Origin: Escherichia coli
GTDB lineage: Bacteria > Pseudomonadota > Gammaproteobacteria > Enterobacterales > Enterobacteriaceae
DNA: 64,000 nucleotides
Direction: 5' to 3' (one strand)
Assembly (NCBI RefSeq): GCF_013315695.1
Contig: NZ_CP054353.1
The position numbers and the translations under genes were made by a program. The notes under the pieces were generated by a model. It saw only the letters and a list, made by a program, of their open reading frames with translations. It made no database searches and had not been told where the DNA came from. This document shows positions 1-64,000 of this stretch, piece after piece; within the stretch, counting starts at the first letter, position 1, and every line of letters begins with the position of its first letter.

Positions 1-12184: not shown

Positions 12185-13185
12185 TAATAATAGACCGGAC
12201 GAAATCCCCCCGGTGACAGCGAGCGGCGGATATGTTCGCGGTCGGCATTTTTCGGCGTCAGAACTAAAATCGGTGGGCTGACATTATCAGACACCGATTG
12301 CCCCTGTAATTGCCTGATGGCCTGCTCAACCGCCAGTTCCCCCTGCCAGACCATTTGATCGCTGGCAGCCATAATCACTCTTCCCCGCTTCAGCCCGCGA
12401 TACACCTGATGTGAAAGATAAAACGACACCACGGTAAGCGGTGTTTTCAGGTTACGCCCTTCCCCCATTGCCGCCTCTGCCGCAATGGCCGTTCCGGCAA
12501 CGACGTCGATTTCTGGATGGCGCTCCAGCATCTCCTGCAACAGGTTACGCTGGATTTCAATATCGTTATCACCGAGCGCAATATCAACAATACGTACCGG
12601 ACTTCCGGCAATGGCTGCGCGAAAACCCTCTACCATCTCCTTACTGCCCCCGGCGTTATCGGGGCCGGGCATCAACAGCACGTTCAGTGGTTTACCGTGC
12701 GCCCATTGCACCAGATATCGCCCTGGTTGATAGCCCATCTGAAACCAGGGCACACCAACGCGGCTTTTCATCTGGGGAGCATCAATAGCATTCACCAGTT
12801 CGATCACCGGCAGATTTGCTACCTGCTTTTGCAGATCGGGAAATGACGTCGTGCTACTACCGAGCAAAATGGCCTCTGCGCCCCACTGTTTACACTGGTC
12901 GATTTGTGCTTGCTGCGTAGCCAACTGGCTGTAGCCGCCTGCCTCCAGCACTTTTAAATCCACACCGTAGCGGCGAGCAGCCTCCTGCATACCATAGTTC
13001 AACGATAACCAGTATGAATCTTTCAGGCTGGGATAAAGCGCGCACAGTTTCCATGCGCGTTTGGCTTTAAGCGGCGTAGAGGCTTGCACCGTGTAATGCT
13101 GCGCATCATGCCAGCGCAACAGGTTATCAGCCGAAAATGCCGATAACATGAAAAGGGAAAGAAGTAACAATAGCAGTACGCGCAT
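12157..13185 (-). CDS. torT: Periplasmic TMAO-binding sensor partner
   Basis: 342-aa ORF with signal peptide and periplasmic binding protein fold; 28-bp 3' overlap with torR. Confidence 0.93.
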
Positions 13186-13267
13186 GATAGCCTCATCAAT
13201 AATAAGGCTTTATGCTAGATGCATTCCGCTTTGCGACTCAACCTTTTTCACCTTAAGTGCACCGACC

Positions 13268-16012
13268 GTGAATTTAACCCTGACCCGAAGACTCTGGATG
13301 GGCTTTGCCCTGATGGCGCTGTTAACCCTGACCAGTACCCTGGTGGGATGGTACAACCTGCGCTTTATCAGCCAGGTGGAAAAAGACAACACTCAGGCAT
13401 TGATTCCTACCATGAATATGGCGCGCCAGTTGAGCGAAGCCAGCGCCTGGGAACTTTTCGCCGCGCAGAACCTGACCAGTGCCGATAACGAAAAGATGTG
13501 GCAGGCGCAGGGGCGAATGCTCACCGCACAAAGCCTGAAGATTAATGCGTTGCTGCAAGCGTTACGGGAACAAGGTTTTGATACCACCGCTATTGAACAA
13601 CAGGAGCAGGAGATCTCCCGTTCGTTACGTCAGCAAGGGGAACTGGTGGGGCAGCGTTTGCAACTGCGCCAGCAACAACAGCGACTCAGTCAGCAGATAG
13701 TCGCCGCCGCCGATGAAATCGCACGCCTGGCGCAAGGTCAGGCGAATAATGCGGCAACTTCCGCCGGAGCGACCCAGGCCGGGATTTACGATTTGATCGA
13801 ACAACATCAGCGTCAGGCCGCAGAAAGTGCACTCGATCGGCTGATTGATATCGATCTTGAGTATGTTAACCAGATGAATGAACTGCGCCTTAGCGCCCTG
13901 CGGGTGCAGCAAATGGTGATGAATCTTGGGCTGGAGCAGATCCAGAAAAATGCAGCAACGCTGGAACACCAGCTCAATAATGCGGTGAAAATTCTGCAAC
14001 GTCGGCAAATACGCATTGAAGATCCGGGAGTTCGTGCTCAGGTCGCAACAACGTTAACTACCGTTAGCCAATATAGCGATTTGCTGGCGCTGTATCAGCA
14101 GGACAGTGAAATCAGCAATCGCCTGCAAACTCTCGCCCAAAATAACATCGCCCAGTTCGCGCAGTTTAGTAGCGAAGTCAGTCAGCTGGTCGACACCATT
14201 GAGCTGCGTAATCAGCACGGACTGGCGCATCTGGAAAAAGCCAGTGCACGCGGGCAATACAGCCTGTTATTGCTGGGGATGGTTTCACTTTGCGCACTGA
14301 TTCTGATCCTCTGGCGCGTGGTTTATCGCTCAGTCACGCGTCCACTTGCCGAACAAACGCAGGCGCTGCAACGGCTGCTGGACGGTGATATCAACTCCCC
14401 TTTCCCGGAAACCGCTGGCGTGCGGGAGCTGGACACCATCGGGCGGCTGATGGATGCGTTTCGCAGCAGTGTTCATGCACTGAATCGCCACCGTGAACAG
14501 CTGGCGGCGCAGGTCAAAGCGCGTACAGCTGAATTGCAGGAACTGGTGATAGAACACCGACAGGCACGGGCGGAAGCAGAAAAAGCCAGCCAGGCAAAAT
14601 CGGCGTTTCTGGCGGCGATGAGCCATGAGATCCGCACACCGCTGTACGGTATTCTCGGCACCGCACAGCTACTGGCAGATAACCCCGCACTTTGTGCCCA
14701 GCGTGATGATTTGCGGGCAATTACCGACTCTGGCGAATCGTTGCTGACCATCCTCAACGATATTCTCGATTATTCGGCTATCGAAGCAGGTGGCAAGAAT
14801 GTTTCGGTCAGCGATGAACCCTTTGAACCGCGCCCGCTGCTGGAAAGTACCCTGCAATTAATGAGCGGACGGGTGAAAGGTCGCCCGATTTGCCTGGCAA
14901 CTAAAATTGCCGACGATGTCCCGAGCGCGTTAATGGGCGATCCGCGACGTATTCGTCAGGTTATAACCAACCTGTTGAGCAACGCCCTGCGTTTTACTGA
15001 CGAAGGGCAGATCGTTTTACGTAGCCGCACTGATGGCGAGCAATGGCTGGTCGAAGTGGAAGACAGCGGCTGCGGTATTGATCCCGCGAAACTGGCAGAA
15101 ATCTTCCAGCCATTTGTGCAGGTAAGCGGCAAACGCGGCGGCACCGGGCTGGGGCTGACTATCAGTAGCCGTCTGGCCCAGGCGATGGGTGGCGAACTGA
15201 ACGCCATCAGCACGCTGGAGGCTGGAAGCTGTTTTTGTTTACGTTTGCCGTTACGTGTTGCCACTGCACCCGTGCCAAAAACAGTCAATCAGGCGGTGCG
15301 TCTGGACGGTTTACGTTTGCTGTTAATTGAAGATAACCCGCTAACCCAGCGGATTACCGTTGAGATGTTGAACAGCAGTGGGGCGCAGGTCGTTGCGGTA
15401 GGAAATGCCGCGCACGCGATAGAGACGTTGCAAAATAGCGAACCGTTTGCTGCCGCACTGGTGGATTTTGATCTGCCGGATATCGACGGCATTACGCTTG
15501 CCCGGCAACTGGCACAGCAATATCCGTCGCTGGTTTTGATTGGCTTTAGCGCTCATGTCATCGACGAAACGTTGCGCCAGCGTACCAGTTCATTATTTCG
15601 CGGGATTATCCCTAAACCGGTTCCGCGTGAAGTGCTCGGTCAGTTACTGGCGCACTATCTCCAACTGCAAGTCAATAACGATCAACCGCTGGATGTATCG
15701 CAACTCAATGAAGATGCTCAGTTGATGGGGACGGAGAAGATCCACGAATGGCTGATATTATTTAAACAACATGCCCTGCCGCTTCTCGATGAAATCGACA
15801 TTGCCCGCGCCAGCCAGAACAGCGAAAAAATAAAGCGTGCCGCACATCAGCTAAAAAGCAGTTGCTCAAGTCTGGGAATGCGTAGCGCCAGCCAGCTTTG
15901 CGCACAACTGGAGCAGCAGCCATTATCTGCCCCCCTTCCACATGAAGAAATTACACGCAGTGTTGCCGCTCTGGAAGCATGGTTGAATAAGAAAGACCTG
16001 AACGCGATTTGA
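13268..16012 (+). CDS. torS: Hybrid sensor histidine kinase for TMAO
   Basis: HisKA, ATPase, receiver and HPt regions recognisable; GTG start at 13268 chosen to give the 914-aa product beginning [10 protein letters not shown] rather than the upstream ATG at 13148. Confidence 0.9.
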
Positions 16013-16083
16013 ATCAATATCAGCCAGTTAAGAACAACTAGAATAGTGGCATTTGGTATGCAACTTAACGGACTGGCAAAATC

Positions 16084-17157
16084 ATGACAGAGAAAAGAAG
16101 AACCCGCTGGCAGCGGCGGCCAGGCACGACGGGCGGCAAATTACCGTGGAATGACTGGCGCAATGCCACGACCTGGCGTAAAGCGACGCAATTATTGCTG
16201 TTGGCAATGAATATTTATATTGCCATCACGTTCTGGTATTGGGTGCGCTATTACGAAACGGCAGGTAGTACGACATTTGTCGCCAGACCGGGAGGTATCG
16301 AAGGCTGGCTACCGATTGCCGGTCTGATGAATCTGAAATATAGCCTTGCAACAGGTCAGTTACCGTCCGTCCACGCCGCCGCGATGCTGTTATTGGTCGC
16401 TTTTATCGTCATCAGTCTATTACTCAAAAAGGCCTTTTGCTCATGGTTATGCCCGGTTGGTACGCTTTCTGAATTAATCGGCGATCTCGGTAACAAACTG
16501 TTTGGTCGGCAATGTGTCCTTCCCCGCTGGCTGGATATTCCTCTGCGCGGTGTAAAGTATTTGCTGTTGAGTTTTTTTCTCTATATCGCGTTATTGATGC
16601 CCGCTCAGGCGATTCACTATTTTATGTTGTCGCCCTACAGCGTGGTGATGGACGTTAAAATGCTCGATTTCTTTCGTCATATGGGGACCGCGACATTAAT
16701 CAGCGTGACCGTTTTGCTGATTGCCAGCCTGTTTATTCGCCATGCCTGGTGTCGTTATCTTTGCCCATATGGCGCGCTGATGGGCGTGGTTTCGCTATTA
16801 TCGCCGTTTAAGATTCGTCGCAATGCCGAAAGTTGTATCGACTGTGGCAAATGCGCAAAAAATTGCCCATCACGGATCCCGGTAGATAAATTAATTCAGG
16901 TACGAACAGTGGAATGTACCGGCTGTATGACTTGCGTAGAGTCATGTCCGGTAGCCTCAACATTGACCTTTTCACTGCAAAAACCTGCGGCAAATAAAAA
17001 AGCCTTTGCGTTGTCTGGCTGGTTAATGACGCTACTGGTTCTGGGGATTATGTTTGCGGTGATTGGTTACGCAATGTATGCGGGAGTATGGCAAAGCCCG
17101 GTGCCGCAGGAATTGTACCGACGCTTAATTCCGCAAGCGCCAATGATTGGTCACTAA
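16084..17157 (+). CDS. yccM: Membrane 4Fe-4S ferredoxin-type protein
   Basis: 357-aa ORF with multiple TM segments and CxxCxxCxxxCP motifs. Confidence 0.85.
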   Translation: MTEKRRTRWQRRPGTTGGKLPWNDWRNATTWRKATQLLLLAMNIYIAITFWYWVRYYETAGSTTFVARPGGIEGWLPIAGLMNLKYSLATGQLPSVHAAAMLLLVAFIVISLLLKKAFCSWLCPVGTLSELIGDLGNKLFGRQCVLPRWLDIPLRGVKYLLLSFFLYIALLMPAQAIHYFMLSPYSVVMDVKMLDFFRHMGTATLISVTVLLIASLFIRHAWCRYLCPYGALMGVVSLLSPFKIRRNAESCIDCGKCAKNCPSRIPVDKLIQVRTVECTGCMTCVESCPVASTLTFSLQKPAANKKAFALSGWLMTLLVLGIMFAVIGYAMYAGVWQSPVPQELYRRLIPQAPMIGH

Positions 17158-17205
17158 ATTAGCAACAAGCGGAACATCACCTCGCACGGGGTGATGTTCA
17201 CAAAA

Positions 17206-17379
17206 TCACATTATTTTGATTTTGACATCATAACTTTCAAGCCCGGTCATTTTTTCTCGTGCGGTGAAGCGAATTTCAGAGACTTCTTTCCCTGTATTCT
17301 TGTTCAGTTCGGCGATTTTTTGCGCGATAAAGTCAGCGATTTCCGTTTCGGCTTGTTTTTTTAACTCTTCAATATTCAC
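17206..17379 (-). CDS. gnsA: GnsA small protein, 57 aa (below ORF-track cutoff)
   Basis: Reverse-strand translation (V/M)NIEELKKQAETEIADFIAQKIAELNKNTGKEVSEIRFTAREKMTGLESYDVKIKIM, GTG start. Confidence 0.8.
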   Translation of the reverse strand: MNIEELKKQAETEIADFIAQKIAELNKNTGKEVSEIRFTAREKMTGLESYDVKIKIM

Positions 17380-17599
17380 TGTTAACCTCTTCTGGTCTTA
17401 AATGACAGCAACACGCCAGTAAGGTGTTGGTTCCCGGTACCCTGGTCAGGTAAGAAATGTTATAAGCCATCTCCCCGAAAGATTCAATAATCAACAGGTT
17501 ATCGCTTACTATACATACAACGTTGAAGAAAAATAAGGCAGATATAAAAAAGGCTCCACGAGGGAGCCTGATATTATTTTGTGAAATCCAGCGGCGCAT
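17369..17599 (-). CDS. ymcE: Small predicted protein YmcE (76 aa); existence as a real gene is uncertain
   Basis: Internal Met of ORF 17369..17632 gives MRRWISQNNIRLPRGAFFISALFFFNVV... Confidence 0.5.
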   Translation of the reverse strand: MRRWISQNNIRLPRGAFFISALFFFNVVCIVSDNLLIIESFGEMAYNISYLTRVPGTNTLLACCCHLRPEEVNSEY

Positions 17600-17772
17600 G
17601 CTCAGTGCGTATTTGCAGCGCGACGTTATCAAAGGTGATCATCGTCGATTTACAAAAAATACACTTTGCCCCTAAAGGATTTCGCTCCGTCACATCGAAT
17701 GCCGATGTGCGGTACTGTGAACCATGACAACATGGACAGCGGAAATGGAGATGTTGAGTAATAACGGCAACC

Positions 17773-17985
17773 TTAGAGCGTAACAACGTTCGCTGCCGCG
17801 GGACCACGTTGCCCCTGCTCAATAGAAAATTCAACTTTCTGATTTTCGTTCAGCGTGCGGAATTCATTGCTCTGGATGGCGGTGAAATGGACGAAAACGT
17901 CTTTGCTGCCATCATCAGGAGTGATAAAGCCAAAACCTTTATCTGCGTTAAACCATTTTACTAAACCAGTCATTTTATTAGACAT
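17773..17985 (-). CDS. cspG: Cold-shock protein CspG
   Basis: 70-aa [26 protein letters not shown]... with cold-shock domain RNP motifs. Confidence 0.93.
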
Positions 17986-18270
17986 ATTTTACTTCCTTCA
18001 TTTTGGGCCTTTCGGCAAACAGGGCTTTAATACAGAAACTACTTAGTGTTCAGGAGAGAGACTCAAAAGAAGGGGATAATGCCTGATAATGAGAACTGCT
18101 TTAGTAAACTACTTTGTATGCTGTCTGTCTTTCAAACCGACGCAGCTATTAACGCATGATAATTGAGATTAAGCAAATTTTATTTTAGCCGTCCGGCGGT
18201 CTTAAATATCGCTGGCTTTATTTTATTAACCCCGTATAGTGCAGCGCAGTATTTTCAGTAAGGAATTTGT

Positions 18271-18483
18271 TTGTCCCGTAAAATGACAGGAATTGTCAAA
18301 ACCTTTGATCGCAAAAGCGGCAAAGGATTCATTATCCCCTCCGACGGTCGTAAAGAAGTCCAGGTCCATATTTCCGCATTCACTCCCCGCGACGCAGAAG
18401 TGCTTATACCAGGATTACGCGTGGAATTTTGCCGCGTAAATGGCCTGCGAGGACCAACAGCGGCAAATGTTTATTTGTCTTGA
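18271..18483 (+). CDS. cspH: CspA-family protein CspH
   Basis: 70-aa [29 protein letters not shown]..., TTG start; divergent from cspG. Confidence 0.9.
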
Positions 18484-19781
18484 TGGAGAGCGCACGCTGG
18501 TATGCGTGCTTCATTCACGATTTGCGTAAAACCTGCCAACGAACACATGCCCTGCGCATTTCGCTCTTCACATCCTGCCAGGGTCAGTTTCACCTCTCCG
18601 GGCGGCGTATTTAATGACAGCGGCGTTTTATCACGCATCTGCTGTAAAGTCTGGAAGACCAGCGAAACCTGAATCCAATGGCTGTTATCGCTTAGCCTAC
18701 GCCAGCGTTCAAACACCAGTTCCCCCCCTGGCGGTGTGTTATCCGGCTGACCTGGAAGCGTCCAGTTGAGCTCCAGTGCGCCGCCGAGATTTGCCAGATT
18801 AGTATCGTGTCCGGCGATAAACAGCACTGAAGTGGGTAATGTCACACCATACACCTGTTTTTGCAGTGGATGGGGCGTCAACGCTGTCATGATCAAATCC
18901 AACAACGGGGTGGCGCGGCTGCGGGCAACCTCTGGCGTGCGTTGTAGCAAATAAAACTGCGCGTTATGCAGGCTTAGCAAGGTGTTCCACTGGTGTGAAT
19001 CGGTGATCCTTCCCCACCCCGGCTCCGGCATTCCCTGTGCTTGTTGCAGGAGAAATATCTCCGTAAGCATTGACGCTAGGCTTACCGCACCGGTTAATGA
19101 GACATTGTCGGCGCTCACCTTGAGTTCCGATGGTAATGCCTGCGTTAATGAACAGCTTTCGTCCTGTTTCTCACGGTTAAGGCACAAGTTTGATTGCGGA
19201 AAATTAAGCACCCGTTCCAGTTCGCGAAACGCCGTTTGCCGATGCCCGGTAAAGTCAGCAATTGACCCTCCTGCCCTGCTGAGGATCGCGTCAGTCACGT
19301 TCGCATTATCCAGTTGGCAAACGCCAGTTTTTAGAGGATTAAATAACGGATCGGGACTGGACGTATCTGCCTGGGTATGTACGGTTATTGCACAGTCAGG
19401 TGCCAGCCCGGCGGCGAAGGCTTCGCCTGTTTTACGGGTACGCTCGTCGACATCAGCAATAATCGCGACCTGACCAGGCTGCGGGCAGCCCTTTTTCGCC
19501 AGCAATCCGTCAGCCACCAGACGCTGGCGTTGGTAATGTCCAAGATAAGCGATTAGCTCACCACCGCGCGGTGTCAGCCAACCCAGTTTTACCGGCCAGG
19601 TTGGCCATGCGTCTGGGGTGACATCCTGCATCAGTTGCGTGGCCTTGGTTGGAGCACGCACACCATGACGACTGACAATCACCACACTTTCCAGCTTCAG
19701 CTCCGGCTCACTCTGAGCGAATGCAGATTGCGGGGTGAACGGAATCAGAAGAGATAAGAATGGGATTAAGATCGCTTTCAT
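18471..19781 (-). CDS. appA: Periplasmic phytase / acid phosphatase AppA with a variant C-terminus
   Basis: Start at [22 protein letters not shown] signal peptide; RHGVRAP active-site motif; ends ...[13 protein letters not shown]; 3' end overlaps cspH by 13 bp. Confidence 0.93.
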
Positions 19782-19860
19782 CGATATGTTTCCGCTTTTC
19801 ATATCTGACATTATTGATTGCCTGATGCGATGCTAATGCGCCACATCAGGCTTACGTTCG

Positions 19861-19953
19861 TTAACTTTTCAGACGCGGGTCCAGCCATACCAACACAAGG
19901 GTGGAGAGCGAACACATCAACAAAATGCCGACGAACCAAAGTAAATACCACAT
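19861..19953 (-). CDS. appX: Cytochrome bd-II accessory small membrane protein (30 aa, below cutoff)
   Basis: Reverse-strand translation MWYLLWFVGILLMCSLSTLVLVWLDPRLKS between appB and appA. Confidence 0.75.
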   Translation of the reverse strand: MWYLLWFVGILLMCSLSTLVLVWLDPRLKS

Positions 19954-19965
19954 TGTTCCTGCTCC

Positions 19966-21102
19966 TTAGTACAGCTCGTTTTCGTTACGGCGGAGAGTTT
20001 CTGTCGTCATGCGTCCCCACATTTTGTAGTAGCTCCAGAGAGTGTAGAGCAACACAATAGGCAAAAATATCAGCACGATTACCAACATAATGCTCAGCGT
20101 CAGCTGGCTGGAAGTGCTGTCCCACAACGTCAGGCTGGAGATTGGACTCACGCTTGACGGCATGACAAAGGGGAACAGCGTGATGCCTGCCGTGAAAATC
20201 ACGCCAAATTGCATCAATGATGCCATCAAAAATCCCCAACCCGGGCGACCACGATAAATCGCCATCACCGTCAGCAATGGGCAGAAGAACCCCAGCAGCG
20301 GGAAGATCCACAAAACGGGCGATTCGACAAAATTATTCATCCAGGCACCAGGTAGCACTGCCACCAGTTTCATTAACGGATTGGAAGGACCGTTAGCATC
20401 CTGGGCGAGCAGTACAAAGCCATCAATACCGACCCACAGCCAGTAACCCGCCAGCAAAAAGCACAGCATCACCAACAGTGCAGCCCGTTTAGTCGCCAGC
20501 TGTGAACGCAGATGAATCACACCAACAGTTTTCAGTTGTAACCAGACGCCACCTTGCAAAATCACCATCCCAAGACTGAGCAATCCACACAATAAAGGGA
20601 ATGGCGTCAGCAGTTGCCAGAAGCTGCCGAGATATTCCACGCGTAATTGCGGTGTGAAGGCAAACGGCACACCGAGCAGCAAGTTGCCGAATGCAATACC
20701 GAAGACTACCGGCGGCACCAGACTGCCGATGACCAGTCCGGCATCCCACATTTTACGCCAGCGTGCATCGGCAATTTTTCCGCGATAATCAAAGGCCAGC
20801 GGGCGGAAGAACAGCGAGCACAGCACCAGAATCATCGCCACATAAAAGCCGGAAAACGCCGCTGCATACACTCTGGGCCAGGCGGCAAATAATGCCCCAC
20901 CTGCGAGGATCAACCAGACCTGATTGCCTTCCCAGTGCGCGCCAACGCTGTTTATCACTATCCGACGTTCATCATCATTACGCGCCACCAGCGGCAGCAG
21001 ACAGCCGATCCCCATGTCAAATCCGTCGGAGACCATAAAGACCACCAGGATCACGCCAATCAGCAGCCACCAGATGAAGCGCAATGTTTCATAATCAAAC
21101 AT
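19966..21102 (-). CDS. appB: Cytochrome bd-II ubiquinol oxidase subunit II
   Basis: 378-aa polytopic membrane [23 protein letters not shown]... Confidence 0.95.
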
Positions 21103-21113
21103 GATTTTCTCCT

Positions 21114-22658
21114 TTACCCCTGTTGCTGCGTCGGTTGTTCACTCTGCATCGCGCTCGGCCCCAGACGGGCATATTTCTGCATCAGGTAGACTTCGGCGAT
21201 TAAGAACAGGGTGTAAAGCCCTACGATCATGATCAGTGAGAAAGCCAGTTGTCCTGTGGTTAAGGCGGAGTGTGCGGAGTATGTCGGTAAGATATCCTGT
21301 ATCGCCCACGGCTGACGACCAAACTCGGTCATAAACCACCCGGCTTCAATCGCAATCCACGGCAGCGGCAAACTCCAGAGCGCCATTTTCAGCACCCAGC
21401 GATGCTGGTCGATTTTGCAACGCAGCGTCTGGACAAGCGCAATCAGCATCACCAGTAACAGCAGAGAACCACAGCCCACCATGATGCGGAAACTCCAGAA
21501 TACCGGCGCAACCTGAGGTATCGCGCCACGCATCGCCGCCTGGTACTGTGCGGCTGTGACATGATTCATATCCGGCGCATAGCGGGAGAGCAACATGCCG
21601 TAACCCAGGTCGCCTTCCAGCTCCCGGAATGCCTGCAACACATGCGGCTCACGATTGCCTTGCGATATTTCCTGCATTAACAGCCAGGCCATACGTCCGC
21701 GTTGCAAGCGTGGGTAGGTTTCAGCCATCAAATTCTTCAGACCCGGCACGGGTTTATCTAATGAGTGAGTGGCGAGGATCCCTAGCAGCGCGGGAATTTT
21801 GATGGCAAAGGCGTTACGCTCTTGATCCTGTTCCGGCCAGGCAACCACATGGAACGGTGCAGGTGCAGGTTCTGTTTGCCACTCCCCTTCCATCGCCGCC
21901 AGTTTTACCGGTTGTACTTGCGCGACTTCATACGCAGAACTGTCTCCGAGTTGCAGCGTACCGATAATCGCCAGAGTACCGAAGACGGAACCGATGGCAA
22001 ACGAGCGTAATGCGACATCGCGCTCCCGTCCGCGCAGTAAATACCAGGCGCTGATCGCCATAATAAACATGGCCCCGGTCACGCATCCCGCCATTACGGT
22101 GTGCACAAATTTCACCTGGCTGACCGGGTTAAAGACCAACTCGCTGAAACTGGTCATCTCCATACGCAGGGTGTCGATATCAAAATGCGCACCGGTCGGG
22201 TATTGCATCCAACCGTTGGCATTCAATATCCACAATGCAGAGAGATTTGAACCGAACGCCACCAGCCACGTCACCAGCAGGTGCTGGTATTTATTCAGCC
22301 GTTGCCAGCCGAAGAAGAACAGCCCGACAAAGGTGGATTCGAGGAAGAAGGCCATTAATGCTTCCATTGCCAGCGGTGCGCCAAAAATATCGCCCACATA
22401 GTTGGAATAGAATGACCAATTAGTACCAAACTGAAACTCCATGGTCAGGCCGGTAGCCACGCCAAGAGCAAAGTTGATACCGAAGAGCTTACCCCAGAAG
22501 CGCGTCATATCGCGGTAGATTGTTTTGCCGGTGACCACGTAAATGGTTTCCATGATAGCCAGCAAAGAAATCAGCCCCAGGGTAAGGGGTACAAATAAAA
22601 AGTGATACAGCGCGGTCAGAGCAAACTGCCAGCGCGATAAATCAATGACATCCCACAT
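21114..22658 (-). CDS. appC: Cytochrome bd-II ubiquinol oxidase subunit I
   Basis: Starts [31 protein letters not shown]-track start is 2 codons upstream. Confidence 0.95.
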
Positions 22659-22791
22659 GCGCACTCCTGTAGGCGAAGAGAGAAAAATAACCCGATAATG
22701 GTAGATCTCCCTCTTTATCCTGAAACTCTACGACCAGAGGTATTCGCCGATTGCGATATTCATAAGACTGAAAGCGATACTTACCGTCTTT

Positions 22792-23649
22792 TTACGTCGG
22801 TGCACCTTCCGCCAGCCACTGACATACCTCGCTAAGCCGCTGCGCAGAGTCGACCAAATCTTCTGGCGCTGCCAGCACCACTTCCGGTATTGGGCAGATT
22901 TCATAACTTTCCAGTAACGGGCCTTTTAAGGTGTCCGTACAGCGTAAATGCCAGACATGGCGTAACCCCGTGGCGTTGATATAGCTCTCGCCATAGCCAA
23001 TGGTACGAATCTGAATATTTCCCGGCCCACAGAGAAGTGAGAGAAAAAGCCGATCAGCCTCGCTGATGGGTAATTGCGTCAGATTAATGCTGTGCGGCTG
23101 CGCGTCGGGGTTACGTACATGCGCCAGTAACTCATGCGCCAACGGTAGGCCATTCATCAGGCCATCAATGGGCGGCGGTAACAGCGAATCTGTCGGCAAG
23201 ACGTTTTGCGTTGCCGCCTGCCACAATGCCAGCGGCGCGCAGCCAGCCTCCAGTTTGTCCTCCAGCAACTTGTCGCCGCGACGTCTGCGCACCCGCCATA
23301 ATCCGCAGAAGATCGCCTCCTGTATTTCACTTTCACTGTCGTCAGCCTGCTGTATGCGCACTGACACTTCCCCTTCCCCGAGAAGCGTATTGATAAAGTG
23401 ACGATCGTCGGCGTTGAGATTTAACAGATCGACTGCCAGCACCTCGCCCAACGGCGGCTGGCGTTCGCTTAGTTGATGTTGTAACTCGTTTAACAGCGCA
23501 ATCACCTGCGGGCTGTGAGCACATTGCTCCAGGGCCGCCATACTCGGTTCATCATTCACCTGACAGGTGATCGGCAGTGGATTCATGCTGAAACTGTCAT
23601 CGTTCGGTTGCGTTCCTGGCCCCAGCAGATGGAAAAAAGTTTCGCTCAT
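22792..23649 (-). CDS. hyaF: Hydrogenase-1 operon protein HyaF
   Basis: Internal start [11 protein letters not shown]...; 4-bp overlap with hyaE. Confidence 0.93.
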
Positions 23650-24044
23650 GAGGCACGCTCCTGTTGTGGTTCGACAAGCCCACGCATCAGGTTTATCAGT
23701 TCCGCCCACGGGTGAATACCATTCAGCACGCCGCGATAGTTTCCGCCGGTAAACACTAATGTGGCGGGAAAGCGAAAGACGCCAAAGCGATCGCCGATGG
23801 CTTCGCTCTGCTCAAGATCAGCAATCGCTACCTGCCATGTATAGTCGGGAAACTCGCGCAGTAATTCGCCAATCATGACCGGGTTATCGCTGACTTCTGG
23901 CGTGCGTTTCGGGTCACTACTTAATAACACCACGCCGTCTGGCGCTTGCGTAAGCCAGTCGTCAAGACGGCATTCACTGACCGGCGTCCAGCCGCGCGCC
24001 AGCATTCGTTGCCACAACGCATCAAATGGTGTGTCGTTGCTCAT
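23646..24044 (-). CDS. hyaE: Hydrogenase-1 operon protein HyaE
   Basis: 132-aa [25 protein letters not shown]... Confidence 0.93.
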
Positions 24045-24046
24045 CC

Positions 24047-24628
24047 CTATTCCTCCAGCCTCATCTTGTACTGGCGCAAGCGAACGCCTTCGTAGTTTTC
24101 CATCGACAGACAGTCATAATTGAGACAGCGCGATTCATTAGCCGGTTGCGGCTCAATTCCCCACGCAGCCAGTTGCGCCAGCGCCGCCTGTTCCGCGGCG
24201 GGCAGTTGCTCCCGAGCCAGTTCGCTCAGGCTACCGCCGTAGTCGTCGAGCATCGCGGGTTGCAGGCCGACGAGGGCAATATGTGCTGGCAGATTTCCGC
24301 GGATATCTGCCAGCGCCAGTACTTCGGAGAAACTGTTCTGGTGCAGGCTCATTTTCTTCGCGCTGAGATAGGCCGGAATGCGTTCTCCGGCATAGGTTCG
24401 CAGCGTTCCGGGTTCCAGCCCGTAATCAATGGCGTCGAGAATCAGCAAGTGGCTGGCGCTTTCGACATACCCCAGCAAGTTCAGTCCCTGAGTGCCGCCA
24501 TCAACAATCTCGACTTCATCGGGCCAGTGGTAATGGGCATACAGCCGTTCCGCCACCCGCACGCCGAAGCCTTCATCGGCCCACAGCAGGTTACCCAGCC
24601 CCATTACCACCACGCGTTGCTCGCTCAT
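24047..24628 (-). CDS. hyaD: Hydrogenase-1 maturation endopeptidase
   Basis: 193-aa [25 protein letters not shown]...; start overlaps the hyaC stop. Confidence 0.9.
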
Positions 24629-25332
24629 GAACGCTCCTTGTTACTTATTTTGCCAAATTTGTGGCTACGGTAGCCGTTGACCATAGTGGAGATCACCGTG
24701 TCGTCGGACATGATGTCTTCACGCAGCGCCATGTAGACATGACCGATCACAAACGCACCAATCAGCCACATCCCCAGCCGATGCCAGCTGTGAATGTCCA
24801 TTGAGTTGCCACCCGTCCAGTAGAAAAATTCCACCACATAACGGAACGGCGCAAAAATAGCGTACTGGCTGTGTTCGCTGTACAGCGCAAAGCCGGTGAT
24901 GATCATAAAAACTGACATCAGGAAATAGCCGAACATCGCCGCCTGGGCGATGGGGTTATGGCCTATATCGGCACTTGGACGTTTTGCCAGAAACAGATAC
25001 CAGCGGATTTCATACCACACGCCCTGCCACCAGCTTTTACGCCATACTGGCACGATGAAAAGCTCGCGTGAGTAGCGATTGCCGACAAAAGCCCAGTAGA
25101 TCCGCATCAGCAAGACCACGGTAAAAATCATCCCGGCGCTGAAGTGAATCAACCTGATATAGCCCATGTAAAACAGATACGTCGCCTCACCGCTGACCGA
25201 AGGCAGCGGTTTGCCGATGAAGTAACCGGTGACCATCAACACCGCCATGCATAACACCGTCAGCCAGTGCCAGATACGCACTGGCGCTTCAAAGACATAG
25301 TGGCTGACAACGTTGTCGCTTTTCTGTTGCAT
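24625..25332 (-). CDS. hyaC: Hydrogenase-1 b-type cytochrome subunit
   Basis: 235-aa membrane ORF. Confidence 0.95.
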
Positions 25333-25350
25333 GATGATTCTCCTTCGCTG

Positions 25351-27144
25351 TTAACGCACCTGCACGGAGATCAGCTCGCTACCGTCGTCGCCCAGCACGT
25401 GTGTTGAACAGGCGAGGCACGGGTCAAAGCTGTGCAAAGTACGCAGGATCTCCAGCGGTTGCTCGGGGATCGCCATTTTGGTGTTCATTAACGCGGCTTC
25501 ATAAGCGCCAATTTGCCCTTTGGGATCGCGCGGGCTGGCGTTCCAGGTGGTCGGCACCACGCACTGGTAGAGATCAATCTTGCCATCGCGAATGGCAGCC
25601 CAGTGGCCTAACGCTCCGCGCGGCGCTTCGGTAAAGCCGACTCCACGGCACTCTGTCGGCCAGGTTGCAGGTTCCCATTTTTCAGTGGAAGCAGTAGCGA
25701 GATTGCCATTTTTCAGGTTGGTCATCAGCTTGTCGAAGAAATACTGCAACTTACCTGCGGCCCACTGCGCTTCGTGCGCGCGACACAAAATGCGGCCCAA
25801 TGTTGACTGGATGCCGGAAAGAGGCAGGTTCAACGCCGACATCATACGATCGACCGACTCAACGGTCGCAGTATCGCCTTTGTGATAAGCGATTAACGTG
25901 CGTGCCAGCGGCCCCACTTCCATCGCGTTACCGCGCCAGCGTGGCGCTTTGATCCACGAGTAGCGTTCCTGTTCATTCAACTGCTGAATGTTGGTATCGC
26001 TGCCTTTGACATCGCCGGGGTTGTACCACGGGTCGGTAATGCCATCGAATGGATGACGACCGACCTGATCATTGGGATAACGATACCAGGCGTGATCGAC
26101 AAATTCCTGCACCTGCTGCGGATCAACCAAATCCACTGGCAGCACATTGTTGAAGTCGCCGTTAATCACCGCGCCGCCAGGCATCAGCAGACTTTTCTCG
26201 CCAAAGTCGTTGGCGATATCCGGGAACGCGCCGTAACTGAGAACGCATTTATCCGAAAGGCCAGTGCCGATTTCGCTCCACGGCTTGTTGAACTGACCGA
26301 TGGCTAAGGCGTCGGGGATCATCACGTTGTTAATGAAATCCGCCGTACGGGTAATGATTGACTGCACCAGGTTCAGGCGTTCCATATTGACCGCCCCGAC
26401 CGCGCCGCTTTCGTCAATGTTAATGGCACAAGGCATCCCGCCGACAATCCAGTTTGGATGTGGGTTTTTACCGCCAAAGACCGCGTGGATTTTGACAATT
26501 TCACGCTGGAAATCGAGAGCTTCGAGATAGTGGGCAAAGCCCATCAGGTTGGCTTCTGGCGGCAGTTTGTACTGCGGGTGCCCCCAGTAGCCATTGCGGA
26601 AGATCCCCAACTGCCCGCCTTCAACGAATTTCTTCAGGCGGTTTTGTACGTCGAAGAAATAGCCAGGGGATGATTTCGGCCATGAGGAGAGACTTTGCGC
26701 CAGTTCGGAGGTTTTCCGCGGATCGGCTTTCAGCGCATCTAACACATCGATCCAGTCCATCCCGGCAAGCTGATAAAAGTGCACCAGATGGTCATGGCAC
26801 CAGAGCGTCGCCAGCATAATGTTGCGGATGATATTGGCATTGTCCGGCACTTTAATACCGATGGCATCTTCGATGGCGTAAACCGAAGCCAGAGCGTGTA
26901 CGCCGGTACAGACGCCGCAGATACGTTCAACGAACGCCCACGCATCGCGCGGGTCGCGCCCTTGCAGGATGATCTCCAGCCCGCGAAACATGGTGCCGCA
27001 GGAGACGGCATTGGTGATCACATTCTGATCGTTAATATTCACTTCGCAGCGCATGTGGCCTTCAATGCGCGTAATCGGGTCGACCACCAGGCGGCGTCCG
27101 GCATTATTGATGGTGTATCCCTGAGTTTCGTACTGAGTGCTCAT
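25351..27144 (-). CDS. hyaB: [NiFe] hydrogenase-1 large subunit
   Basis: 597-aa ORF with N-terminal RICGVC and C-terminal DPCLAC nickel-binding motifs. Confidence 0.97.
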
Positions 27145-28259
27145 GCCTGTTTATCCTCATTGCCTGGCTGATGTTCGGTTTCTGTAGGTTGCTGGTTATG
27201 ACGTCTGCGCTGGTCAACGGCGCTGGCGACTGCGTGCACACCAACAGCCGCTGCCACCACGCCAAGCGCGGTTAAACCGACGGTATCGGCGGTGGAATGA
27301 GTACCCATTTGCGGAATATCGACCACGCGGCTGTAGAACGAACCGCGATCCCAGAAACCATTTTCCGCACAGCCCAGGCAGCCGTGACCAGACTGGATTG
27401 GGAAAGAAACGCCATCATTCCAGCGTGTGGAGGAACAGGCGTTATAGGTGGTAGGCCCTTTGCAGCCCATTTTGTACAGGCAGTAACCTTTGCGGGCAGC
27501 GTCATCGTTCCAACTCTGGACGAACTCTCCGGCGTCGAAGTGGGCGCGGCGATAGCATTTATCGTGGATTCGCTGACCATAGAACATCAACGGACGGCCC
27601 ATTCTGTCGACATCTGGCAAGCGATCAAAGGTCACCATGTAAGTAATGATGGCGCTCATCACATCCGGGATCGGCGGGCAGCCAGGTACTTTGATAATAG
27701 GTTTGTCGGTGATGACTTTGTCGATAGGCGTTGCCTGCGTCGGATTGGGTCGCGCGGCCTGCACGCAGCCCCAGGACGCGCAGGTTCCCCAGGCGATAAT
27801 CGCACTGGCTCCGGCAGCGGCACGTTTGAGTTTCTCAATAAACGGTCGTCCGCTGCTGATACAGAACATCCCCTGCTCGCCCAGCGGCGGATTACCTTCT
27901 ACTGCGAGGATATATTTGCCATTGTATTGCGTGATGATGTCTTCAAAGACTTCTTCCGCCTGGGTTCCGGCGGCAGCCATCAAAGTATCGTCATAATCGA
28001 GGGAAATCAGGGAAAGGATGACGTCCTTCGCCAGTGGGTGAGCGGAGCGGATAAAAGATTCGGTACAGCAGGTGCATTCCAGACCGTGGATCCATACCAC
28101 CGGAATGCGCGGTTTGTTCTCCAGCGCCCAGGCAATCTTTGGTGCCATCCCCGCGCCTAATCCCAGCGACGTGGCAGCCAGACTGCAATATTTGAGAAAG
28201 CTGCGTCGGGTAACGCCCTGACGCCGCATGGCCTGGTAAAATGTTTCCTCGTTATTCAT
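27141..28259 (-). CDS. hyaA: [NiFe] hydrogenase-1 small subunit, Tat-exported
   Basis: Start [25 protein letters not shown] with twin-arginine motif; 4-bp overlap with hyaB. Confidence 0.95.
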
Positions 28260-28644
28260 ATCGCACGTCTCTTCTCCTTGCGACACCGGCAGGACACCGG
28301 GCGCTTATGGTCGGCAAGCGACGTCCCTGTAGCAAGGCAAACCATCGCTTCACGTGAGATGCTGAAAACGAAAGCTCATCCTTCTGCACTGGCGCACGTC
28401 GCCAGAAAGTATTGTTAATAAAGCGTAGTGAAACTTTTGCACAAAACAATACAAACTGTGTGGATTTATCTTTTAGCGATAAAAATGGACCTATTTTTCT
28501 TTTTGCCGGGCGGTGAGGATGTTTAGCCGGTTGCTAAACGAGTAAAAGAGAAGGAATTCATGGTGATGAAATGATCAATCTGCTGTTATTTCACGCTATC
28601 AATGCACTTTTGGCTGTTTTTCAGGCAAACAACCAAATTAGGGG

Positions 28645-28673
28645 TTTACACGCCGCATCGGGATGTTTATAGT
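28645..28673 (+). promoter_or_regulatory. Putative sigma70 promoter for serT
   Basis: tttaca (28645-28650), 17-nt spacer, tatagt (28668-28673), then GC-rich discriminator gcgcgtc just upstream of the mature tRNA 5' end. Confidence 0.5.
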
Positions 28674-28685
28674 GCGCGTCATTCC

Positions 28686-28773
28686 GGAAGTGTGGCCGAG
28701 CGGTTGAAGGCACCGGTCTTGAAAACCGGCGACCCGAAAGGGTTCCAGAGTTCGAATCTCTGCGCTTCCGCCA
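28686..28773 (+). tRNA. serT: tRNA-Ser (UGA anticodon)
   Basis: 88-nt sequence GGAAGTGTGGCCGAGCGGTTGAAGG...TTCGAATCTCTGCGCTTCCGCCA with long variable arm and encoded CCA. Confidence 0.95.
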
Positions 28774-28782
28774 AATAAGATA

Positions 28783-28816
28783 AGGGGTTAGCTAAATGCT
28801 AACCCCTTTTTCTTTT
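28783..28816 (+). terminator. Rho-independent terminator after serT
   Basis: Hairpin aaggggttagc/gctaacccctt followed by a T-run. Confidence 0.7.
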
Positions 28817-28981
28817 GCCTGTCGAAATTCTCAGGGCGTTATATCACTGCCTAATGACCTGAGACTCCGCTGTGAAACTTGTTTCAGATCAAATGCGTAA
28901 AGATGGGTAAAACTTCTGTGTACCTTCCCACATTATCATTATGCTGCTTCATTAATAACATCTGTCATAGAGAGTGACTCA

Positions 28982-29641
28982 ATGGATCGTATAGTTAGTT
29001 CTTCACATGACCGTACATCGTTGCTTAGCACCCATAAGGTGCTGCGTAATACCTATTTTCTGCTGAGCCTGACGCTGGCCTTTTCGGCGATTACCGCAAC
29101 TGCCAGTACGGTGCTGATGCTGCCATCTCCGGGTCTGATTCTGACGCTGGTGGGTATGTATGGTTTGATGTTCCTGACCTACAAAACGGCGAATAAGCCG
29201 ACCGGGATTATCTCCGCATTCGCCTTTACCGGTTTTCTGGGTTATATCCTCGGACCAATTCTGAACACCTATCTGTCTGCCGGAATGGGTGACGTAATCG
29301 CTATGGCACTGGGCGGAACGGCGTTAGTGTTCTTCTGCTGCTCTGCATATGTGCTGACCACCCGCAAAGATATGTCATTCCTTGGCGGTATGCTGATGGC
29401 AGGTATTGTGGTGGTGCTGATTGGTATGGTTGCTAATATCTTCCTGCAACTGCCTGCTCTGCATCTGGCGATCAGCGCGGTCTTCATTCTGATCTCCTCT
29501 GGCGCTATTTTGTTTGAAACCAGCAACATCATTCATGGCGGTGAAACGAACTATATTCGTGCCACGGTTAGCCTGTATGTTTCGCTGTACAACATCTTCG
29601 TCAGCCTGCTGAGCATTCTGGGCTTCGCCAGCCGCGATTAA
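28982..29641 (+). CDS. yccA: Bax-inhibitor-1 family inner membrane protein, FtsH modulator
   Basis: 219-aa polytopic [29 protein letters not shown]... Confidence 0.93.
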
Positions 29642-29732
29642 TCTCACCCGCTAACACTTTCATAGCCTCGCTTTATGCGGGGCTTTGTTTTTTGTTACAC
29701 TGCCGCCAGTCTGATTAAGGTAGTAAAGAATT

Positions 29733-30062
29733 ATGCTGATCTTCGAAGGTAAAGAGATAGAAACGGATACCGAAGGCTATCTCAAAGAAAGCAGCCAGTG
29801 GAGTGAGCCACTGGCGGTGGTGATTGCAGAGAACGAAGGGATTGCGCTGTCGCCAGAACACTGGGAAGTGGTGCGTTTTGTGCGTGATTTCTATCTGGAA
29901 TTCAATACTTCTCCGGCGATTCGTATGCTGGTAAAAGCGATGGCGAATAAATTTGGCGAAGAGAAAGGCAATAGCCGCTATCTGTACCGACTGTTCCCGA
30001 AAGGTCCGGCAAAGCAAGCCACCAAAATTGCTGGCCTGCCTAAACCGGTAAAATGCATTTAA
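29733..30062 (+). CDS. tusE: Sulfur relay protein TusE (DsrC-like)
   Basis: 109-aa ORF ending ...GLPKPVKCI. Confidence 0.93.
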
Positions 30063-30337
30063 CGGATACGAAAATCCGTTAACTCCCCGGAGGGATGATG
30101 CGGCTCGCTAAGCACCCGTTCCACACGCGCTGAACGCGGGCCGCCACTTTTTAACCACTGCATTAATTTTTCCACCTGCCCTTCTTCACCGCAGGCAACC
30201 ACTTCCACGCTGCCATCGTCAAGATTTTTGGCGTACCCGGTTAGTCCCAGTTTTTTCGCTTCGTACTGCGTGGTGTAGCGGAATCCTACGCCCTGAACTC
30301 GCCCGTAAACCCAGGCAATTATGCAGACTTTCGACAT
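30059..30337 (-). CDS. yccX: Acylphosphatase
   Basis: 92-aa product [21 protein letters not shown]...; ORF-track start is an upstream extension. Confidence 0.9.
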
Positions 30338-30431
30338 TGCTGCTCTCCTTATTCTTAATGGACGCGTTGCAAACCCATGGAAAACTCCGGACAATGACGC
30401 CCATTTCTTTGCATCGACAGAATAGTAAATT

Positions 30432-31622
30432 ATGAGTGTACGTTTAGTGTTAGCCAAAGGGCGCGAAAAATCATTACTTCGTCGCCATCCGTGGGTCTTT
30501 TCCGGGGCCGTTGCCCGCATGGAAGGTAAAGCCAGCCTCGGTGAAACCATCGATATTGTTGATCATCAGGGAAAATGGTTAGCACGCGGCGCTTATTCGC
30601 CAGCTTCGCAAATCCGGGCGCGCGTCTGGACGTTTGACCCGTCAGAGTCTATCGACATTGCTTTTTTTACCCGCCGTTTGCAGCAAGCACAAAAATGGCG
30701 TGACTGGCTGGCGCAAAAAGATGGCCTCGACAGCTATCGTTTAATCGCCGGAGAATCTGATGGCCTGCCGGGTATTACTATCGATCGTTTCGGTAATTTT
30801 CTGGTGCTGCAACTGCTGAGTGCTGGCGCAGAGTATCAGCGCGCTGCATTAATTAGCGCCCTGCAAACGCTGTACCCGGAATGTGCCATTTACGATCGCA
30901 GCGACGTCGCGGTACGTAAAAAAGAAGGGATGGAGCTGACTCAGGGCCCCATCACCGGCGAGTTGCCGCCTGCCCTGCTGCCGATTGAAGAACACGGCAT
31001 GAAGCTGCTGGTGGACATACAGCACGGACACAAAACGGGCTACTACCTGGATCAGCGTGATAGCCGCCTGGCTACCCGCCGCTACGTTGAAAATAAACGC
31101 GTACTGAACTGTTTCTCCTATACCGGTGGTTTCGCCGTATCGGCACTGATGGGCGGTTGCAGCCAGGTTGTCAGCGTTGATACCTCCCAGGAAGCCCTGG
31201 ATATTGCACGGCAGAACGTTGAGCTGAACAAACTGGATCTGAGCAAGGCTGAGTTTGTCCGTGATGATGTCTTTAAATTGCTGCGTACCTATCGCGATCG
31301 CGGTGAAAAATTTGACGTTATCGTGATGGACCCGCCGAAGTTTGTTGAGAATAAAAGCCAGTTGATGGGCGCGTGTCGTGGCTATAAAGATATCAACATG
31401 CTGGCGATTCAGTTGCTGAATGAAGGCGGTATTCTCCTGACTTTCTCCTGTTCTGGCCTGATGACCAGCGATTTATTTCAGAAAATCATCGCGGATGCCG
31501 CAATTGATGCCGGTCGTGATGTACAATTTATAGAGCAGTTCCGTCAGGCAGCCGATCATCCGGTGATCGCTACCTATCCGGAAGGGCTATATCTGAAAGG
31601 GTTTGCCTGTCGCGTCATGTAA
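30432..31622 (+). CDS. rlmI: 23S rRNA m5C1962 methyltransferase
   Basis: 396-aa ORF with PUA-like N-terminus and SAM-dependent methyltransferase fold. Confidence 0.95.
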
Positions 31623-31997
<375 letters not shown>

Positions 31998-32008
31998 TCC
32001 CTGAACAA

Positions 32009-32044
32009 ATCCCCGGAAGGTTTTTGCCTTCCGGGGATTTTTTA
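32009..32044. terminator. Bidirectional terminator between hspQ and yccU
   Basis: Hairpin atccccggaagg/ccttccggggat flanked by T-runs. Confidence 0.7.
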
Positions 32045-32455
32045 TTTGGCCAGGCCCAGGCGAGGGATCTCAATAGCCGGGCAGCGATCCATCACTACAT
32101 TTAATCCGGCATCCCGTGCCAGTACTGCCGCTTGCTCATTAATCACCCCCAGTTGCATCCAGAGGGTTTTCGCGCCGATGGCGATCGCTTCCTGCGCTAC
32201 GCCCCACGCTGCTTCTGAATTCCGGAAAACATCGACCATATCGACTTTTTCCGGAACGTCTGCCAGCGTGCCATACCCCTGCTGGCCCAGCAGTGTTTTG
32301 CCAGCAACTTTTGGCGAAACCGGAATGACGTGATACCCCTGGTCGAGTAGATATTTCATCACGCGATAGCTGGGACGATCGGGTTTGTCGCTTGCCCCCA
32401 CCAGCGCAATGGTGTGAGTGGACGTTAAAATGCCTGCAATATCGGTTTCTTTCAT
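32042..32455 (-). CDS. yccU: CoA-binding domain protein
   Basis: 137-aa product [30 protein letters not shown]... Confidence 0.9.
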
Positions 32456-32627
32456 TATTTCCTCCAGACTGTTTAACAAAGTGTACGACAAAGCCGACAT
32501 GCCAACCATGCAGCTAATACGAATGAATGAGAGCAAAAGCGGGAAATATGTCTATATGTTAGTAAGTATGATTAAAGAAAAATTTTGACACATTATTATT
32601 CGGGCGGTCTTTTGACAGGAGCTACCT

Positions 32628-33290
32628 ATGAAAACCGGCATCGTGACCACCTTGATTGCATTATGTTTGCCGGTATCCGTTTTTGCCACCACGTTGCGGC
32701 TTTCAACCGATGTCGATCTTCTGGTACTCGACGGTAAAAAGGTTTCCAGCTCTCTGCTGCGCGGTGCGGACAGCATTGAACTGGATAACGGACCGCATCA
32801 GTTAGTGTTTCGCGTTGAGAAGACGATTCATCTTTCCAATAGTGAAGAACGGCTGTATATCTCCCCACCGCTGGTGGTCAGTTTTAATACCCAGCTCATC
32901 AACCAGGTCAATTTTCGCCTGCCTCGTCTGGAGAATGAGCGGGAAGCTAACCATTTTGATGCCGCGCCGCGCCTTGAATTGTTGGATGGCGATGCGACGC
33001 CGATTCCAGTAAAGCTGGATATTCTCGCCATTACCTCAACGGCAAAAACGATTGATTATGAGGTCGAGGTTGAACGCTATAACAAATCCGCGAAACGCGC
33101 TTCACTACCGCAATTTGCCACGATGATGGCAGATGACAGTACGCTGCTTTCGGGTGTTTCCGAGCTGGATGCTATTCCACCGCAGTCTCAGGTGCTCACA
33201 GAACAACGGCTGAAGTATTGGTTTAAACTGGCTGACCCACAAACGCGAAATACTTTCCTGCAATGGGCGGAAAAACAACCATCTTCCTGA
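32628..33290 (+). CDS. yccT: Periplasmic protein YccT
   Basis: 220-aa ORF with signal peptide [20 protein letters not shown]. Confidence 0.9.
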
Positions 33291-33385
33291 GATTTTTGTG
33301 CCTGTGCGCAGGCTTTTTCAGTCTTTCTCTTGCAGCGATAAGTACTTACAGTAATCTGTAGGAAAGTTAACTACGGATGTACATT

Positions 33386-33844
33386 ATGGAACTGACGACT
33401 CGCACTTTACCTTCGCGGAAACATATTGCGCTGGTGGCACACGATCACTGCAAACAAATGCTGATGAGCTGGGTGGAACGGCATCAACCGTTACTGGAGC
33501 AACACGTACTGTATGCAACAGGCACTACCGGTAACTTGATTTCCCGTGCAACCGGCATGAACGTCAACGCGATGTTGAGTGGCCCAATGGGGGGTGACCA
33601 GCAGGTTGGCGCATTGATCTCAGAAGGGAAAATTGATGTATTGATTTTCTTCTGGGACCCACTAAACGCCGTGCCGCACGACCCTGACGTGAAAGCCTTG
33701 CTGCGTCTGGCGACGGTATGGAACATTCCGGTCGCCACCAACGTGGCAACGGCAGACTTCATTATCCAGTCGCCGCATTTCAACGACGCGGTCGATATTC
33801 TGATCCCCGATTATCAGCGTTATCTCGCGGACCGTCTGAAGTAA
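33386..33844 (+). CDS. mgsA: Methylglyoxal synthase
   Basis: 152-aa product MELTTRTLP...[12 protein letters not shown]... Confidence 0.95.
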
Positions 33845-33850
33845 TATTGC

Positions 33851-33877
33851 ACAGGTGGCAAACGCCACCTGTTTCTT
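33851..33877. terminator. Bidirectional terminator between mgsA and helD
   Basis: Hairpin caggtggc-aaac-gccacctg followed by tttctt. Confidence 0.6.
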
Positions 33878-35930
33878 ACGGTTTTCTCGCCACCGGCACA
33901 TCCAGATTTTTCAGTATTTCGACAAATGGAGAGGGATTCTCTTTGTTAAACAGTGCCCATACCCGATGGCGTGCCCGGGTCAGCGCCACGTACATTAACC
34001 GCCGTTCTTCAGCGTCCGGGAAATCCTCAACCGGTGGCAGTAGCGCCTCTTCCATAATCGACTCCCGCGCCGCAGCCGGAAAACCATCACTCCCCTCCTG
34101 CAAGCCAACGATGATGACGTAATCCGCCTGTTGCCCTTTGCTGGCATGAATGGTCATAAAGTCGATTTGCAACTTCGGCCAGCGTGTTGCCGCTTTTTCC
34201 AGGCTGGCAGCCCTCATGTGATGGTAACGCGCCAGGATCAGAATGCGCTCTTCCGGTTTGGCATAACCAGAGAGCTTATCCAGCAAAGCGTCAAGATGGC
34301 TCTCATCCAATAACGTGACGGCTTTTTTGTCTCCATTGGTTAAGCTGTTTAGCGGCTTTTTCAGCTGGCCTGGGTTCTGCTGAATAAACCGGTTTGCCAC
34401 CTCACCGATACGACTGTTAAAACGGTAAGTCGTGTCTAAATCGCAGCGATCACCTTCACCAAAGTTTTCATGGAAAGCGGTGGTGAGCGACATTTGCGCA
34501 CCGCTGAAGCGATAAATCGCCTGCCAGTCATCACCAACGGCGAACAACGTCGTCTGACTGTTTTGCTTGCGTAATGCCGCTAACAACGCTGCGCGCTGCG
34601 GCGAGATATCCTGAAATTCATCAACCAGAATATGCTTCCACGGGCTGATAAAGCGACCTTTCTCCAGAATCACAATCGCCTGGTGAATAAGGCCCGAAAA
34701 ATCGACAGCGTTTTCTGCCTTCAGCGCACCTTTCCAGGCTTTTAATAACGGAGCCATCAACTTGATACGTTTACTGAACAGATCGCGAATCTCTTCGGGT
34801 GCACTGGCAATCATTTCTGCCTGTGCACCACCGTGCATCCGCATCAGACTTACCCAACGATCGAGGCGTGAGGCAAGACGACGCTGTAATTTTTCATCAT
34901 CCCAGAAGTTACCTGCTGGCACTGACCACTGCATTTCTTCCGTCAGCCATTGCCGCCAGCCCTTCGCCTGCGCTTTCTTTTCGCTGCATTGCTTGCGCCA
35001 CTCAGCAATAAAGAGTTCATGACGGGCAGCGGTATCATTTTCCAGTTTGCTGACTATCGGAACTTTTTTGCTGCCCTGCTGAATAATATGCAGCGCCAGC
35101 GCATGAAACGTGCGTGCGGTAATGTCTTCGGTATGTAGCCGTTCGCGAATACGCTCGTCCATCTCTTCAGCGGCTTTGCGACCAAACGCCAGCAATAAAA
35201 TTTGCTCAGGGAACGCTTCACCACGCGCCAGCAACCAGCCTGCACGGGCCACCAGCACCGATGTTTTTCCGCTTCCTGCACCAGCCAGCACTAACAAAGA
35301 ATGCTCGCCATTAACGACTGCCCGGGCCTGCGCCGGATTCAGCGGTGAAGATTCGACCTGGCGGAAAAAATCCGCATACTCGGTAAGCATGGCTTCGGTA
35401 TACGCCTGATTATGCTGCAACCGAGCGCCTTCAATGTCCTTCAACCAGGCCTGACATTTACGCCACGCCTCACGGCAGTTATCGAATTCTTCCAGTCGGT
35501 TAACCGGCAACGGCAACGCCGACATAGCCTGGCGGATTTGTTGCTGAACGCCAGAGGTTTGCTCACGCGTCAGCCATTTATTTTCTCCGGTGCGCGTGGC
35601 AATTAAATCCAGTTGCTGGCGTAAAACACCAGACGCAATTTCGCTCATCTCGCCACTCCACCGCCGCCAGTGAGCATCAAGATGATGGTAAAAACGCTGC
35701 GTCTCGCCCCATTCGGTACCGTGCAGACGCACCACTTTTTCGCCCGGCAGTACAAATTCCAGCTCGCCCCATACCAGACCGCGCTTACAGTGAATCGCCA
35801 GTAATTGATTGAAAGGAATAAGGTATTCGTGGCGATCGCCGGAGACTTTAATCCCGGCATTGAGGATCACCGCCCGATCGTAAGGGTGCTGTGCCAGACG
35901 TTTTCCAAGCGTTGTCGCTTTCAGTTCCAT
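33876..35930 (-). CDS. helD: DNA helicase IV (UvrD/Rep family)
   Basis: 684-aa product from MELKATTLGKRLAQ...; Walker A GAGSGKT; ORF-track start is a 31-codon extension. Confidence 0.95.
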   Translation of the reverse strand: MELKATTLGKRLAQHPYDRAVILNAGIKVSGDRHEYLIPFNQLLAIHCKRGLVWGELEFVLPGEKVVRLHGTEWGETQRFYHHLDAHWRRWSGEMSEIASGVLRQQLDLIATRTGENKWLTREQTSGVQQQIRQAMSALPLPVNRLEEFDNCREAWRKCQAWLKDIEGARLQHNQAYTEAMLTEYADFFRQVESSPLNPAQARAVVNGEHSLLVLAGAGSGKTSVLVARAGWLLARGEAFPEQILLLAFGRKAAEEMDERIRERLHTEDITARTFHALALHIIQQGSKKVPIVSKLENDTAARHELFIAEWRKQCSEKKAQAKGWRQWLTEEMQWSVPAGNFWDDEKLQRRLASRLDRWVSLMRMHGGAQAEMIASAPEEIRDLFSKRIKLMAPLLKAWKGALKAENAVDFSGLIHQAIVILEKGRFISPWKHILVDEFQDISPQRAALLAALRKQNSQTTLFAVGDDWQAIYRFSGAQMSLTTAFHENFGEGDRCDLDTTYRFNSRIGEVANRFIQQNPGQLKKPLNSLTNGDKKAVTLLDESHLDALLDKLSGYAKPEERILILARYHHMRAASLEKAATRWPKLQIDFMTIHASKGQQADYVIIVGLQEGSDGFPAAARESIMEEALLPPVEDFPDAEERRLMYVALTRARHRVWALFNKENPSPFVEILKNLDVPVARKP

Positions 35931-36052
35931 GACTCTGTAGATCCACACGAAATGATTTCTTATCAGTGTAACCGTCAGAGAAAACGTGCTCCAGCCCAAA
36001 AAAACGTTACAATTGCCGCCCATTACTGAAAACCACAGTAAAGCGAGGTTTT

Positions 36053-36499
36053 ATGCGTACCGTTTTGAACATTCTGAACTTTGTGCTTGGCGGATTTGCC
36101 ACCACTCTGGGCTGGCTGTTGGCGACTCTGGTCAGTATTGTGCTGATTTTTACCTTACCGCTGACACGATCCTGCTGGGAGATCACTAAACTGTCTCTGG
36201 TGCCTTATGGCAATGAAGCTATTCATGTCGATGAACTGAACCCGGCTGGCAAAAATGTGCTGCTGAATACTGGCGGTACGGTATTGAATATTTTCTGGCT
36301 GATTTTCTTTGGCTGGTGGTTATGCCTGATGCACATTGCAACGGGCATCGCACAATGTATTTCCATCATTGGCATTCCTGTCGGCATTGCGAACTTTAAA
36401 ATTGCCGCTATTGCACTATGGCCGGTCGGTCGTCGCGTGGTATCGGTAGAAACAGCGCAAGCTGCGCGTGAAGCCAATGCACGTCGTCGTTTTGAATAA
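36053..36499 (+). CDS. yccF: Inner membrane protein YccF
   Basis: 148-aa hydrophobic ORF. Confidence 0.9.
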   Translation: MRTVLNILNFVLGGFATTLGWLLATLVSIVLIFTLPLTRSCWEITKLSLVPYGNEAIHVDELNPAGKNVLLNTGGTVLNIFWLIFFGWWLCLMHIATGIAQCISIIGIPVGIANFKIAAIALWPVGRRVVSVETAQAAREANARRRFE

Positions 36500-36517
36500 T
36501 CCACTAATATGGCCTTT

Positions 36518-38671
36518 ATGCTAAGTCCTTTGCTCAAACGCTATACCTGGAACAGCGCCTGGCTGTATTACGCGCGTATTTTTATTGCGCTTTGTGGAAC
36601 CACAGCGTTTCCGTGGTGGCTGGGTGATGTAAAACTGACGATTCCGCTGACGCTGGGGATGGTGGCAGCGGCGCTGACCGATCTCGATGACCGACTGGCG
36701 GGACGTTTGCGTAACCTCATCATTACGCTGTTCTGCTTTTTTATCGCCTCGGCCTCAGTAGAACTGCTGTTTCCCTGGCCCTGGCTATTTGCGATTGGCT
36801 TAACGCTCTCAACCAGCGGCTTCATTTTGCTCGGCGGTCTGGGTCAACGCTATGCAACAATTGCCTTCGGTGCGTTACTGATCGCCATTTACACTATGTT
36901 GGGGACGTCACTGTATGAGCACTGGTATCAGCAGCCGATGTATCTGCTGGCCGGTGCCGTCTGGTACAACGTCCTGACACTTATTGGTCATCTACTGTTC
37001 CCGGTCCGCCCGCTGCAGGACAACCTGGCGCGTTGCTATGAACAACTGGCGCGTTACCTTGAGCTCAAGTCGCGCATGTTTGATCCTGATATTGAAGATG
37101 AAAGCCAGGCACCGTTGTACGATTTGGCTCTCGCCAACGGTCAGCTGATGGCGACATTGAATCAGACGAAACTCTCGCTGCTGACCCGCTTACGTGGCGA
37201 TCGTGGTCAACGGGGAACGCGTCGCACGCTGCATTATTACTTCGTCGCGCAGGATATTCACGAGCGTGCCAGCTCTTCTCATATTCAGTATCAAACATTG
37301 CGTGAACATTTTCGCCACAGCGACGTGCTGTTCCGTTTTCAGCGGCTGATGTCGATGCAGGGCCAGGCGTGCCAGCAACTGTCACGTTGTATTTTGTTGC
37401 GTCAGCCTTATCAACATGATCCGCATTTCGAGCGCGCTTTTACGCATATTGATGCTGCGCTGGAGCGGATGCGCGATAACGGCGCACCTGCCGATTTACT
37501 CAAAACACTGGGATTTTTGCTGAACAATTTACGCGCCATTGATGCCCAACTGGCAACAATTGAATCAGAACAGGCCCAGGCACTGCCCCATAATAATGAC
37601 GAAAATGAGCTCGCTGATGACAGCCCGCACGGATTGAGTGATATCTGGCTGCGTCTTAGCCGTCACTTCACGCCGGAATCCGCCCTCTTCCGTCATGCGG
37701 TAAGAATGTCGCTGGTGTTGTGCTTCGGCTACGCCATCATTCAGATAACCGGAATGCATCACGGGTATTGGATCTTGCTGACAAGTTTGTTTGTCTGCCA
37801 GCCAAACTATAACGCCACGCGCCACCGCCTGAAGTTAAGGATTATTGGGACGCTGGTCGGTATCGCCATTGGCATTCCTGTGCTGTGGTTTGTACCGTCA
37901 CTGGAAGGGCAACTGGTGCTACTGGTTATTACCGGCGTGCTCTTTTTTGCCTTCCGTAACGTGCAATACGCCCATGCAACGATGTTCATCACACTTTTGG
38001 TGCTACTTTGTTTTAACTTGCTGGGTGAAGGTTTTGAAGTGGCGTTACCTCGCGTAATCGATACGCTGATTGGTTGTGCCATTGCGTGGGCGGCGGTGAG
38101 CTACATCTGGCCTGACTGGAAGTTTCGCAATCTGCCGCGCATGCTCGAACGTGCCACCGAGGCCAACTGTCGCTATCTCGATGCCATACTGGAGCAATAC
38201 CATCAGGGGCGTGATAACCGTCTGGCGTATCGTATTGCCCGCCGCGATGCACACAACCGTGATGCCGAACTGGCGTCGGTGGTATCAAATATGTCCAGCG
38301 AGCCGAACGTTACCCCGCAAATTCGCGAGGCCGCGTTTCGGTTGCTGTGCCTTAACCATACGTTTACCAGCTATATCTCAGCCCTCGGTGCTCACCGGGA
38401 GCAGTTAACTAATCCTGAAATTCTGGCGTTTCTTGATGACGCAGTTTGCTATGTTGATGGCGCGTTACATCATCAACCTGCTGATGAAGAACGCGTCAAT
38501 CAGGCATTAGCTGGCCTGAAACAGCGGATGCAGCAACTTGAACCACGGGCAGACAGCAAAGAACCTCTGGTCGTACAACAAGTTGGGTTATTGATTGCAT
38601 TACTGCCAGAGATTGGTCGTCTGCAACGCCAGATTACTCAAGTTCCGCAGGAAACTCCTGTTTCGGCGTAA
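36518..38671 (+). CDS. yccS: Inner membrane protein YccS (fusaric-acid-resistance-like family)
   Basis: Polytopic membrane protein of about 717 aa; start chosen at MLSPLLKRYTW. Confidence 0.9.
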   Translation: MLSPLLKRYTWNSAWLYYARIFIALCGTTAFPWWLGDVKLTIPLTLGMVAAALTDLDDRLAGRLRNLIITLFCFFIASASVELLFPWPWLFAIGLTLSTSGFILLGGLGQRYATIAFGALLIAIYTMLGTSLYEHWYQQPMYLLAGAVWYNVLTLIGHLLFPVRPLQDNLARCYEQLARYLELKSRMFDPDIEDESQAPLYDLALANGQLMATLNQTKLSLLTRLRGDRGQRGTRRTLHYYFVAQDIHERASSSHIQYQTLREHFRHSDVLFRFQRLMSMQGQACQQLSRCILLRQPYQHDPHFERAFTHIDAALERMRDNGAPADLLKTLGFLLNNLRAIDAQLATIESEQAQALPHNNDENELADDSPHGLSDIWLRLSRHFTPESALFRHAVRMSLVLCFGYAIIQITGMHHGYWILLTSLFVCQPNYNATRHRLKLRIIGTLVGIAIGIPVLWFVPSLEGQLVLLVITGVLFFAFRNVQYAHATMFITLLVLLCFNLLGEGFEVALPRVIDTLIGCAIAWAAVSYIWPDWKFRNLPRMLERATEANCRYLDAILEQYHQGRDNRLAYRIARRDAHNRDAELASVVSNMSSEPNVTPQIREAAFRLLCLNHTFTSYISALGAHREQLTNPEILAFLDDAVCYVDGALHHQPADEERVNQALAGLKQRMQQLEPRADSKEPLVVQQVGLLIALLPEIGRLQRQITQVPQETPVSA

Positions 38672-39263
38672 GAGAGTCAGCCCATTCTGCAAGCTCCTGG
38701 CGGCGTGCCACCGGGAGCGCAGCTTCATGAATGCCGATAATGGCCCCTTCAAGCATAAACAGAATCTTTTCTGTCACCAGACTGTTTTGCTGCCGCAGTC
38801 GCAACCAACACATTTTTGCCCCAAGTATACGTAACGCCCGTACATCCTTAATCCCCACCTCCCCGAGAATCGCTTCCAGATGAAAAGACATATTGGGCAA
38901 ATCTTTCAGTCTTTCCCGGGTATTGCGCGTGCTTTTCTCTTTCAGCGCTGCATCGAGAGAATATTTCGACAGACGCACCAGCTTCAGTTGATTTCGCCAT
39001 AGACTTTCATCAACTCGATAGTAATTGAGGGTAACGGATCGGCCACACTTTTTATATGTCAGCCAGACAGGCGGATGTTTTACACAGTACTGTGCACTTT
39101 GCTCACAAGCCCGAAGATACAACTCACCATCAGAAACCATCGCAAACACCGTGTCGTCAACGGTCAGGCTGTAACTGCCAAACAATGATCGGTATTCAAT
39201 TGTGCCCAACGTTGCCAGGTATTCTTGTGATTTATAGATCCGCTTATAGGAGAGGCTTTTCAT
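38634..39263 (-). CDS. sxy: Competence regulator Sxy/TfoX
   Basis: 209-aa ORF MKSLSYKRIYKSQEYLATLGTIEYRSLFG...; 38-bp convergent overlap with yccS. Confidence 0.93.
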   Translation of the reverse strand: MKSLSYKRIYKSQEYLATLGTIEYRSLFGSYSLTVDDTVFAMVSDGELYLRACEQSAQYCVKHPPVWLTYKKCGRSVTLNYYRVDESLWRNQLKLVRLSKYSLDAALKEKSTRNTRERLKDLPNMSFHLEAILGEVGIKDVRALRILGAKMCWLRLRQQNSLVTEKILFMLEGAIIGIHEAALPVARRQELAEWADSLTPKQEFPAELE

Positions 39264-39439
39264 AAAATTCCTTTTAAAATCATAACATAAAAGAATGATT
39301 CACATTAACGGATCCGTTAACTACGAAAATAGGCAACTTATTCTTAAGGGGCAAGATTAATTTATGTTTTCCCGCCACCAACGACAAAATTTGCGAGGCT
39401 CTTTCCGAAAATAGAGTTGATCTTTGTCGTCACTGGATG

Positions 39440-39459
39440 TACTGTACATTCATACAGTA
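39440..39459. promoter_or_regulatory. LexA operator (SOS box) of sulA
   Basis: tactgtacattcatacagta, a perfect CTGT-N8-ACAG palindrome 23 bp upstream of the sulA ATG. Confidence 0.9.
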
Positions 39460-39481
39460 ACTCACAGGGGCTGGATTGATT

Positions 39482-39991
39482 ATGTACACTTCAGGCTATG
39501 CACATCGTTCTTCGTCGTTCTCATCCGCAGCAAGTAAAATTGCGCGTGTCTCTACGGAAAACACTACAGCCGGGCTTATCAGTGAAGTTGTCTATCGCGA
39601 AGATCAGCCCATGATGACGCAACTTCTACTGTTGCCATTGTTACAGCAACTCGGTCAGCAATCGCGCTGGCAACTCTGGTTAACACCGCAACAAAAACTG
39701 AGTCGCGAATGGGTTCAGGCATCTGGGCTACCCTTAACGAAAGTAATGCAGATTAACCAGCTCTCCCCCTGCCACACCGTGGAGTCAATGGTTCGCGCTT
39801 TACGCACGGGCAATTACAGCGTGGTGATCGGTTGGTTGGCAGATGATTTGACTGAAGAAGAGCATGCTGAACTTGTTGATGCGGCAAATGAAGGTAACGC
39901 TATGGGGTTTATTATGCGTCCGGTAAGTGCATCCTCTCACGCCACGAGACAACTTTCCGGGCTAAAAATTCACTCTAATTTGTATCATTAA
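39482..39991 (+). CDS. sulA: SOS cell-division inhibitor
   Basis: 169-aa product [32 protein letters not shown]... Confidence 0.95.
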
Positions 39992-40214
39992 GTAAATTTA
40001 GGATTAATCCTGGAACTTTTTTTGTCGCCCAGCCAATGCTTTCAGTCGTGACTAATTTTCCTTGCGGAGGCTTGTGTGAAGCGGTTTCCGCGATTTTCTT
40101 CTGTAAATTGTCGCTGACAAAAAAGATTAAACGTACCTTATACAAGACTTTTTTTTCATATGCCTGACGGAGTTCACACTTGTAAGTTTTCAACTACGTT
40201 GTAGACTTTACATC

Positions 40215-40347
40215 GCCAGGGGTGCTCGGCATAAGCCGAAGATATCGGTAGAGTTAATATTGAGCAGATCCCCCGGTGAAGGATTTAACCGTGTTATCTC
40301 GTTGGAGATATTCATGGCGTATTTTGGATGATAACGAGGCGCAAAAA
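40215..40347 (+). promoter_or_regulatory. ompA 5' untranslated leader (about 133 nt), known Hfq/MicA target
   Basis: Sequence from gccaggggtgctcggcataagccgaagatatcgg to the ATG matches the remembered ompA leader. Confidence 0.75.
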
Positions 40348-41400
40348 ATGAAAAAGACAGCTATCGCGATTGCAGTGGCACTGGCTGGTTTCGCTACCGT
40401 AGCGCAGGCCGCTCCGAAAGATAACACCTGGTACACTGGTGCTAAACTGGGCTGGTCCCAGTACCATGACACTGGTTTTATTCCTAACAATGGTCCGACC
40501 CACGAAAACCAACTGGGTGCAGGTGCTTTTGGTGGTTACCAGGTTAACCCGTATGTTGGCTTTGAAATGGGTTACGACTGGTTAGGTCGTATGCCGTACA
40601 AAGGCGACAACATCAACGGCGCATACAAAGCTCAGGGCGTTCAGCTGACCGCTAAACTGGGTTACCCAATCACTGACGATCTGGACATCTACACTCGTCT
40701 GGGTGGTATGGTATGGCGTGCAGACACCAAGGCTAACGTACCTGGTGGCGCATCTTTTAAAGACCACGACACCGGCGTTTCTCCGGTTTTCGCTGGCGGT
40801 GTTGAGTACGCGATCACTCCTGAAATCGCTACCCGTCTGGAATACCAGTGGACCAACAACATCGGTGACGCACACACCATCGGTACTCGTCCGGACAACG
40901 GCATGCTGAGCCTGGGTGTTTCCTACCGTTTCGGTCAGGGCGAAGCAGCTCCAGTAGTTGCTCCGGCTCCAGCTCCGGCACCGGAAGTACAGACCAAGCA
41001 CTTCACTCTGAAGTCTGACGTTCTGTTCACCTTCAACAAAGCAACCCTGAAACCGGAAGGTCAGGCTGCTCTGGATCAGCTGTACAGCCAGCTGAGCAAC
41101 CTGGATCCGAAAGACGGTTCCGTAGTTGTTCTGGGTTACACTGACCGCATCGGTTCTGACGCTTACAACCAGGGTCTGTCCGAGCGCCGTGCTCAGTCCG
41201 TTGTTGATTACCTGATCTCTAAAGGTATCCCGGCAGACAAAATCTCCGCACGTGGTATGGGCGAATCCAACCCGGTTACTGGCAACACCTGTGACAACGT
41301 GAAACAGCGTGCTGCACTGATCGACTGCCTGGCTCCGGATCGTCGCGTAGAGATCGAAGTTAAAGGCATCAAAGACGTTGTAACTCAGCCGCAGGCTTAA
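40348..41400 (+). CDS. ompA: Outer membrane protein A, 350 aa, non-K-12 loop allele
   Basis: Signal peptide [21 protein letters not shown], beta-barrel, APAPAPAP hinge and C-terminal OmpA domain; loop segments GDNING and [14 protein letters not shown] differ from K-12 as remembered. Confidence 0.97.
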
Positions 41401-41413
41401 GTTCTCGTCTGGT

Positions 41414-41443
41414 AAAAAACCCCGCAGCTGCGGGGTTTTTTTT
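41414..41443. terminator. Bidirectional rho-independent terminator between ompA and matP
   Basis: aaaaaaccccgcagctgcggggtttttttt, a perfect GC-rich hairpin flanked by A- and T-runs. Confidence 0.85.
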
Positions 41444-41475
41444 CGCCTTTAGTAAATTGAAGTGACTTTTGACAG

Positions 41476-41928
41476 TTATTCCTTACCCAGCAATGCCTGC
41501 AGATCCTGCTTCAGAGAAGACATTTTATTCGCGTATTTCTCTTTGTTTTCCGCATCTTCAATCAGCTGAACAATCGTTTCAGAAAGCGTTTTACCGCGAC
41601 GCTGCGCAAGACCAGCCAGACGTTGCCAGACAATAAATTCCAGATCGATCGATTTTTTGCGCGTATGCTGGTGTTCCGCATTAAAATGGCGCTTCCGTCT
41701 GGCCCGAATGGTCTGCTTCATGCGATTGACCAGTTCCGGATTCATATGCTTGTCAATCCAGCCATTTACCAGCACGGGTTCATTTTCCAGCGAGAGCAAC
41801 ACATCGACGGCTTCCTGGGCGGCACTGGCTTCTATGTAACGGGTGATTAACTCCCCTTCGCGATACTTCTTCACCAGATACTTCCATTTCCAACCGCTTT
41901 CAAGATTTTCAAGTTGTTGATATTTCAT
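41476..41928 (-). CDS. matP: Ter macrodomain organiser MatP
   Basis: 150-aa [29 protein letters not shown]... Confidence 0.93.
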
Positions 41929-42113
41929 AGCGATCTCAATGTTACCGTGTAACTCTTTACAGAATATCAGCTTTTTAGGCCAGTGAAGAAAAGAATCTCC
42001 ATCCTGTGAGCTTTAACGCCCATGCCAGGAGTATTGTCGGTGCTTTCTACGTGTGCTGCAGTGCCGGTTACGGTATAATCGCGGCTTTGACAACAGACTA
42101 AAAAACATCAACT

Positions 42114-43874
42114 TTGACCATTACGAAACTTGCATGGCGTGACCTGGTTCCTGATACCGATAGCTATCAGGAAATATTTGCTCAGCCACATTTGATTGAC
42201 GAAAACGATCCTTTATTCAGTGATACTCAACCGCGACTGCAATTTGCGCTGGAGCAGTTGCTGCATACGCGAGCATCCTCCTCTTTTATGCTGGCGAAGG
42301 CCCCGGAAGAGTCTGAGTATCTGAATCTTATTGCCGATGCCGCGCGTGCGCTACAAAGCGATGCAGGCCAACTGGTGGGCGGTCACTATGAGGTTTCCGG
42401 GCACACCATCCGTTTACGTAACGCAGTGAGTGCAGATGATAATTTTGCGACTTTAACGCAAGTTGTCGCTGCCGACTGGGTAGAAGCGGAACAACTCTTT
42501 GGCTGCCTGCGCCAGTTTAATGGCGACATTACCCTGCAGCCTGGTCTGGTGCATCAGGCAAATGGCGGTATTCTCATCATCTCTTTGCGTACACTGCTGG
42601 CGCAACCTCTGCTGTGGATGCGGCTGAAAAATATCGTTAACCGCGAGCGTTTTGACTGGGTTGCGTTTGATGAGTCGCGCCCTCTCCCCGTCTCTGTGCC
42701 TTCGATGCCATTGAAGCTGAAAGTCATTCTGGTAGGCGAACGCGAATCATTGGCTGATTTCCAGGAGATGGAACCAGAGCTTTCAGAGCAGGCTATTTAT
42801 AGCGAATTTGAAGATACTCTGCAGATTGTCGATGCGGAGTCAGTAAGCCAGTGGTGTCGCTGGGTAACATTGACCGCAAGACATAATCACTTACCTGCAC
42901 CGGGAGCGGATGCCTGGCCAGTACTTATCCGCGAAGCAGCCCGCTACACCGGTGAACAAGAAACACTTCCGCTTAGCCCGCAGTGGATCCTCCGCCAGTG
43001 TAAAGAGGTCGCCTCCCTGTGCGATGGCGACACCTTCTCCGGCGAGCAGCTAAACTTAATGCTGCAGCAGCGTGAATGGCGTGAAGGTTTCCTCGCTGAA
43101 CGCATGCAGGATGAGATCCTTCAGGAGCAAATCCTGATTGAAACCGAAGGCGAACGCATCGGGCAAATTAACGCCCTTTCGGTCATTGAATTTCCGGGTC
43201 ATCCACGCGCTTTTGGCGAACCTTCTCGCATTAGCTGCGTTGTGCATATTGGCGATGGTGAATTCACCGACATCGAACGCAAAGCGGAGCTTGGCGGCAA
43301 TATCCATGCGAAAGGGATGATGATCATGCAAGCGTTCCTGATGTCGGAACTACAGCTTGAGCAACAGATCCCCTTCTCAGCATCGCTGACATTTGAGCAG
43401 TCATACAGTGAAGTGGATGGCGATAGTGCCTCGATGGCTGAACTCTGCGCCCTGATCAGCGCCCTCGCCGATGTGCCGGTGAATCAGAGTATCGCTATCA
43501 CAGGTTCAGTCGATCAGTTCGGTCGCGCCCAGCCAGTCGGTGGTTTAAATGAGAAAATCGAAGGCTTCTTTGCTATTTGCCAGCAACGTGAGTTAACGGG
43601 GAAACAAGGTGTCATTATCCCCACTGCTAACGTTCGCCATTTAAGTCTTCACAGTGAACTGGTGAAAGCGGTAGAAGAAGGCAAATTCACCATCTGGGCA
43701 GTAGACGATGTGACTGACGCACTGCCGTTATTATTAAATCTGGTGTGGGATGGCGAAGGCCAAACGACGCTGATGCAAACCATCCAGGAACGTATCGCAC
43801 AAGCATCGCAACAGGAAGGACGTCACCGTTTTCCATGGCCATTACGTTGGCTGAACTGGTTTATTCCGAACTGA
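42114..43874 (+). CDS. ycbZ: Lon-protease-like protein
   Basis: 586-aa ORF with C-terminal Lon proteolytic-domain-like region. Confidence 0.92.
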
Positions 43875-43904
43875 TCGGACTTGTTCAGCGTACACGTGTT
43901 AGCT
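43869..43904 (+). promoter_or_regulatory. fabA promoter operators: FadR activator site and FabR repressor palindrome
   Basis: aactgatcggacttgtt (FadR-like, 43869-43885) and agcgtacacgtgttagct (FabR palindrome, 43887-43904) directly upstream of fabA. Confidence 0.7.
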
Positions 43905-43942
43905 ATCCTGCGTGCTTCAATAAAATAAGGCTTACAGAGAAC

Positions 43943-44461
43943 ATGGTAGATAAACGCGAATCCTATACAAAAGAAGACCTTCTTGCCTCTGGTCGCGGTG
44001 AACTGTTTGGCGCTAAAGGCCCGCAATTGCCAGCACCGAACATGCTGATGATGGACCGTGTGGTCAAAATGACCGAAACGGGTGGTAACTTCGACAAAGG
44101 GTATGTTGAAGCAGAGCTGGATATCAATCCGGATCTGTGGTTCTTCGGATGCCACTTTATCGGCGATCCGGTTATGCCGGGATGCCTGGGCCTGGACGCA
44201 ATGTGGCAGCTGGTAGGGTTCTACCTCGGCTGGCTGGGCGGCGAAGGTAAAGGCCGCGCGCTGGGCGTTGGCGAAGTGAAATTCACTGGTCAGGTACTGC
44301 CGACAGCGAAAAAAGTGACCTACCGTATTCACTTTAAACGCATTGTTAATCGTCGTCTGATTATGGGGCTGGCAGATGGCGAAGTGCTGGTTGATGGTCG
44401 TCTGATCTATACCGCCAGCGACCTGAAAGTCGGTCTGTTCCAGGATACGTCTGTCTTCTGA
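43943..44461 (+). CDS. fabA: 3-hydroxydecanoyl-ACP dehydratase/isomerase
   Basis: 172-aa product [23 protein letters not shown]...; ORF-track start is a 66-codon extension overlapping ycbZ. Confidence 0.97.
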
Positions 44462-44492
44462 TAATAATCAGACAGAGTATAAAAAGGCGAAA

Positions 44493-44519
44493 CCTCCGCA
44501 ATGCGGAGGTTTCTTTTTA
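44493..44519. terminator. Bidirectional terminator between fabA and rmf
   Basis: Hairpin cctccgc-aat-gcggagg followed by tttcttttt. Confidence 0.7.
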
Positions 44520-44530
44520 AAGAGACAGAA

Positions 44531-44698
44531 TCAGGCCATTACTACCCTGTCCGCCATGGCTTCTCGCCAGCCTCCCAGCCATTGTGACCTTTGATTCAGC
44601 GTCTGATAGGGACACATTTCTTTTGAGCGTCCGGCGATGCCGGCCTGATAACCACGTTGATGTGCCCGTTCCAGGCGATCTCGTTTTTGTCTCTTCAT
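44531..44698 (-). CDS. rmf: Ribosome modulation factor, 55 aa (ORF track shows a wrong-frame 65-aa ORF here)
   Basis: Reverse-strand translation MKRQKRDRLERAHQRGYQAGIAGRSKEMCPYQ... Confidence 0.92.
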   Translation of the reverse strand: MKRQKRDRLERAHQRGYQAGIAGRSKEMCPYQTLNQRSQWLGGWREAMADRVVMA

Positions 44699-44953
44699 GC
44701 CTCGTTTCCCTCATACTGGTTTCTGGTGGAAAAGAAAACAGTGATTACTAAATGTGCAATCACAGTTAAGCAATACCGCGAATCATAACTGCCGTCAATG
44801 CGCAAAATTCACGCCACTGTCATATTTGTGAGCTACACGGGCATGTCGGTTGTACAAAAAATGTGAAGAGGAACAACTTTTTCCGCAAGTTAGAAACAAA
44901 AAAACCGCCTCAGGCAACATACCGGAGACGGTTATATTTACAAATCTTTATGA

Positions 44954-45517
44954 TTACGGTAGACGCTTTATCTCTTGCGCAATAGAAGCGGCTTCCTGAC
45001 TCCAGATACTGGCCAGCACTTTAACCATTTCATCGTAACCATCCTGAGTTTGCATCCCTTCCAGACGGAACGGACGTTTGATCAGTTGTCCCTGGTGGTT
45101 CAACAGCCACTCACCACTGACAATGACCTTGCCATCATAGCGACCGTTAAACTCCGTGACGGTAACATTGAGCGTGTCCTGGGCGCTTCCCAGAGGCTGG
45201 GAGGCAACCACCCAGCCGGGCAGTTGCGTACTCAGGTTGGCAACCAGGGTGTTGCGCAACTGTTGATCCAACGGGCTGGCCCACAAGTTGTTGTTGGCAA
45301 TCACATACTTCACATCACTAGTTTGATAAACCACACCATTCCCCGCCAGATAGTCAGGAACAGCGACCTGCTCTACCCATAACAGGCGATTACCCTGGCT
45401 GGCGGTACTTTGTGTACCGCTCTGCACCACAGGTAACTGGTAATAGTTTTTATTAATTTCGCCGGAGCTGCATCCGGCCAGCCACAGTGCTGCAATCGTC
45501 ACTAGCCACTTTTTCAT
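44954..45517 (-). CDS. pqiC: Lipoprotein PqiC
   Basis: 187-aa ORF with lipobox LAGC. Confidence 0.92.
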   Translation of the reverse strand: MKKWLVTIAALWLAGCSSGEINKNYYQLPVVQSGTQSTASQGNRLLWVEQVAVPDYLAGNGVVYQTSDVKYVIANNNLWASPLDQQLRNTLVANLSTQLPGWVVASQPLGSAQDTLNVTVTEFNGRYDGKVIVSGEWLLNHQGQLIKRPFRLEGMQTQDGYDEMVKVLASIWSQEAASIAQEIKRLP

Positions 45518-47154
45518 TGTTTCGCCCTCTTCGGCTCTGGATCTTTTTTGTCCTTCGCTTCAAATACCAGCGCGTTACTCTTCTCGTTGAGCGTTTTCAG
45601 CACCGGTTGCAGTTCTCGCAACACCTGATCAAGTCGCTGCATATCCGCCACCATCTTGTTGTAGGCTGCGGAGCCAGGCTGGAAGCCCTGCATACTGCGA
45701 TTCAATTCACGCAACGTTGACTGCATATCCGTCGGTAACTGCTGCATCGACTGGCTGGCGAGGATCTTGTTCATGCTATCCAGCGTCGTTTGCAGGTTTT
45801 TCATTGTGCGCTGACTTTCAGAAAGCGTACTGGTTGCCTGTTCAATCATCGGATTCAATGGCAGTTTGTTGATCTTATCCAACGCTTCCATCAGTCGTTG
45901 CTGGATTTGCGCCAGACCGCCGCTAACGGTCGGGATAATCTGATAACCATTAAATTCACGAATACCGGTTATTGCAGGCGTATTTGGATAGAAATCGAGA
46001 TCAACATACAGTGCGCCAGTGACCAGGTTTCCGGTTTTCAGCGATCCGCGTAAACCACGTTTCAACAATTCGCCAAGGTGCTCAACAACATCCGCATTTT
46101 CGCCAAGCTGCATTTTCAGCCGCTCTGGCTCGATACGAATCAGTACCGGAATACGGTAATCATCGTTAAATGTCTGACGCATATTCGGCGCAAAGAATGG
46201 CACTTTGCTTACGGTACCCAGGCGAATACCCCGGAATTCTACCGGAGCTCCCGGTTGCAGACCGCGTACCGAATCTTTAAAGAACATCAGATAATCAATG
46301 TGATCGGTGTACAACGAATCCTGAATGCTCTTCTGATCATCATACAAAACGAAAGCTGTTTTCGGTGCCACTGGCTGCCCTAAATCCAGACCTTCCGGCA
46401 CATCAAAGCTGACACCGCCACTAAGCAGCGTTGTCAATGAGCCCATCTCCACACGCATTCCCGCTGACGTCAAATCAACCGCAATGCCACTATCTTTCCA
46501 GAAGCGAACATTGCTGGTCACCAGTCGGTCATAAGGTGCATTGATGAACAGTTGATAGCTGATATTGCGTTTTTGCGTATCGAAGGTGCTGGTTTCAACC
46601 GAACCTACCCGATAGCCACGGAACAGCACGGGATCTCCTGGCGAGAGCTGCCCGGCTTTTTTGCTATCGAGAATCACACGGATACCTTTCGCATCAGGCG
46701 GGGCCAACGGTGGCGAGTCCAGCAAATCGTATTTATCCATTTTGCTGCCTTTTGCGCCTGGCTGCAGTTCGATATAAACCCCAGACAGCAGCGTTCCCAG
46801 GCCGCTAATCCCTTCTCGACCAATCTGCGGTTTCACCACCCAAAAGACGGTATCTTTATGCAGCAATTTTTCCATACCGGAATTCAGCCGCGCTTTGATT
46901 TCAACGTGCGTCAAATCATCAGCCAGTGTGGCGCTTTCAACCACGCCGACGTCAACGCTACGGCTTTTAATGGTGGTTTTACCACCTTCTATTCCTTCCG
47001 CATTCGCGGTGATCAGGGTCACTTCCGGCCCCTGATGGCTGTAATGATAAAAAAGAACCCAGGCCCCAATGAGCGCCGTGACGATAGGAAATATCCACAC
47101 GGGAGACCAGTTCTTCACTTTCTGGATTTTGGCTTCCCCATTATTAGATTCCAT
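45514..47154 (-). CDS. pqiB: MCE-domain envelope-spanning protein PqiB
   Basis: 546-aa product from MESNNGEAKIQKVKNWSPVW... Confidence 0.93.
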   Translation of the reverse strand: MESNNGEAKIQKVKNWSPVWIFPIVTALIGAWVLFYHYSHQGPEVTLITANAEGIEGGKTTIKSRSVDVGVVESATLADDLTHVEIKARLNSGMEKLLHKDTVFWVVKPQIGREGISGLGTLLSGVYIELQPGAKGSKMDKYDLLDSPPLAPPDAKGIRVILDSKKAGQLSPGDPVLFRGYRVGSVETSTFDTQKRNISYQLFINAPYDRLVTSNVRFWKDSGIAVDLTSAGMRVEMGSLTTLLSGGVSFDVPEGLDLGQPVAPKTAFVLYDDQKSIQDSLYTDHIDYLMFFKDSVRGLQPGAPVEFRGIRLGTVSKVPFFAPNMRQTFNDDYRIPVLIRIEPERLKMQLGENADVVEHLGELLKRGLRGSLKTGNLVTGALYVDLDFYPNTPAITGIREFNGYQIIPTVSGGLAQIQQRLMEALDKINKLPLNPMIEQATSTLSESQRTMKNLQTTLDSMNKILASQSMQQLPTDMQSTLRELNRSMQGFQPGSAAYNKMVADMQRLDQVLRELQPVLKTLNEKSNALVFEAKDKKDPEPKRAKQ

Positions 47155-47158
47155 ACTG

Positions 47159-48412
47159 TCAGGACTCCTCATGCTCTGATTCAGGTTGACGATCCCACGA
47201 CAAACGCGGGTCAAACGTCATAGCAGAAAACATTGTCATTATGACGACTAAAGCAAACATTAATGCACCCATTGCCGGATAAATACTCATTAAACCTCCC
47301 ATACGCACCAGCGCCGAGAGCACCGCGATAACGAAAACGTCAATCATCGACCAGCGGCCTACAAACTCAACAACTTCATAAATCAAATGCATTCTTTCAC
47401 TGTCGCGCTTGCCATGCCCTTTGGCATCCCAACACAACCACGCTATGGCGATCATCTTTAACGTTGGCACCATAATACTGGCCAGAAAGATAACCGCAGC
47501 GACGGGATAAGATCCTTCGCTCCATAACAGGATGACCCCAGCGAGAATCGTCGATGGCATCTTCGAGCCTAATAAATCCGTCACCATGATGGGCAAAATA
47601 TTAGCCGGAAGGTACAGCATGATGGACGTTACAAGCAGCGCGAGTGTCCACTGCAGGCTGTTTCTACGCCGAACGTACCCTTTAGTACCACAGCGCGGGC
47701 ATACGGGTTCATCAGCAGGAAGGATTGCCGTACAACAGGAGCAAGAACGCAGCCCCTGACGTATCCCCGTGACGCCAGGTTTTAGCGGCTGGCGCAGTTC
47801 TGGCATCGGGGCGATATCGTCCCATAACCAGCGACGATCAACGCACTGAAAGGCGCGCAGTTGCAGGACACAAAATAAACACCAGGGGAGAAAGCTACTG
47901 CCGACACCAATGCTGCCGTAGGCCATCAGTTTAACGAAACTGACCAGCACTCCCGCGAGGAAAATTTCCGCCATTCCCCAGGTTTTGAGTTGAAAAAGCA
48001 CCCGTGCCAGTTGCTCTTTTAAACGGACCGGTAATTCCGCGCGATTCACCAGTAACAGAATGGTTATCAGACAAAACGCGGGAACCAGTTGCACAAACAA
48101 CAGGAAAAAGGTGCCGAGGCTGGCGTAGTCCTCAGAAAAAAGCACGCCGGGAATTTCCAGTAATGTAATTTCACTGGTGACTCCCGCAACGTTCATATTC
48201 ACAAAAGGAAACAAGTTGGACAGCAACAGCATGAACAGTGCAGCCAACGCATAGGCGGTGGGACGCTGCCGAGGGGCATCCCACGCCACGGTTAACGTTG
48301 TGCCACACCGGGGACATGCCGCTTTCTGACCATGCTCAAGGCGCGGTAACGCCACCAGCATGTCACACTGCGAGCACAGGATGTGCTTCGCGGCATGATG
48401 ATGTTCGCACAT
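47159..48412 (-). CDS. pqiA: Paraquat-inducible inner membrane protein PqiA
   Basis: 417-aa ORF with paired Cys-rich zinc-ribbon-like motifs and TM segments. Confidence 0.93.
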   Translation of the reverse strand: MCEHHHAAKHILCSQCDMLVALPRLEHGQKAACPRCGTTLTVAWDAPRQRPTAYALAALFMLLLSNLFPFVNMNVAGVTSEITLLEIPGVLFSEDYASLGTFFLLFVQLVPAFCLITILLLVNRAELPVRLKEQLARVLFQLKTWGMAEIFLAGVLVSFVKLMAYGSIGVGSSFLPWCLFCVLQLRAFQCVDRRWLWDDIAPMPELRQPLKPGVTGIRQGLRSCSCCTAILPADEPVCPRCGTKGYVRRRNSLQWTLALLVTSIMLYLPANILPIMVTDLLGSKMPSTILAGVILLWSEGSYPVAAVIFLASIMVPTLKMIAIAWLCWDAKGHGKRDSERMHLIYEVVEFVGRWSMIDVFVIAVLSALVRMGGLMSIYPAMGALMFALVVIMTMFSAMTFDPRLSWDRQPESEHEES

Positions 48413-48541
48413 TGGTACTCCTTAATGATGCGCTATTTTACAGATGACGAACAAAGTGTTGGTTTTCATGCCTGATAAACCCAGTTCATCAGGCAATTTT
48501 ACCGTTGTCAGCTGTCTCTGTTTAAATCGACTATTTTGCGA

Positions 48542-50449
48542 TCAGCCACCATTTTTTAACGCTTCAAGATACTCCCAGCGTTCAAAGGCTTGCTCCAGCT
48601 CCTGCTCTGCAGCAGCCATATCAGCGAGCACTTTTTGTGTCTGCTCATGGGGCTGACTGAAGAAGGAAGCATCCGCCACCTGCGTCTGTAGGGCTTCCAG
48701 CTTCGCCTCCAGATCTTCAAGCAATTGCGGTAGCTGCTCCAGTTCGCGCTGCAATTTATAGCTTAGTTTGCTACTGCTGCGTTTTACAGTTTCTGCTTTT
48801 GCCGCGGCGGCTTCTTCGGTTTTTTTCACCGCAGGCTGTTTGAGCGCCACATACTGCTCTTGCTGACCACGGGCATCATGATAACCGCCGACATAACGAC
48901 CAATTTTACCGCCGCCTTCGAAGATCCAGCATTCTGTAACGGTGTTATCGACAAACTGACGATCGTGGCTTACCAGCAATACCGTGCCCTGGTAGCTGTC
49001 GATCAGTTCTTCCAGCAGTTCCAGCGTTTCGACATCAAGATCGTTGGTCGGTTCGTCAAGAATCAATAAGTTGCTTGGTTTGAGGAACAAACGCGCCAGC
49101 AGCAAGCGGTTCCGCTCACCGCCAGAAAGCGCACGTACCGGCGTCATCGCCCGTTTCGGATGGAACAGGAAGTCCTGCAAATAGCCCAATACGTGGCGTG
49201 GCTTGCCGTTAACCATCACCTCTTGCTTACCTTCGGCAAGGTTATCCATCACCGTTTTATCGGGATCCAGTTCCGCACGGTGCTGATCGAAATAAGCCAC
49301 TTCCAGTTTGGTGCCAACGTGAATACGCCCGCTGTCCGCCTGAAGCTGACCGAGCATCAGTTTCAGCAGCGTGGTTTTGCCGCACCCATTCGGGCCAATC
49401 AGGGCAATTTTGTCGCCACGTAGAACCTGGGCAGAAAAATCTTTCACCAGTTGCTTACCGTCAACCTGGTAGCAAACGTCTTCCATTTCGAAAACGATCT
49501 TTCCGGAGCGGCTGGCTTCTTCCACCTGCATCTTTGCCGTCCCCATGACCTCACGGCGCTGGCTACGTTCACGGCGCATTGCTTTCAGGGCGCGTACGCG
49601 GCCTTCATTACGGGTACGGCGCGCTTTGATCCCCTGGCGGATCCACACCTCTTCCTGCGCCAGTTTGCGATCGAACTCGGCATTTTGTAATTCTTCCACG
49701 CGCAGGGCTTCTTCTTTTTCCAGCAGGTACTGGTCGTAATTCCCTGGATAGGTCACCAGCTTGCCGCGATCGAGATCAACAATGCGCGTCGCCATATTGC
49801 GGATAAACGAACGGTCGTGGGAAATGAAAATAATTGTCCCATTGAAGGTTTTGAGGAACCCTTCCAGCCAGTCGATGGTTTCAATATCCAGGTGGTTAGT
49901 CGGTTCGTCGAGCAGCAATACGCGCGGATTGCTCACCAGCGCGCGTCCCAATGCCGCTTTACGCAACCAGCCGCCGGAAAGCGACGACAGCGCAACATTA
50001 GGATCTAATCCCAGTTGCGCCAGCACTTCGTTGATGCGGTTTTCCAGCTGCCACAGGTTGTGGTGATCCAGCTGTTCCTGAACCTTCGCCAGTTCGTTGA
50101 GATTTTTCTCGCTCGGGTCGTTCATCACCAGGCGCGAAATATCGTGATAGCGTTTCAGGTATTCCGCTTGTTCTTCAATGCCTTCGGCAACGAAATCATA
50201 AACGCTACCCTCAACGTTACGCGGCGGATCCTGTTGCAGACGAGCGACAATCAAATCTTGCTCGTAAATAATGCGACCGTCATCCAGCGCCTGTTCACGG
50301 TTGAGGATCTTCATTAACGTCGATTTGCCTGCGCCGTTACGACCTACCAGACAAACACGTTCGTTATCTTCGATATGCAGTTCTGCGTTATCGAGAAGCG
50401 GCGCGTCGCTGAACGACAGCCATGCGCCATGCATACTGATTAATGACAT
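48542..50449 (-). CDS. uup: ABC-F family ATPase
   Basis: 635-aa ORF with two ABC cassettes (Walker A GRNGAGKST and GPNGCGKTT). Confidence 0.95.
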   Translation of the reverse strand: MSLISMHGAWLSFSDAPLLDNAELHIEDNERVCLVGRNGAGKSTLMKILNREQALDDGRIIYEQDLIVARLQQDPPRNVEGSVYDFVAEGIEEQAEYLKRYHDISRLVMNDPSEKNLNELAKVQEQLDHHNLWQLENRINEVLAQLGLDPNVALSSLSGGWLRKAALGRALVSNPRVLLLDEPTNHLDIETIDWLEGFLKTFNGTIIFISHDRSFIRNMATRIVDLDRGKLVTYPGNYDQYLLEKEEALRVEELQNAEFDRKLAQEEVWIRQGIKARRTRNEGRVRALKAMRRERSQRREVMGTAKMQVEEASRSGKIVFEMEDVCYQVDGKQLVKDFSAQVLRGDKIALIGPNGCGKTTLLKLMLGQLQADSGRIHVGTKLEVAYFDQHRAELDPDKTVMDNLAEGKQEVMVNGKPRHVLGYLQDFLFHPKRAMTPVRALSGGERNRLLLARLFLKPSNLLILDEPTNDLDVETLELLEELIDSYQGTVLLVSHDRQFVDNTVTECWIFEGGGKIGRYVGGYHDARGQQEQYVALKQPAVKKTEEAAAAKAETVKRSSSKLSYKLQRELEQLPQLLEDLEAKLEALQTQVADASFFSQPHEQTQKVLADMAAAEQELEQAFERWEYLEALKNGG

Positions 50450-50460
50450 TACTATTCCTT

Positions 50461-52569
50461 TCAGGCTGCGGTAATCAGCCAGCAGTTGTGGATCTGGCGG
50501 TTACGGGCGAAATCCTGGGAGAGCGTTTTTTGCGTAATTTCTTGTGCTTTCAGTCCCAGTTTCGCCAGGCCGTCGAGATCCATACGGAAGCCGCGTTTGT
50601 TGTTCGAGAACATGATCGTTCCACCTGCACGCAGCAGACGTTTCAAATCTTTCATCAGCGCCAGATGATCGCGCTGAACATCAAACGCATCTTCCATTCG
50701 TTTTGAGTTAGAGAAGGTTGGCGGATCGATAAAGATCAGATCGAACTGTTCATTTGCCTCACGCAGCCACGCCAGGCAATCGGCCTGAATCAGGCGATGC
50801 GCACGCCCGGTTAGGCCATTCAGACGCAGGTTGCGTTCTGCCCACTCCAGATAAGTACGCGACATATCCACGGTGATGGTGCTGCGTGCACCGCCTAATC
50901 CCGCGTGCACGGTGGCGCTGCCGGTATAAGAGAACAGGTTGAGGAAATCTTTGCCTTTGCTCATCTGACCGAGCATACGACGGGCGATACGGTGATCGAG
51001 GAACAGACCGGTATCGAGGTAATCCGTCAGGTTCACCCACAAGTGAGCGTTATATTCGGTGACTTCGAGAAACTCGCCCTTCTCGCCCAGTTTCTGGTAC
51101 TGATTTTTGCCCTTCTGGCGTTCACGGGTTTTCAGCACCAGTTTGTTTGGCGCAATCCCCAGTACCGAAATGGTTGCAGCGATAATATCGAACAGACGCT
51201 GACGCGCTTTGTGCGCATCAATAGTTTTTGGCGGCGCATACTCCTGCACCACCACCCAGTCGGCATAACGATCAACGGCAACGTTATATTCCGGCAGATC
51301 GGCGTCATACAGGCGGTAACATTCAATCCCTTCCTGGCGAGCCCACTTCTCGAATTTTTTGAGGTTCTTACGCAGGCGGTTAGCGTAGTCTTCCGCTACC
51401 ATCGCCGGTTTGCTGTCTGGTGTGCTTTCGGCAACATGGTAGTTTTTCTGTACGCAGTCCAGCGGGCCGTTTTTCGCCTTGTACTGTTTGTCTGCACGCA
51501 GCTGCAGGCAGCTGAGCAGATCCGGCGAGGCACTAAACAAAGAGAGATTCCAGCCACCGAACTGGTTTTTCATGATTCGGCCCAGCAGACTATGCAGCGC
51601 AATCAGCGCCGGTTCGCTGTCCAGACGTTCACCGTATGGCGGGTTGCTCAACACTGTACCGTACGGCCCTTTCGGCAGCGGATTGGTCAGTTGCGCGACA
51701 TCTTTCACCTCAAAGGTGATCAGTTCACCAATCCCCGCAAGACGGGCGTTAGTGCGCGCACGTTGAATCACACGTGCGTCACTGTCCGAACCGTAGAAAT
51801 GGGAGCTATACTCCGCCAGGCCTTTACGGGCACGAGTTTGCGCTTCCGCTTTCACTTCCTGCCAGATAGCTTCATCATGCTGCGCCCAGCCGCTAAAGCC
51901 CCAACGCCCACGGTGCAAGCCCGGTGCGCGGTCGGTCGCCAGCATCGCCGCTTCAATCAGCAACGTACCAGAACCACACATTGGATCGAGCAGCGGTGTT
52001 CCTGGCTGCCAGCCGGATCGCATAACAATCGCGGCTGCCAGGGTTTCTTTGATCGGCGCAATACCAGCACGATCGCGATAGCCACGCAGATGTAAACCAT
52101 CACCACTGAGATCAAGGGCAATACTGGCGGTTTCTTTATGCAGCCAGACGTTAACGCGGATATCCGGCGCATCGCGATCAACATTTGGACGCGGCAGATT
52201 TTTCCGCGTGAAAGCATCGACGATCGCGTCTTTCACTTTCATCGCACCGTACTGACTGTTGCGTATGGTGTCATTCAAACCACTGAAGTGGACAGCGAAG
52301 GTCGCGCCAGGATTAAACATCTCTGTCCAGTTGATCGCCTGAACACCGAGATAGAGGTCTAAATCGCTGTAAACCTTACACTCGCCCAGCGGCAACATAA
52401 TACGCGAGGCCAGGCGGCTCCACATCAGGCTCTGGTAAACAAGCCGTGTGTCGCCCTTGAAATGGACCCCACCCTGAACCACCTGGCATTCAACGGCCCC
52501 CAGGTTTTCCAGTTCAGTTTTTAACAGCTCTTCCAGCCCACGGGCCGTACTGGCAAACAGAGAATTCAT
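50461..52569 (-). CDS. rlmL: Bifunctional 23S rRNA m2G2445/m7G2069 methyltransferase
   Basis: 702-aa ORF with THUMP and two methyltransferase domains (RlmKL). Confidence 0.95.
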
Positions 52570-52666
52570 ATCGTCACTTTTACTCTAAGAAAATTGTTGC
52601 GCATTATAGCTAATAAGCGCGTCATGTCATAAAGTTGAGGGCTTATTTTCATTTGAGGACCGCACC

Positions 52667-53776
52667 GTGGCGACATTAACCCGGCTTTTTATTCATCCTG
52701 TTAAATCGATGCGCGGCATTGGTCTTACACATGCTCTGGCAGATGTCAGTGGTCTGGCCTTCGATCGCATCTTTATGATCACGGAACCTGACGGTACGTT
52801 TATTACTGCTCGCCAGTTTCCCCAGATGGTACGGTTTATTCCTTCACCTGTGCATGATGGCTTGCATCTCACCGCACCAGATGGCAGTAGTGCATATGTT
52901 CGTTTTGCTGATTTCGCCACACAAGACGCACCAACCGAAGTTTGGGGCACACATTTTACCGCGCGAATTGCGCCAGACGCGATCAACAAATGGCTAAGTG
53001 GATTTTTCTCCCGCGAAGTGCAATTACGCTGGGTGGGGCCACAAATGACCCGGCGCGTGAAACGCCACAACACTGTACCCCTGTCATTTGCTGATGGTTA
53101 TCCTTACCTTCTTGCTAACGAGGCCTCGTTACGTGATCTCCAACAACGTTGTCCGGCCAGTGTAAAAATGGAGCAATTCCGCCCCAATCTGGTGGTTTCC
53201 GGTGCATCGGCCTGGGAAGAAGATAGCTGGAAAGTGATTCGCATTGGTGATGTCGTGTTTGATGTGGTTAAGCCTTGTAGCCGCTGTATTTTCACCACCG
53301 TCAGCCCAGAAAAAGGGCAAAAACATCCGGCAGGCGAACCATTAAAAACGCTGCAATCTTTCCGTACTGCCCAGGATAACGGCGATGTCGATTTTGGTCA
53401 GAATTTAATTGCCCGTAATAGCGGCGTGATTCGCGTTGGCGATGAGGTGGAAATTCTGGCAACGGCTCCAGCTAAAATTTACGGCGCAGGTGCCGCCGAT
53501 GATACTGCCAACATCACGCAACAACCGGACGCAAACGTAGATATTGACTGGCAGGGACAGGCATTTCGTGGAAATAACCAACAGGTGCTGCTGGAGCAAT
53601 TAGAAAATCAGGGAATTCGTATCCCTTATTCTTGCCGCGCGGGCATTTGTGGAAGTTGCCGTGTTCAGCTTTTAGAAGGCGAAGTCACGCCGCTGAAAAA
53701 ATCAGCAATGGGTGATGATGGCACTATTCTTTGCTGTAGTTGTGTACCGAAGACTGCACTTAAGCTGACGCGTTAA
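52667..53776 (+). CDS. ycbX: MOSC-domain protein with C-terminal 2Fe-2S ferredoxin domain
   Basis: 369-aa ORF; C-terminal CRAGICGSC...CC motif. Confidence 0.92.
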
Positions 53777-54315
53777 ACTGCCTGTTCGAGGCTGAAGCTG
53801 TCAACATTAACCTGCGGTTTCAGCCTGTCGTTCATGATTTTGATGGCGTCGCCCAGCTGCATCGCGCGACCCGCAATAACAACGCAGGGTTGTGCCAGCA
53901 GGCATAGTGCGGCATTTTCGCCAGATTCAACGACCAGCAAATTGACTTGCTCGTGAGTGTCGCTCAACCAAACGCAGGCCGCATCGCCCGGCATGGGCAC
54001 CCACATTTCACCATGGGAAACAAAATGCCAGCTTTTCGGCATTTGCGGTTTGAGATAACGAATTGCTACCAGCGCATTAAGCACCAGTTCGGCTTTTTGT
54101 TCTTTAGATAAATTAAAATCGCGGCATTTTTCTTCAAATGAGAAATAGAGCGCGGCGTCGTCAACGCAAAAGCCTGCGGGAGAAAAGGCATCTGGAGTCA
54201 ACATTTTGCGCGCAAAACGTGAGCGAAATAGCATACCATTGGCTAAATCGAGCATCATTCGATCGTGCTCTTCATCGTAATACCAACGCCAGTTATCGTC
54301 TGGTTTAATTCGCAT
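53773..54315 (-). CDS. zapC: FtsZ-associated cell division protein ZapC
   Basis: 180-aa product [24 protein letters not shown]...; 4-bp convergent overlap with ycbX. Confidence 0.92.
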
Positions 54316-54488
54316 TTGCCTCTCCCCTACCCTATAAAACCGCAGCAACACAATCCATTGTCGCTTCGCTTAATAACCTCAACAATAAAAGTACAAAATG
54401 TCTAAATAAGCAACAGTTATGAATATAAAACAACCAGGGCTTAAAATAAAGCCCTGATTATCTTATAAAGAGGAATTCGAAGAAATAA

Positions 54489-55499
54489 TTAGATATGGGT
54501 AACGATTTCTTTAATCAGCGGCGGACCTTTAAAAATAAAACCAGAATAAATTTGCACCAGTGAGGCCCCCGCAGCAATCTTTTCACGCGCAGCGATAACC
54601 GAGTCAATGCCGCCAACACCGATGATCGGTAAGCGACCGTTTAATTCCTGTGACAAGCGGCGAATAATTTCTGTGCTTTTTAACTGAAGCGGACGACCAC
54701 TTAAGCCACCGGTTTGATCACAATTTTTCATTCCCTGAACCAGAGAACGATCGAGCGTGGTATTGGTTGCAATAACGCCATCAATATTATGGCGAACTAA
54801 ACTATCGGCAACCTGGATCAATTCTTCTTCAGAAAGATCCGGCGCGATCTTCACTGCGATCGGCACATATTTATGGTGCATCGCTTGCAAATCATTTTGC
54901 TTATTTTTAATCGCGGTTAAGAGATCATCCAGCGCTTCACCATATTGCAGTGTGCGTAATCCTGGGGTATTTGGCGATGAAATATTGATGGCGATATATC
55001 CCGCATAGGCATAGATTTTTTCCATACAAATCAGATAGTCATCTTTACCCTGCTCCACCGGCGTATCTTTATTTTTGCCGATGTTAATACCCAGAACGCC
55101 GTCATAATGGGCTTTTTTTACGTTCTCTACGAGGTTATCAACGCCAAGATTATTAAAGCCCATACGGTTGATCAAACCTTCGGCATCTACCAGACGAAAG
55201 AGACGCGGCTTGTCATTACCTGGCTGTGGACGTGGCGTGACGGTACCGATCTCGATAGCTCCAAAACCCATCGCGCCTAACGCGTCAATGCACTCCCCGT
55301 CTTTATCAAGACCGGCTGCCAGACCAAGCGGATTTTTAAACGTCAGGCCCATGCAGTTAACAGGTTTCGCAGGCACTTTCTGCCGCACCAGTGCTTCAAA
55401 CGGCGTTCCGGTAATACGGCGTAATTGCTGAAAAGTAAACTCATGAGCGCGCTCTGGATCGAGCTGGAAAAGGGCTTTACGAACGAAGGGGTAGTACAT
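54489..55499 (-). CDS. pyrD: Dihydroorotate dehydrogenase (quinone)
   Basis: 336-aa product [21 protein letters not shown]... Confidence 0.97.
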
Positions 55500-55609
55500 G
55501 AACTCTCCTGGATTCCCGGTGTGCAAACCGGGGGCGTATTATGTGCGAGTTCGGACCAAAAGGGAATTGACCTGTGGCAAAAAAAGCGCAAACGTTTTCC
55601 GAGCCTGTT

Positions 55610-56320
55610 TCAGGGCAGATTTTGCTCCTTCTTTGCACTCAACCCGCCGTAATCATTTATCGTCCGCCAGGCGACATGACACGGTGTTATAGCCTGACAC
55701 CAGCTTGTCTGACGCTGGCTTTTAGGTGGCACAACTCCCGCATTACTTAACGCTTTACCATTTACGCTCACCTGAATCAGGTTAATGTAGTAAGGCGTTG
55801 GGTTAGTGAGTTGTACACCCTGCGAATTCCGTGTCCAGCGTAATTGTTGATAAGCTTCCAGCGGGTCGCCCGGCAAACCTTCGGGTCGCCAGAACAGTTT
55901 AAATACCGAGCGCATCGCCACTTTTACGCTCTGATTTTCAACTTTGCCGGATGGCACGCTGGCAATGCTTAACTCAAATAGCGTTTCGCGATCCACGGGC
56001 AAGATGTCGCTTTCCGTTCTCAGCAAGCGCAATGTGCCTGTAGTACCGGGCTTCAGGAGAATAAGTGGCGGAGCGGCCAGTAATGGTGCTGGTACTGTCG
56101 ACGCTTCACCCCCAGCCCAACGCGTTGGGCGATTGATTTTACTGTTAATAAGCCAGGATTCCTGACTGGTATTAGTCAGTGAAATAGATATCGAATCTCT
56201 GTCTGCCGGAAAGATAAATCGCGTTCCGCCGACCACCACTCCTGCCTGCAATTCACTCGCCACCAGCAGCGATAAAACGGCGAAAATCAAGAGCGCCAAT
56301 CTGTTCCACGTATTAGTCAT
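55610..56320 (-). CDS. ycbF: Periplasmic pilus chaperone (PapD-like)
   Basis: Chaperone N- and C-domains; start at MTNTWNRLALLIFAVLSLLVA signal peptide. Confidence 0.85.
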   Translation of the reverse strand: MTNTWNRLALLIFAVLSLLVASELQAGVVVGGTRFIFPADRDSISISLTNTSQESWLINSKINRPTRWAGGEASTVPAPLLAAPPLILLKPGTTGTLRLLRTESDILPVDRETLFELSIASVPSGKVENQSVKVAMRSVFKLFWRPEGLPGDPLEAYQQLRWTRNSQGVQLTNPTPYYINLIQVSVNGKALSNAGVVPPKSQRQTSWCQAITPCHVAWRTINDYGGLSAKKEQNLP

Positions 56321-56828
56321 AATGAAGTACAAATGTCGCGCTGGCATTCACTTTACCCGACTGCACATCGCTATTGACAGGTCGCAATTGCGCGTAAAAA
56401 GTTAATGGCACCTTACCGCTATGTAGGCTGTAGTCTTTACTCGCCTGGTTAAGCGGAATCAATATCTTCGCATCATCCAGAATTGCAATTGCCAGCCCAC
56501 TGGCTGCATCCGTACCACTTTCAATGGACAGCATTTCGCTCTGTACTCCGTCGGGGGTTCCTGAAAAGGTGACGTCAACCGTGCTGGCATCTGTTCCGCA
56601 ATCCTGCAAATTAATGATGAACGATTTCTCCGGGCCATAATTCCCATGAGAAAAACGTGTCAGCGAGACGTCGCCTAACTGCACATTGATTTGCTTGCTA
56701 TCCTGTGCCAGCACGCATGTATTACGGCGAAACGATCCGCTAATGTTGACCGTGCCATCATGGGCAAATAGCTCACAGCCCCCCGTTAATCCCAGTAAGA
56801 ACAGAATCCAGATTGTCTGTTTCAACAT
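56313..56828 (-). CDS. ycbV: Fimbrial-like subunit
   Basis: Signal peptide plus fimbrial subunit-like domain; internal start MLKQTIWILFLLG. Confidence 0.8.
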   Translation of the reverse strand: MLKQTIWILFLLGLTGGCELFAHDGTVNISGSFRRNTCVLAQDSKQINVQLGDVSLTRFSHGNYGPEKSFIINLQDCGTDASTVDVTFSGTPDGVQSEMLSIESGTDAASGLAIAILDDAKILIPLNQASKDYSLHSGKVPLTFYAQLRPVNSDVQSGKVNASATFVLHYD

Positions 56829-56835
56829 CACTCCT

Positions 56836-57378
56836 TCACTGGTAAACCAGATCAAAATAGAGAACCGCCGTCGCATTACCGCCCGTTGCTCCCGCCTTTG
56901 TGGACTTATAACGAAGTTGATATTTGAGTGTGTTATCCCCGGCTTTTAAGGGCGTAAGAGGTAGGACCTGATTGAGCGGGATTTCTTGCTGACTTTGCGC
57001 ATCAAGAATTTGCACAGCAATCCCCGTTGCCATACCACCGCTTCCGCCTGTGTCAGTTAATTTGAGCAGTGTCGGCACAAGGGTGTCAGCCTCGCCGCTA
57101 AAAAGGACGTCCGCGCCAGTAATACCAGCGGCACAACCGGTGATATCGATATTCAAATCAGCAGCAGTGCTTACGGTATTCGCGGTCTGAAAATCACTGA
57201 TATTAAAATCACCAATATGAATATTTTGTAATGCACTTTTGGTGGCAACATCACAGCCCTGATCGACCACATTACCATAAATATGCATACTGACTTGTTC
57301 AGGTCCAGCTATCCCGACATGCATATAAAGCAAAGTGAATGATAAGATAACGACTTGAAATATTGTGTTCTTTTTCAT
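56836..57378 (-). CDS. ycbU: Fimbrial-like subunit
   Basis: 180-aa ORF with signal peptide and fimbrial subunit C-terminal strand. Confidence 0.85.
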   Translation of the reverse strand: MKKNTIFQVVILSFTLLYMHVGIAGPEQVSMHIYGNVVDQGCDVATKSALQNIHIGDFNISDFQTANTVSTAADLNIDITGCAAGITGADVLFSGEADTLVPTLLKLTDTGGSGGMATGIAVQILDAQSQQEIPLNQVLPLTPLKAGDNTLKYQLRYKSTKAGATGGNATAVLYFDLVYQ

Positions 57379-57389
57379 ACGTTCACATA

Positions 57390-58460
57390 TCAGTCAAAGT
57401 TTATTCTCACCGTTGCTGTGGCTTCAAAGCTCCCGGTTTCCGGTGGTACACCTGTCGTGCTGACCGGATAAACATTCATTCGAGCGAAGCTGTCCGCGTC
57501 GTCAGGGATGGATAGCGGCAGTGTGCCACCGGCAGGCGAAATAATGTTGTTTTGGCTGTCGGTGACCACAACACCGACACCTGGTCGTGATGTCTTGATT
57601 GCCTGAGGATAATCGGGATCACTGGTTGCCGTCAGACTCAAATTAACATTAACCAGCTCTGCGTTTCCGGTATTACACCTGACTGGAATTGAGAGTTCTG
57701 CCGTTCTGGATCCAAGCGGTTTATGCCCTACAACACGGAAATTGGCAGCAAATACATCCCCCAAATCAACCTCTATTGTCTCTCCAGAATTGACAGAACA
57801 TGAGCCAAGTGAATTAATCGTACCAGACAGGTAATACACTAAAACCGGTGTACCTGTAGTCGTGCAGGAATCACTTGCGGGTATGTTGTAACACTCATAT
57901 AGTCGCGCCAGCGCCATAGGAGGAATGACGACCGAACCGACAAACGGCTGCAATATTTTCAGTGAAAAACTTCCGCTATTGCCGCTTGCCCCCTTGCCGC
58001 CCAAACGTTGACCACCGGGATCGCAAATATGCCATCGGGTATCACTTCCTGTACCGAGATTTTCAAAAGGTACGGCCGAAGGTGTGTTACCTTTCACTCC
58101 TAATAGCACCTTTGCGGCAAGATAATCGTTAATTTTGTACCAGTTGTCGCCCAAATAAACTAACGGAGAATCCGCAGCGAATGCCCATAGACCACTTCTG
58201 ACATTGTCTTTATCGCAATCGCAGGAAACATAATAATCATTCGATTCACTCCACTGATAAAATTCATCTTTGACTTTTCCAGCCGTATTCTCTTCCTCCT
58301 CCAGGGTTTTAACGCCAAAATTGACGCCAATATACGGATTCCCCTGAGTGGTATGACACTGCCCGGTATAAGCGGCGGCATGAAATCCCCACAGCATTAA
58401 AACAGCAGTCAAAAGAAGCCGGAGTCTTAACACACTACTATCCCCTGAAATTATTCGCAT
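57390..58460 (-). CDS. elfG: Fimbrial adhesin-like protein
   Basis: 356-aa ORF with signal peptide, downstream of the usher. Confidence 0.85.

Positions 58461-64000: not shown

Follow-up and report, generated by a model that had tools for sequence, protein, structure and literature searches.

Ribosome modulation factor (RMF) binds the 30S subunit beside the 3′ end of 16S rRNA, where residues R3, K5, R8, R11 and R15 contact the rRNA, and with S1 in a compacted form it masks the anti-Shine-Dalgarno sequence; in stationary phase it acts with HPF to pair 70S ribosomes as hibernating 100S dimers (bioRxiv 10.1101/382572). AppX is the third subunit of the cytochrome bd-II oxidase, a single transmembrane helix that packs on AppC helices 1, 5 and 6, lends stability to the haem b595/d site and makes the dimer contact (PMC8585947). 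Over-produced GnsA leads to more unsaturated fatty acids in membrane lipids (bioRxiv 10.1101/2024.03.27.586906, citing Sugai 2001 and Rock 1996) and suppresses fabA6(Ts), secG-null and (p)ppGpp-deficient fadR defects (bioRxiv 10.1101/2024.03.27.586906). YmdF is a disordered, two-repeat KGG/con-10-type general stress protein without which biofilm architecture and drug tolerance are not normal; the titles of papers on KGG-repeat/con-10 proteins point to induction by stress or in stationary phase (RpoS). The genes for all four proteins, gnsA, appX (cbdX), rmf and ymdF, are already well characterised in E. coli, and finding them in another strain in itself brings no new biology.

Identification of four small genes

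The window, that is the whole 64-kb stretch of DNA analysed, is a segment of the E. coli chromosome in reverse-complement orientation relative to approximately 997-1069 kb of K-12. The PGAP CDS features of NZ_OZ547117.1, which has 5 mismatches to the window up to 61.6 kb, were used as the annotation reference. An earlier note had claimed that four small protein genes of the window were missing from, or wrongly drawn in, a mechanical track of ORFs with a cutoff of 60 aa. The four genes are:

1193-1366, minus strand: ymdF, 57 aa, ATG start, GGAGG 6 nt upstream (PGAP WP_001273658.1; K-12 b4518)
17206-17379, minus strand: gnsA, 57 aa, GTG start, TGA stop (PGAP WP_001019197.1; K-12 b4517)
19861-19953, minus strand: appX (cbdX, formerly yccB), 30 aa, ATG start (PGAP cbdX WP_000270305.1; K-12 b4592)
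44531-44698, minus strand: rmf, ribosome modulation factor, 55 aa, ATG start, monocistronic (PGAP WP_000828648.1; K-12 b0953)

All four intervals coincide exactly with PGAP CDS coordinates in the near-identical NZ_OZ547117.1, and the coordinates, lengths and start codons given in the earlier note were correct. Its sole inaccuracy was the omission of the strand. Only the minus strand gives clean ORFs, with neither frameshifts nor premature stops in any of them; a plus-strand reading was rejected because stop codons occur in each of the four intervals. The translations had also been said to match known proteins exactly, and comparison with the RefSeq CDS of K-12 MG1655 bore this out: there were 0 amino acid differences for all four proteins (100% identity) and 0-2 nucleotide differences per gene, every one of them synonymous.

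Among 5426 complete E. coli genomes, none of the four genes was found in fewer than 5414; each protein exceeded its Pfam gathering score, and a Shine-Dalgarno sequence is located 6-9 nt upstream of each start. Solved structures are available for three of the four proteins: PDB 4XO1/4XO2 for GnsA, 7OSE/7OY2 for AppX within cytochrome bd-II and 6H4N/4V8G for RMF on the ribosome. Overall, the four minus-strand intervals are almost certainly the known small genes gnsA, appX (cbdX), rmf and ymdF. That they were absent from the track or mis-drawn in it comes only from its minimum length and from its taking the first start that follows a stop.

gnsA and the genes upstream of it

GnsA matched the Pfam family GnsAB_toxin (PF08178) over 1-54 of its 54 positions with 122.3 bits (cutoff 27). 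An NCBIfam scan found no model for this protein, which is covered by Pfam. The Shine-Dalgarno sequence AAGAGG ends 6 nt upstream of the GTG codon, and the ATG of gnsB, the paralogue in the Qin prophage, aligns with this GTG. The two proteins are 67% identical, and comparison of gnsA with gnsB gave an omega of 0.17 in frame versus 1.2-1.8 off-frame. The features of this region are:

17773-17985, minus strand: cspG, cold-shock gene (PGAP CDS), heading the cspG-ymcF-ymcE-gnsA gene string
17574-17762, minus strand: ymcF, 62 aa, CxxC zinc-ribbon-like, annotated ATT start; drawn in the track as an 86-aa ORF with a TTG start
17551-17569, minus strand: intrinsic-terminator-like hairpin and U-run, 4 nt past the ymcF stop, within ymcE and upstream of gnsA
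17369-17599, minus strand: ymcE (sfa), 76 aa, adjoining and overlapping gnsA from upstream; drawn in the track as an 87-aa ORF with a TTG start
17191-17364, plus strand: decoy ORF of 57 aa, an antisense mirror opposite gnsA

An Rfam cspA thermoregulator match (157 bits) covers 17719-18141 on the minus strand. The ATT start of ymcF is conserved in its paralogue ynfQ; a search of a literature library on ymcF found nothing useful. ymcF (62 aa, ATT) and ymcE (76 aa) are two more genes with wrong starts in the track, and these had not been mentioned in the earlier note. The antisense ORF at 17191-17364 was rejected as a gene on account of its omega of 1.65 and of extra stops in the gnsB paralogue.

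The names given to this region in databases suggest a function other than modulation of lipid composition, namely a type II toxin-antitoxin system in which YmcE is the antitoxin and toxicity the main role of GnsA. Pfam has the families GnsAB_toxin and YmcE_antitoxin (PF15939), PGAP names GnsA 'addiction module toxin', and ymcE-gnsA is among listed E. coli toxin-antitoxin pairs, with a crystal-structure paper cited there. The arrangement also fits such a pair: the two genes are small and co-directional, the putative antitoxin comes first, and the first 11 nt of gnsA overlap the end of ymcE, as in translationally coupled genes. However, gnsB, whose product is so similar to GnsA, has no ymcE-like neighbour and is preceded by ynfR and ynfN instead, which weakens the label; at this one paralogous locus examined (gnsB, Qin) the toxin family was not found to travel with a cognate antitoxin family. 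The ymcE segment is the sole part of the cluster that is not conserved and does not align between the gnsA and gnsB loci, and it has an intrinsic terminator inside it. Both differences from K-12 in ymcE (2/2) are non-synonymous whereas both in gnsA (2/2) are synonymous, although this is a very small sample. Finally, over-expression of gnsA from a plasmid rescues growth defects and causes no growth block (bioRxiv 10.1101/2024.03.27.586906). This rescue, seen in one study, does not suggest strong toxicity and speaks against the toxin-antitoxin reading. The evidence for the 'toxin' label that databases attach to GnsA is thin, and we consider it unlikely that GnsA acts primarily as a toxin.

The hairpin within ymcE is, with the conserved ATT start of ymcF and the absence of a ymcE-like gene next to gnsB, among the more noteworthy side results. 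Its dG is -12 kcal/mol with a z of -3.6, and an equivalent hairpin with a T-run is present 3′ of ynfQ in the Qin prophage. It is known that CspA-family proteins are transcription antiterminators, so cold-induced CspG could open the terminator and switch on GnsA, which would in turn raise the level of unsaturated fatty acids. That gnsA, and likewise gnsB, is mainly expressed by read-through of the conserved terminator located after the csp/ymcF-like pair, within annotated ymcE, is a speculative suggestion which we would not expect to hold. If it were true, read-through would constitute a direct circuit from cold shock to membrane fluidity, there would be reason to doubt that 'YmcE' is a protein, and the toxin-antitoxin label would be wrong. 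A search of a literature library on cold induction of gnsA found nothing useful. A sigma-70 consensus scan detected no convincing promoter for ymcE-gnsA, rmf or ymdF, and is uninformative here since these genes are stress-regulated.

The start of ymdF

YmdF contains two KGG repeats and scored 67 bits against Pfam KGG (PF10685; cutoff 20.4). NCBIfam has no model for this protein according to our scan, the coverage again coming from Pfam, and a PDB search found no relative of it. For ymdF the sigma-70 scan is uninformative with respect to sigma-S promoters. The adjoining features are:

1118-1138, bidirectional: intrinsic terminator with an 8-bp stem, common to convergent ymdF and rutG
1193-1396, minus strand: decoy ORF of 67 aa, the longest ORF carrying ymdF, with a wrong upstream ATG start

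It had been claimed that some genes appear in the track with a wrong start, and ymdF is indeed present there solely as this 67-aa ORF. Should the upstream ATG at 1396 be the real start, the product would have 67 and not 57 aa, and the 10 further codons, beginning ATGATG, are open. However, the GGAGG located 6 nt before the annotated ATG falls within the supposed extension, and K-12 curators and PGAP alike use the 57-aa start. A natural one-repeat allele of 35 aa in strain GF43, formed by an exact in-frame deletion of a 22-codon repeat, provided a further comparison. In this strain 4 substitutions fall in the 30-nt extension upstream of ymdF, with 3 or more of them altering an amino acid, against 2 in the 108-nt CDS, both synonymous; the Shine-Dalgarno sequence is kept. 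The position of the Shine-Dalgarno sequence and the GF43 substitution pattern led us to reject the longer form, which is very improbable as the real product of ymdF.

appX and rmf

The surroundings of these two genes contain the following features:

19966-22658, minus strand: appC-appB, the two large cytochrome bd-II subunits (appC 21114-22658, appB 19966-21102)
19818-20060, plus strand: decoy antisense ORF of 80 aa covering appX
44517-44714, minus strand: decoy ORF of 65 aa overlapping rmf in a different frame
44489-44513, bidirectional: intrinsic terminator with an 11-bp stem, common to convergent rmf and fabA

appX follows appC-appB directly in one operon, of which it is the third cistron, separated from the appB stop by a gap of 12 nt and preceded by AGGAG 8 nt upstream. 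Its product, MWYLLWFVGILLMCSLSTLVLVW, forms one hydrophobic transmembrane helix, in which L4, L5, L11, L12, L16 and L19 are the leucine-zipper contacts of the dimer. All contact residues named in PMC8585947 are present (M1, L4, L5, V8, L11, L12, S15, L16, L19, V22 and W23). AppX scored 45.4 bits against Pfam YbgT_YccB (PF08173; cutoff 26.2) and 80.8 bits against the NCBIfam CbdX equivalog (cutoff 57); with the CydX equivalog the score was 18.9 against a cutoff of 31.6. As the CbdX equivalog was passed and the CydX equivalog failed, AppX is of the bd-II and not the bd-I type.

RMF, MKRQKRDRLERAHQR, scored 79.6 bits against Pfam RMF (PF04957; cutoff 27.9) over positions 1-52 of the 53 in the profile, and 92.1 bits against the NCBIfam equivalog (NF011162; cutoff 40). 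The gene was found in 5425 of 5426 complete E. coli genomes. All five residues of the basic N-terminal helix that make contacts with the 16S rRNA backbone (R3, K5, R8, R11 and R15) are present. Being 100% identical to the RMF of PDB 6H4N, the RMF of the window would be expected to bind 30S and, with HPF, to form 100S dimers. In the track the place of rmf is taken by the overlapping 65-aa ORF, a case of the wrong frame as the earlier note had said.

Small ORFs and the 60-aa cutoff

At 57, 30 and 55 aa, respectively, gnsA, appX and rmf are all below 60 aa, as had been pointed out, and are excluded from the mechanical ORF list on length. An audit of the 60 complete annotated CDS in the window showed that those shorter than 60 aa are exactly gnsA, appX, rmf and ymdF. 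The earlier list of small genes was therefore complete, and no further annotated genes below 60 aa were found in the span in either the PGAP or the K-12 RefSeq annotation. The broader claim, that any automated annotation relying on the track would miss these genes, holds for a naive longest-ORF track, in which three of them are dropped and one is mis-started, but the four genes were each called by PGAP in the records that were examined. The start of the longest ORF differs from the annotated start in 22 of the 60 genes. Lowering the cutoff is no remedy, because the window contains 423 ORFs of 30-59 aa (88 of 50-59 aa and 335 of 30-49 aa), so that approximately 420 spurious ORFs would be gained for 4 real genes.

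Such an abundance of short ORFs in 64 kb, together with the presence of a 57-aa ORF exactly antisense to gnsA, might suggest that some or all of the four genes are chance ORFs as well, but the probability of this is close to nil: the proteins match curated ones exactly and score above curated cutoffs, three structures (GnsA, AppX and RMF) have been solved, mass spectrometry of purified bd-II identified AppX (PMC8585947), deletion of ymdF causes a phenotype that complementation reversed, and purifying selection in the gnsA/gnsB comparison is confined to the annotated frame, the structures and the frame-specific selection already refuting the idea. Length alone is insufficient to set the four genes apart from chance ORFs; it is the identity to curated proteins, the profile scores, the structures, the Shine-Dalgarno sites and the purifying selection that do so. 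With some 420 spurious ORFs per 4 real ones, small proteins need evidence from homology, ribosome-binding sites and conservation. The value of these data is one of quality control only: when a longest-ORF track is cut off at a fixed 60 aa, 4 of 60 genes here are lost or appear only with a wrong start, and the lesson that a 60-aa cutoff hides genuine small proteins is a familiar one.

Comparison with known systems

rmf does not differ in any respect from its K-12 counterpart (b0953): the nucleotide and protein sequences are identical, pqiC is located upstream, fabA is convergent and the rRNA-contact residues are the same. Nor was anything different found for ymdF relative to b4518; the protein is identical, there is 1 synonymous nucleotide difference, and the gene, which is monocistronic and has a terminator of its own, encodes two KGG repeats. 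Its KGG-repeat relatives include the paralogue yciG and Pseudomonas PA2146. appX is identical to K-12 appX/cbdX (b4592) in both nucleotide and protein sequence, occupies the same place as third cistron and keeps all of the dimer-contact leucines. The etk-etp-gfc cluster, which in K-12 follows appA, is absent downstream of appX in this strain.

gnsA encodes a protein identical to that of K-12 (b4517), with 2 synonymous nucleotide differences and the same GTG start and overlap with ymcE, so that here too nothing is different. Its locus and that of gnsB in Qin have a parallel layout of csp, ymcF-like gene, terminator and gns. The two differ in the start codon, which is GTG in gnsA and ATG in gnsB, and in the genes immediately upstream, ymcE in the case of gnsA and ynfR-ynfN in the case of gnsB.

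Reading frames of the four small genes

Analysis of this E. coli stretch identified four short genes, all of which are read from the minus strand.

1193-1366, minus: ymdF, ATG start, TAG stop, 57 aa
17206-17379, minus: gnsA, GTG start, TGA stop, 57 aa
19861-19953, minus: appX, ATG start, TAA stop, 30 aa
44531-44698, minus: rmf, ATG start, TGA stop, 55 aa

On this strand each interval is one unbroken ORF from start to stop, with no frameshift or premature stop codon; plus-strand translation meets stop codons inside all four. The earlier note had placed genes of these lengths at these positions, which proved accurate except that it omitted the strand. The window is in reverse-complement orientation to K-12 MG1655 (~997-1069 kb), and up to 61.6 kb it differs by only 5 mismatches from 1500090-1564089 of NZ_OZ547117.1 (isolate AF3; blood culture, UK). 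PGAP features in the AF3 record (gnsA, cbdX, which is appX, rmf and ymdF) have exactly the same coordinates.

The claim that the translations match known proteins was also borne out: none of the four has an amino acid difference from its K-12 MG1655 RefSeq CDS. All nucleotide differences are synonymous, and each gene starts and stops on the codons of its K-12 counterpart, the GTG of gnsA included.

Evidence for the four genes. Order of entries: K-12 CDS; nucleotide differences from K-12; Shine-Dalgarno motif and its distance upstream of the start; Pfam match (curated cutoff); occurrence among 5426 complete E. coli genomes, annotation being present in the records listed; solved structures.
gnsA: b4517; 2; AAGAGG, 6 nt; GnsAB_toxin, 122 bits (27); 5414; PDB 4XO1/4XO2
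appX: b4592; 0; AGGAG, 8 nt; YbgT_YccB, 45 bits (26); 5418; PDB 7OSE/7OY2, within cytochrome bd-II
rmf: b0953; 0; GAGGG, 9 nt; RMF, 80 bits (28); 5425; PDB 6H4N and 4V8G, ribosome-bound
ymdF: b4518; 1; GGAGG, 6 nt; KGG, two repeats, 67 bits (20); 5416; none found in a PDB search

AppX and RMF also have NCBIfam equivalog matches. The identity of all four genes is already known; the observation is confirmed and its interpretation supported.

ORF length alone is no evidence for a gene, since the window holds 335 ORFs in the 30-49 aa range and another 88 in the 50-59 aa range, as well as a 57-aa GTG ORF (17191-17364, plus) exactly antisense to gnsA and equal to it in length. The latter was rejected as a mirror artefact, with an omega of 1.65 and stops in gnsB, the Qin prophage paralogue of gnsA. 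GnsB is 67% identical to GnsA, its ATG aligns exactly with the gnsA GTG and the Shine-Dalgarno site is kept. Nei-Gojobori omega for the pair is 0.17 in the annotated frame versus 1.2-1.8 in the off-frames.

Audit of the ORF track

As the earlier note had reported, gnsA, appX and rmf are absent from the mechanical longest-ORF track, each being the longest ORF of its own frame but shorter than 60 aa. A wrong-frame ORF of 65 aa (44517-44714) shadows rmf, an antisense ORF of 80 aa covers appX, and ymdF is drawn solely as a 67-aa ORF (1193-1396) from a wrong upstream ATG. Exactly these four of the 60 complete PGAP CDS in the window are below 60 aa, so the list of small genes is complete; the K-12 RefSeq annotation of the span, curated small proteins included, holds no further CDS below this length.

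Wrong starts are found window-wide: the longest-ORF start lies upstream of the annotated one in 22 of the 60 CDS. Examples are ymcE (87 versus 76 aa annotated) and ymcF (86 versus 62 aa), both within the span of the earlier note, fabA (238 versus 172 aa), yccX (163 versus 92 aa) and torS (954 versus 914 aa, annotated start GTG). The 86-aa ymcF is a TTG ORF, drawn by an ORF finder limited to ATG/GTG/TTG starts.

ymdF

This gene is a standalone unit that has a strong bidirectional terminator (1118-1138) in common with convergent rutG. In E. coli strain GF43 (locus L006, 370-477) ymdF carries an exact 66-nt (22-codon) deletion between two GAAGCAGGTAAAAAAGGTGG direct repeats, by which one KGG repeat is lost and a one-repeat, 35-aa YmdF results. 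Only two substitutions, synonymous in each case, fall in the remaining GF43 CDS, against four in the 30 nt of the 67-aa extension, where GGAGG is kept. The 67-aa start was rejected on this concentration of substitutions and the retained GGAGG, a comparison of sequences which supports the 57-aa start. Repeat number is polymorphic, the one-repeat allele being seen in one strain, GF43.

Deletion of ymdF in E. coli impairs biofilm formation and raises susceptibility to peroxide and antibiotics 10- to 100-fold; ymdF and Pseudomonas PA2146 cross-complement (PMC9262955).

appX and rmf

The third cistron of appC-appB-appX(-appA) encodes a 30-residue membrane-buried helix packed on AppC helices 1, 5 and 6, which stabilises the haem b595/d site and makes a leucine-zipper-like dimer contact; mass spectrometry of the purified enzyme detected this subunit (PMC8585947). 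Every residue named in that study is present in the AppX of the window.

Downstream, the convergent genes appA and cspH share 13 bp at their ends (18471-18483). K-12 has ~9 kb (etk-etp-gfcEDCBA and IS1D) between these genes. Because this segment is absent from the window, appA ends in ...ACALHQDK at 436 aa (432 aa in K-12) and cspH stops at TGA (TAA in K-12). The contiguous arrangement occurs in only 1680 of 5422 genomes.

Standalone rmf has a strong bidirectional terminator (44489-44513) in common with convergent fabA. RMF occupies a 30S cavity, contacting the 16S rRNA backbone through R3, K5, R8, R11 and R15; it pins the 16S rRNA 3′ end, blocking the SD/anti-SD duplex, and stabilises S1 in a compact form; together with HPF it gives rise to hibernating 100S dimers (bioRxiv 10.1101/382572). 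All five contact residues are carried by the RMF of the window.

Other features of the window

Four gathering-level Rfam matches were found.

6958-7036, plus: naRNA4 (REP-type nucleoid-associated RNA), between cbpM and torD
17719-18141, minus: cspA thermoregulator, 157 bits, covering the cspG 5′ UTR and CDS
28686-28773, plus: tRNA-Ser (serT)
55494-55567, minus: PyrD leader

A full-length IS1 (768 bp, 61629-62396) is 99% identical to K-12 IS1D, in opposite orientation. The otherwise near-identical AF3 has ~987 bp at this place. Through the replacement, elfA is lost together with the 5′ end of elfD, leaving the elf fimbrial operon of the window strain without its major subunit and promoter.

The cspG-ymcF-ymcE-gnsA string

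Over-expression of gnsA increases 16:1 and 18:1 fatty acids and allows (p)ppGpp-deficient fadR mutants to overcome their cold-sensitive growth (bioRxiv 10.1101/2024.03.27.586906, citing Rock 1996 and Sugai 2001). The gene is the last of the string cspG-ymcF-ymcE-gnsA. A hairpin of canonical form resembling an intrinsic terminator (17551-17569, minus; GGCUCC-CUCGU-GGAGCC followed by U6; dG -12 kcal/mol, z -3.6) begins 4 nt past the ymcF stop, and therefore lies inside annotated ymcE, upstream of gnsA.

The 62-aa ymcF (17574-17762, minus; CxxC...CxxC) has a non-canonical ATT start, annotated in PGAP and K-12 and kept in its Qin paralogue ynfQ (66% aa identity); each lies 10 nt behind its own csp gene.

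Pfam, PGAP and PMC8484670 use toxin-antitoxin naming for ymcE/gnsA. The csp, ymcF/ynfQ, terminator and gns modules can be aligned with the Qin prophage locus (L007), and the ymcE segment (17369-17599, minus) is the sole part of the string with no counterpart there (5784-6255), so that gnsB stands without a ymcE-like partner. This, together with the non-toxic behaviour of plasmid-borne gnsA (bioRxiv 10.1101/2024.03.27.586906), weakens the naming. YmcE differs from K-12 by A27V and L66H, both non-synonymous, while both gnsA differences are synonymous. Judged from these alignments, the missing Qin counterpart and the non-synonymous differences make it doubtful that YmcE is an obligate 'antitoxin'.

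Speculatively, the arrangement suggests that cold shock may lead to read-through of the terminator into the gns genes. The parallel Qin string is cspI-ynfQ-(hairpin + T-run)-ynfR-ynfN-gnsB, in which the hairpin and T-run after ynfQ are equivalent to those after ymcF.

Follow-up and report, generated by a model that had tools for sequence, protein, structure and literature searches.

Background

A well-described counterpart of the arrangement analysed here is that of E. coli K-12. In strain MG1655, appA is followed by etk, etp, gfcE, gfcD, gfcC, gfcB, gfcA, IS1D and cspH, in this order (b0980-b0989). In S. sonnei, the gfc cluster is also located between cspH and appA (PMC4368438). The gfcABCDE-etp-etk genes have been treated as a variable virulence-associated cluster and listed as variably present (PMC8477403, PMC6678207), and a 500-genome survey singled out their presence, among B2 strains, in an STc28-related group with a T3SS (PMC8715443). 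The passages searched in these four papers deal with presence or absence of the cluster only, and describe neither the junction between cspH and appA nor an extended AppA nor the sharing of either among species.

In this study, we analysed a 64,000-nucleotide stretch of an E. coli chromosome (contig NZ_CP054353.1; hereafter, the window) in which cspH and appA are immediate neighbors. An initial annotation of the window, made from its letters alone, had drawn attention to this junction. We compared it with K-12, with complete E. coli genomes, with other Escherichia species and with more distant loci. These data show that the junction is an old and very common allele, present in about a third of complete E. 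coli genomes, and suggest that it probably did not arise by loss of the capsule genes.

Results and discussion

The cspH-appA junction of the window

The genes cspH and appA converge, and their 3' ends share 13 nucleotides (Table 1), as the initial annotation had described and as both the sequence and the list of open reading frames confirm. On the minus strand, the shared nucleotides are read as the appA codons K-D-Q and the stop; on the plus strand, they are read as (Y)-L-S and the stop of cspH, such that the last cspH codons, TTG TCT TGA, are also read by appA from the opposite strand. Both open reading frames are intact and conserved and can be read directly, so the overlap is not a chance artefact. 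The same arrangement is annotated in RefSeq for E. coli MS 21-1, which is 100% identical to the window over positions 18200-18800; its appA (WP_001571230.1, 1311 nt) overlaps its cspH (WP_000087763.1).

Table 1. Features at and around the junction, in window coordinates
Feature	Position	Strand	Description	Basis
cspG	17773..17985	-	divergent from cspH; left-hand context	
cspH	18271..18483	+	70-aa CspA-family cold-shock-like protein, intact	ORF; TGA stop 18481-18483
cspH/appA overlap	18471..18483	both	convergent coding overlap, 13 bp	direct reading
TGGAGAGC	18484..18491		8 junction-specific bases directly past the cspH stop; within the AppA tail, they specify Leu-Ala and part of His	
6-bp hairpin	18492..18509	+	GCACGC-TGGTAT-GCGTGC; inside the appA 3' coding sequence	
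appA	18471..19781	-	periplasmic acid phosphatase/phytase, 436 aa	TAA stop 18471-18473; RefSeq start 19781
appX/cbdX, appB, appC	19861..22658	-	cytochrome bd-II	RefSeq annotation of the corresponding region in MS 21-1; ORFs

The surroundings of the junction are conserved. Upstream of appA, and in the same operon, are appX/cbdX, appB and appC, and the left-hand context is cspG-ymcF-ymcE-gnsA-yccM-torS; elsewhere, the window consists of ordinary core chromosome and extends from rutG to ssuA. Several additional observations were made in these regions. An in-frame ATG upstream of the appA start (19782-19811, minus strand) opens a longer reading frame from 19811 that would give a 446-aa AppA, and this start is used by some database entries (P0127), while RefSeq and K-12 take the downstream one. 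A second histidine acid phosphatase gene (2630-3862, minus strand), whose product is 32% identical to AppA, is the expected agp (glucose-1-phosphatase) and no duplicate of appA. The fimbrial usher gene elfC (58451-61051, minus strand) is an intact 866-aa open reading frame, whereas RefSeq marks it as frameshifted in the best named match, MS 21-1; the window strain is therefore distinct from MS 21-1. The appCB genes of the window occur with 100% identity in the human isolates OZ547117, OZ546925 and OZ546911.

Absence of the capsule cassette

The initial annotation had placed etk, etp, gfcE-gfcA and an IS1 between appA and cspH of K-12, over 9-10 kb, and this proved correct: the alignment that it proposed for placing the breakpoint gave 9,093 bp between shared anchors in MG1655 and 45 bp in the window, an excess of 9,048 bp in K-12. 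The block is indeed absent from the window. K-12 Etk, Etp and GfcA-E had no tblastn match anywhere in the 64 kb; the junction leaves no room for gfcA, gfcB, gfcC, gfcD or gfcE (the Wza-like exporter), and neither the tyrosine kinase Etk nor the phosphatase Etp was found. This locus therefore lacks the machinery dedicated to exporting the O-antigen (group 4) capsule, and the strain cannot export such a capsule through it.

The genome-wide search for etk that had also been suggested was answered directly for the window, which contains none, and indirectly for the remainder of the genome. A chimeric query (appCB of the window joined to etk) had two matching places in the near-identical genome of MS 21-1, against a median of three over all genomes; since the second place occurs in every genome listed, this is an indirect test, and its outcome is consistent with there being no etk elsewhere in MS 21-1.

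The eight bases TGGAGAGC can neither be built from, nor aligned to, either K-12 flank, and divergence between the window and K-12 is not raised in the flanks around the junction. We considered whether the three synonymous differences at the end of cspH (TTG TCT TGA against CTC TCT TAA in K-12) mark a foreign donor and rejected this; these differences are instead fixed between allele classes, as all overlap alleles have TTR...TGA and all cassette alleles CTY...TAA at this place. IS1 is a peculiarity of K-12 and lies outside the polymorphism, as it is absent from the other cassette alleles that were fetched (DCE7, G12 and E2348/69).

AppA and CspH proteins

CspH is identical to its K-12 orthologue over all 70 residues (100% amino acid identity, tblastn), and PF00313 is recorded on the orthologue of E. 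albertii. AppA is 98% identical to K-12 AppA over 432 aa, with the catalytic motifs RHGVRAP and GHDTN (the RHGxRxP and HD motifs) present in the alignment. A phmmer search against PDB matched it to the E. coli AppA structures 1DKL and 7Z1J over residues 23-432 (E ~1e-275), and PF00328 (histidine acid phosphatase) is recorded for the cluster of 436-aa AppA proteins (P0121, 7,419 member sequences).

The altered C-terminus that the initial annotation pointed out is real. K-12 AppA has 432 aa and ends IPACSL, with the last two residues directly after the last cysteine; the window protein lacks this ending and has Ser431Ala and four extra residues, HQDK, which give the tail ALHQDK. The four residues reach past every solved chain in the PDB alignment. 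The last cysteine forms the C-terminal disulfide, so that the protein should tolerate a short extension past this residue. That thousands of genomes and several species have kept the tail also argues that it is probably harmless.

Transcription at the junction

No terminator-like site was found between cspH and appA in the window. The junction region folds no better than its shuffles (z = -0.03), and the one local structure present downstream of cspH, the hairpin listed in Table 1, does not make a convincing terminator; in K-12, a strong hairpin terminator lies between appA and etk (z = -4.67). Because a terminator-like element is lacking between the two genes, convergent read-through appears plausible, and it would hold for an ancestral pair separated by a short spacer as well. 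The transcriptional interference between cspH and appA that had been suggested is a conjecture.

Occurrence of the junction among E. coli genomes

The position of the cspH stop inside appA and the altered AppA end had been taken as the signature of a deletion that gave a capsule-operon-negative lineage; a lineage-specific deletion relative to K-12 was not borne out. A 601-bp query spanning the junction matched 1,675 of the 5,426 complete E. coli genomes at full coverage and 98.0-100% identity. The K-12 gfc-etk block was present in 3,742 of the same genomes, at least 80% of it in 3,697 and less than 80% in the other 45. Together, the two counts make 5,417 of 5,426, i.e., the two sets are almost complementary, which is further indirect evidence on the lack of etk and etp elsewhere in genomes with the junction. 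In UTI89 (phylogroup B2), CE10 (F) and AVS0969, every base of the junction is identical, as are the overlap and the ALHQDK tail.

What speaks for a recent deletion private to this strain or its lineage, starting from a K-12-like ancestor, is the two-genome comparison with K-12 and nothing further. Such an event is refuted by the frequency of the junction, which extends over several phylogroups including B2 and F, and by the homologous overlap in four other species (see below); the lack of IS1 in the other cassette alleles also speaks against it, and we give this explanation virtually no credence. A methodological lesson follows: when K-12 is the sole reference, an allele that is old and common resembles a private deletion.

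The cassette allele does undergo recent deletions. We found two independent events, in GPEC617 (L003) and 23CRST009 (H120), in which only 426 nt and 251 nt, respectively, of the 3' end of etk are left, and the 45 genomes with partial blocks belong here as well; such deletions keep K-12-type scars and a 432-aa AppA.

Both alleles in other Escherichia species

When one genome per species was scanned, appA turned up in four Escherichia lineages other than E. coli: SCPM-O-B-8794, E. whittamii, E69 and E1V33. In each of them, appA overlaps cspH by the same 13 bp and encodes a 436-aa protein, the cassette is missing, and the nucleotide sequence of appA is 82-89% identical to that of K-12. One more locus of the E69 overlap type was returned by the second of our metagenome scans.

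The K-12 arrangement is also found outside E. coli. In E. albertii (CP043271) and in a further Escherichia locus (L018), the cassette occupies exactly the same site with the same junctions: cspH ends CTY TCT TAA, RTGCA stands between the etk terminator and the appA stop, and AppA has 432 aa and ends CSL-stop. The cassette genes of these two loci are 81-94% identical to those of K-12, which makes them about as diverged as appB, appA and cspH; therefore, the cassette has been in place since approximately the species split. Within E. coli, the cassette of the B2 strain E2348/69 is 96-99% identical to that of K-12, a typical distance between phylogroups. In the same strain, a lambdoid prophage with nleB2, nleC and nleD lies between torS and torT and adjoins the conserved yccM-cspH segment, with torS annotated as frameshifted (L029/L030).

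An AppA of 436 aa that ends SLYQDK and overlaps cspH (P0129, locus L019) is nearly identical to the 432-aa protein encoded next to the cassette in L018 (P0130), which makes a second species polymorphic too. Judging from these alignments, the cassette-present and the cassette-absent allele both predate E. coli. The flanking genes cluster by species and not by junction allele. Between E. whittamii (L005) and E1V33 (L007), appB is 96.6% and appA 86.3% identical, and the appA of E. whittamii is closest to that of E69 (L006; 92.8%). This pattern implies that recombination has occurred within the locus, with a breakpoint between appB and appA, and that species have exchanged junction alleles. A 317-bp contig with 99% identity to E. 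coli appA (L008), from an assembly of Nocardioides antri, is almost certainly contamination.

The cassette in other genera

Complete gfcABCDE-etp-etk sets were found at three different chromosomal sites in C. freundii (L011), E. hormaechei (L012/L013) and P. vulneris (L014): beside dcuSR/dsbD, between ligB and yicG, and beside GGDEF/EAL genes. In all three, homology of the cassette stops at the etk stop codon, and neither a transposase nor an integrase was found near the cassette at these loci. In L011 and L014, etk is followed by a PF00953 (WecA-like) glycosyltransferase gene. A cassette that entered the spacer between cspH and appA as a separate, old insertion would fit these varied sites.

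The closest Etk homologues of non-E. coli type, 87% (P0005) and 82% (P0007) identical to K-12 Etk, were examined as possible outgroup orthologues and set aside, as their island and IS contexts are uninformative. Of their island-like loci, L009 and L010, one contains YagK/YfjJ-type genes, and the other lies beside IS91/IS66 transposases and a C39-peptidase ABC exporter; some E. coli-like genomes thus have a second set of the wza-wzb-wzc type, which is mobile.

Outgroup loci and the ancestral junction

Distant AppA homologues have the K-12 length and a K-12-like end: P0137 (79% identical) ends PACSL-stop, and P0140 (78%) and the Kosakonia protein (61%) end PACGL-stop. Cassette-free loci with a non-overlapping, convergent cspH downstream of appA are known from only two cases, both in short assemblies and with AppA proteins 78-79% identical. 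In L020/L021, the spacer is 12 nt (ATGAAGAGAGCG) and AppA ends CGL-stop; in L022, it is 8 nt (AGAGTGCA) and AppA ends CSL-stop. A metagenome pattern scan for further junctions of this spacer type gave 0 matches. The position of these loci was rooted by percent identity alone: the appB gene of L020 is 85.8% identical to that of K-12, against 87.7% for E. albertii, and the appA genes of L020 and L022 are 74-77% identical, against 82% for E. albertii. Because L020 and L022 are thus more diverged than E. albertii, we take the tail-to-tail, cassette-free, non-overlapping pair as ancestral. On this rooting, the AppA tail is derived, together with the overlap, via loss of the appA stop codon.

The opposite polarity, in which the overlap is ancestral for the genus and a single insertion of the cassette into it shortened AppA to an SL-stop end, could draw on the presence of the overlap in four non-coli species and on the location of the cassette at different loci in other genera. 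It would have to accommodate two outgroup loci with cspH adjacent and no overlap, as well as distant AppA homologues that end C(S/G)L-stop at the K-12 length, so that the insertion must have restored the ancestral C-terminus exactly; we consider it improbable. Its simplest form, an ancestral overlap with a plain insertion in K-12, was dropped, given those protein ends and the cassette at the same site in E. albertii and L018.

A 12-bp microdeletion as the proposed origin of the window junction

The overlap alleles fall into two subtypes. In E. whittamii, E69, L019 and L025, the junction reads TGA-TR-TAARCT, i.e., two bases and then true Ser-Leu codons; in the window, UTI89, CE10, SCPM-O-B-8794 and E1V33, it reads TGA-TR-GAGAGN-GCA. 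On balance, we favor an origin of the window allele by a microdeletion of 12 bp, in a lineage that had always been free of the cassette. The ancestor would have had cspH and appA tail to tail, with a spacer of ~11 nt and an AppA ending PACSL-stop. In one branch, the seven-gene cassette gfcABCDE-etp-etk, with its own terminator, would have been inserted into the spacer, giving the arrangement of K-12 and E. albertii. In another branch, on a cassette-free chromosome, 12 nt would have been lost between TGCA direct repeats (TGCA-TTA-CAAAC-TGCA), and with them the appA stop and the original Ser-Leu codons. The old spacer would now encode Ala/Thr/Ser-Leu, and translation would run on for four codons (H-Q-D-K), along the strand opposite the cspH end, until it meets an in-frame TAA, creating the 13-bp overlap. 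Both alleles would have coexisted since then in E. coli and its sister species, swapped by homologous recombination.

The direct repeat is contained in L022 and in all cassette alleles. The bases TGGAGAGA of E1V33 match the L020 spacer TGAAGAGA at 7 of 8 positions (p ~0.01), and those of the window and SCPM-O-B-8794 match the outgroup spacer at 6 of 8 (p ~0.05-0.1); TGGAGAGC would thus be a relic of the ancestral cspH-appA intergenic spacer. A reconstructed 11-nt spacer, TGGAGAGTGCA, from which the 12 nt between the TGCA repeats are removed, gives TGATGGAGAGTGCATGCCGG, which agrees with SCPM-O-B-8794 and E1V33 at 19 of 20 positions each and with the window at 17 of 20. This resemblance of the window-type bases to the spacer supports the 12-bp deletion, with statistics that are only suggestive: the matching stretch is short and purine-rich, and the window itself reaches 6 of 8. 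The few, short outgroup assemblies and their rooting by percent identity weigh on the model as well. In addition, the cassette is present in E. albertii, which is the most divergent of the named species compared here, and simple parsimony would therefore allow a cassette-bearing ancestor of the named Escherichia species.

The second overlap subtype is a further difficulty for the 12-bp model. It has the same geometry and looks like cassette flanks joined at a TA microhomology; compared with TA plus the Ser-Leu codons, its members match at 7 (L019), 6 (E69) and 5 (E. whittamii) of 8 positions. If this subtype arose by excision of the cassette, the same 13-bp overlap needs two independent origins.

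The competing explanation is an ancient excision of ~8.3 kb, from just past the cspH stop into the appA stop codon, in the ancestor of all overlap alleles, with the GAGAGC of the window arising later by substitutions in the Ser-Leu codons. The identical geometry of both subtypes would most simply reflect such a single origin, and the cassette is found at the same site in E. albertii, L018 and E. coli with proportionate divergence. The flanks in K-12 and L018 share a 2-nt TA microhomology (TAA-TA-TG... and ...GCAY-TA-YAAACT), and joining them there gives TAA-TA-YAAACT. The junction of L019, a locus of the same species as L018, is almost exactly this sequence, and since the flanks of L018 and L019 match exactly, excision explains the TAARCT subtype very well. 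The window type fits this scheme less well: its TR-GAGAGN and the Ser-Leu codons YAAACT disagree at 3-4 of 6 positions, also between taxa with 96.6% identity in appB, and its likeness to the outgroup spacers would be a coincidence. The cspH ends also separate overlap from cassette alleles without exception, and present-day deletions of the cassette look different. We regard the ancient excision as a serious possibility, though a doubtful one.

With the 12-bp microdeletion as the preferred reading, the initial proposal of a deletion with one endpoint inside the 3' end of appA stands in part. The altered AppA end does come from a deletion that removed the stop codon, as shown by the C(S/G)L-stop ends of distant AppA homologues encoded beside cspH; this event is ancient and widespread, and it probably involved 12 bp and not a 9-kb capsule block. 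The evolutionary point is a minor one: both alleles predate E. coli, and the phytase tail and the overlap probably stem from a 12-bp slip and not from operon loss.

A broader scheme can be sketched, in which the junction is a long-lived trans-species structural polymorphism with at least four states (spacer, cassette and two overlap types). Balancing selection on production of the O-antigen capsule (phage or immune pressure against cost) would maintain it, with exchange of alleles between species, and the gfc cassette would be mobile and target terminator-less tail-to-tail gaps. Taken as a whole, this scheme is speculative and we think it rather unlikely.

Comparison with known alleles

The window shares with K-12 MG1655 both sides of the locus, hya and appCBXA on one side and cspH, cspG, ymcF, ymcE, gnsA, yccM and torS on the other, with flanks that are 97-100% identical. 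K-12 alone has the 7.7-kb cassette, its regulatory region, the hairpin terminator and IS1D, and its cspH and appA are ~9 kb apart, whereas those of the window overlap. GPEC617 and 23CRST009 are, like the window, without a working gfc operon; unlike it, they keep K-12-type flanks or scars on both sides, a 432-aa AppA and the etk remnant, and are clearly secondary deletions.

The closest counterparts are the RefSeq alleles of UTI89, CE10, MS 21-1, AVS0969 and ~1,670 others, in which the junction is identical and only scattered SNPs occur in the flanks. The allele is thus already known, as it is annotated in RefSeq and the variable presence of the cluster is published, and it is nothing new in kind. 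Like a large share of E. coli, the strain studied here has no group 4 capsule export operon and makes a 436-aa AppA.

Follow-up and report, generated by a model that had tools for sequence, protein, structure and literature searches.

Convergent coding overlap of yccS and sxy in Escherichia coli as a probable product of gene packing

Convergent overlaps in the window

The window, a stretch of 64,000 nt, is a part of an Escherichia coli chromosome. The RefSeq annotation was taken from the near-identical genome NZ_OZ547117.1, which matches window positions 37000-40000 exactly and differs from the window at only five positions before approximately 61.6 kb. Five pairs of convergent genes share coding 3' ends here: yccS (plus strand, 36509-38671) and sxy (minus strand, 38634-39263) overlap tail-to-tail by 38 bp at 38634-38671; torR (plus, 11492-12184) and torT (minus, 12157-13185), by 28 bp at 12157-12184 (1057262-1057289 in K-12); cspH (plus, 18271-18483) and appA (minus, 18471-19781), by 13 bp at 18471-18483; ycbX (plus, 52667-53776) and zapC (minus, 53773-54315), by 4 bp at 53773-53776 (1006491-1006494 in K-12); and tusE (plus, 29733-30062) and yccX (minus, 30059-30337), by 4 bp at 30059-30062. 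Both 4-bp overlaps have the sequence TTAA, and the stop-codon bases alone are held in common.

An earlier note on this DNA had listed the first four pairs, and the ORF listing, direct translation and the RefSeq annotation agree on all four; its statement that the window contains several such overlaps also holds, tusE/yccX being the fifth pair, which it had missed. In each pair the stop codons lie inside, or share bases with, the ORF of the partner. All ten proteins have strong Pfam matches and orthologs in many genera, and their ORFs are intact, without internal stops. Annotation artefacts as the source of the overlaps were considered and ruled out: both genes are well supported, and the 3' overlaps are set by the stop codons alone, so that the choice of start codons cannot alter them.

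Five of the 13 convergent CDS junctions in the window overlap, versus five of approximately 50 in K-12, the latter counted in eight 50-kb samples (400 kb) and not in the whole annotation (Fisher test, p ~0.02). This cluster exceeds chance only nominally: the p-value is post hoc, and a genome would be expected to contain approximately 0.5-3 windows of 64 kb like this one. The lengths of 4, 4, 13, 28 and 38 bp fall within the range of 4-129 bp seen for convergent overlaps in the K-12 samples.

The cspH/appA pair varies among strains. In K-12, cspH and appA are approximately 9 kb apart, with etk-etp-gfcEDCBA and IS1 between them, and AppA ends with PACSL, versus PACALHQDK in the window. Among 5426 complete genomes of E. 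coli, 1674, about one-third, have the contiguous cspH/appA junction. The absence of cspH-appA from the published list of MG1655 excludons (see below) is explained by the fact that this junction does not exist in K-12.

Conservation of the yccS/sxy overlap

The yccS gene, the second gene of the yccF-yccS operon, encodes a FUSC-like putative transporter of 720 amino acids as annotated, whose last Pfam match (FUSC-like, FUSC_2 and FUSC being found) ends near residue 685. The sxy (tfoX) gene encodes the 209-amino-acid coactivator of the CRP-S regulon, in which TfoX_N covers residues 14-106 and TfoX_C residues 116-194, the last 15 residues being outside the domain. The shared segment 38634-38671 comprises the last 12 codons of each gene (TQVPQETPVSA and stop in YccS; TPKQEFPAELE and stop in Sxy) and is not covered by the Pfam domains of either protein. 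The TAA codon of yccS (38669-38671) is located within sxy, and that of sxy (38634-38636, TTA on the plus strand) within yccS. The sequence of the overlap is identical in K-12 MG1655.

The arrangement of yccS and sxy is found in 5425 of 5426 E. coli genomes, and the genes overlap at each of the 24 enterobacterial loci that were compared (Escherichia, Salmonella, Citrobacter, Intestinirhabdus, Enterobacter, Lelliottia, Yokenella and Leclercia), with overlap lengths from 4 to 47 bp and dissimilar tails. The junction can be aligned without gaps in 20 of 22 sequences. Pairwise identity in the overlap is 0.48, the lowest value at the junction, against flanking values of 0.63-0.73. In the flanks, the periodicity of coding sequences is seen, with identities of 0.83/0.91/0.43 at codon positions 1/2/3 of yccS and 0.71/0.78/0.43 of sxy, and the overlap shows no codon periodicity in either frame (0.42/0.54/0.47). 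The low identity and the lack of periodicity indicate that the overlap behaves as a nearly neutral spacer of approximately 40 bp read from both sides.

These values bear on the possibility that the overlap is a selected dual-coding segment, in which each C-terminal tail has a function and the overlap is kept for the sake of both or for DNA economy. Double purifying selection of this kind predicts an overlap at least as conserved as its flanks at all codon positions, whereas the observed identity is at the level of third positions in both frames; moreover, the tails vary in sequence and length between genera and lack Pfam domains. The presence of the overlap in every lineage examined is in line with dual coding, as is the loss of activity upon C-terminal truncation of Sxy, but the sole stated length of such a truncation is 37 residues, which cuts into TfoX_C and is uninformative about the last 12 residues of Sxy. 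The dual-coding reading is already disfavored, and we regard it as extremely unlikely.

Next, we considered how often such an overlap would arise by chance. When the flanks were fixed and the 38-bp spacer was shuffled, 89% of trials still gave an overlap, and in 59-79% it was 38 bp or longer. Thus, an overlap is the chance expectation for genes packed so closely. The observed overlap lengths are below the median of this null model, which suggests mild selection against long extensions.

The yccS/sxy overlap is, in our opinion, most probably a passive product of gene packing and not a designed element. The conserved cores of YccS and Sxy end approximately 40 bp apart, and the length of this scaffold is fixed across Enterobacteriaceae. 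The spacer between the cores is free of protein-level constraint, and each reading frame crosses it until the first stop codon. The yccS stop codon is usually antisense to the semi-conserved Leu-Thr codons of Sxy, while the position of the sxy stop codon wanders; an overlap of variable length, from 4 to 47 bp, results from one stop being mostly anchored and the other one drifting.

A separate observation concerns the number of overlapping loci: 24 of 24 is slightly more than the 0.89 per lineage given by shuffling. This counts against a passive origin, and weakly so, since these are not independent lineages and conserved sxy codons contain the yccS stop codon.

Structures around the junction

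As no intergenic DNA separates yccS and sxy, neither operon is able to terminate between the genes, and each transcript must end inside the partner gene. A scan for consensus promoters and terminators found neither at the junction, in Yokenella as well, and yielded two weak terminator hits elsewhere. The combination expected of an intrinsic terminator, a GC-rich hairpin with an immediate U tract, is absent from the junction. The overlap itself contains a small E. coli-specific hairpin on the plus strand (GCAGGA-AAC-UCCUGU, 38647-38661), which is followed by UUU only and is not a canonical terminator (predicted dG -8.9, z -0.96). The possibility of hidden structure conservation in the hypervariable spacer was rejected, as no consistent structure was seen in 14 lineages (mean z -0.5 and -0.7). 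A search of 36000-40500 against Rfam at a permissive threshold produced nothing relevant, with one chance match to a snoRNA (E = 0.5).

A conserved GC-rich stem-loop, GCTCCTGG-N10-CCGGGAGC, is located on the plus strand at 38693-38718, 22 nt downstream of the yccS stop codon and within sxy codons ~183-191. It is followed by GCAGCUUCAU and not by a U tract. RNAalifold predicts a consensus structure with invariant stems; 12 of the 14 lineages have folding energies of approximately -20 to -28 kcal/mol, the mean z being -2.9 on the plus strand and -2.2 on the minus strand, and in the window the energies on the two strands are -20.3 and -22.8 kcal/mol. In Leclercia the stem-loop is weak, and Yokenella lacks it. 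At five synonymous third positions of the stems, 12 lineages show no variation, this being the best of 432 nine-codon windows (corrected p ~0.03). Covariation does not reach significance, as its score was attained in 104 of 500 shuffles, and hence the invariance of synonymous sites is the sole argument for the structure. The stem-loop is a candidate 3'-end hairpin of the yccFS mRNA, with a putative protective or pausing role; alternatively, it may act in the sxy mRNA or in DNA binding.

Further downstream, the RNA that is sense for yccS and antisense for sxy contains a C-rich, G-poor stretch at 38752-38871 (plus strand), with 41 C versus 17 G over 120 nt (C/G 2.4, GC skew -0.35 to -0.39) and a peak C/G of 4.5 at 38832-38871. 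This stretch is rut-like and may be a zone of Rho loading and termination. On the opposite strand, no comparable C-rich stretch was found downstream of sxy, and RNAalifold detected no conserved structure beyond the sxy stop codon in the sxy-sense RNA (consensus -5 kcal/mol). The conserved stem-loop and the C-rich stretch inside sxy, both predicted from sequence, are the new detail of this analysis.

From these features we infer Rho-type termination of yccFS. Ribosomes would be released at 38671, and the RNA would then fold into the stem-loop at 38693-38718; Rho would load on the C-rich stretch at approximately 38750-38870 and terminate transcription, and exonucleases would trim the transcript back to the stem-loop. 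This would leave the 3' end of sxy covered by approximately 50-240 nt of antisense RNA. The sxy transcript would have diffuse ends inside yccS, as may be expected because no conserved structure was found there.

The same stem-loop could also be viewed as a bidirectional terminator of the collision type proposed by Ju, Li and Liu, which would position head-on collisions of RNA polymerases and end both operons with neither Rho nor a U tract being required. Published collision terminators lie between convergent pairs, differ from intrinsic terminators, are Rho-independent and require a stem-loop in the nascent RNA (bioRxiv 10.1101/2022.10.23.513370), and the absence of a U tract together with stability on both strands would suit such an element. 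However, both sides would have to be transcribed frequently for this mechanism to work, and in laboratory culture sxy is essentially silent (PMC3330819). Besides, the stem-loop is part of the translated sxy ORF, so that ribosomes would unfold it in the sxy-sense RNA, and Rho is a better match for the C-rich stretch downstream on the yccS-sense strand. A collision terminator at this site is therefore very improbable in our estimation.

Transcript overlap and possible regulation of sxy

The earlier note also claimed that transcription of one gene must run antisense through the other. This is correct and unavoidable by geometry: a full-length mRNA contains its own stop codon at the far edge of the overlap, so that a complete yccS mRNA and a complete sxy mRNA share 38 nt or more of complementary sequence. 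The situation that the note had offered as a refutation, termination inside the overlap with no antisense RNA produced, cannot occur with functional mRNAs.

Published transcriptomics concur. The overlap of transcripts is already known for sxy-yccS, torT-torR, zapC-ycbX and yccX-tusE, which ExcludonFinder reported among 165 convergent excludons of MG1655, sxy-yccS being found in 50% or more of 58 transcriptomes (NAR 2025; PMC12288877). Complementary 3' ends arise from 75% of convergent E. coli operons according to Conway et al. (2014, mBio; PMC4161252), who drew the sxy and yccFS operons as converging. Two Rho termination regions from PMC7815308, placed by us relative to zapC and torT using K-12 gene coordinates, lie within partner genes in the antisense orientation: 1006040(-), approximately 450 nt into zapC downstream of ycbX, and 1056830(-), approximately 430 nt into torT downstream of torR. 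The Term-seq and BCM tables of the same study (Adams et al.) contain no 3' end and no Rho region at K-12 1021400-1021999, and no entry for sxy/yccS.

A regulatory effect on sxy is plausible as a hypothesis. In its strongest form, the pair would be a functional convergent excludon, in which transcription that runs from yccFS into sxy, or in the opposite direction, has been selected as a device for mutually exclusive expression, and sxy is kept off by colliding RNA polymerases and/or by RNase III cutting the 3' duplex. The place of sxy-yccS in the MG1655 excludome speaks for such a device, as do the near-universal presence of the arrangement in E. coli and its conservation across genera, and the stem-loop with constrained synonymous sites at the point where the yccFS RNA enters sxy. 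An unrecognized repressive layer is conceivable, given that no natural inducing condition is known for E. coli sxy (PMC3330819), and mscL-arfA, with an overlap of 4 bp, has a reported antisense function (PMC10070815). Excludon pairs in general show higher synteny, which the authors of PMC12288877 read as functional linkage; this, too, counts against a passive origin.

However, pairs with overlapping CDSs automatically satisfy the coverage criterion of ExcludonFinder once both genes are expressed, and hence the listing is not evidence of regulation; capture of dsRNA with p19 failed to validate convergent excludons in general (PMC12288877). The overlapped sequence is unconstrained. Antisense repression increases as the antisense promoter gets stronger, and approximately 85% of head-on collisions are survived by RNA polymerases on translated mRNA (PMC4731013); yccFS is not known as a strongly transcribed operon. 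The literature on sxy considered here, including PMC3330819, credits its control to CRP/CRP-S and a stem-loop in the 5' part of the mRNA, with antisense RNA not mentioned. Our literature search found no paper tying sxy control to antisense RNA, and no experiment or data set on mutual repression in the five overlapping pairs. We consider a selected excludon unlikely, and any repression of sxy via complementary 3' ends is probably weak.

A narrower proposal is that read-through from yccF-yccS, metered by the stem-loop at 38693-38718 and Rho, acts as a physiological antisense brake that helps to keep sxy, and through it the competence (CRP-S) regulon, silent in the laboratory; if so, shut-off of yccFS or changed Rho activity would license sxy induction. 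We hold this to be a quite doubtful, speculative option.

In summary, gene packing accounts best for the yccS/sxy overlap, and the view that the coding overlap is special, or matters for sxy, is not supported. The convergent overlaps considered here are an ordinary, already catalogued by-product of tight packing. As it stands, they matter little, since they are routine in compact bacterial genomes and the pairs, with the exception of cspH/appA, are in a published catalogue. The useful outcomes are negative ones: the yccS/sxy overlap is unconstrained, and as such should not be read as a regulatory device, and cspH/appA is merely a strain-specific junction. The sole lead with possible upside is the conserved stem-loop with the C-rich stretch in the 3' end of sxy. 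If this element sets the 3' end of yccFS, it would define the extent of antisense RNA over sxy and may offer a concrete way to approach an old question, namely why induction of E. coli sxy is never seen in the laboratory.

Comparison with known systems

The mscL-arfA pair resembles yccS-sxy in having a convergent CDS overlap (4 bp in K-12) and complementary 3' RNA ends, but of the two only mscL-arfA has an experimentally reported antisense role (PMC10070815). Four of the five pairs of the window are themselves named among the MG1655 excludons; most excludons, however, overlap in 3' UTRs, with a mean intergenic distance of 95 nt, whereas the window pairs overlap in coding regions (PMC12288877).

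For the predicted yccFS 3' end, the closest relatives are the Rho-dependent 3' ends of Dar and Sorek (2018; PMC6061677), whose account of this class describes protective stem-loops without a U tract and rut sites just downstream. Here, a stable stem-loop without U-rich sequence likewise comes soon after the yccS stop codon, and is followed by a C-rich, G-poor stretch that resembles a rut region as a compositional match only. The candidate yccFS element differs from that class, as described there, in lying inside the CDS of a convergent gene and in being predicted from sequence.

The overlap itself is best compared with the prokaryotic tail-to-tail overlaps that Kingsford, Delcher and Salzberg (2007, as presented in PMC3887535) attributed to random 3' extension of a gene to the next stop codon. 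As in that class, the 3' ends are common to two bona fide genes of opposite orientation, and a shuffling null model reproduces the overlap. There is no essential difference; the observed overlaps are shorter than the null median.

Convergent overlaps in the window

Coding sequences overlap at 5 of the 13 convergent junctions in the window, a stretch of E. coli chromosome. Four of these overlaps had been reported in the earlier note and are confirmed, since the ORF listing, translation and RefSeq annotation agree: yccS (plus strand, 36509-38671) with sxy (minus strand, 38634-39263) by 38 bp, torR with torT by 28 bp (12157-12184), cspH with appA by 13 bp (18471-18483), and ycbX with zapC by 4 bp (53773-53776). 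The fifth pair, tusE/yccX (4 bp, 30059-30062), was absent from that note. Both 4-bp overlaps read TTAA, so these genes share nothing but stop-codon bases.

The 38-bp yccS/sxy sequence is identical in E. coli K-12 MG1655 (K-12; 1021730-1021767), and of 5426 complete E. coli genomes, 5425 carry segment 37000-40000, to which the annotated E. coli genome NZ_OZ547117.1 is a 100% match. The annotated start of yccS (36509-36517) varies by record, giving 720 aa by PGAP in this near-identical genome and 717 aa in the calls for K-12, Salmonella and E. fergusonii, and has no bearing on the 3' overlap. The window is collinear with NZ_OZ547117.1 to about 61.6 kb; from 61629 onward (to 64000) there are 1770 position mismatches, and this loss of collinearity, near elfA/ssuE, would fit either an indel or a variable segment.

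The cspH/appA overlap is strain-variable and not fixed in the species, the contiguous junction being found in 1674 of 5426 complete genomes. In K-12, about 9 kb (the etk-etp-gfcEDCBA group 4 capsule genes and IS1) lie between appA and cspH, and appA is followed by an obvious intrinsic terminator; at the window junction neither this terminator nor the intervening genes are present, and AppA ends in ...PACALHQDK versus ...PACSL in K-12.

For comparison, eight 50-kb samples of K-12 contained 5 overlaps among about 50 convergent CDS junctions (yrdA/yrdB, 25 bp; mscL/arfA, 4 bp; two pairs in prophage e14; ymgM/cvrA). The difference from 5/13 (Fisher p ~0.02) is nominal and post hoc, since with a background of 10-16% from 0.5 to 3 windows of equal size per genome are expected to reach this value.

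Overlap of the transcripts

As a stop codon is obligatory in a full-length mRNA, any complete yccS mRNA shares a complementary stretch of at least 38 nt with a complete sxy mRNA. Termination inside the overlaps, which the earlier note had regarded as an escape from antisense RNA, cannot remove this complementarity, for the same reason.

Published data show opposed transcripts at several of these junctions. The pairs sxy-yccS, torT-torR, zapC-ycbX and yccX-tusE (the published name of tusE/yccX) belong to the MG1655 excludome, a list of gene pairs with overlapping opposed transcripts (excludons), being among the 165 convergent excludons found by ExcludonFinder in at least 50% of 58 MG1655 transcriptomes (PMC12288877). 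Such a listing is not independent evidence of regulation, because pairs with overlapping CDSs, once both genes are expressed, always pass the coverage criterion. Conway et al. observed complementary 3' ends, with a mean of 286 nt, from 276 of 370 convergent operons (PMC4161252). Bicyclomycin data of Adams et al. place one Rho termination region at K-12 1006040(-) and another at 1056830(-) (PMC7815308), the former about 450 nt beyond the ycbX stop and antisense within zapC (window ~53780-54230), the latter about 430 nt beyond the torR stop and antisense within torT (window ~12190-12620). Antisense RNA in zapC and torT reaches far past the 4-bp and 28-bp coding overlaps. The tables of that study hold no entries for sxy or yccS; low expression of both genes under the conditions used is one possible explanation. 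Conway et al. also reported a stationary-phase antisense transcript across sulA (PMC4161252). The sulA gene (window 39482-39991) is located upstream of sxy, and this transcript would share the sxy strand and could read into sxy.

A candidate 3' end of yccFS

The terminator scan identified no canonical intrinsic terminator at the yccS/sxy junction, and a small hairpin within the overlap (38647-38661) is weak and E. coli-specific. A GC-rich stem-loop with no U tract, GCTCCTGG-N10-CCGGGAGC, is situated at 38693-38718, 22 nt after the yccS stop and within sxy codons ~183-191. All 11 aligned genera have identical stem sequences, and folding energies range from -20 to -28 kcal/mol in 12 of the 14 lineages; mean z is -2.9 on the yccS-sense strand versus ~0 in control segments. 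Five synonymous third positions in the stems are invariant across 12 lineages, and no other of the 432 nine-codon windows holds so dense a cluster (corrected p ~0.03); covariation was tested and was not significant. In Yokenella the stem-loop is lost and a different hairpin folds nearby.

The stem-loop is followed on the yccS-sense strand by a C-rich, G-poor stretch (38752-38871; C/G = 2.4, peak 4.5). Together they resemble the architecture outlined by Dar and Sorek for mRNA 3' ends that depend on Rho, in which a protective stem-loop lacking a U tract is closely followed by a rut site (PMC6061677). To judge from sequence, this looks like a Rho-type 3' end of the yccF-yccS operon (yccFS) embedded in sxy: Rho would halt yccFS transcription within about 100-240 nt of its entry into sxy, and trimming would then shorten the RNA as far as the stem-loop. 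On the opposite strand, beyond the sxy stop, neither a conserved structure nor a C-rich stretch was found, which suggests that sxy 3' ends are probably diffuse.

Consequences for sxy

That the overlap matters for sxy, a competence regulator, is possible but unsupported. The papers on sxy control that were consulted credit CRP/CRP-S and a 5' mRNA stem-loop, state that E. coli has no known natural inducing condition, and make no mention of antisense RNA. In a synthetic quantitative study, stronger antisense promoters gave more repression by antisense transcription, and about 85% of RNA polymerases on translated mRNA survived head-on collisions (PMC4731013). The ExcludonFinder authors reported that dsRNA capture failed to validate convergent excludons (PMC12288877). 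We consider it very improbable that sxy is truly held back by read-through from yccFS, with the conserved stem-loop and Rho acting as the gate. Of the earlier interpretation, the geometry holds and so does transcript overlap, given the published lists and the position of the stop codons, while a special role of the overlap does not.

Conservation and origin of the yccS/sxy overlap

The Pfam domain TfoX_C ends at residue 194 of 209 in Sxy and the last FUSC match ends at about 685 of 720 in YccS, so the overlap falls within the C-terminal tails of both proteins. It is present in all 24 loci compared, one per genome (Escherichia spp., E. albertii, E. fergusonii, Salmonella, eleven Citrobacter-type loci, Intestinirhabdus, Enterobacter, Lelliottia, Yokenella and Leclercia), with lengths of 4, 11, 14, 20, 23, 32, 35, 38, 41, 44 or 47 bp, and the tails that it encodes are unrelated across genera. 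A 276-bp low-coverage contig of an Alkalicoccobacillus porphyridii assembly, NZ_VLXZ01000190.1, also encodes a fragment that shares 99% identity with Sxy of E. coli; this is almost certainly E. coli contamination.

The junction alignment is gap-free in 20 of 22 sequences, indicating that the length of the scaffold is fixed and the stop codons alone shift. Among 14 lineages, mean pairwise identity is only 0.48 in the overlap, against 0.73 in yccS and 0.63-0.71 in sxy. Identities at codon positions 1/2/3 show classic periodicity in yccS (0.83/0.91/0.43) and sxy (0.71/0.78/0.43) and none in either frame of the overlap (0.42/0.54/0.47). Low identity and the lack of periodicity imply that the overlapped DNA evolves at approximately the synonymous-site rate. 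By these measures it acts like a ~40-bp spacer separating conserved cores, apparently translated from both sides by happenstance.

When the spacer was shuffled with the flanks fixed, the ORFs overlapped in 89% of trials, with a null median of 71-104 bp, longer than the observed overlaps. The yccS/sxy overlap is thus ordinary, and it is already in a published catalogue. Its behavior is that expected under the model of Kingsford et al., as summarized in PMC3887535, in which 3' ends extend randomly to the next stop, with mild trimming of long tails in addition.

Follow-up and report, generated by a model that had tools for sequence, protein, structure and literature searches.

The chromosomal ompA of an Escherichia coli strain encodes the known long isoform of OmpA

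We examined the ompA gene in a 64,000-nucleotide stretch of Escherichia coli DNA (assembly GCF_013315695.1, contig NZ_CP054353.1), referred to throughout as the window. The gene is an intact reading frame with sulA on one side and matP on the other, ycbZ lying beyond matP (Table 1). This order, sulA-ompA-matP-ycbZ, is the K-12 order seen from the opposite strand, and it agrees as well with the annotation of E. coli MSB1_4I, in which identical DNA is labelled 'ompA: porin OmpA' (WP_000750418.1). The product matched the NCBIfam equivalog NF008071 ('porin OmpA') along residues 1-350 with 674.3 bits against a cutoff of 277, and Pfam searches found both OmpA_membrane (PF01389; residues 23-199, 266.7 bits) and OmpA (PF00691; residues 226-321, 84.2 bits), that is, the N-terminal eight-stranded barrel and the C-terminal peptidoglycan-binding domain. 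The protein is a standard two-domain OmpA, in which a proline-rich linker joins an outer-membrane barrel of eight strands, bearing four surface loops, to a periplasmic domain that binds peptidoglycan. We are nearly certain that this is the chromosomal ompA at its usual locus and that, of the two major isoforms of E. coli OmpA, both described long ago, it carries the 'long' one.

The 5' untranslated region of ompA has a role in mRNA stability and in sRNA binding. Its length, which we take from K-12 ompA to be 133 nt, places it immediately before the start codon in a stretch free of differences from K-12; over the 248 nt 5' of the ATG, a single base differs (window position 40133, ~215 nt before the start). 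Downstream of the stop codon, RNA folding revealed an intrinsic terminator hairpin followed by a T run (-21.1 kcal/mol, z = -4.0), which differs from the K-12 terminator by one base in the hairpin loop, by the loss of 1 base from the A run ahead of the stem and by an additional C after the T run. This hairpin was not picked up by a simple terminator scan of the window, a simple promoter scan of the window found no ompA promoter, and an Rfam scan of the whole window at gathering thresholds gave no family matches at ompA or its 5' untranslated region. With expression signals so like those of K-12, OmpA would be expected at its normal high abundance.

The whole window matches the chromosome of E. 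coli MSB1_4I (NZ_LR898874.1, isolated in Australia from a human rectal swab), where by coordinate mapping it lies on the reverse strand at about 1991391-2055390. Over a 22-kb stretch the two are 100% identical, the top score; the next-nearest flanks (99.3%) include those of IAI39 and CE10, both of phylogroup F. Both chromosomes also have in common a strain-specific IS1 junction. This IS1 element, of 768 bp, has terminal inverted repeats GGTAATGACTCCAACTTATTGAT / ATCAGTAAGTTGGCAGCATCACC and insA/insB reading frames, and it interrupts elfD, the fimbrial chaperone gene of the elf/ycb operon; no 9-bp target duplication was seen in its immediate flanks. Its exact left junction was recovered as a single 100% piece from one of 5426 complete genomes, that of MSB1_4I. 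The interruption of elfD has probably left this strain with an inactive ELF fimbrial operon. The Rfam matches elsewhere in the window (Table 1) are all expected for a K-12-like region.

Table 1. Features of the ompA locus and of the remainder of the window (positions count from the first letter of the window).
Feature	Position	Strand	Basis or remark
naRNA4	6958-7036	+	Rfam
cspA-type thermoregulator leader upstream of cspG	17719-18141	-	Rfam
tRNA	28686-28770	+	Rfam; annotated tRNA-Ser in MSB1_4I
sulA	39476-39991	+	ORF list
ompA 5' untranslated region	40215-40347	+	DNA alignment with K-12
ompA coding sequence, OmpA-long allele, Liao (III, beta)	40348-41400	+	intact ORF, 350 codons + stop
Signal peptide, 21 codons	40348-40410	+	identical to K-12 in protein alignment
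Beta-barrel domain, residues 22-196	40411-40935	+	identical to PDB 9FZD chain A
Highly diverged loop 1-3 segment, gene nt 118-441	40465-40788	+	alignment with K-12
Loop 1, codon 46, Pro for K-12 Asn (mature N25P), FINNNG>FIPNNG	40483-40485	+	protein alignment
Loop 2, codons 87-89, DNI for SVE (mature 66-68; S87D, V88N, E89I)	40606-40614	+	protein alignment; matches Liao 2017 Table 3A
Loop 3, codons 129-139, 11 residues replacing SNVYGKN, net +4 aa	40732-40764	+	protein and DNA alignment
Codon 228, Thr for Asn (mature N203T), C-terminal dimerisation region	41029-41031	+	protein alignment
Intrinsic terminator hairpin, then T run	41411-41447	+	RNA fold
matP	41476-41928	-	ORF list
PyrD leader	55494-55567	-	Rfam
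IS1 element in elfD	61629-62396	-	inverted repeats, insA/insB ORFs

We compared the gene and its product with ompA of K-12 strain MG1655 (NC_000913.3, 1019013-1020053; 346 aa) by protein and DNA alignment. The first-pass annotation, made by a model from the sequence alone, had identified the gene as an ompA of 350 codons altered in its surface loops, and had named alignment with K-12 OmpA as the check on the K-12 loop sequences that it gave. The two proteins are not identical and the K-12 sequences given are correct, as are the difference in length and each of the three changes listed: GSVENG to GDNING in loop 2, replacement of KSNVYGKNHD by a longer loop 3, and FNFNK to FTFNK at codon 228. 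That list was incomplete, since it lacked the N25P substitution in loop 1. In loop 3 the changes comprise S129A, Y132P, a four-residue insertion and an N-to-D exchange, the insertion corresponding to 12 nt at about window positions 40746-40757. N203T lies within the proposed dimerisation region. Beyond loops 1-3 and N203T, the full-length alignment contains no amino-acid difference from K-12, be it in the signal peptide, the eight strands, loop 4, the linker or elsewhere in the C-terminal periplasmic domain, which bears out the view that the allele is otherwise K-12-like.

The allele has already been described, and nothing about it is new. A recent study sorted OmpA from ~90,000 E. coli genomes into two clusters, OmpA-short and OmpA-long, raised isoform-specific nanobodies and solved both complexes (PMC12259851; 2025, Commun Biol). 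OmpA-long, crystallised with nanobody Nb39 (PDB 9FZD), is defined by a longer loop 3, and the protein encoded here likewise has an extended loop in place of SNVYGKN. Its barrel (residues 22-196) is identical to 9FZD chain A at 174 of 174 residues, all four loops included; that construct is without linker and C-terminal domain, so that T203 falls outside the comparison. K-12 OmpA (P0A910; PDB 1BXW, 1QJP, 9FZC), encoded at the same locus, is OmpA-short. The 'loop 3b' peptide antigen of a study of maternal anti-OmpA antibodies is the loop 3 found here (PMC13108393, 2026).

The same allele fits an earlier scheme, in which outer-loop patterns were defined from ompA sequences of 78 isolates (Liao 2017; PMC5413513). 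Pattern III of that survey combines P, DNI, a long loop 3 and H, and was found in 14% of isolates, while the C-terminal pattern beta is A175, T203 and G251; strains 6, 117 and 146 appear in the lists of both. We found P25, DNI at 66-68, the long loop at 108-114 and H at the loop-4 site (their Table 3A), together with A175, T203 and G251 (precursor residues 200, 228 and 276; Table 3B), and the protein therefore agrees with (III, beta) at every scored position. The loop-4 site is residue 149 in the numbering of Liao and residue 151 by count of the mature K-12 protein. K-12 itself is (I, alpha), and the pattern III exemplar that was functionally tested in the Liao papers is (III, gamma) rather than (III, beta).

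A still earlier name, ompA2, was given to the long-loop-3 class by Power 2006, who, as cited by Liao, detected it by PCR in 43% of 524 isolates. The ompA2 of bird isolate B194, a Liao pattern II allele, has loops 1, 2 and 3 the same as ours. Pattern II, however, has N for H in loop 4 (GDAN) and L for M at position 161, as in O157:H16 and APEC O78, whereas the protein in the window has H (GDAH) and M, as in K-12. Scored by PCR, ompA2 spans patterns II and III (Liao 2022). As it departs from the strict B194 sequence, the allele is ompA2 in the broad, PCR-defined sense only. The exact 350-residue protein is RefSeq WP_000750418.1, 'MULTISPECIES: porin OmpA [Enterobacteriaceae]', which occurs on at least 1000 contigs and, besides MSB1_4I, in the unrelated Danish swine isolate CFSAN018748. 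The 90% protein cluster also contains a rare length variant of OmpA-short, an E. coli protein of 349 aa and otherwise of K-12 type, in whose loop 2 a stretch is duplicated in tandem (GSVESVENG).

With P, DNI and the long loop 3 in loops 1-3 and a K-12-like loop 4 (H), the protein would present a surface epitope different from that of K-12. Ligands of loops 1-3, such as Gp38-type phage adhesins, some colicins, antibodies, nanobodies and possibly host proteins, would be expected to bind differently, while the structural functions of OmpA would be unchanged. The first-pass annotation rightly described the loops as phage receptors: T-even-type phages use the four loops as their receptor surface, and residues 25, 70, 110 and 154 are the classical sites of resistance to K3 and Ox2 (PMC12032242). 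Residue 25 and neighbours of residues 70 and 110 are changed here, which predicts resistance to phages adapted to K-12 loops 2 and 3; the unchanged loop 4 suggests that loop-4-dependent ligands should act as they do with K-12. The annotation's further prediction, of altered susceptibility to OmpA-dependent phages, has already been published for this allele class. In the Gp38 study, natural OmpA variants of ECOR strains expressed in MG1655 delta-ompA permitted or blocked phages with type-2 Gp38, and type-1 phages infected all OmpA variants. Likewise, Power 2006, as cited by Liao, is quoted for lower sensitivity of ompA2 isolates to phage lysis. The strain is predicted to remain sensitive to broad-range OmpA phages.

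Recognition by nanobodies may be expected to follow the isoform. Nb01 and Nb39 touch all four loops and discriminate absolutely between short and long OmpA (PMC12259851), and as the crystallised antigen has the same barrel, recognition by Nb39 and not by Nb01 would be expected, provided that O-antigen does not shield the protein in this strain. Loop differences need not yield every expected phenotype, since (I, alpha) and (II, alpha) alleles were statistically indistinguishable in four cell-surface properties (Liao 2022). For the strain itself, we infer both the long epitope and the phage response from the allele. The study of the two isoforms (PMC12259851) reports no loop 3 matches in other taxa, whereas we found this loop 3 unchanged in the type strain of Escherichia albertii and in Citrobacter sedlakii and C. 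amalonaticus, so that cross-reaction of Nb39 with the three species is possible.

To estimate how common the long class is, we used a 101-nt probe across loop 3, counting matches over at least 80% of the query. The class was present in 2133 of 5426 complete E. coli genomes (39%), in agreement with 41% in the survey of Liao 2017 (PMC5413513) and with the PCR frequency that Liao cites from Power 2006. A few plasmids also carry ompA-like pieces, five matches to ompA lying on plasmids; one of these, the 4668-bp NZ_CP097216.1, encodes an 'outer membrane beta-barrel protein' with 90.7% identity over gene nt 199-554. Among named strains, (III, beta) was found in the window and in CFSAN018748, (III, delta) in IAI39 and ST131, (III, gamma) in Nissle 1917, (II, alpha) in O157:H16 Res13, PEC1009, APEC O78 E19025 and CEA224S, and (I, alpha) in K-12 and O26:H11. 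ECCNB12-2 likewise has a long loop 3 (SNVPGGASTKD), but its allele belongs to none of the named patterns. Published surveys place pattern III in phylogroups A and B2. The first-pass annotation took the loops to mark the strain as a distinct lineage; with long loops in the unrelated Nissle, ST131, IAI39 and O157:H16 and in 39% of complete genomes, they define no lineage.

At the nucleotide level the exact ompA allele is far rarer, occurring in 5 of 5426 complete genomes, and those five also match 22 kb of flank at ~100%. What makes it rare is a small number of synonymous positions in the 3' half of the gene rather than the loops, since IAI39 shares the loop segment nucleotide for nucleotide, and Nissle and O157:H16 depart from it at 2 nt. 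Within that 3' half, the window agrees with IAI39, Nissle and ST131 against CFSAN018748 at gene nt 852, 873 and 894, and with CFSAN018748 against IAI39 at gene nt 795, 827, 840 and 1020. This region (gene nt 795-1020, window positions 41142-41367) is a small intragenic mosaic, consistent with short-tract recombination between C-terminal haplotypes.

Divergence from K-12 is concentrated in the part of the gene that encodes loops 1-3. Within gene nt 118-441, 30 of 312 aligned sites differ (9.6%), in addition to the 12-nt indel, whereas the figure for the rest of the gene, nt 442-1053 included, is 0.7-1.3%. Much of this is silent. The segment contains 14 purely synonymous codon differences, and pS is 0.24 there against 0.04-0.05 elsewhere and 0 in the first 39 codons, so that synonymous divergence is raised about five-fold; pN/pS is 0.22. 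We considered recent positive selection on the loops and rejected it on the strength of these values, which likewise speak against the first-pass proposal that the loops are under diversifying selection.

We then compared the gene with ompA of other species, collected from members of the 90% protein cluster and from a DNA-pattern scan of species-representative genomes. Loops 2 (DNI) and 3 are identical to those of the window in the E. albertii type strain, C. sedlakii and C. amalonaticus, at a nucleotide divergence of 3-6%, and the loops are thus no fresh product of diversifying selection. Loop 1 differs, with D in E. albertii, N in Citrobacter and P in the window, and loop 4 has N in Citrobacter. 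Near-identical loops 2 and 3 occur in Salmonella enterica subsp. arizonae (loop 3 SNTPGGASYKD) and Silvania confinis. The P of loop 1 recurs in the subsp. arizonae genome and in three of the four proteins of the cluster that carry the NCBI label Salmonella enterica. The K-12 combination of SVE with SNVYGKN, by comparison, was present in none of the 22 species loci tabulated.

Distances between whole segments follow the same pattern. From E. albertii, the window differs by 3.1% without an indel in gene nt 118-441 and by 3.0-4.1% in nt 442-1053, whereas K-12 differs by 8.7% plus the indel in the former and by 3.0-3.4% in the latter. Measured from the long E. coli allele over nt 118-441, K-12 is more distant (9.6% plus the indel) than Salmonella arizonae (6.5%). 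Among the 120 species loci listed, the window segment aligns free of gaps, with identities of 98.5% and 95.7% for the representatives of two other Escherichia species, 97.2% for E. albertii, 94.4% for Citrobacter and 93.5% for Salmonella arizonae. For the short segment of K-12, the best match among these 120 Enterobacterales loci reached 88.5% in a gapped alignment, or 91.8% where the alignment covered just 282 nt; none of the loci listed bears the name of E. fergusonii, E. marmotae or S. enterica subsp. enterica, and this negative result for a donor is provisional. Lying so much closer to E. albertii than to K-12, the long allele makes K-12 appear the divergent form. We propose, as the simplest reading of these alignments and one about as likely as not, that the long allele is the conserved, vertically inherited OmpA of Escherichia, Salmonella and Citrobacter (amalonaticus-sedlakii), and that the short loop segment of K-12 is a deeply divergent haplotype.

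Two other origins for the loops deserve weighing. The long segment could have reached E. coli through recombination with a different genus (Salmonella or Citrobacter, for instance), leaving K-12 with the native form; the loops are indeed identical or near-identical to those of C. sedlakii, C. amalonaticus and Salmonella. We regard this as very unlikely, because the segment aligns without gaps and its identity steps down from 98.5 to 93.5% across relatives, as vertical descent predicts, and because it lies just as far from E. albertii as the remainder of the gene does. It is the K-12 segment that is the outlier in that comparison, with no closer relative among the 120 loci listed.

The other possibility is that the loop differences are specific to a lineage, arose by diversifying selection and mark the strain as distinct. 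Such a view could draw on the rarity of the exact nucleotide allele with its matching flank, and on the confinement of all barrel amino-acid differences to the loops. Yet that rarity comes from the 3' synonymous sites, the identical protein is found in a swine isolate and on at least 1000 contigs, loops 2 and 3 recur in E. albertii and two Citrobacter species, and pN/pS in the segment is low; carriage by Nissle, ST131, IAI39 and O157:H16 further argues against monophyly of the long allele. This explanation is largely refuted, and we consider it extremely unlikely. An artefact of sequencing or assembly, for instance a mis-assembled loop 3 insertion, is excluded: the frame is intact, the identical sequence occurs in five independent complete genomes, and the protein has been crystallised.

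If the long allele is indeed the conserved form, the K-12 haplotype could be either an ancient polymorphism under balancing selection from phages or immunity, or an introgression from an unsampled donor. We did not see this polarity stated in the literature on OmpA that we consulted. The allele itself is a polymorphism of textbook standing, already named, crystallised, surveyed in populations and studied with phages and nanobodies. In practical terms, it predicts staining of the strain by the OmpA-long nanobody, presence of the 'loop 3b' peptide used in anti-OmpA serology (PMC13108393), and resistance to phages with adhesins that depend on loops 2 and 3 of the K-12 type. More broadly, nearly all structural and phage-receptor studies of this protein take K-12 OmpA as their reference, and this form appears to be atypical when set against the related species sampled here.
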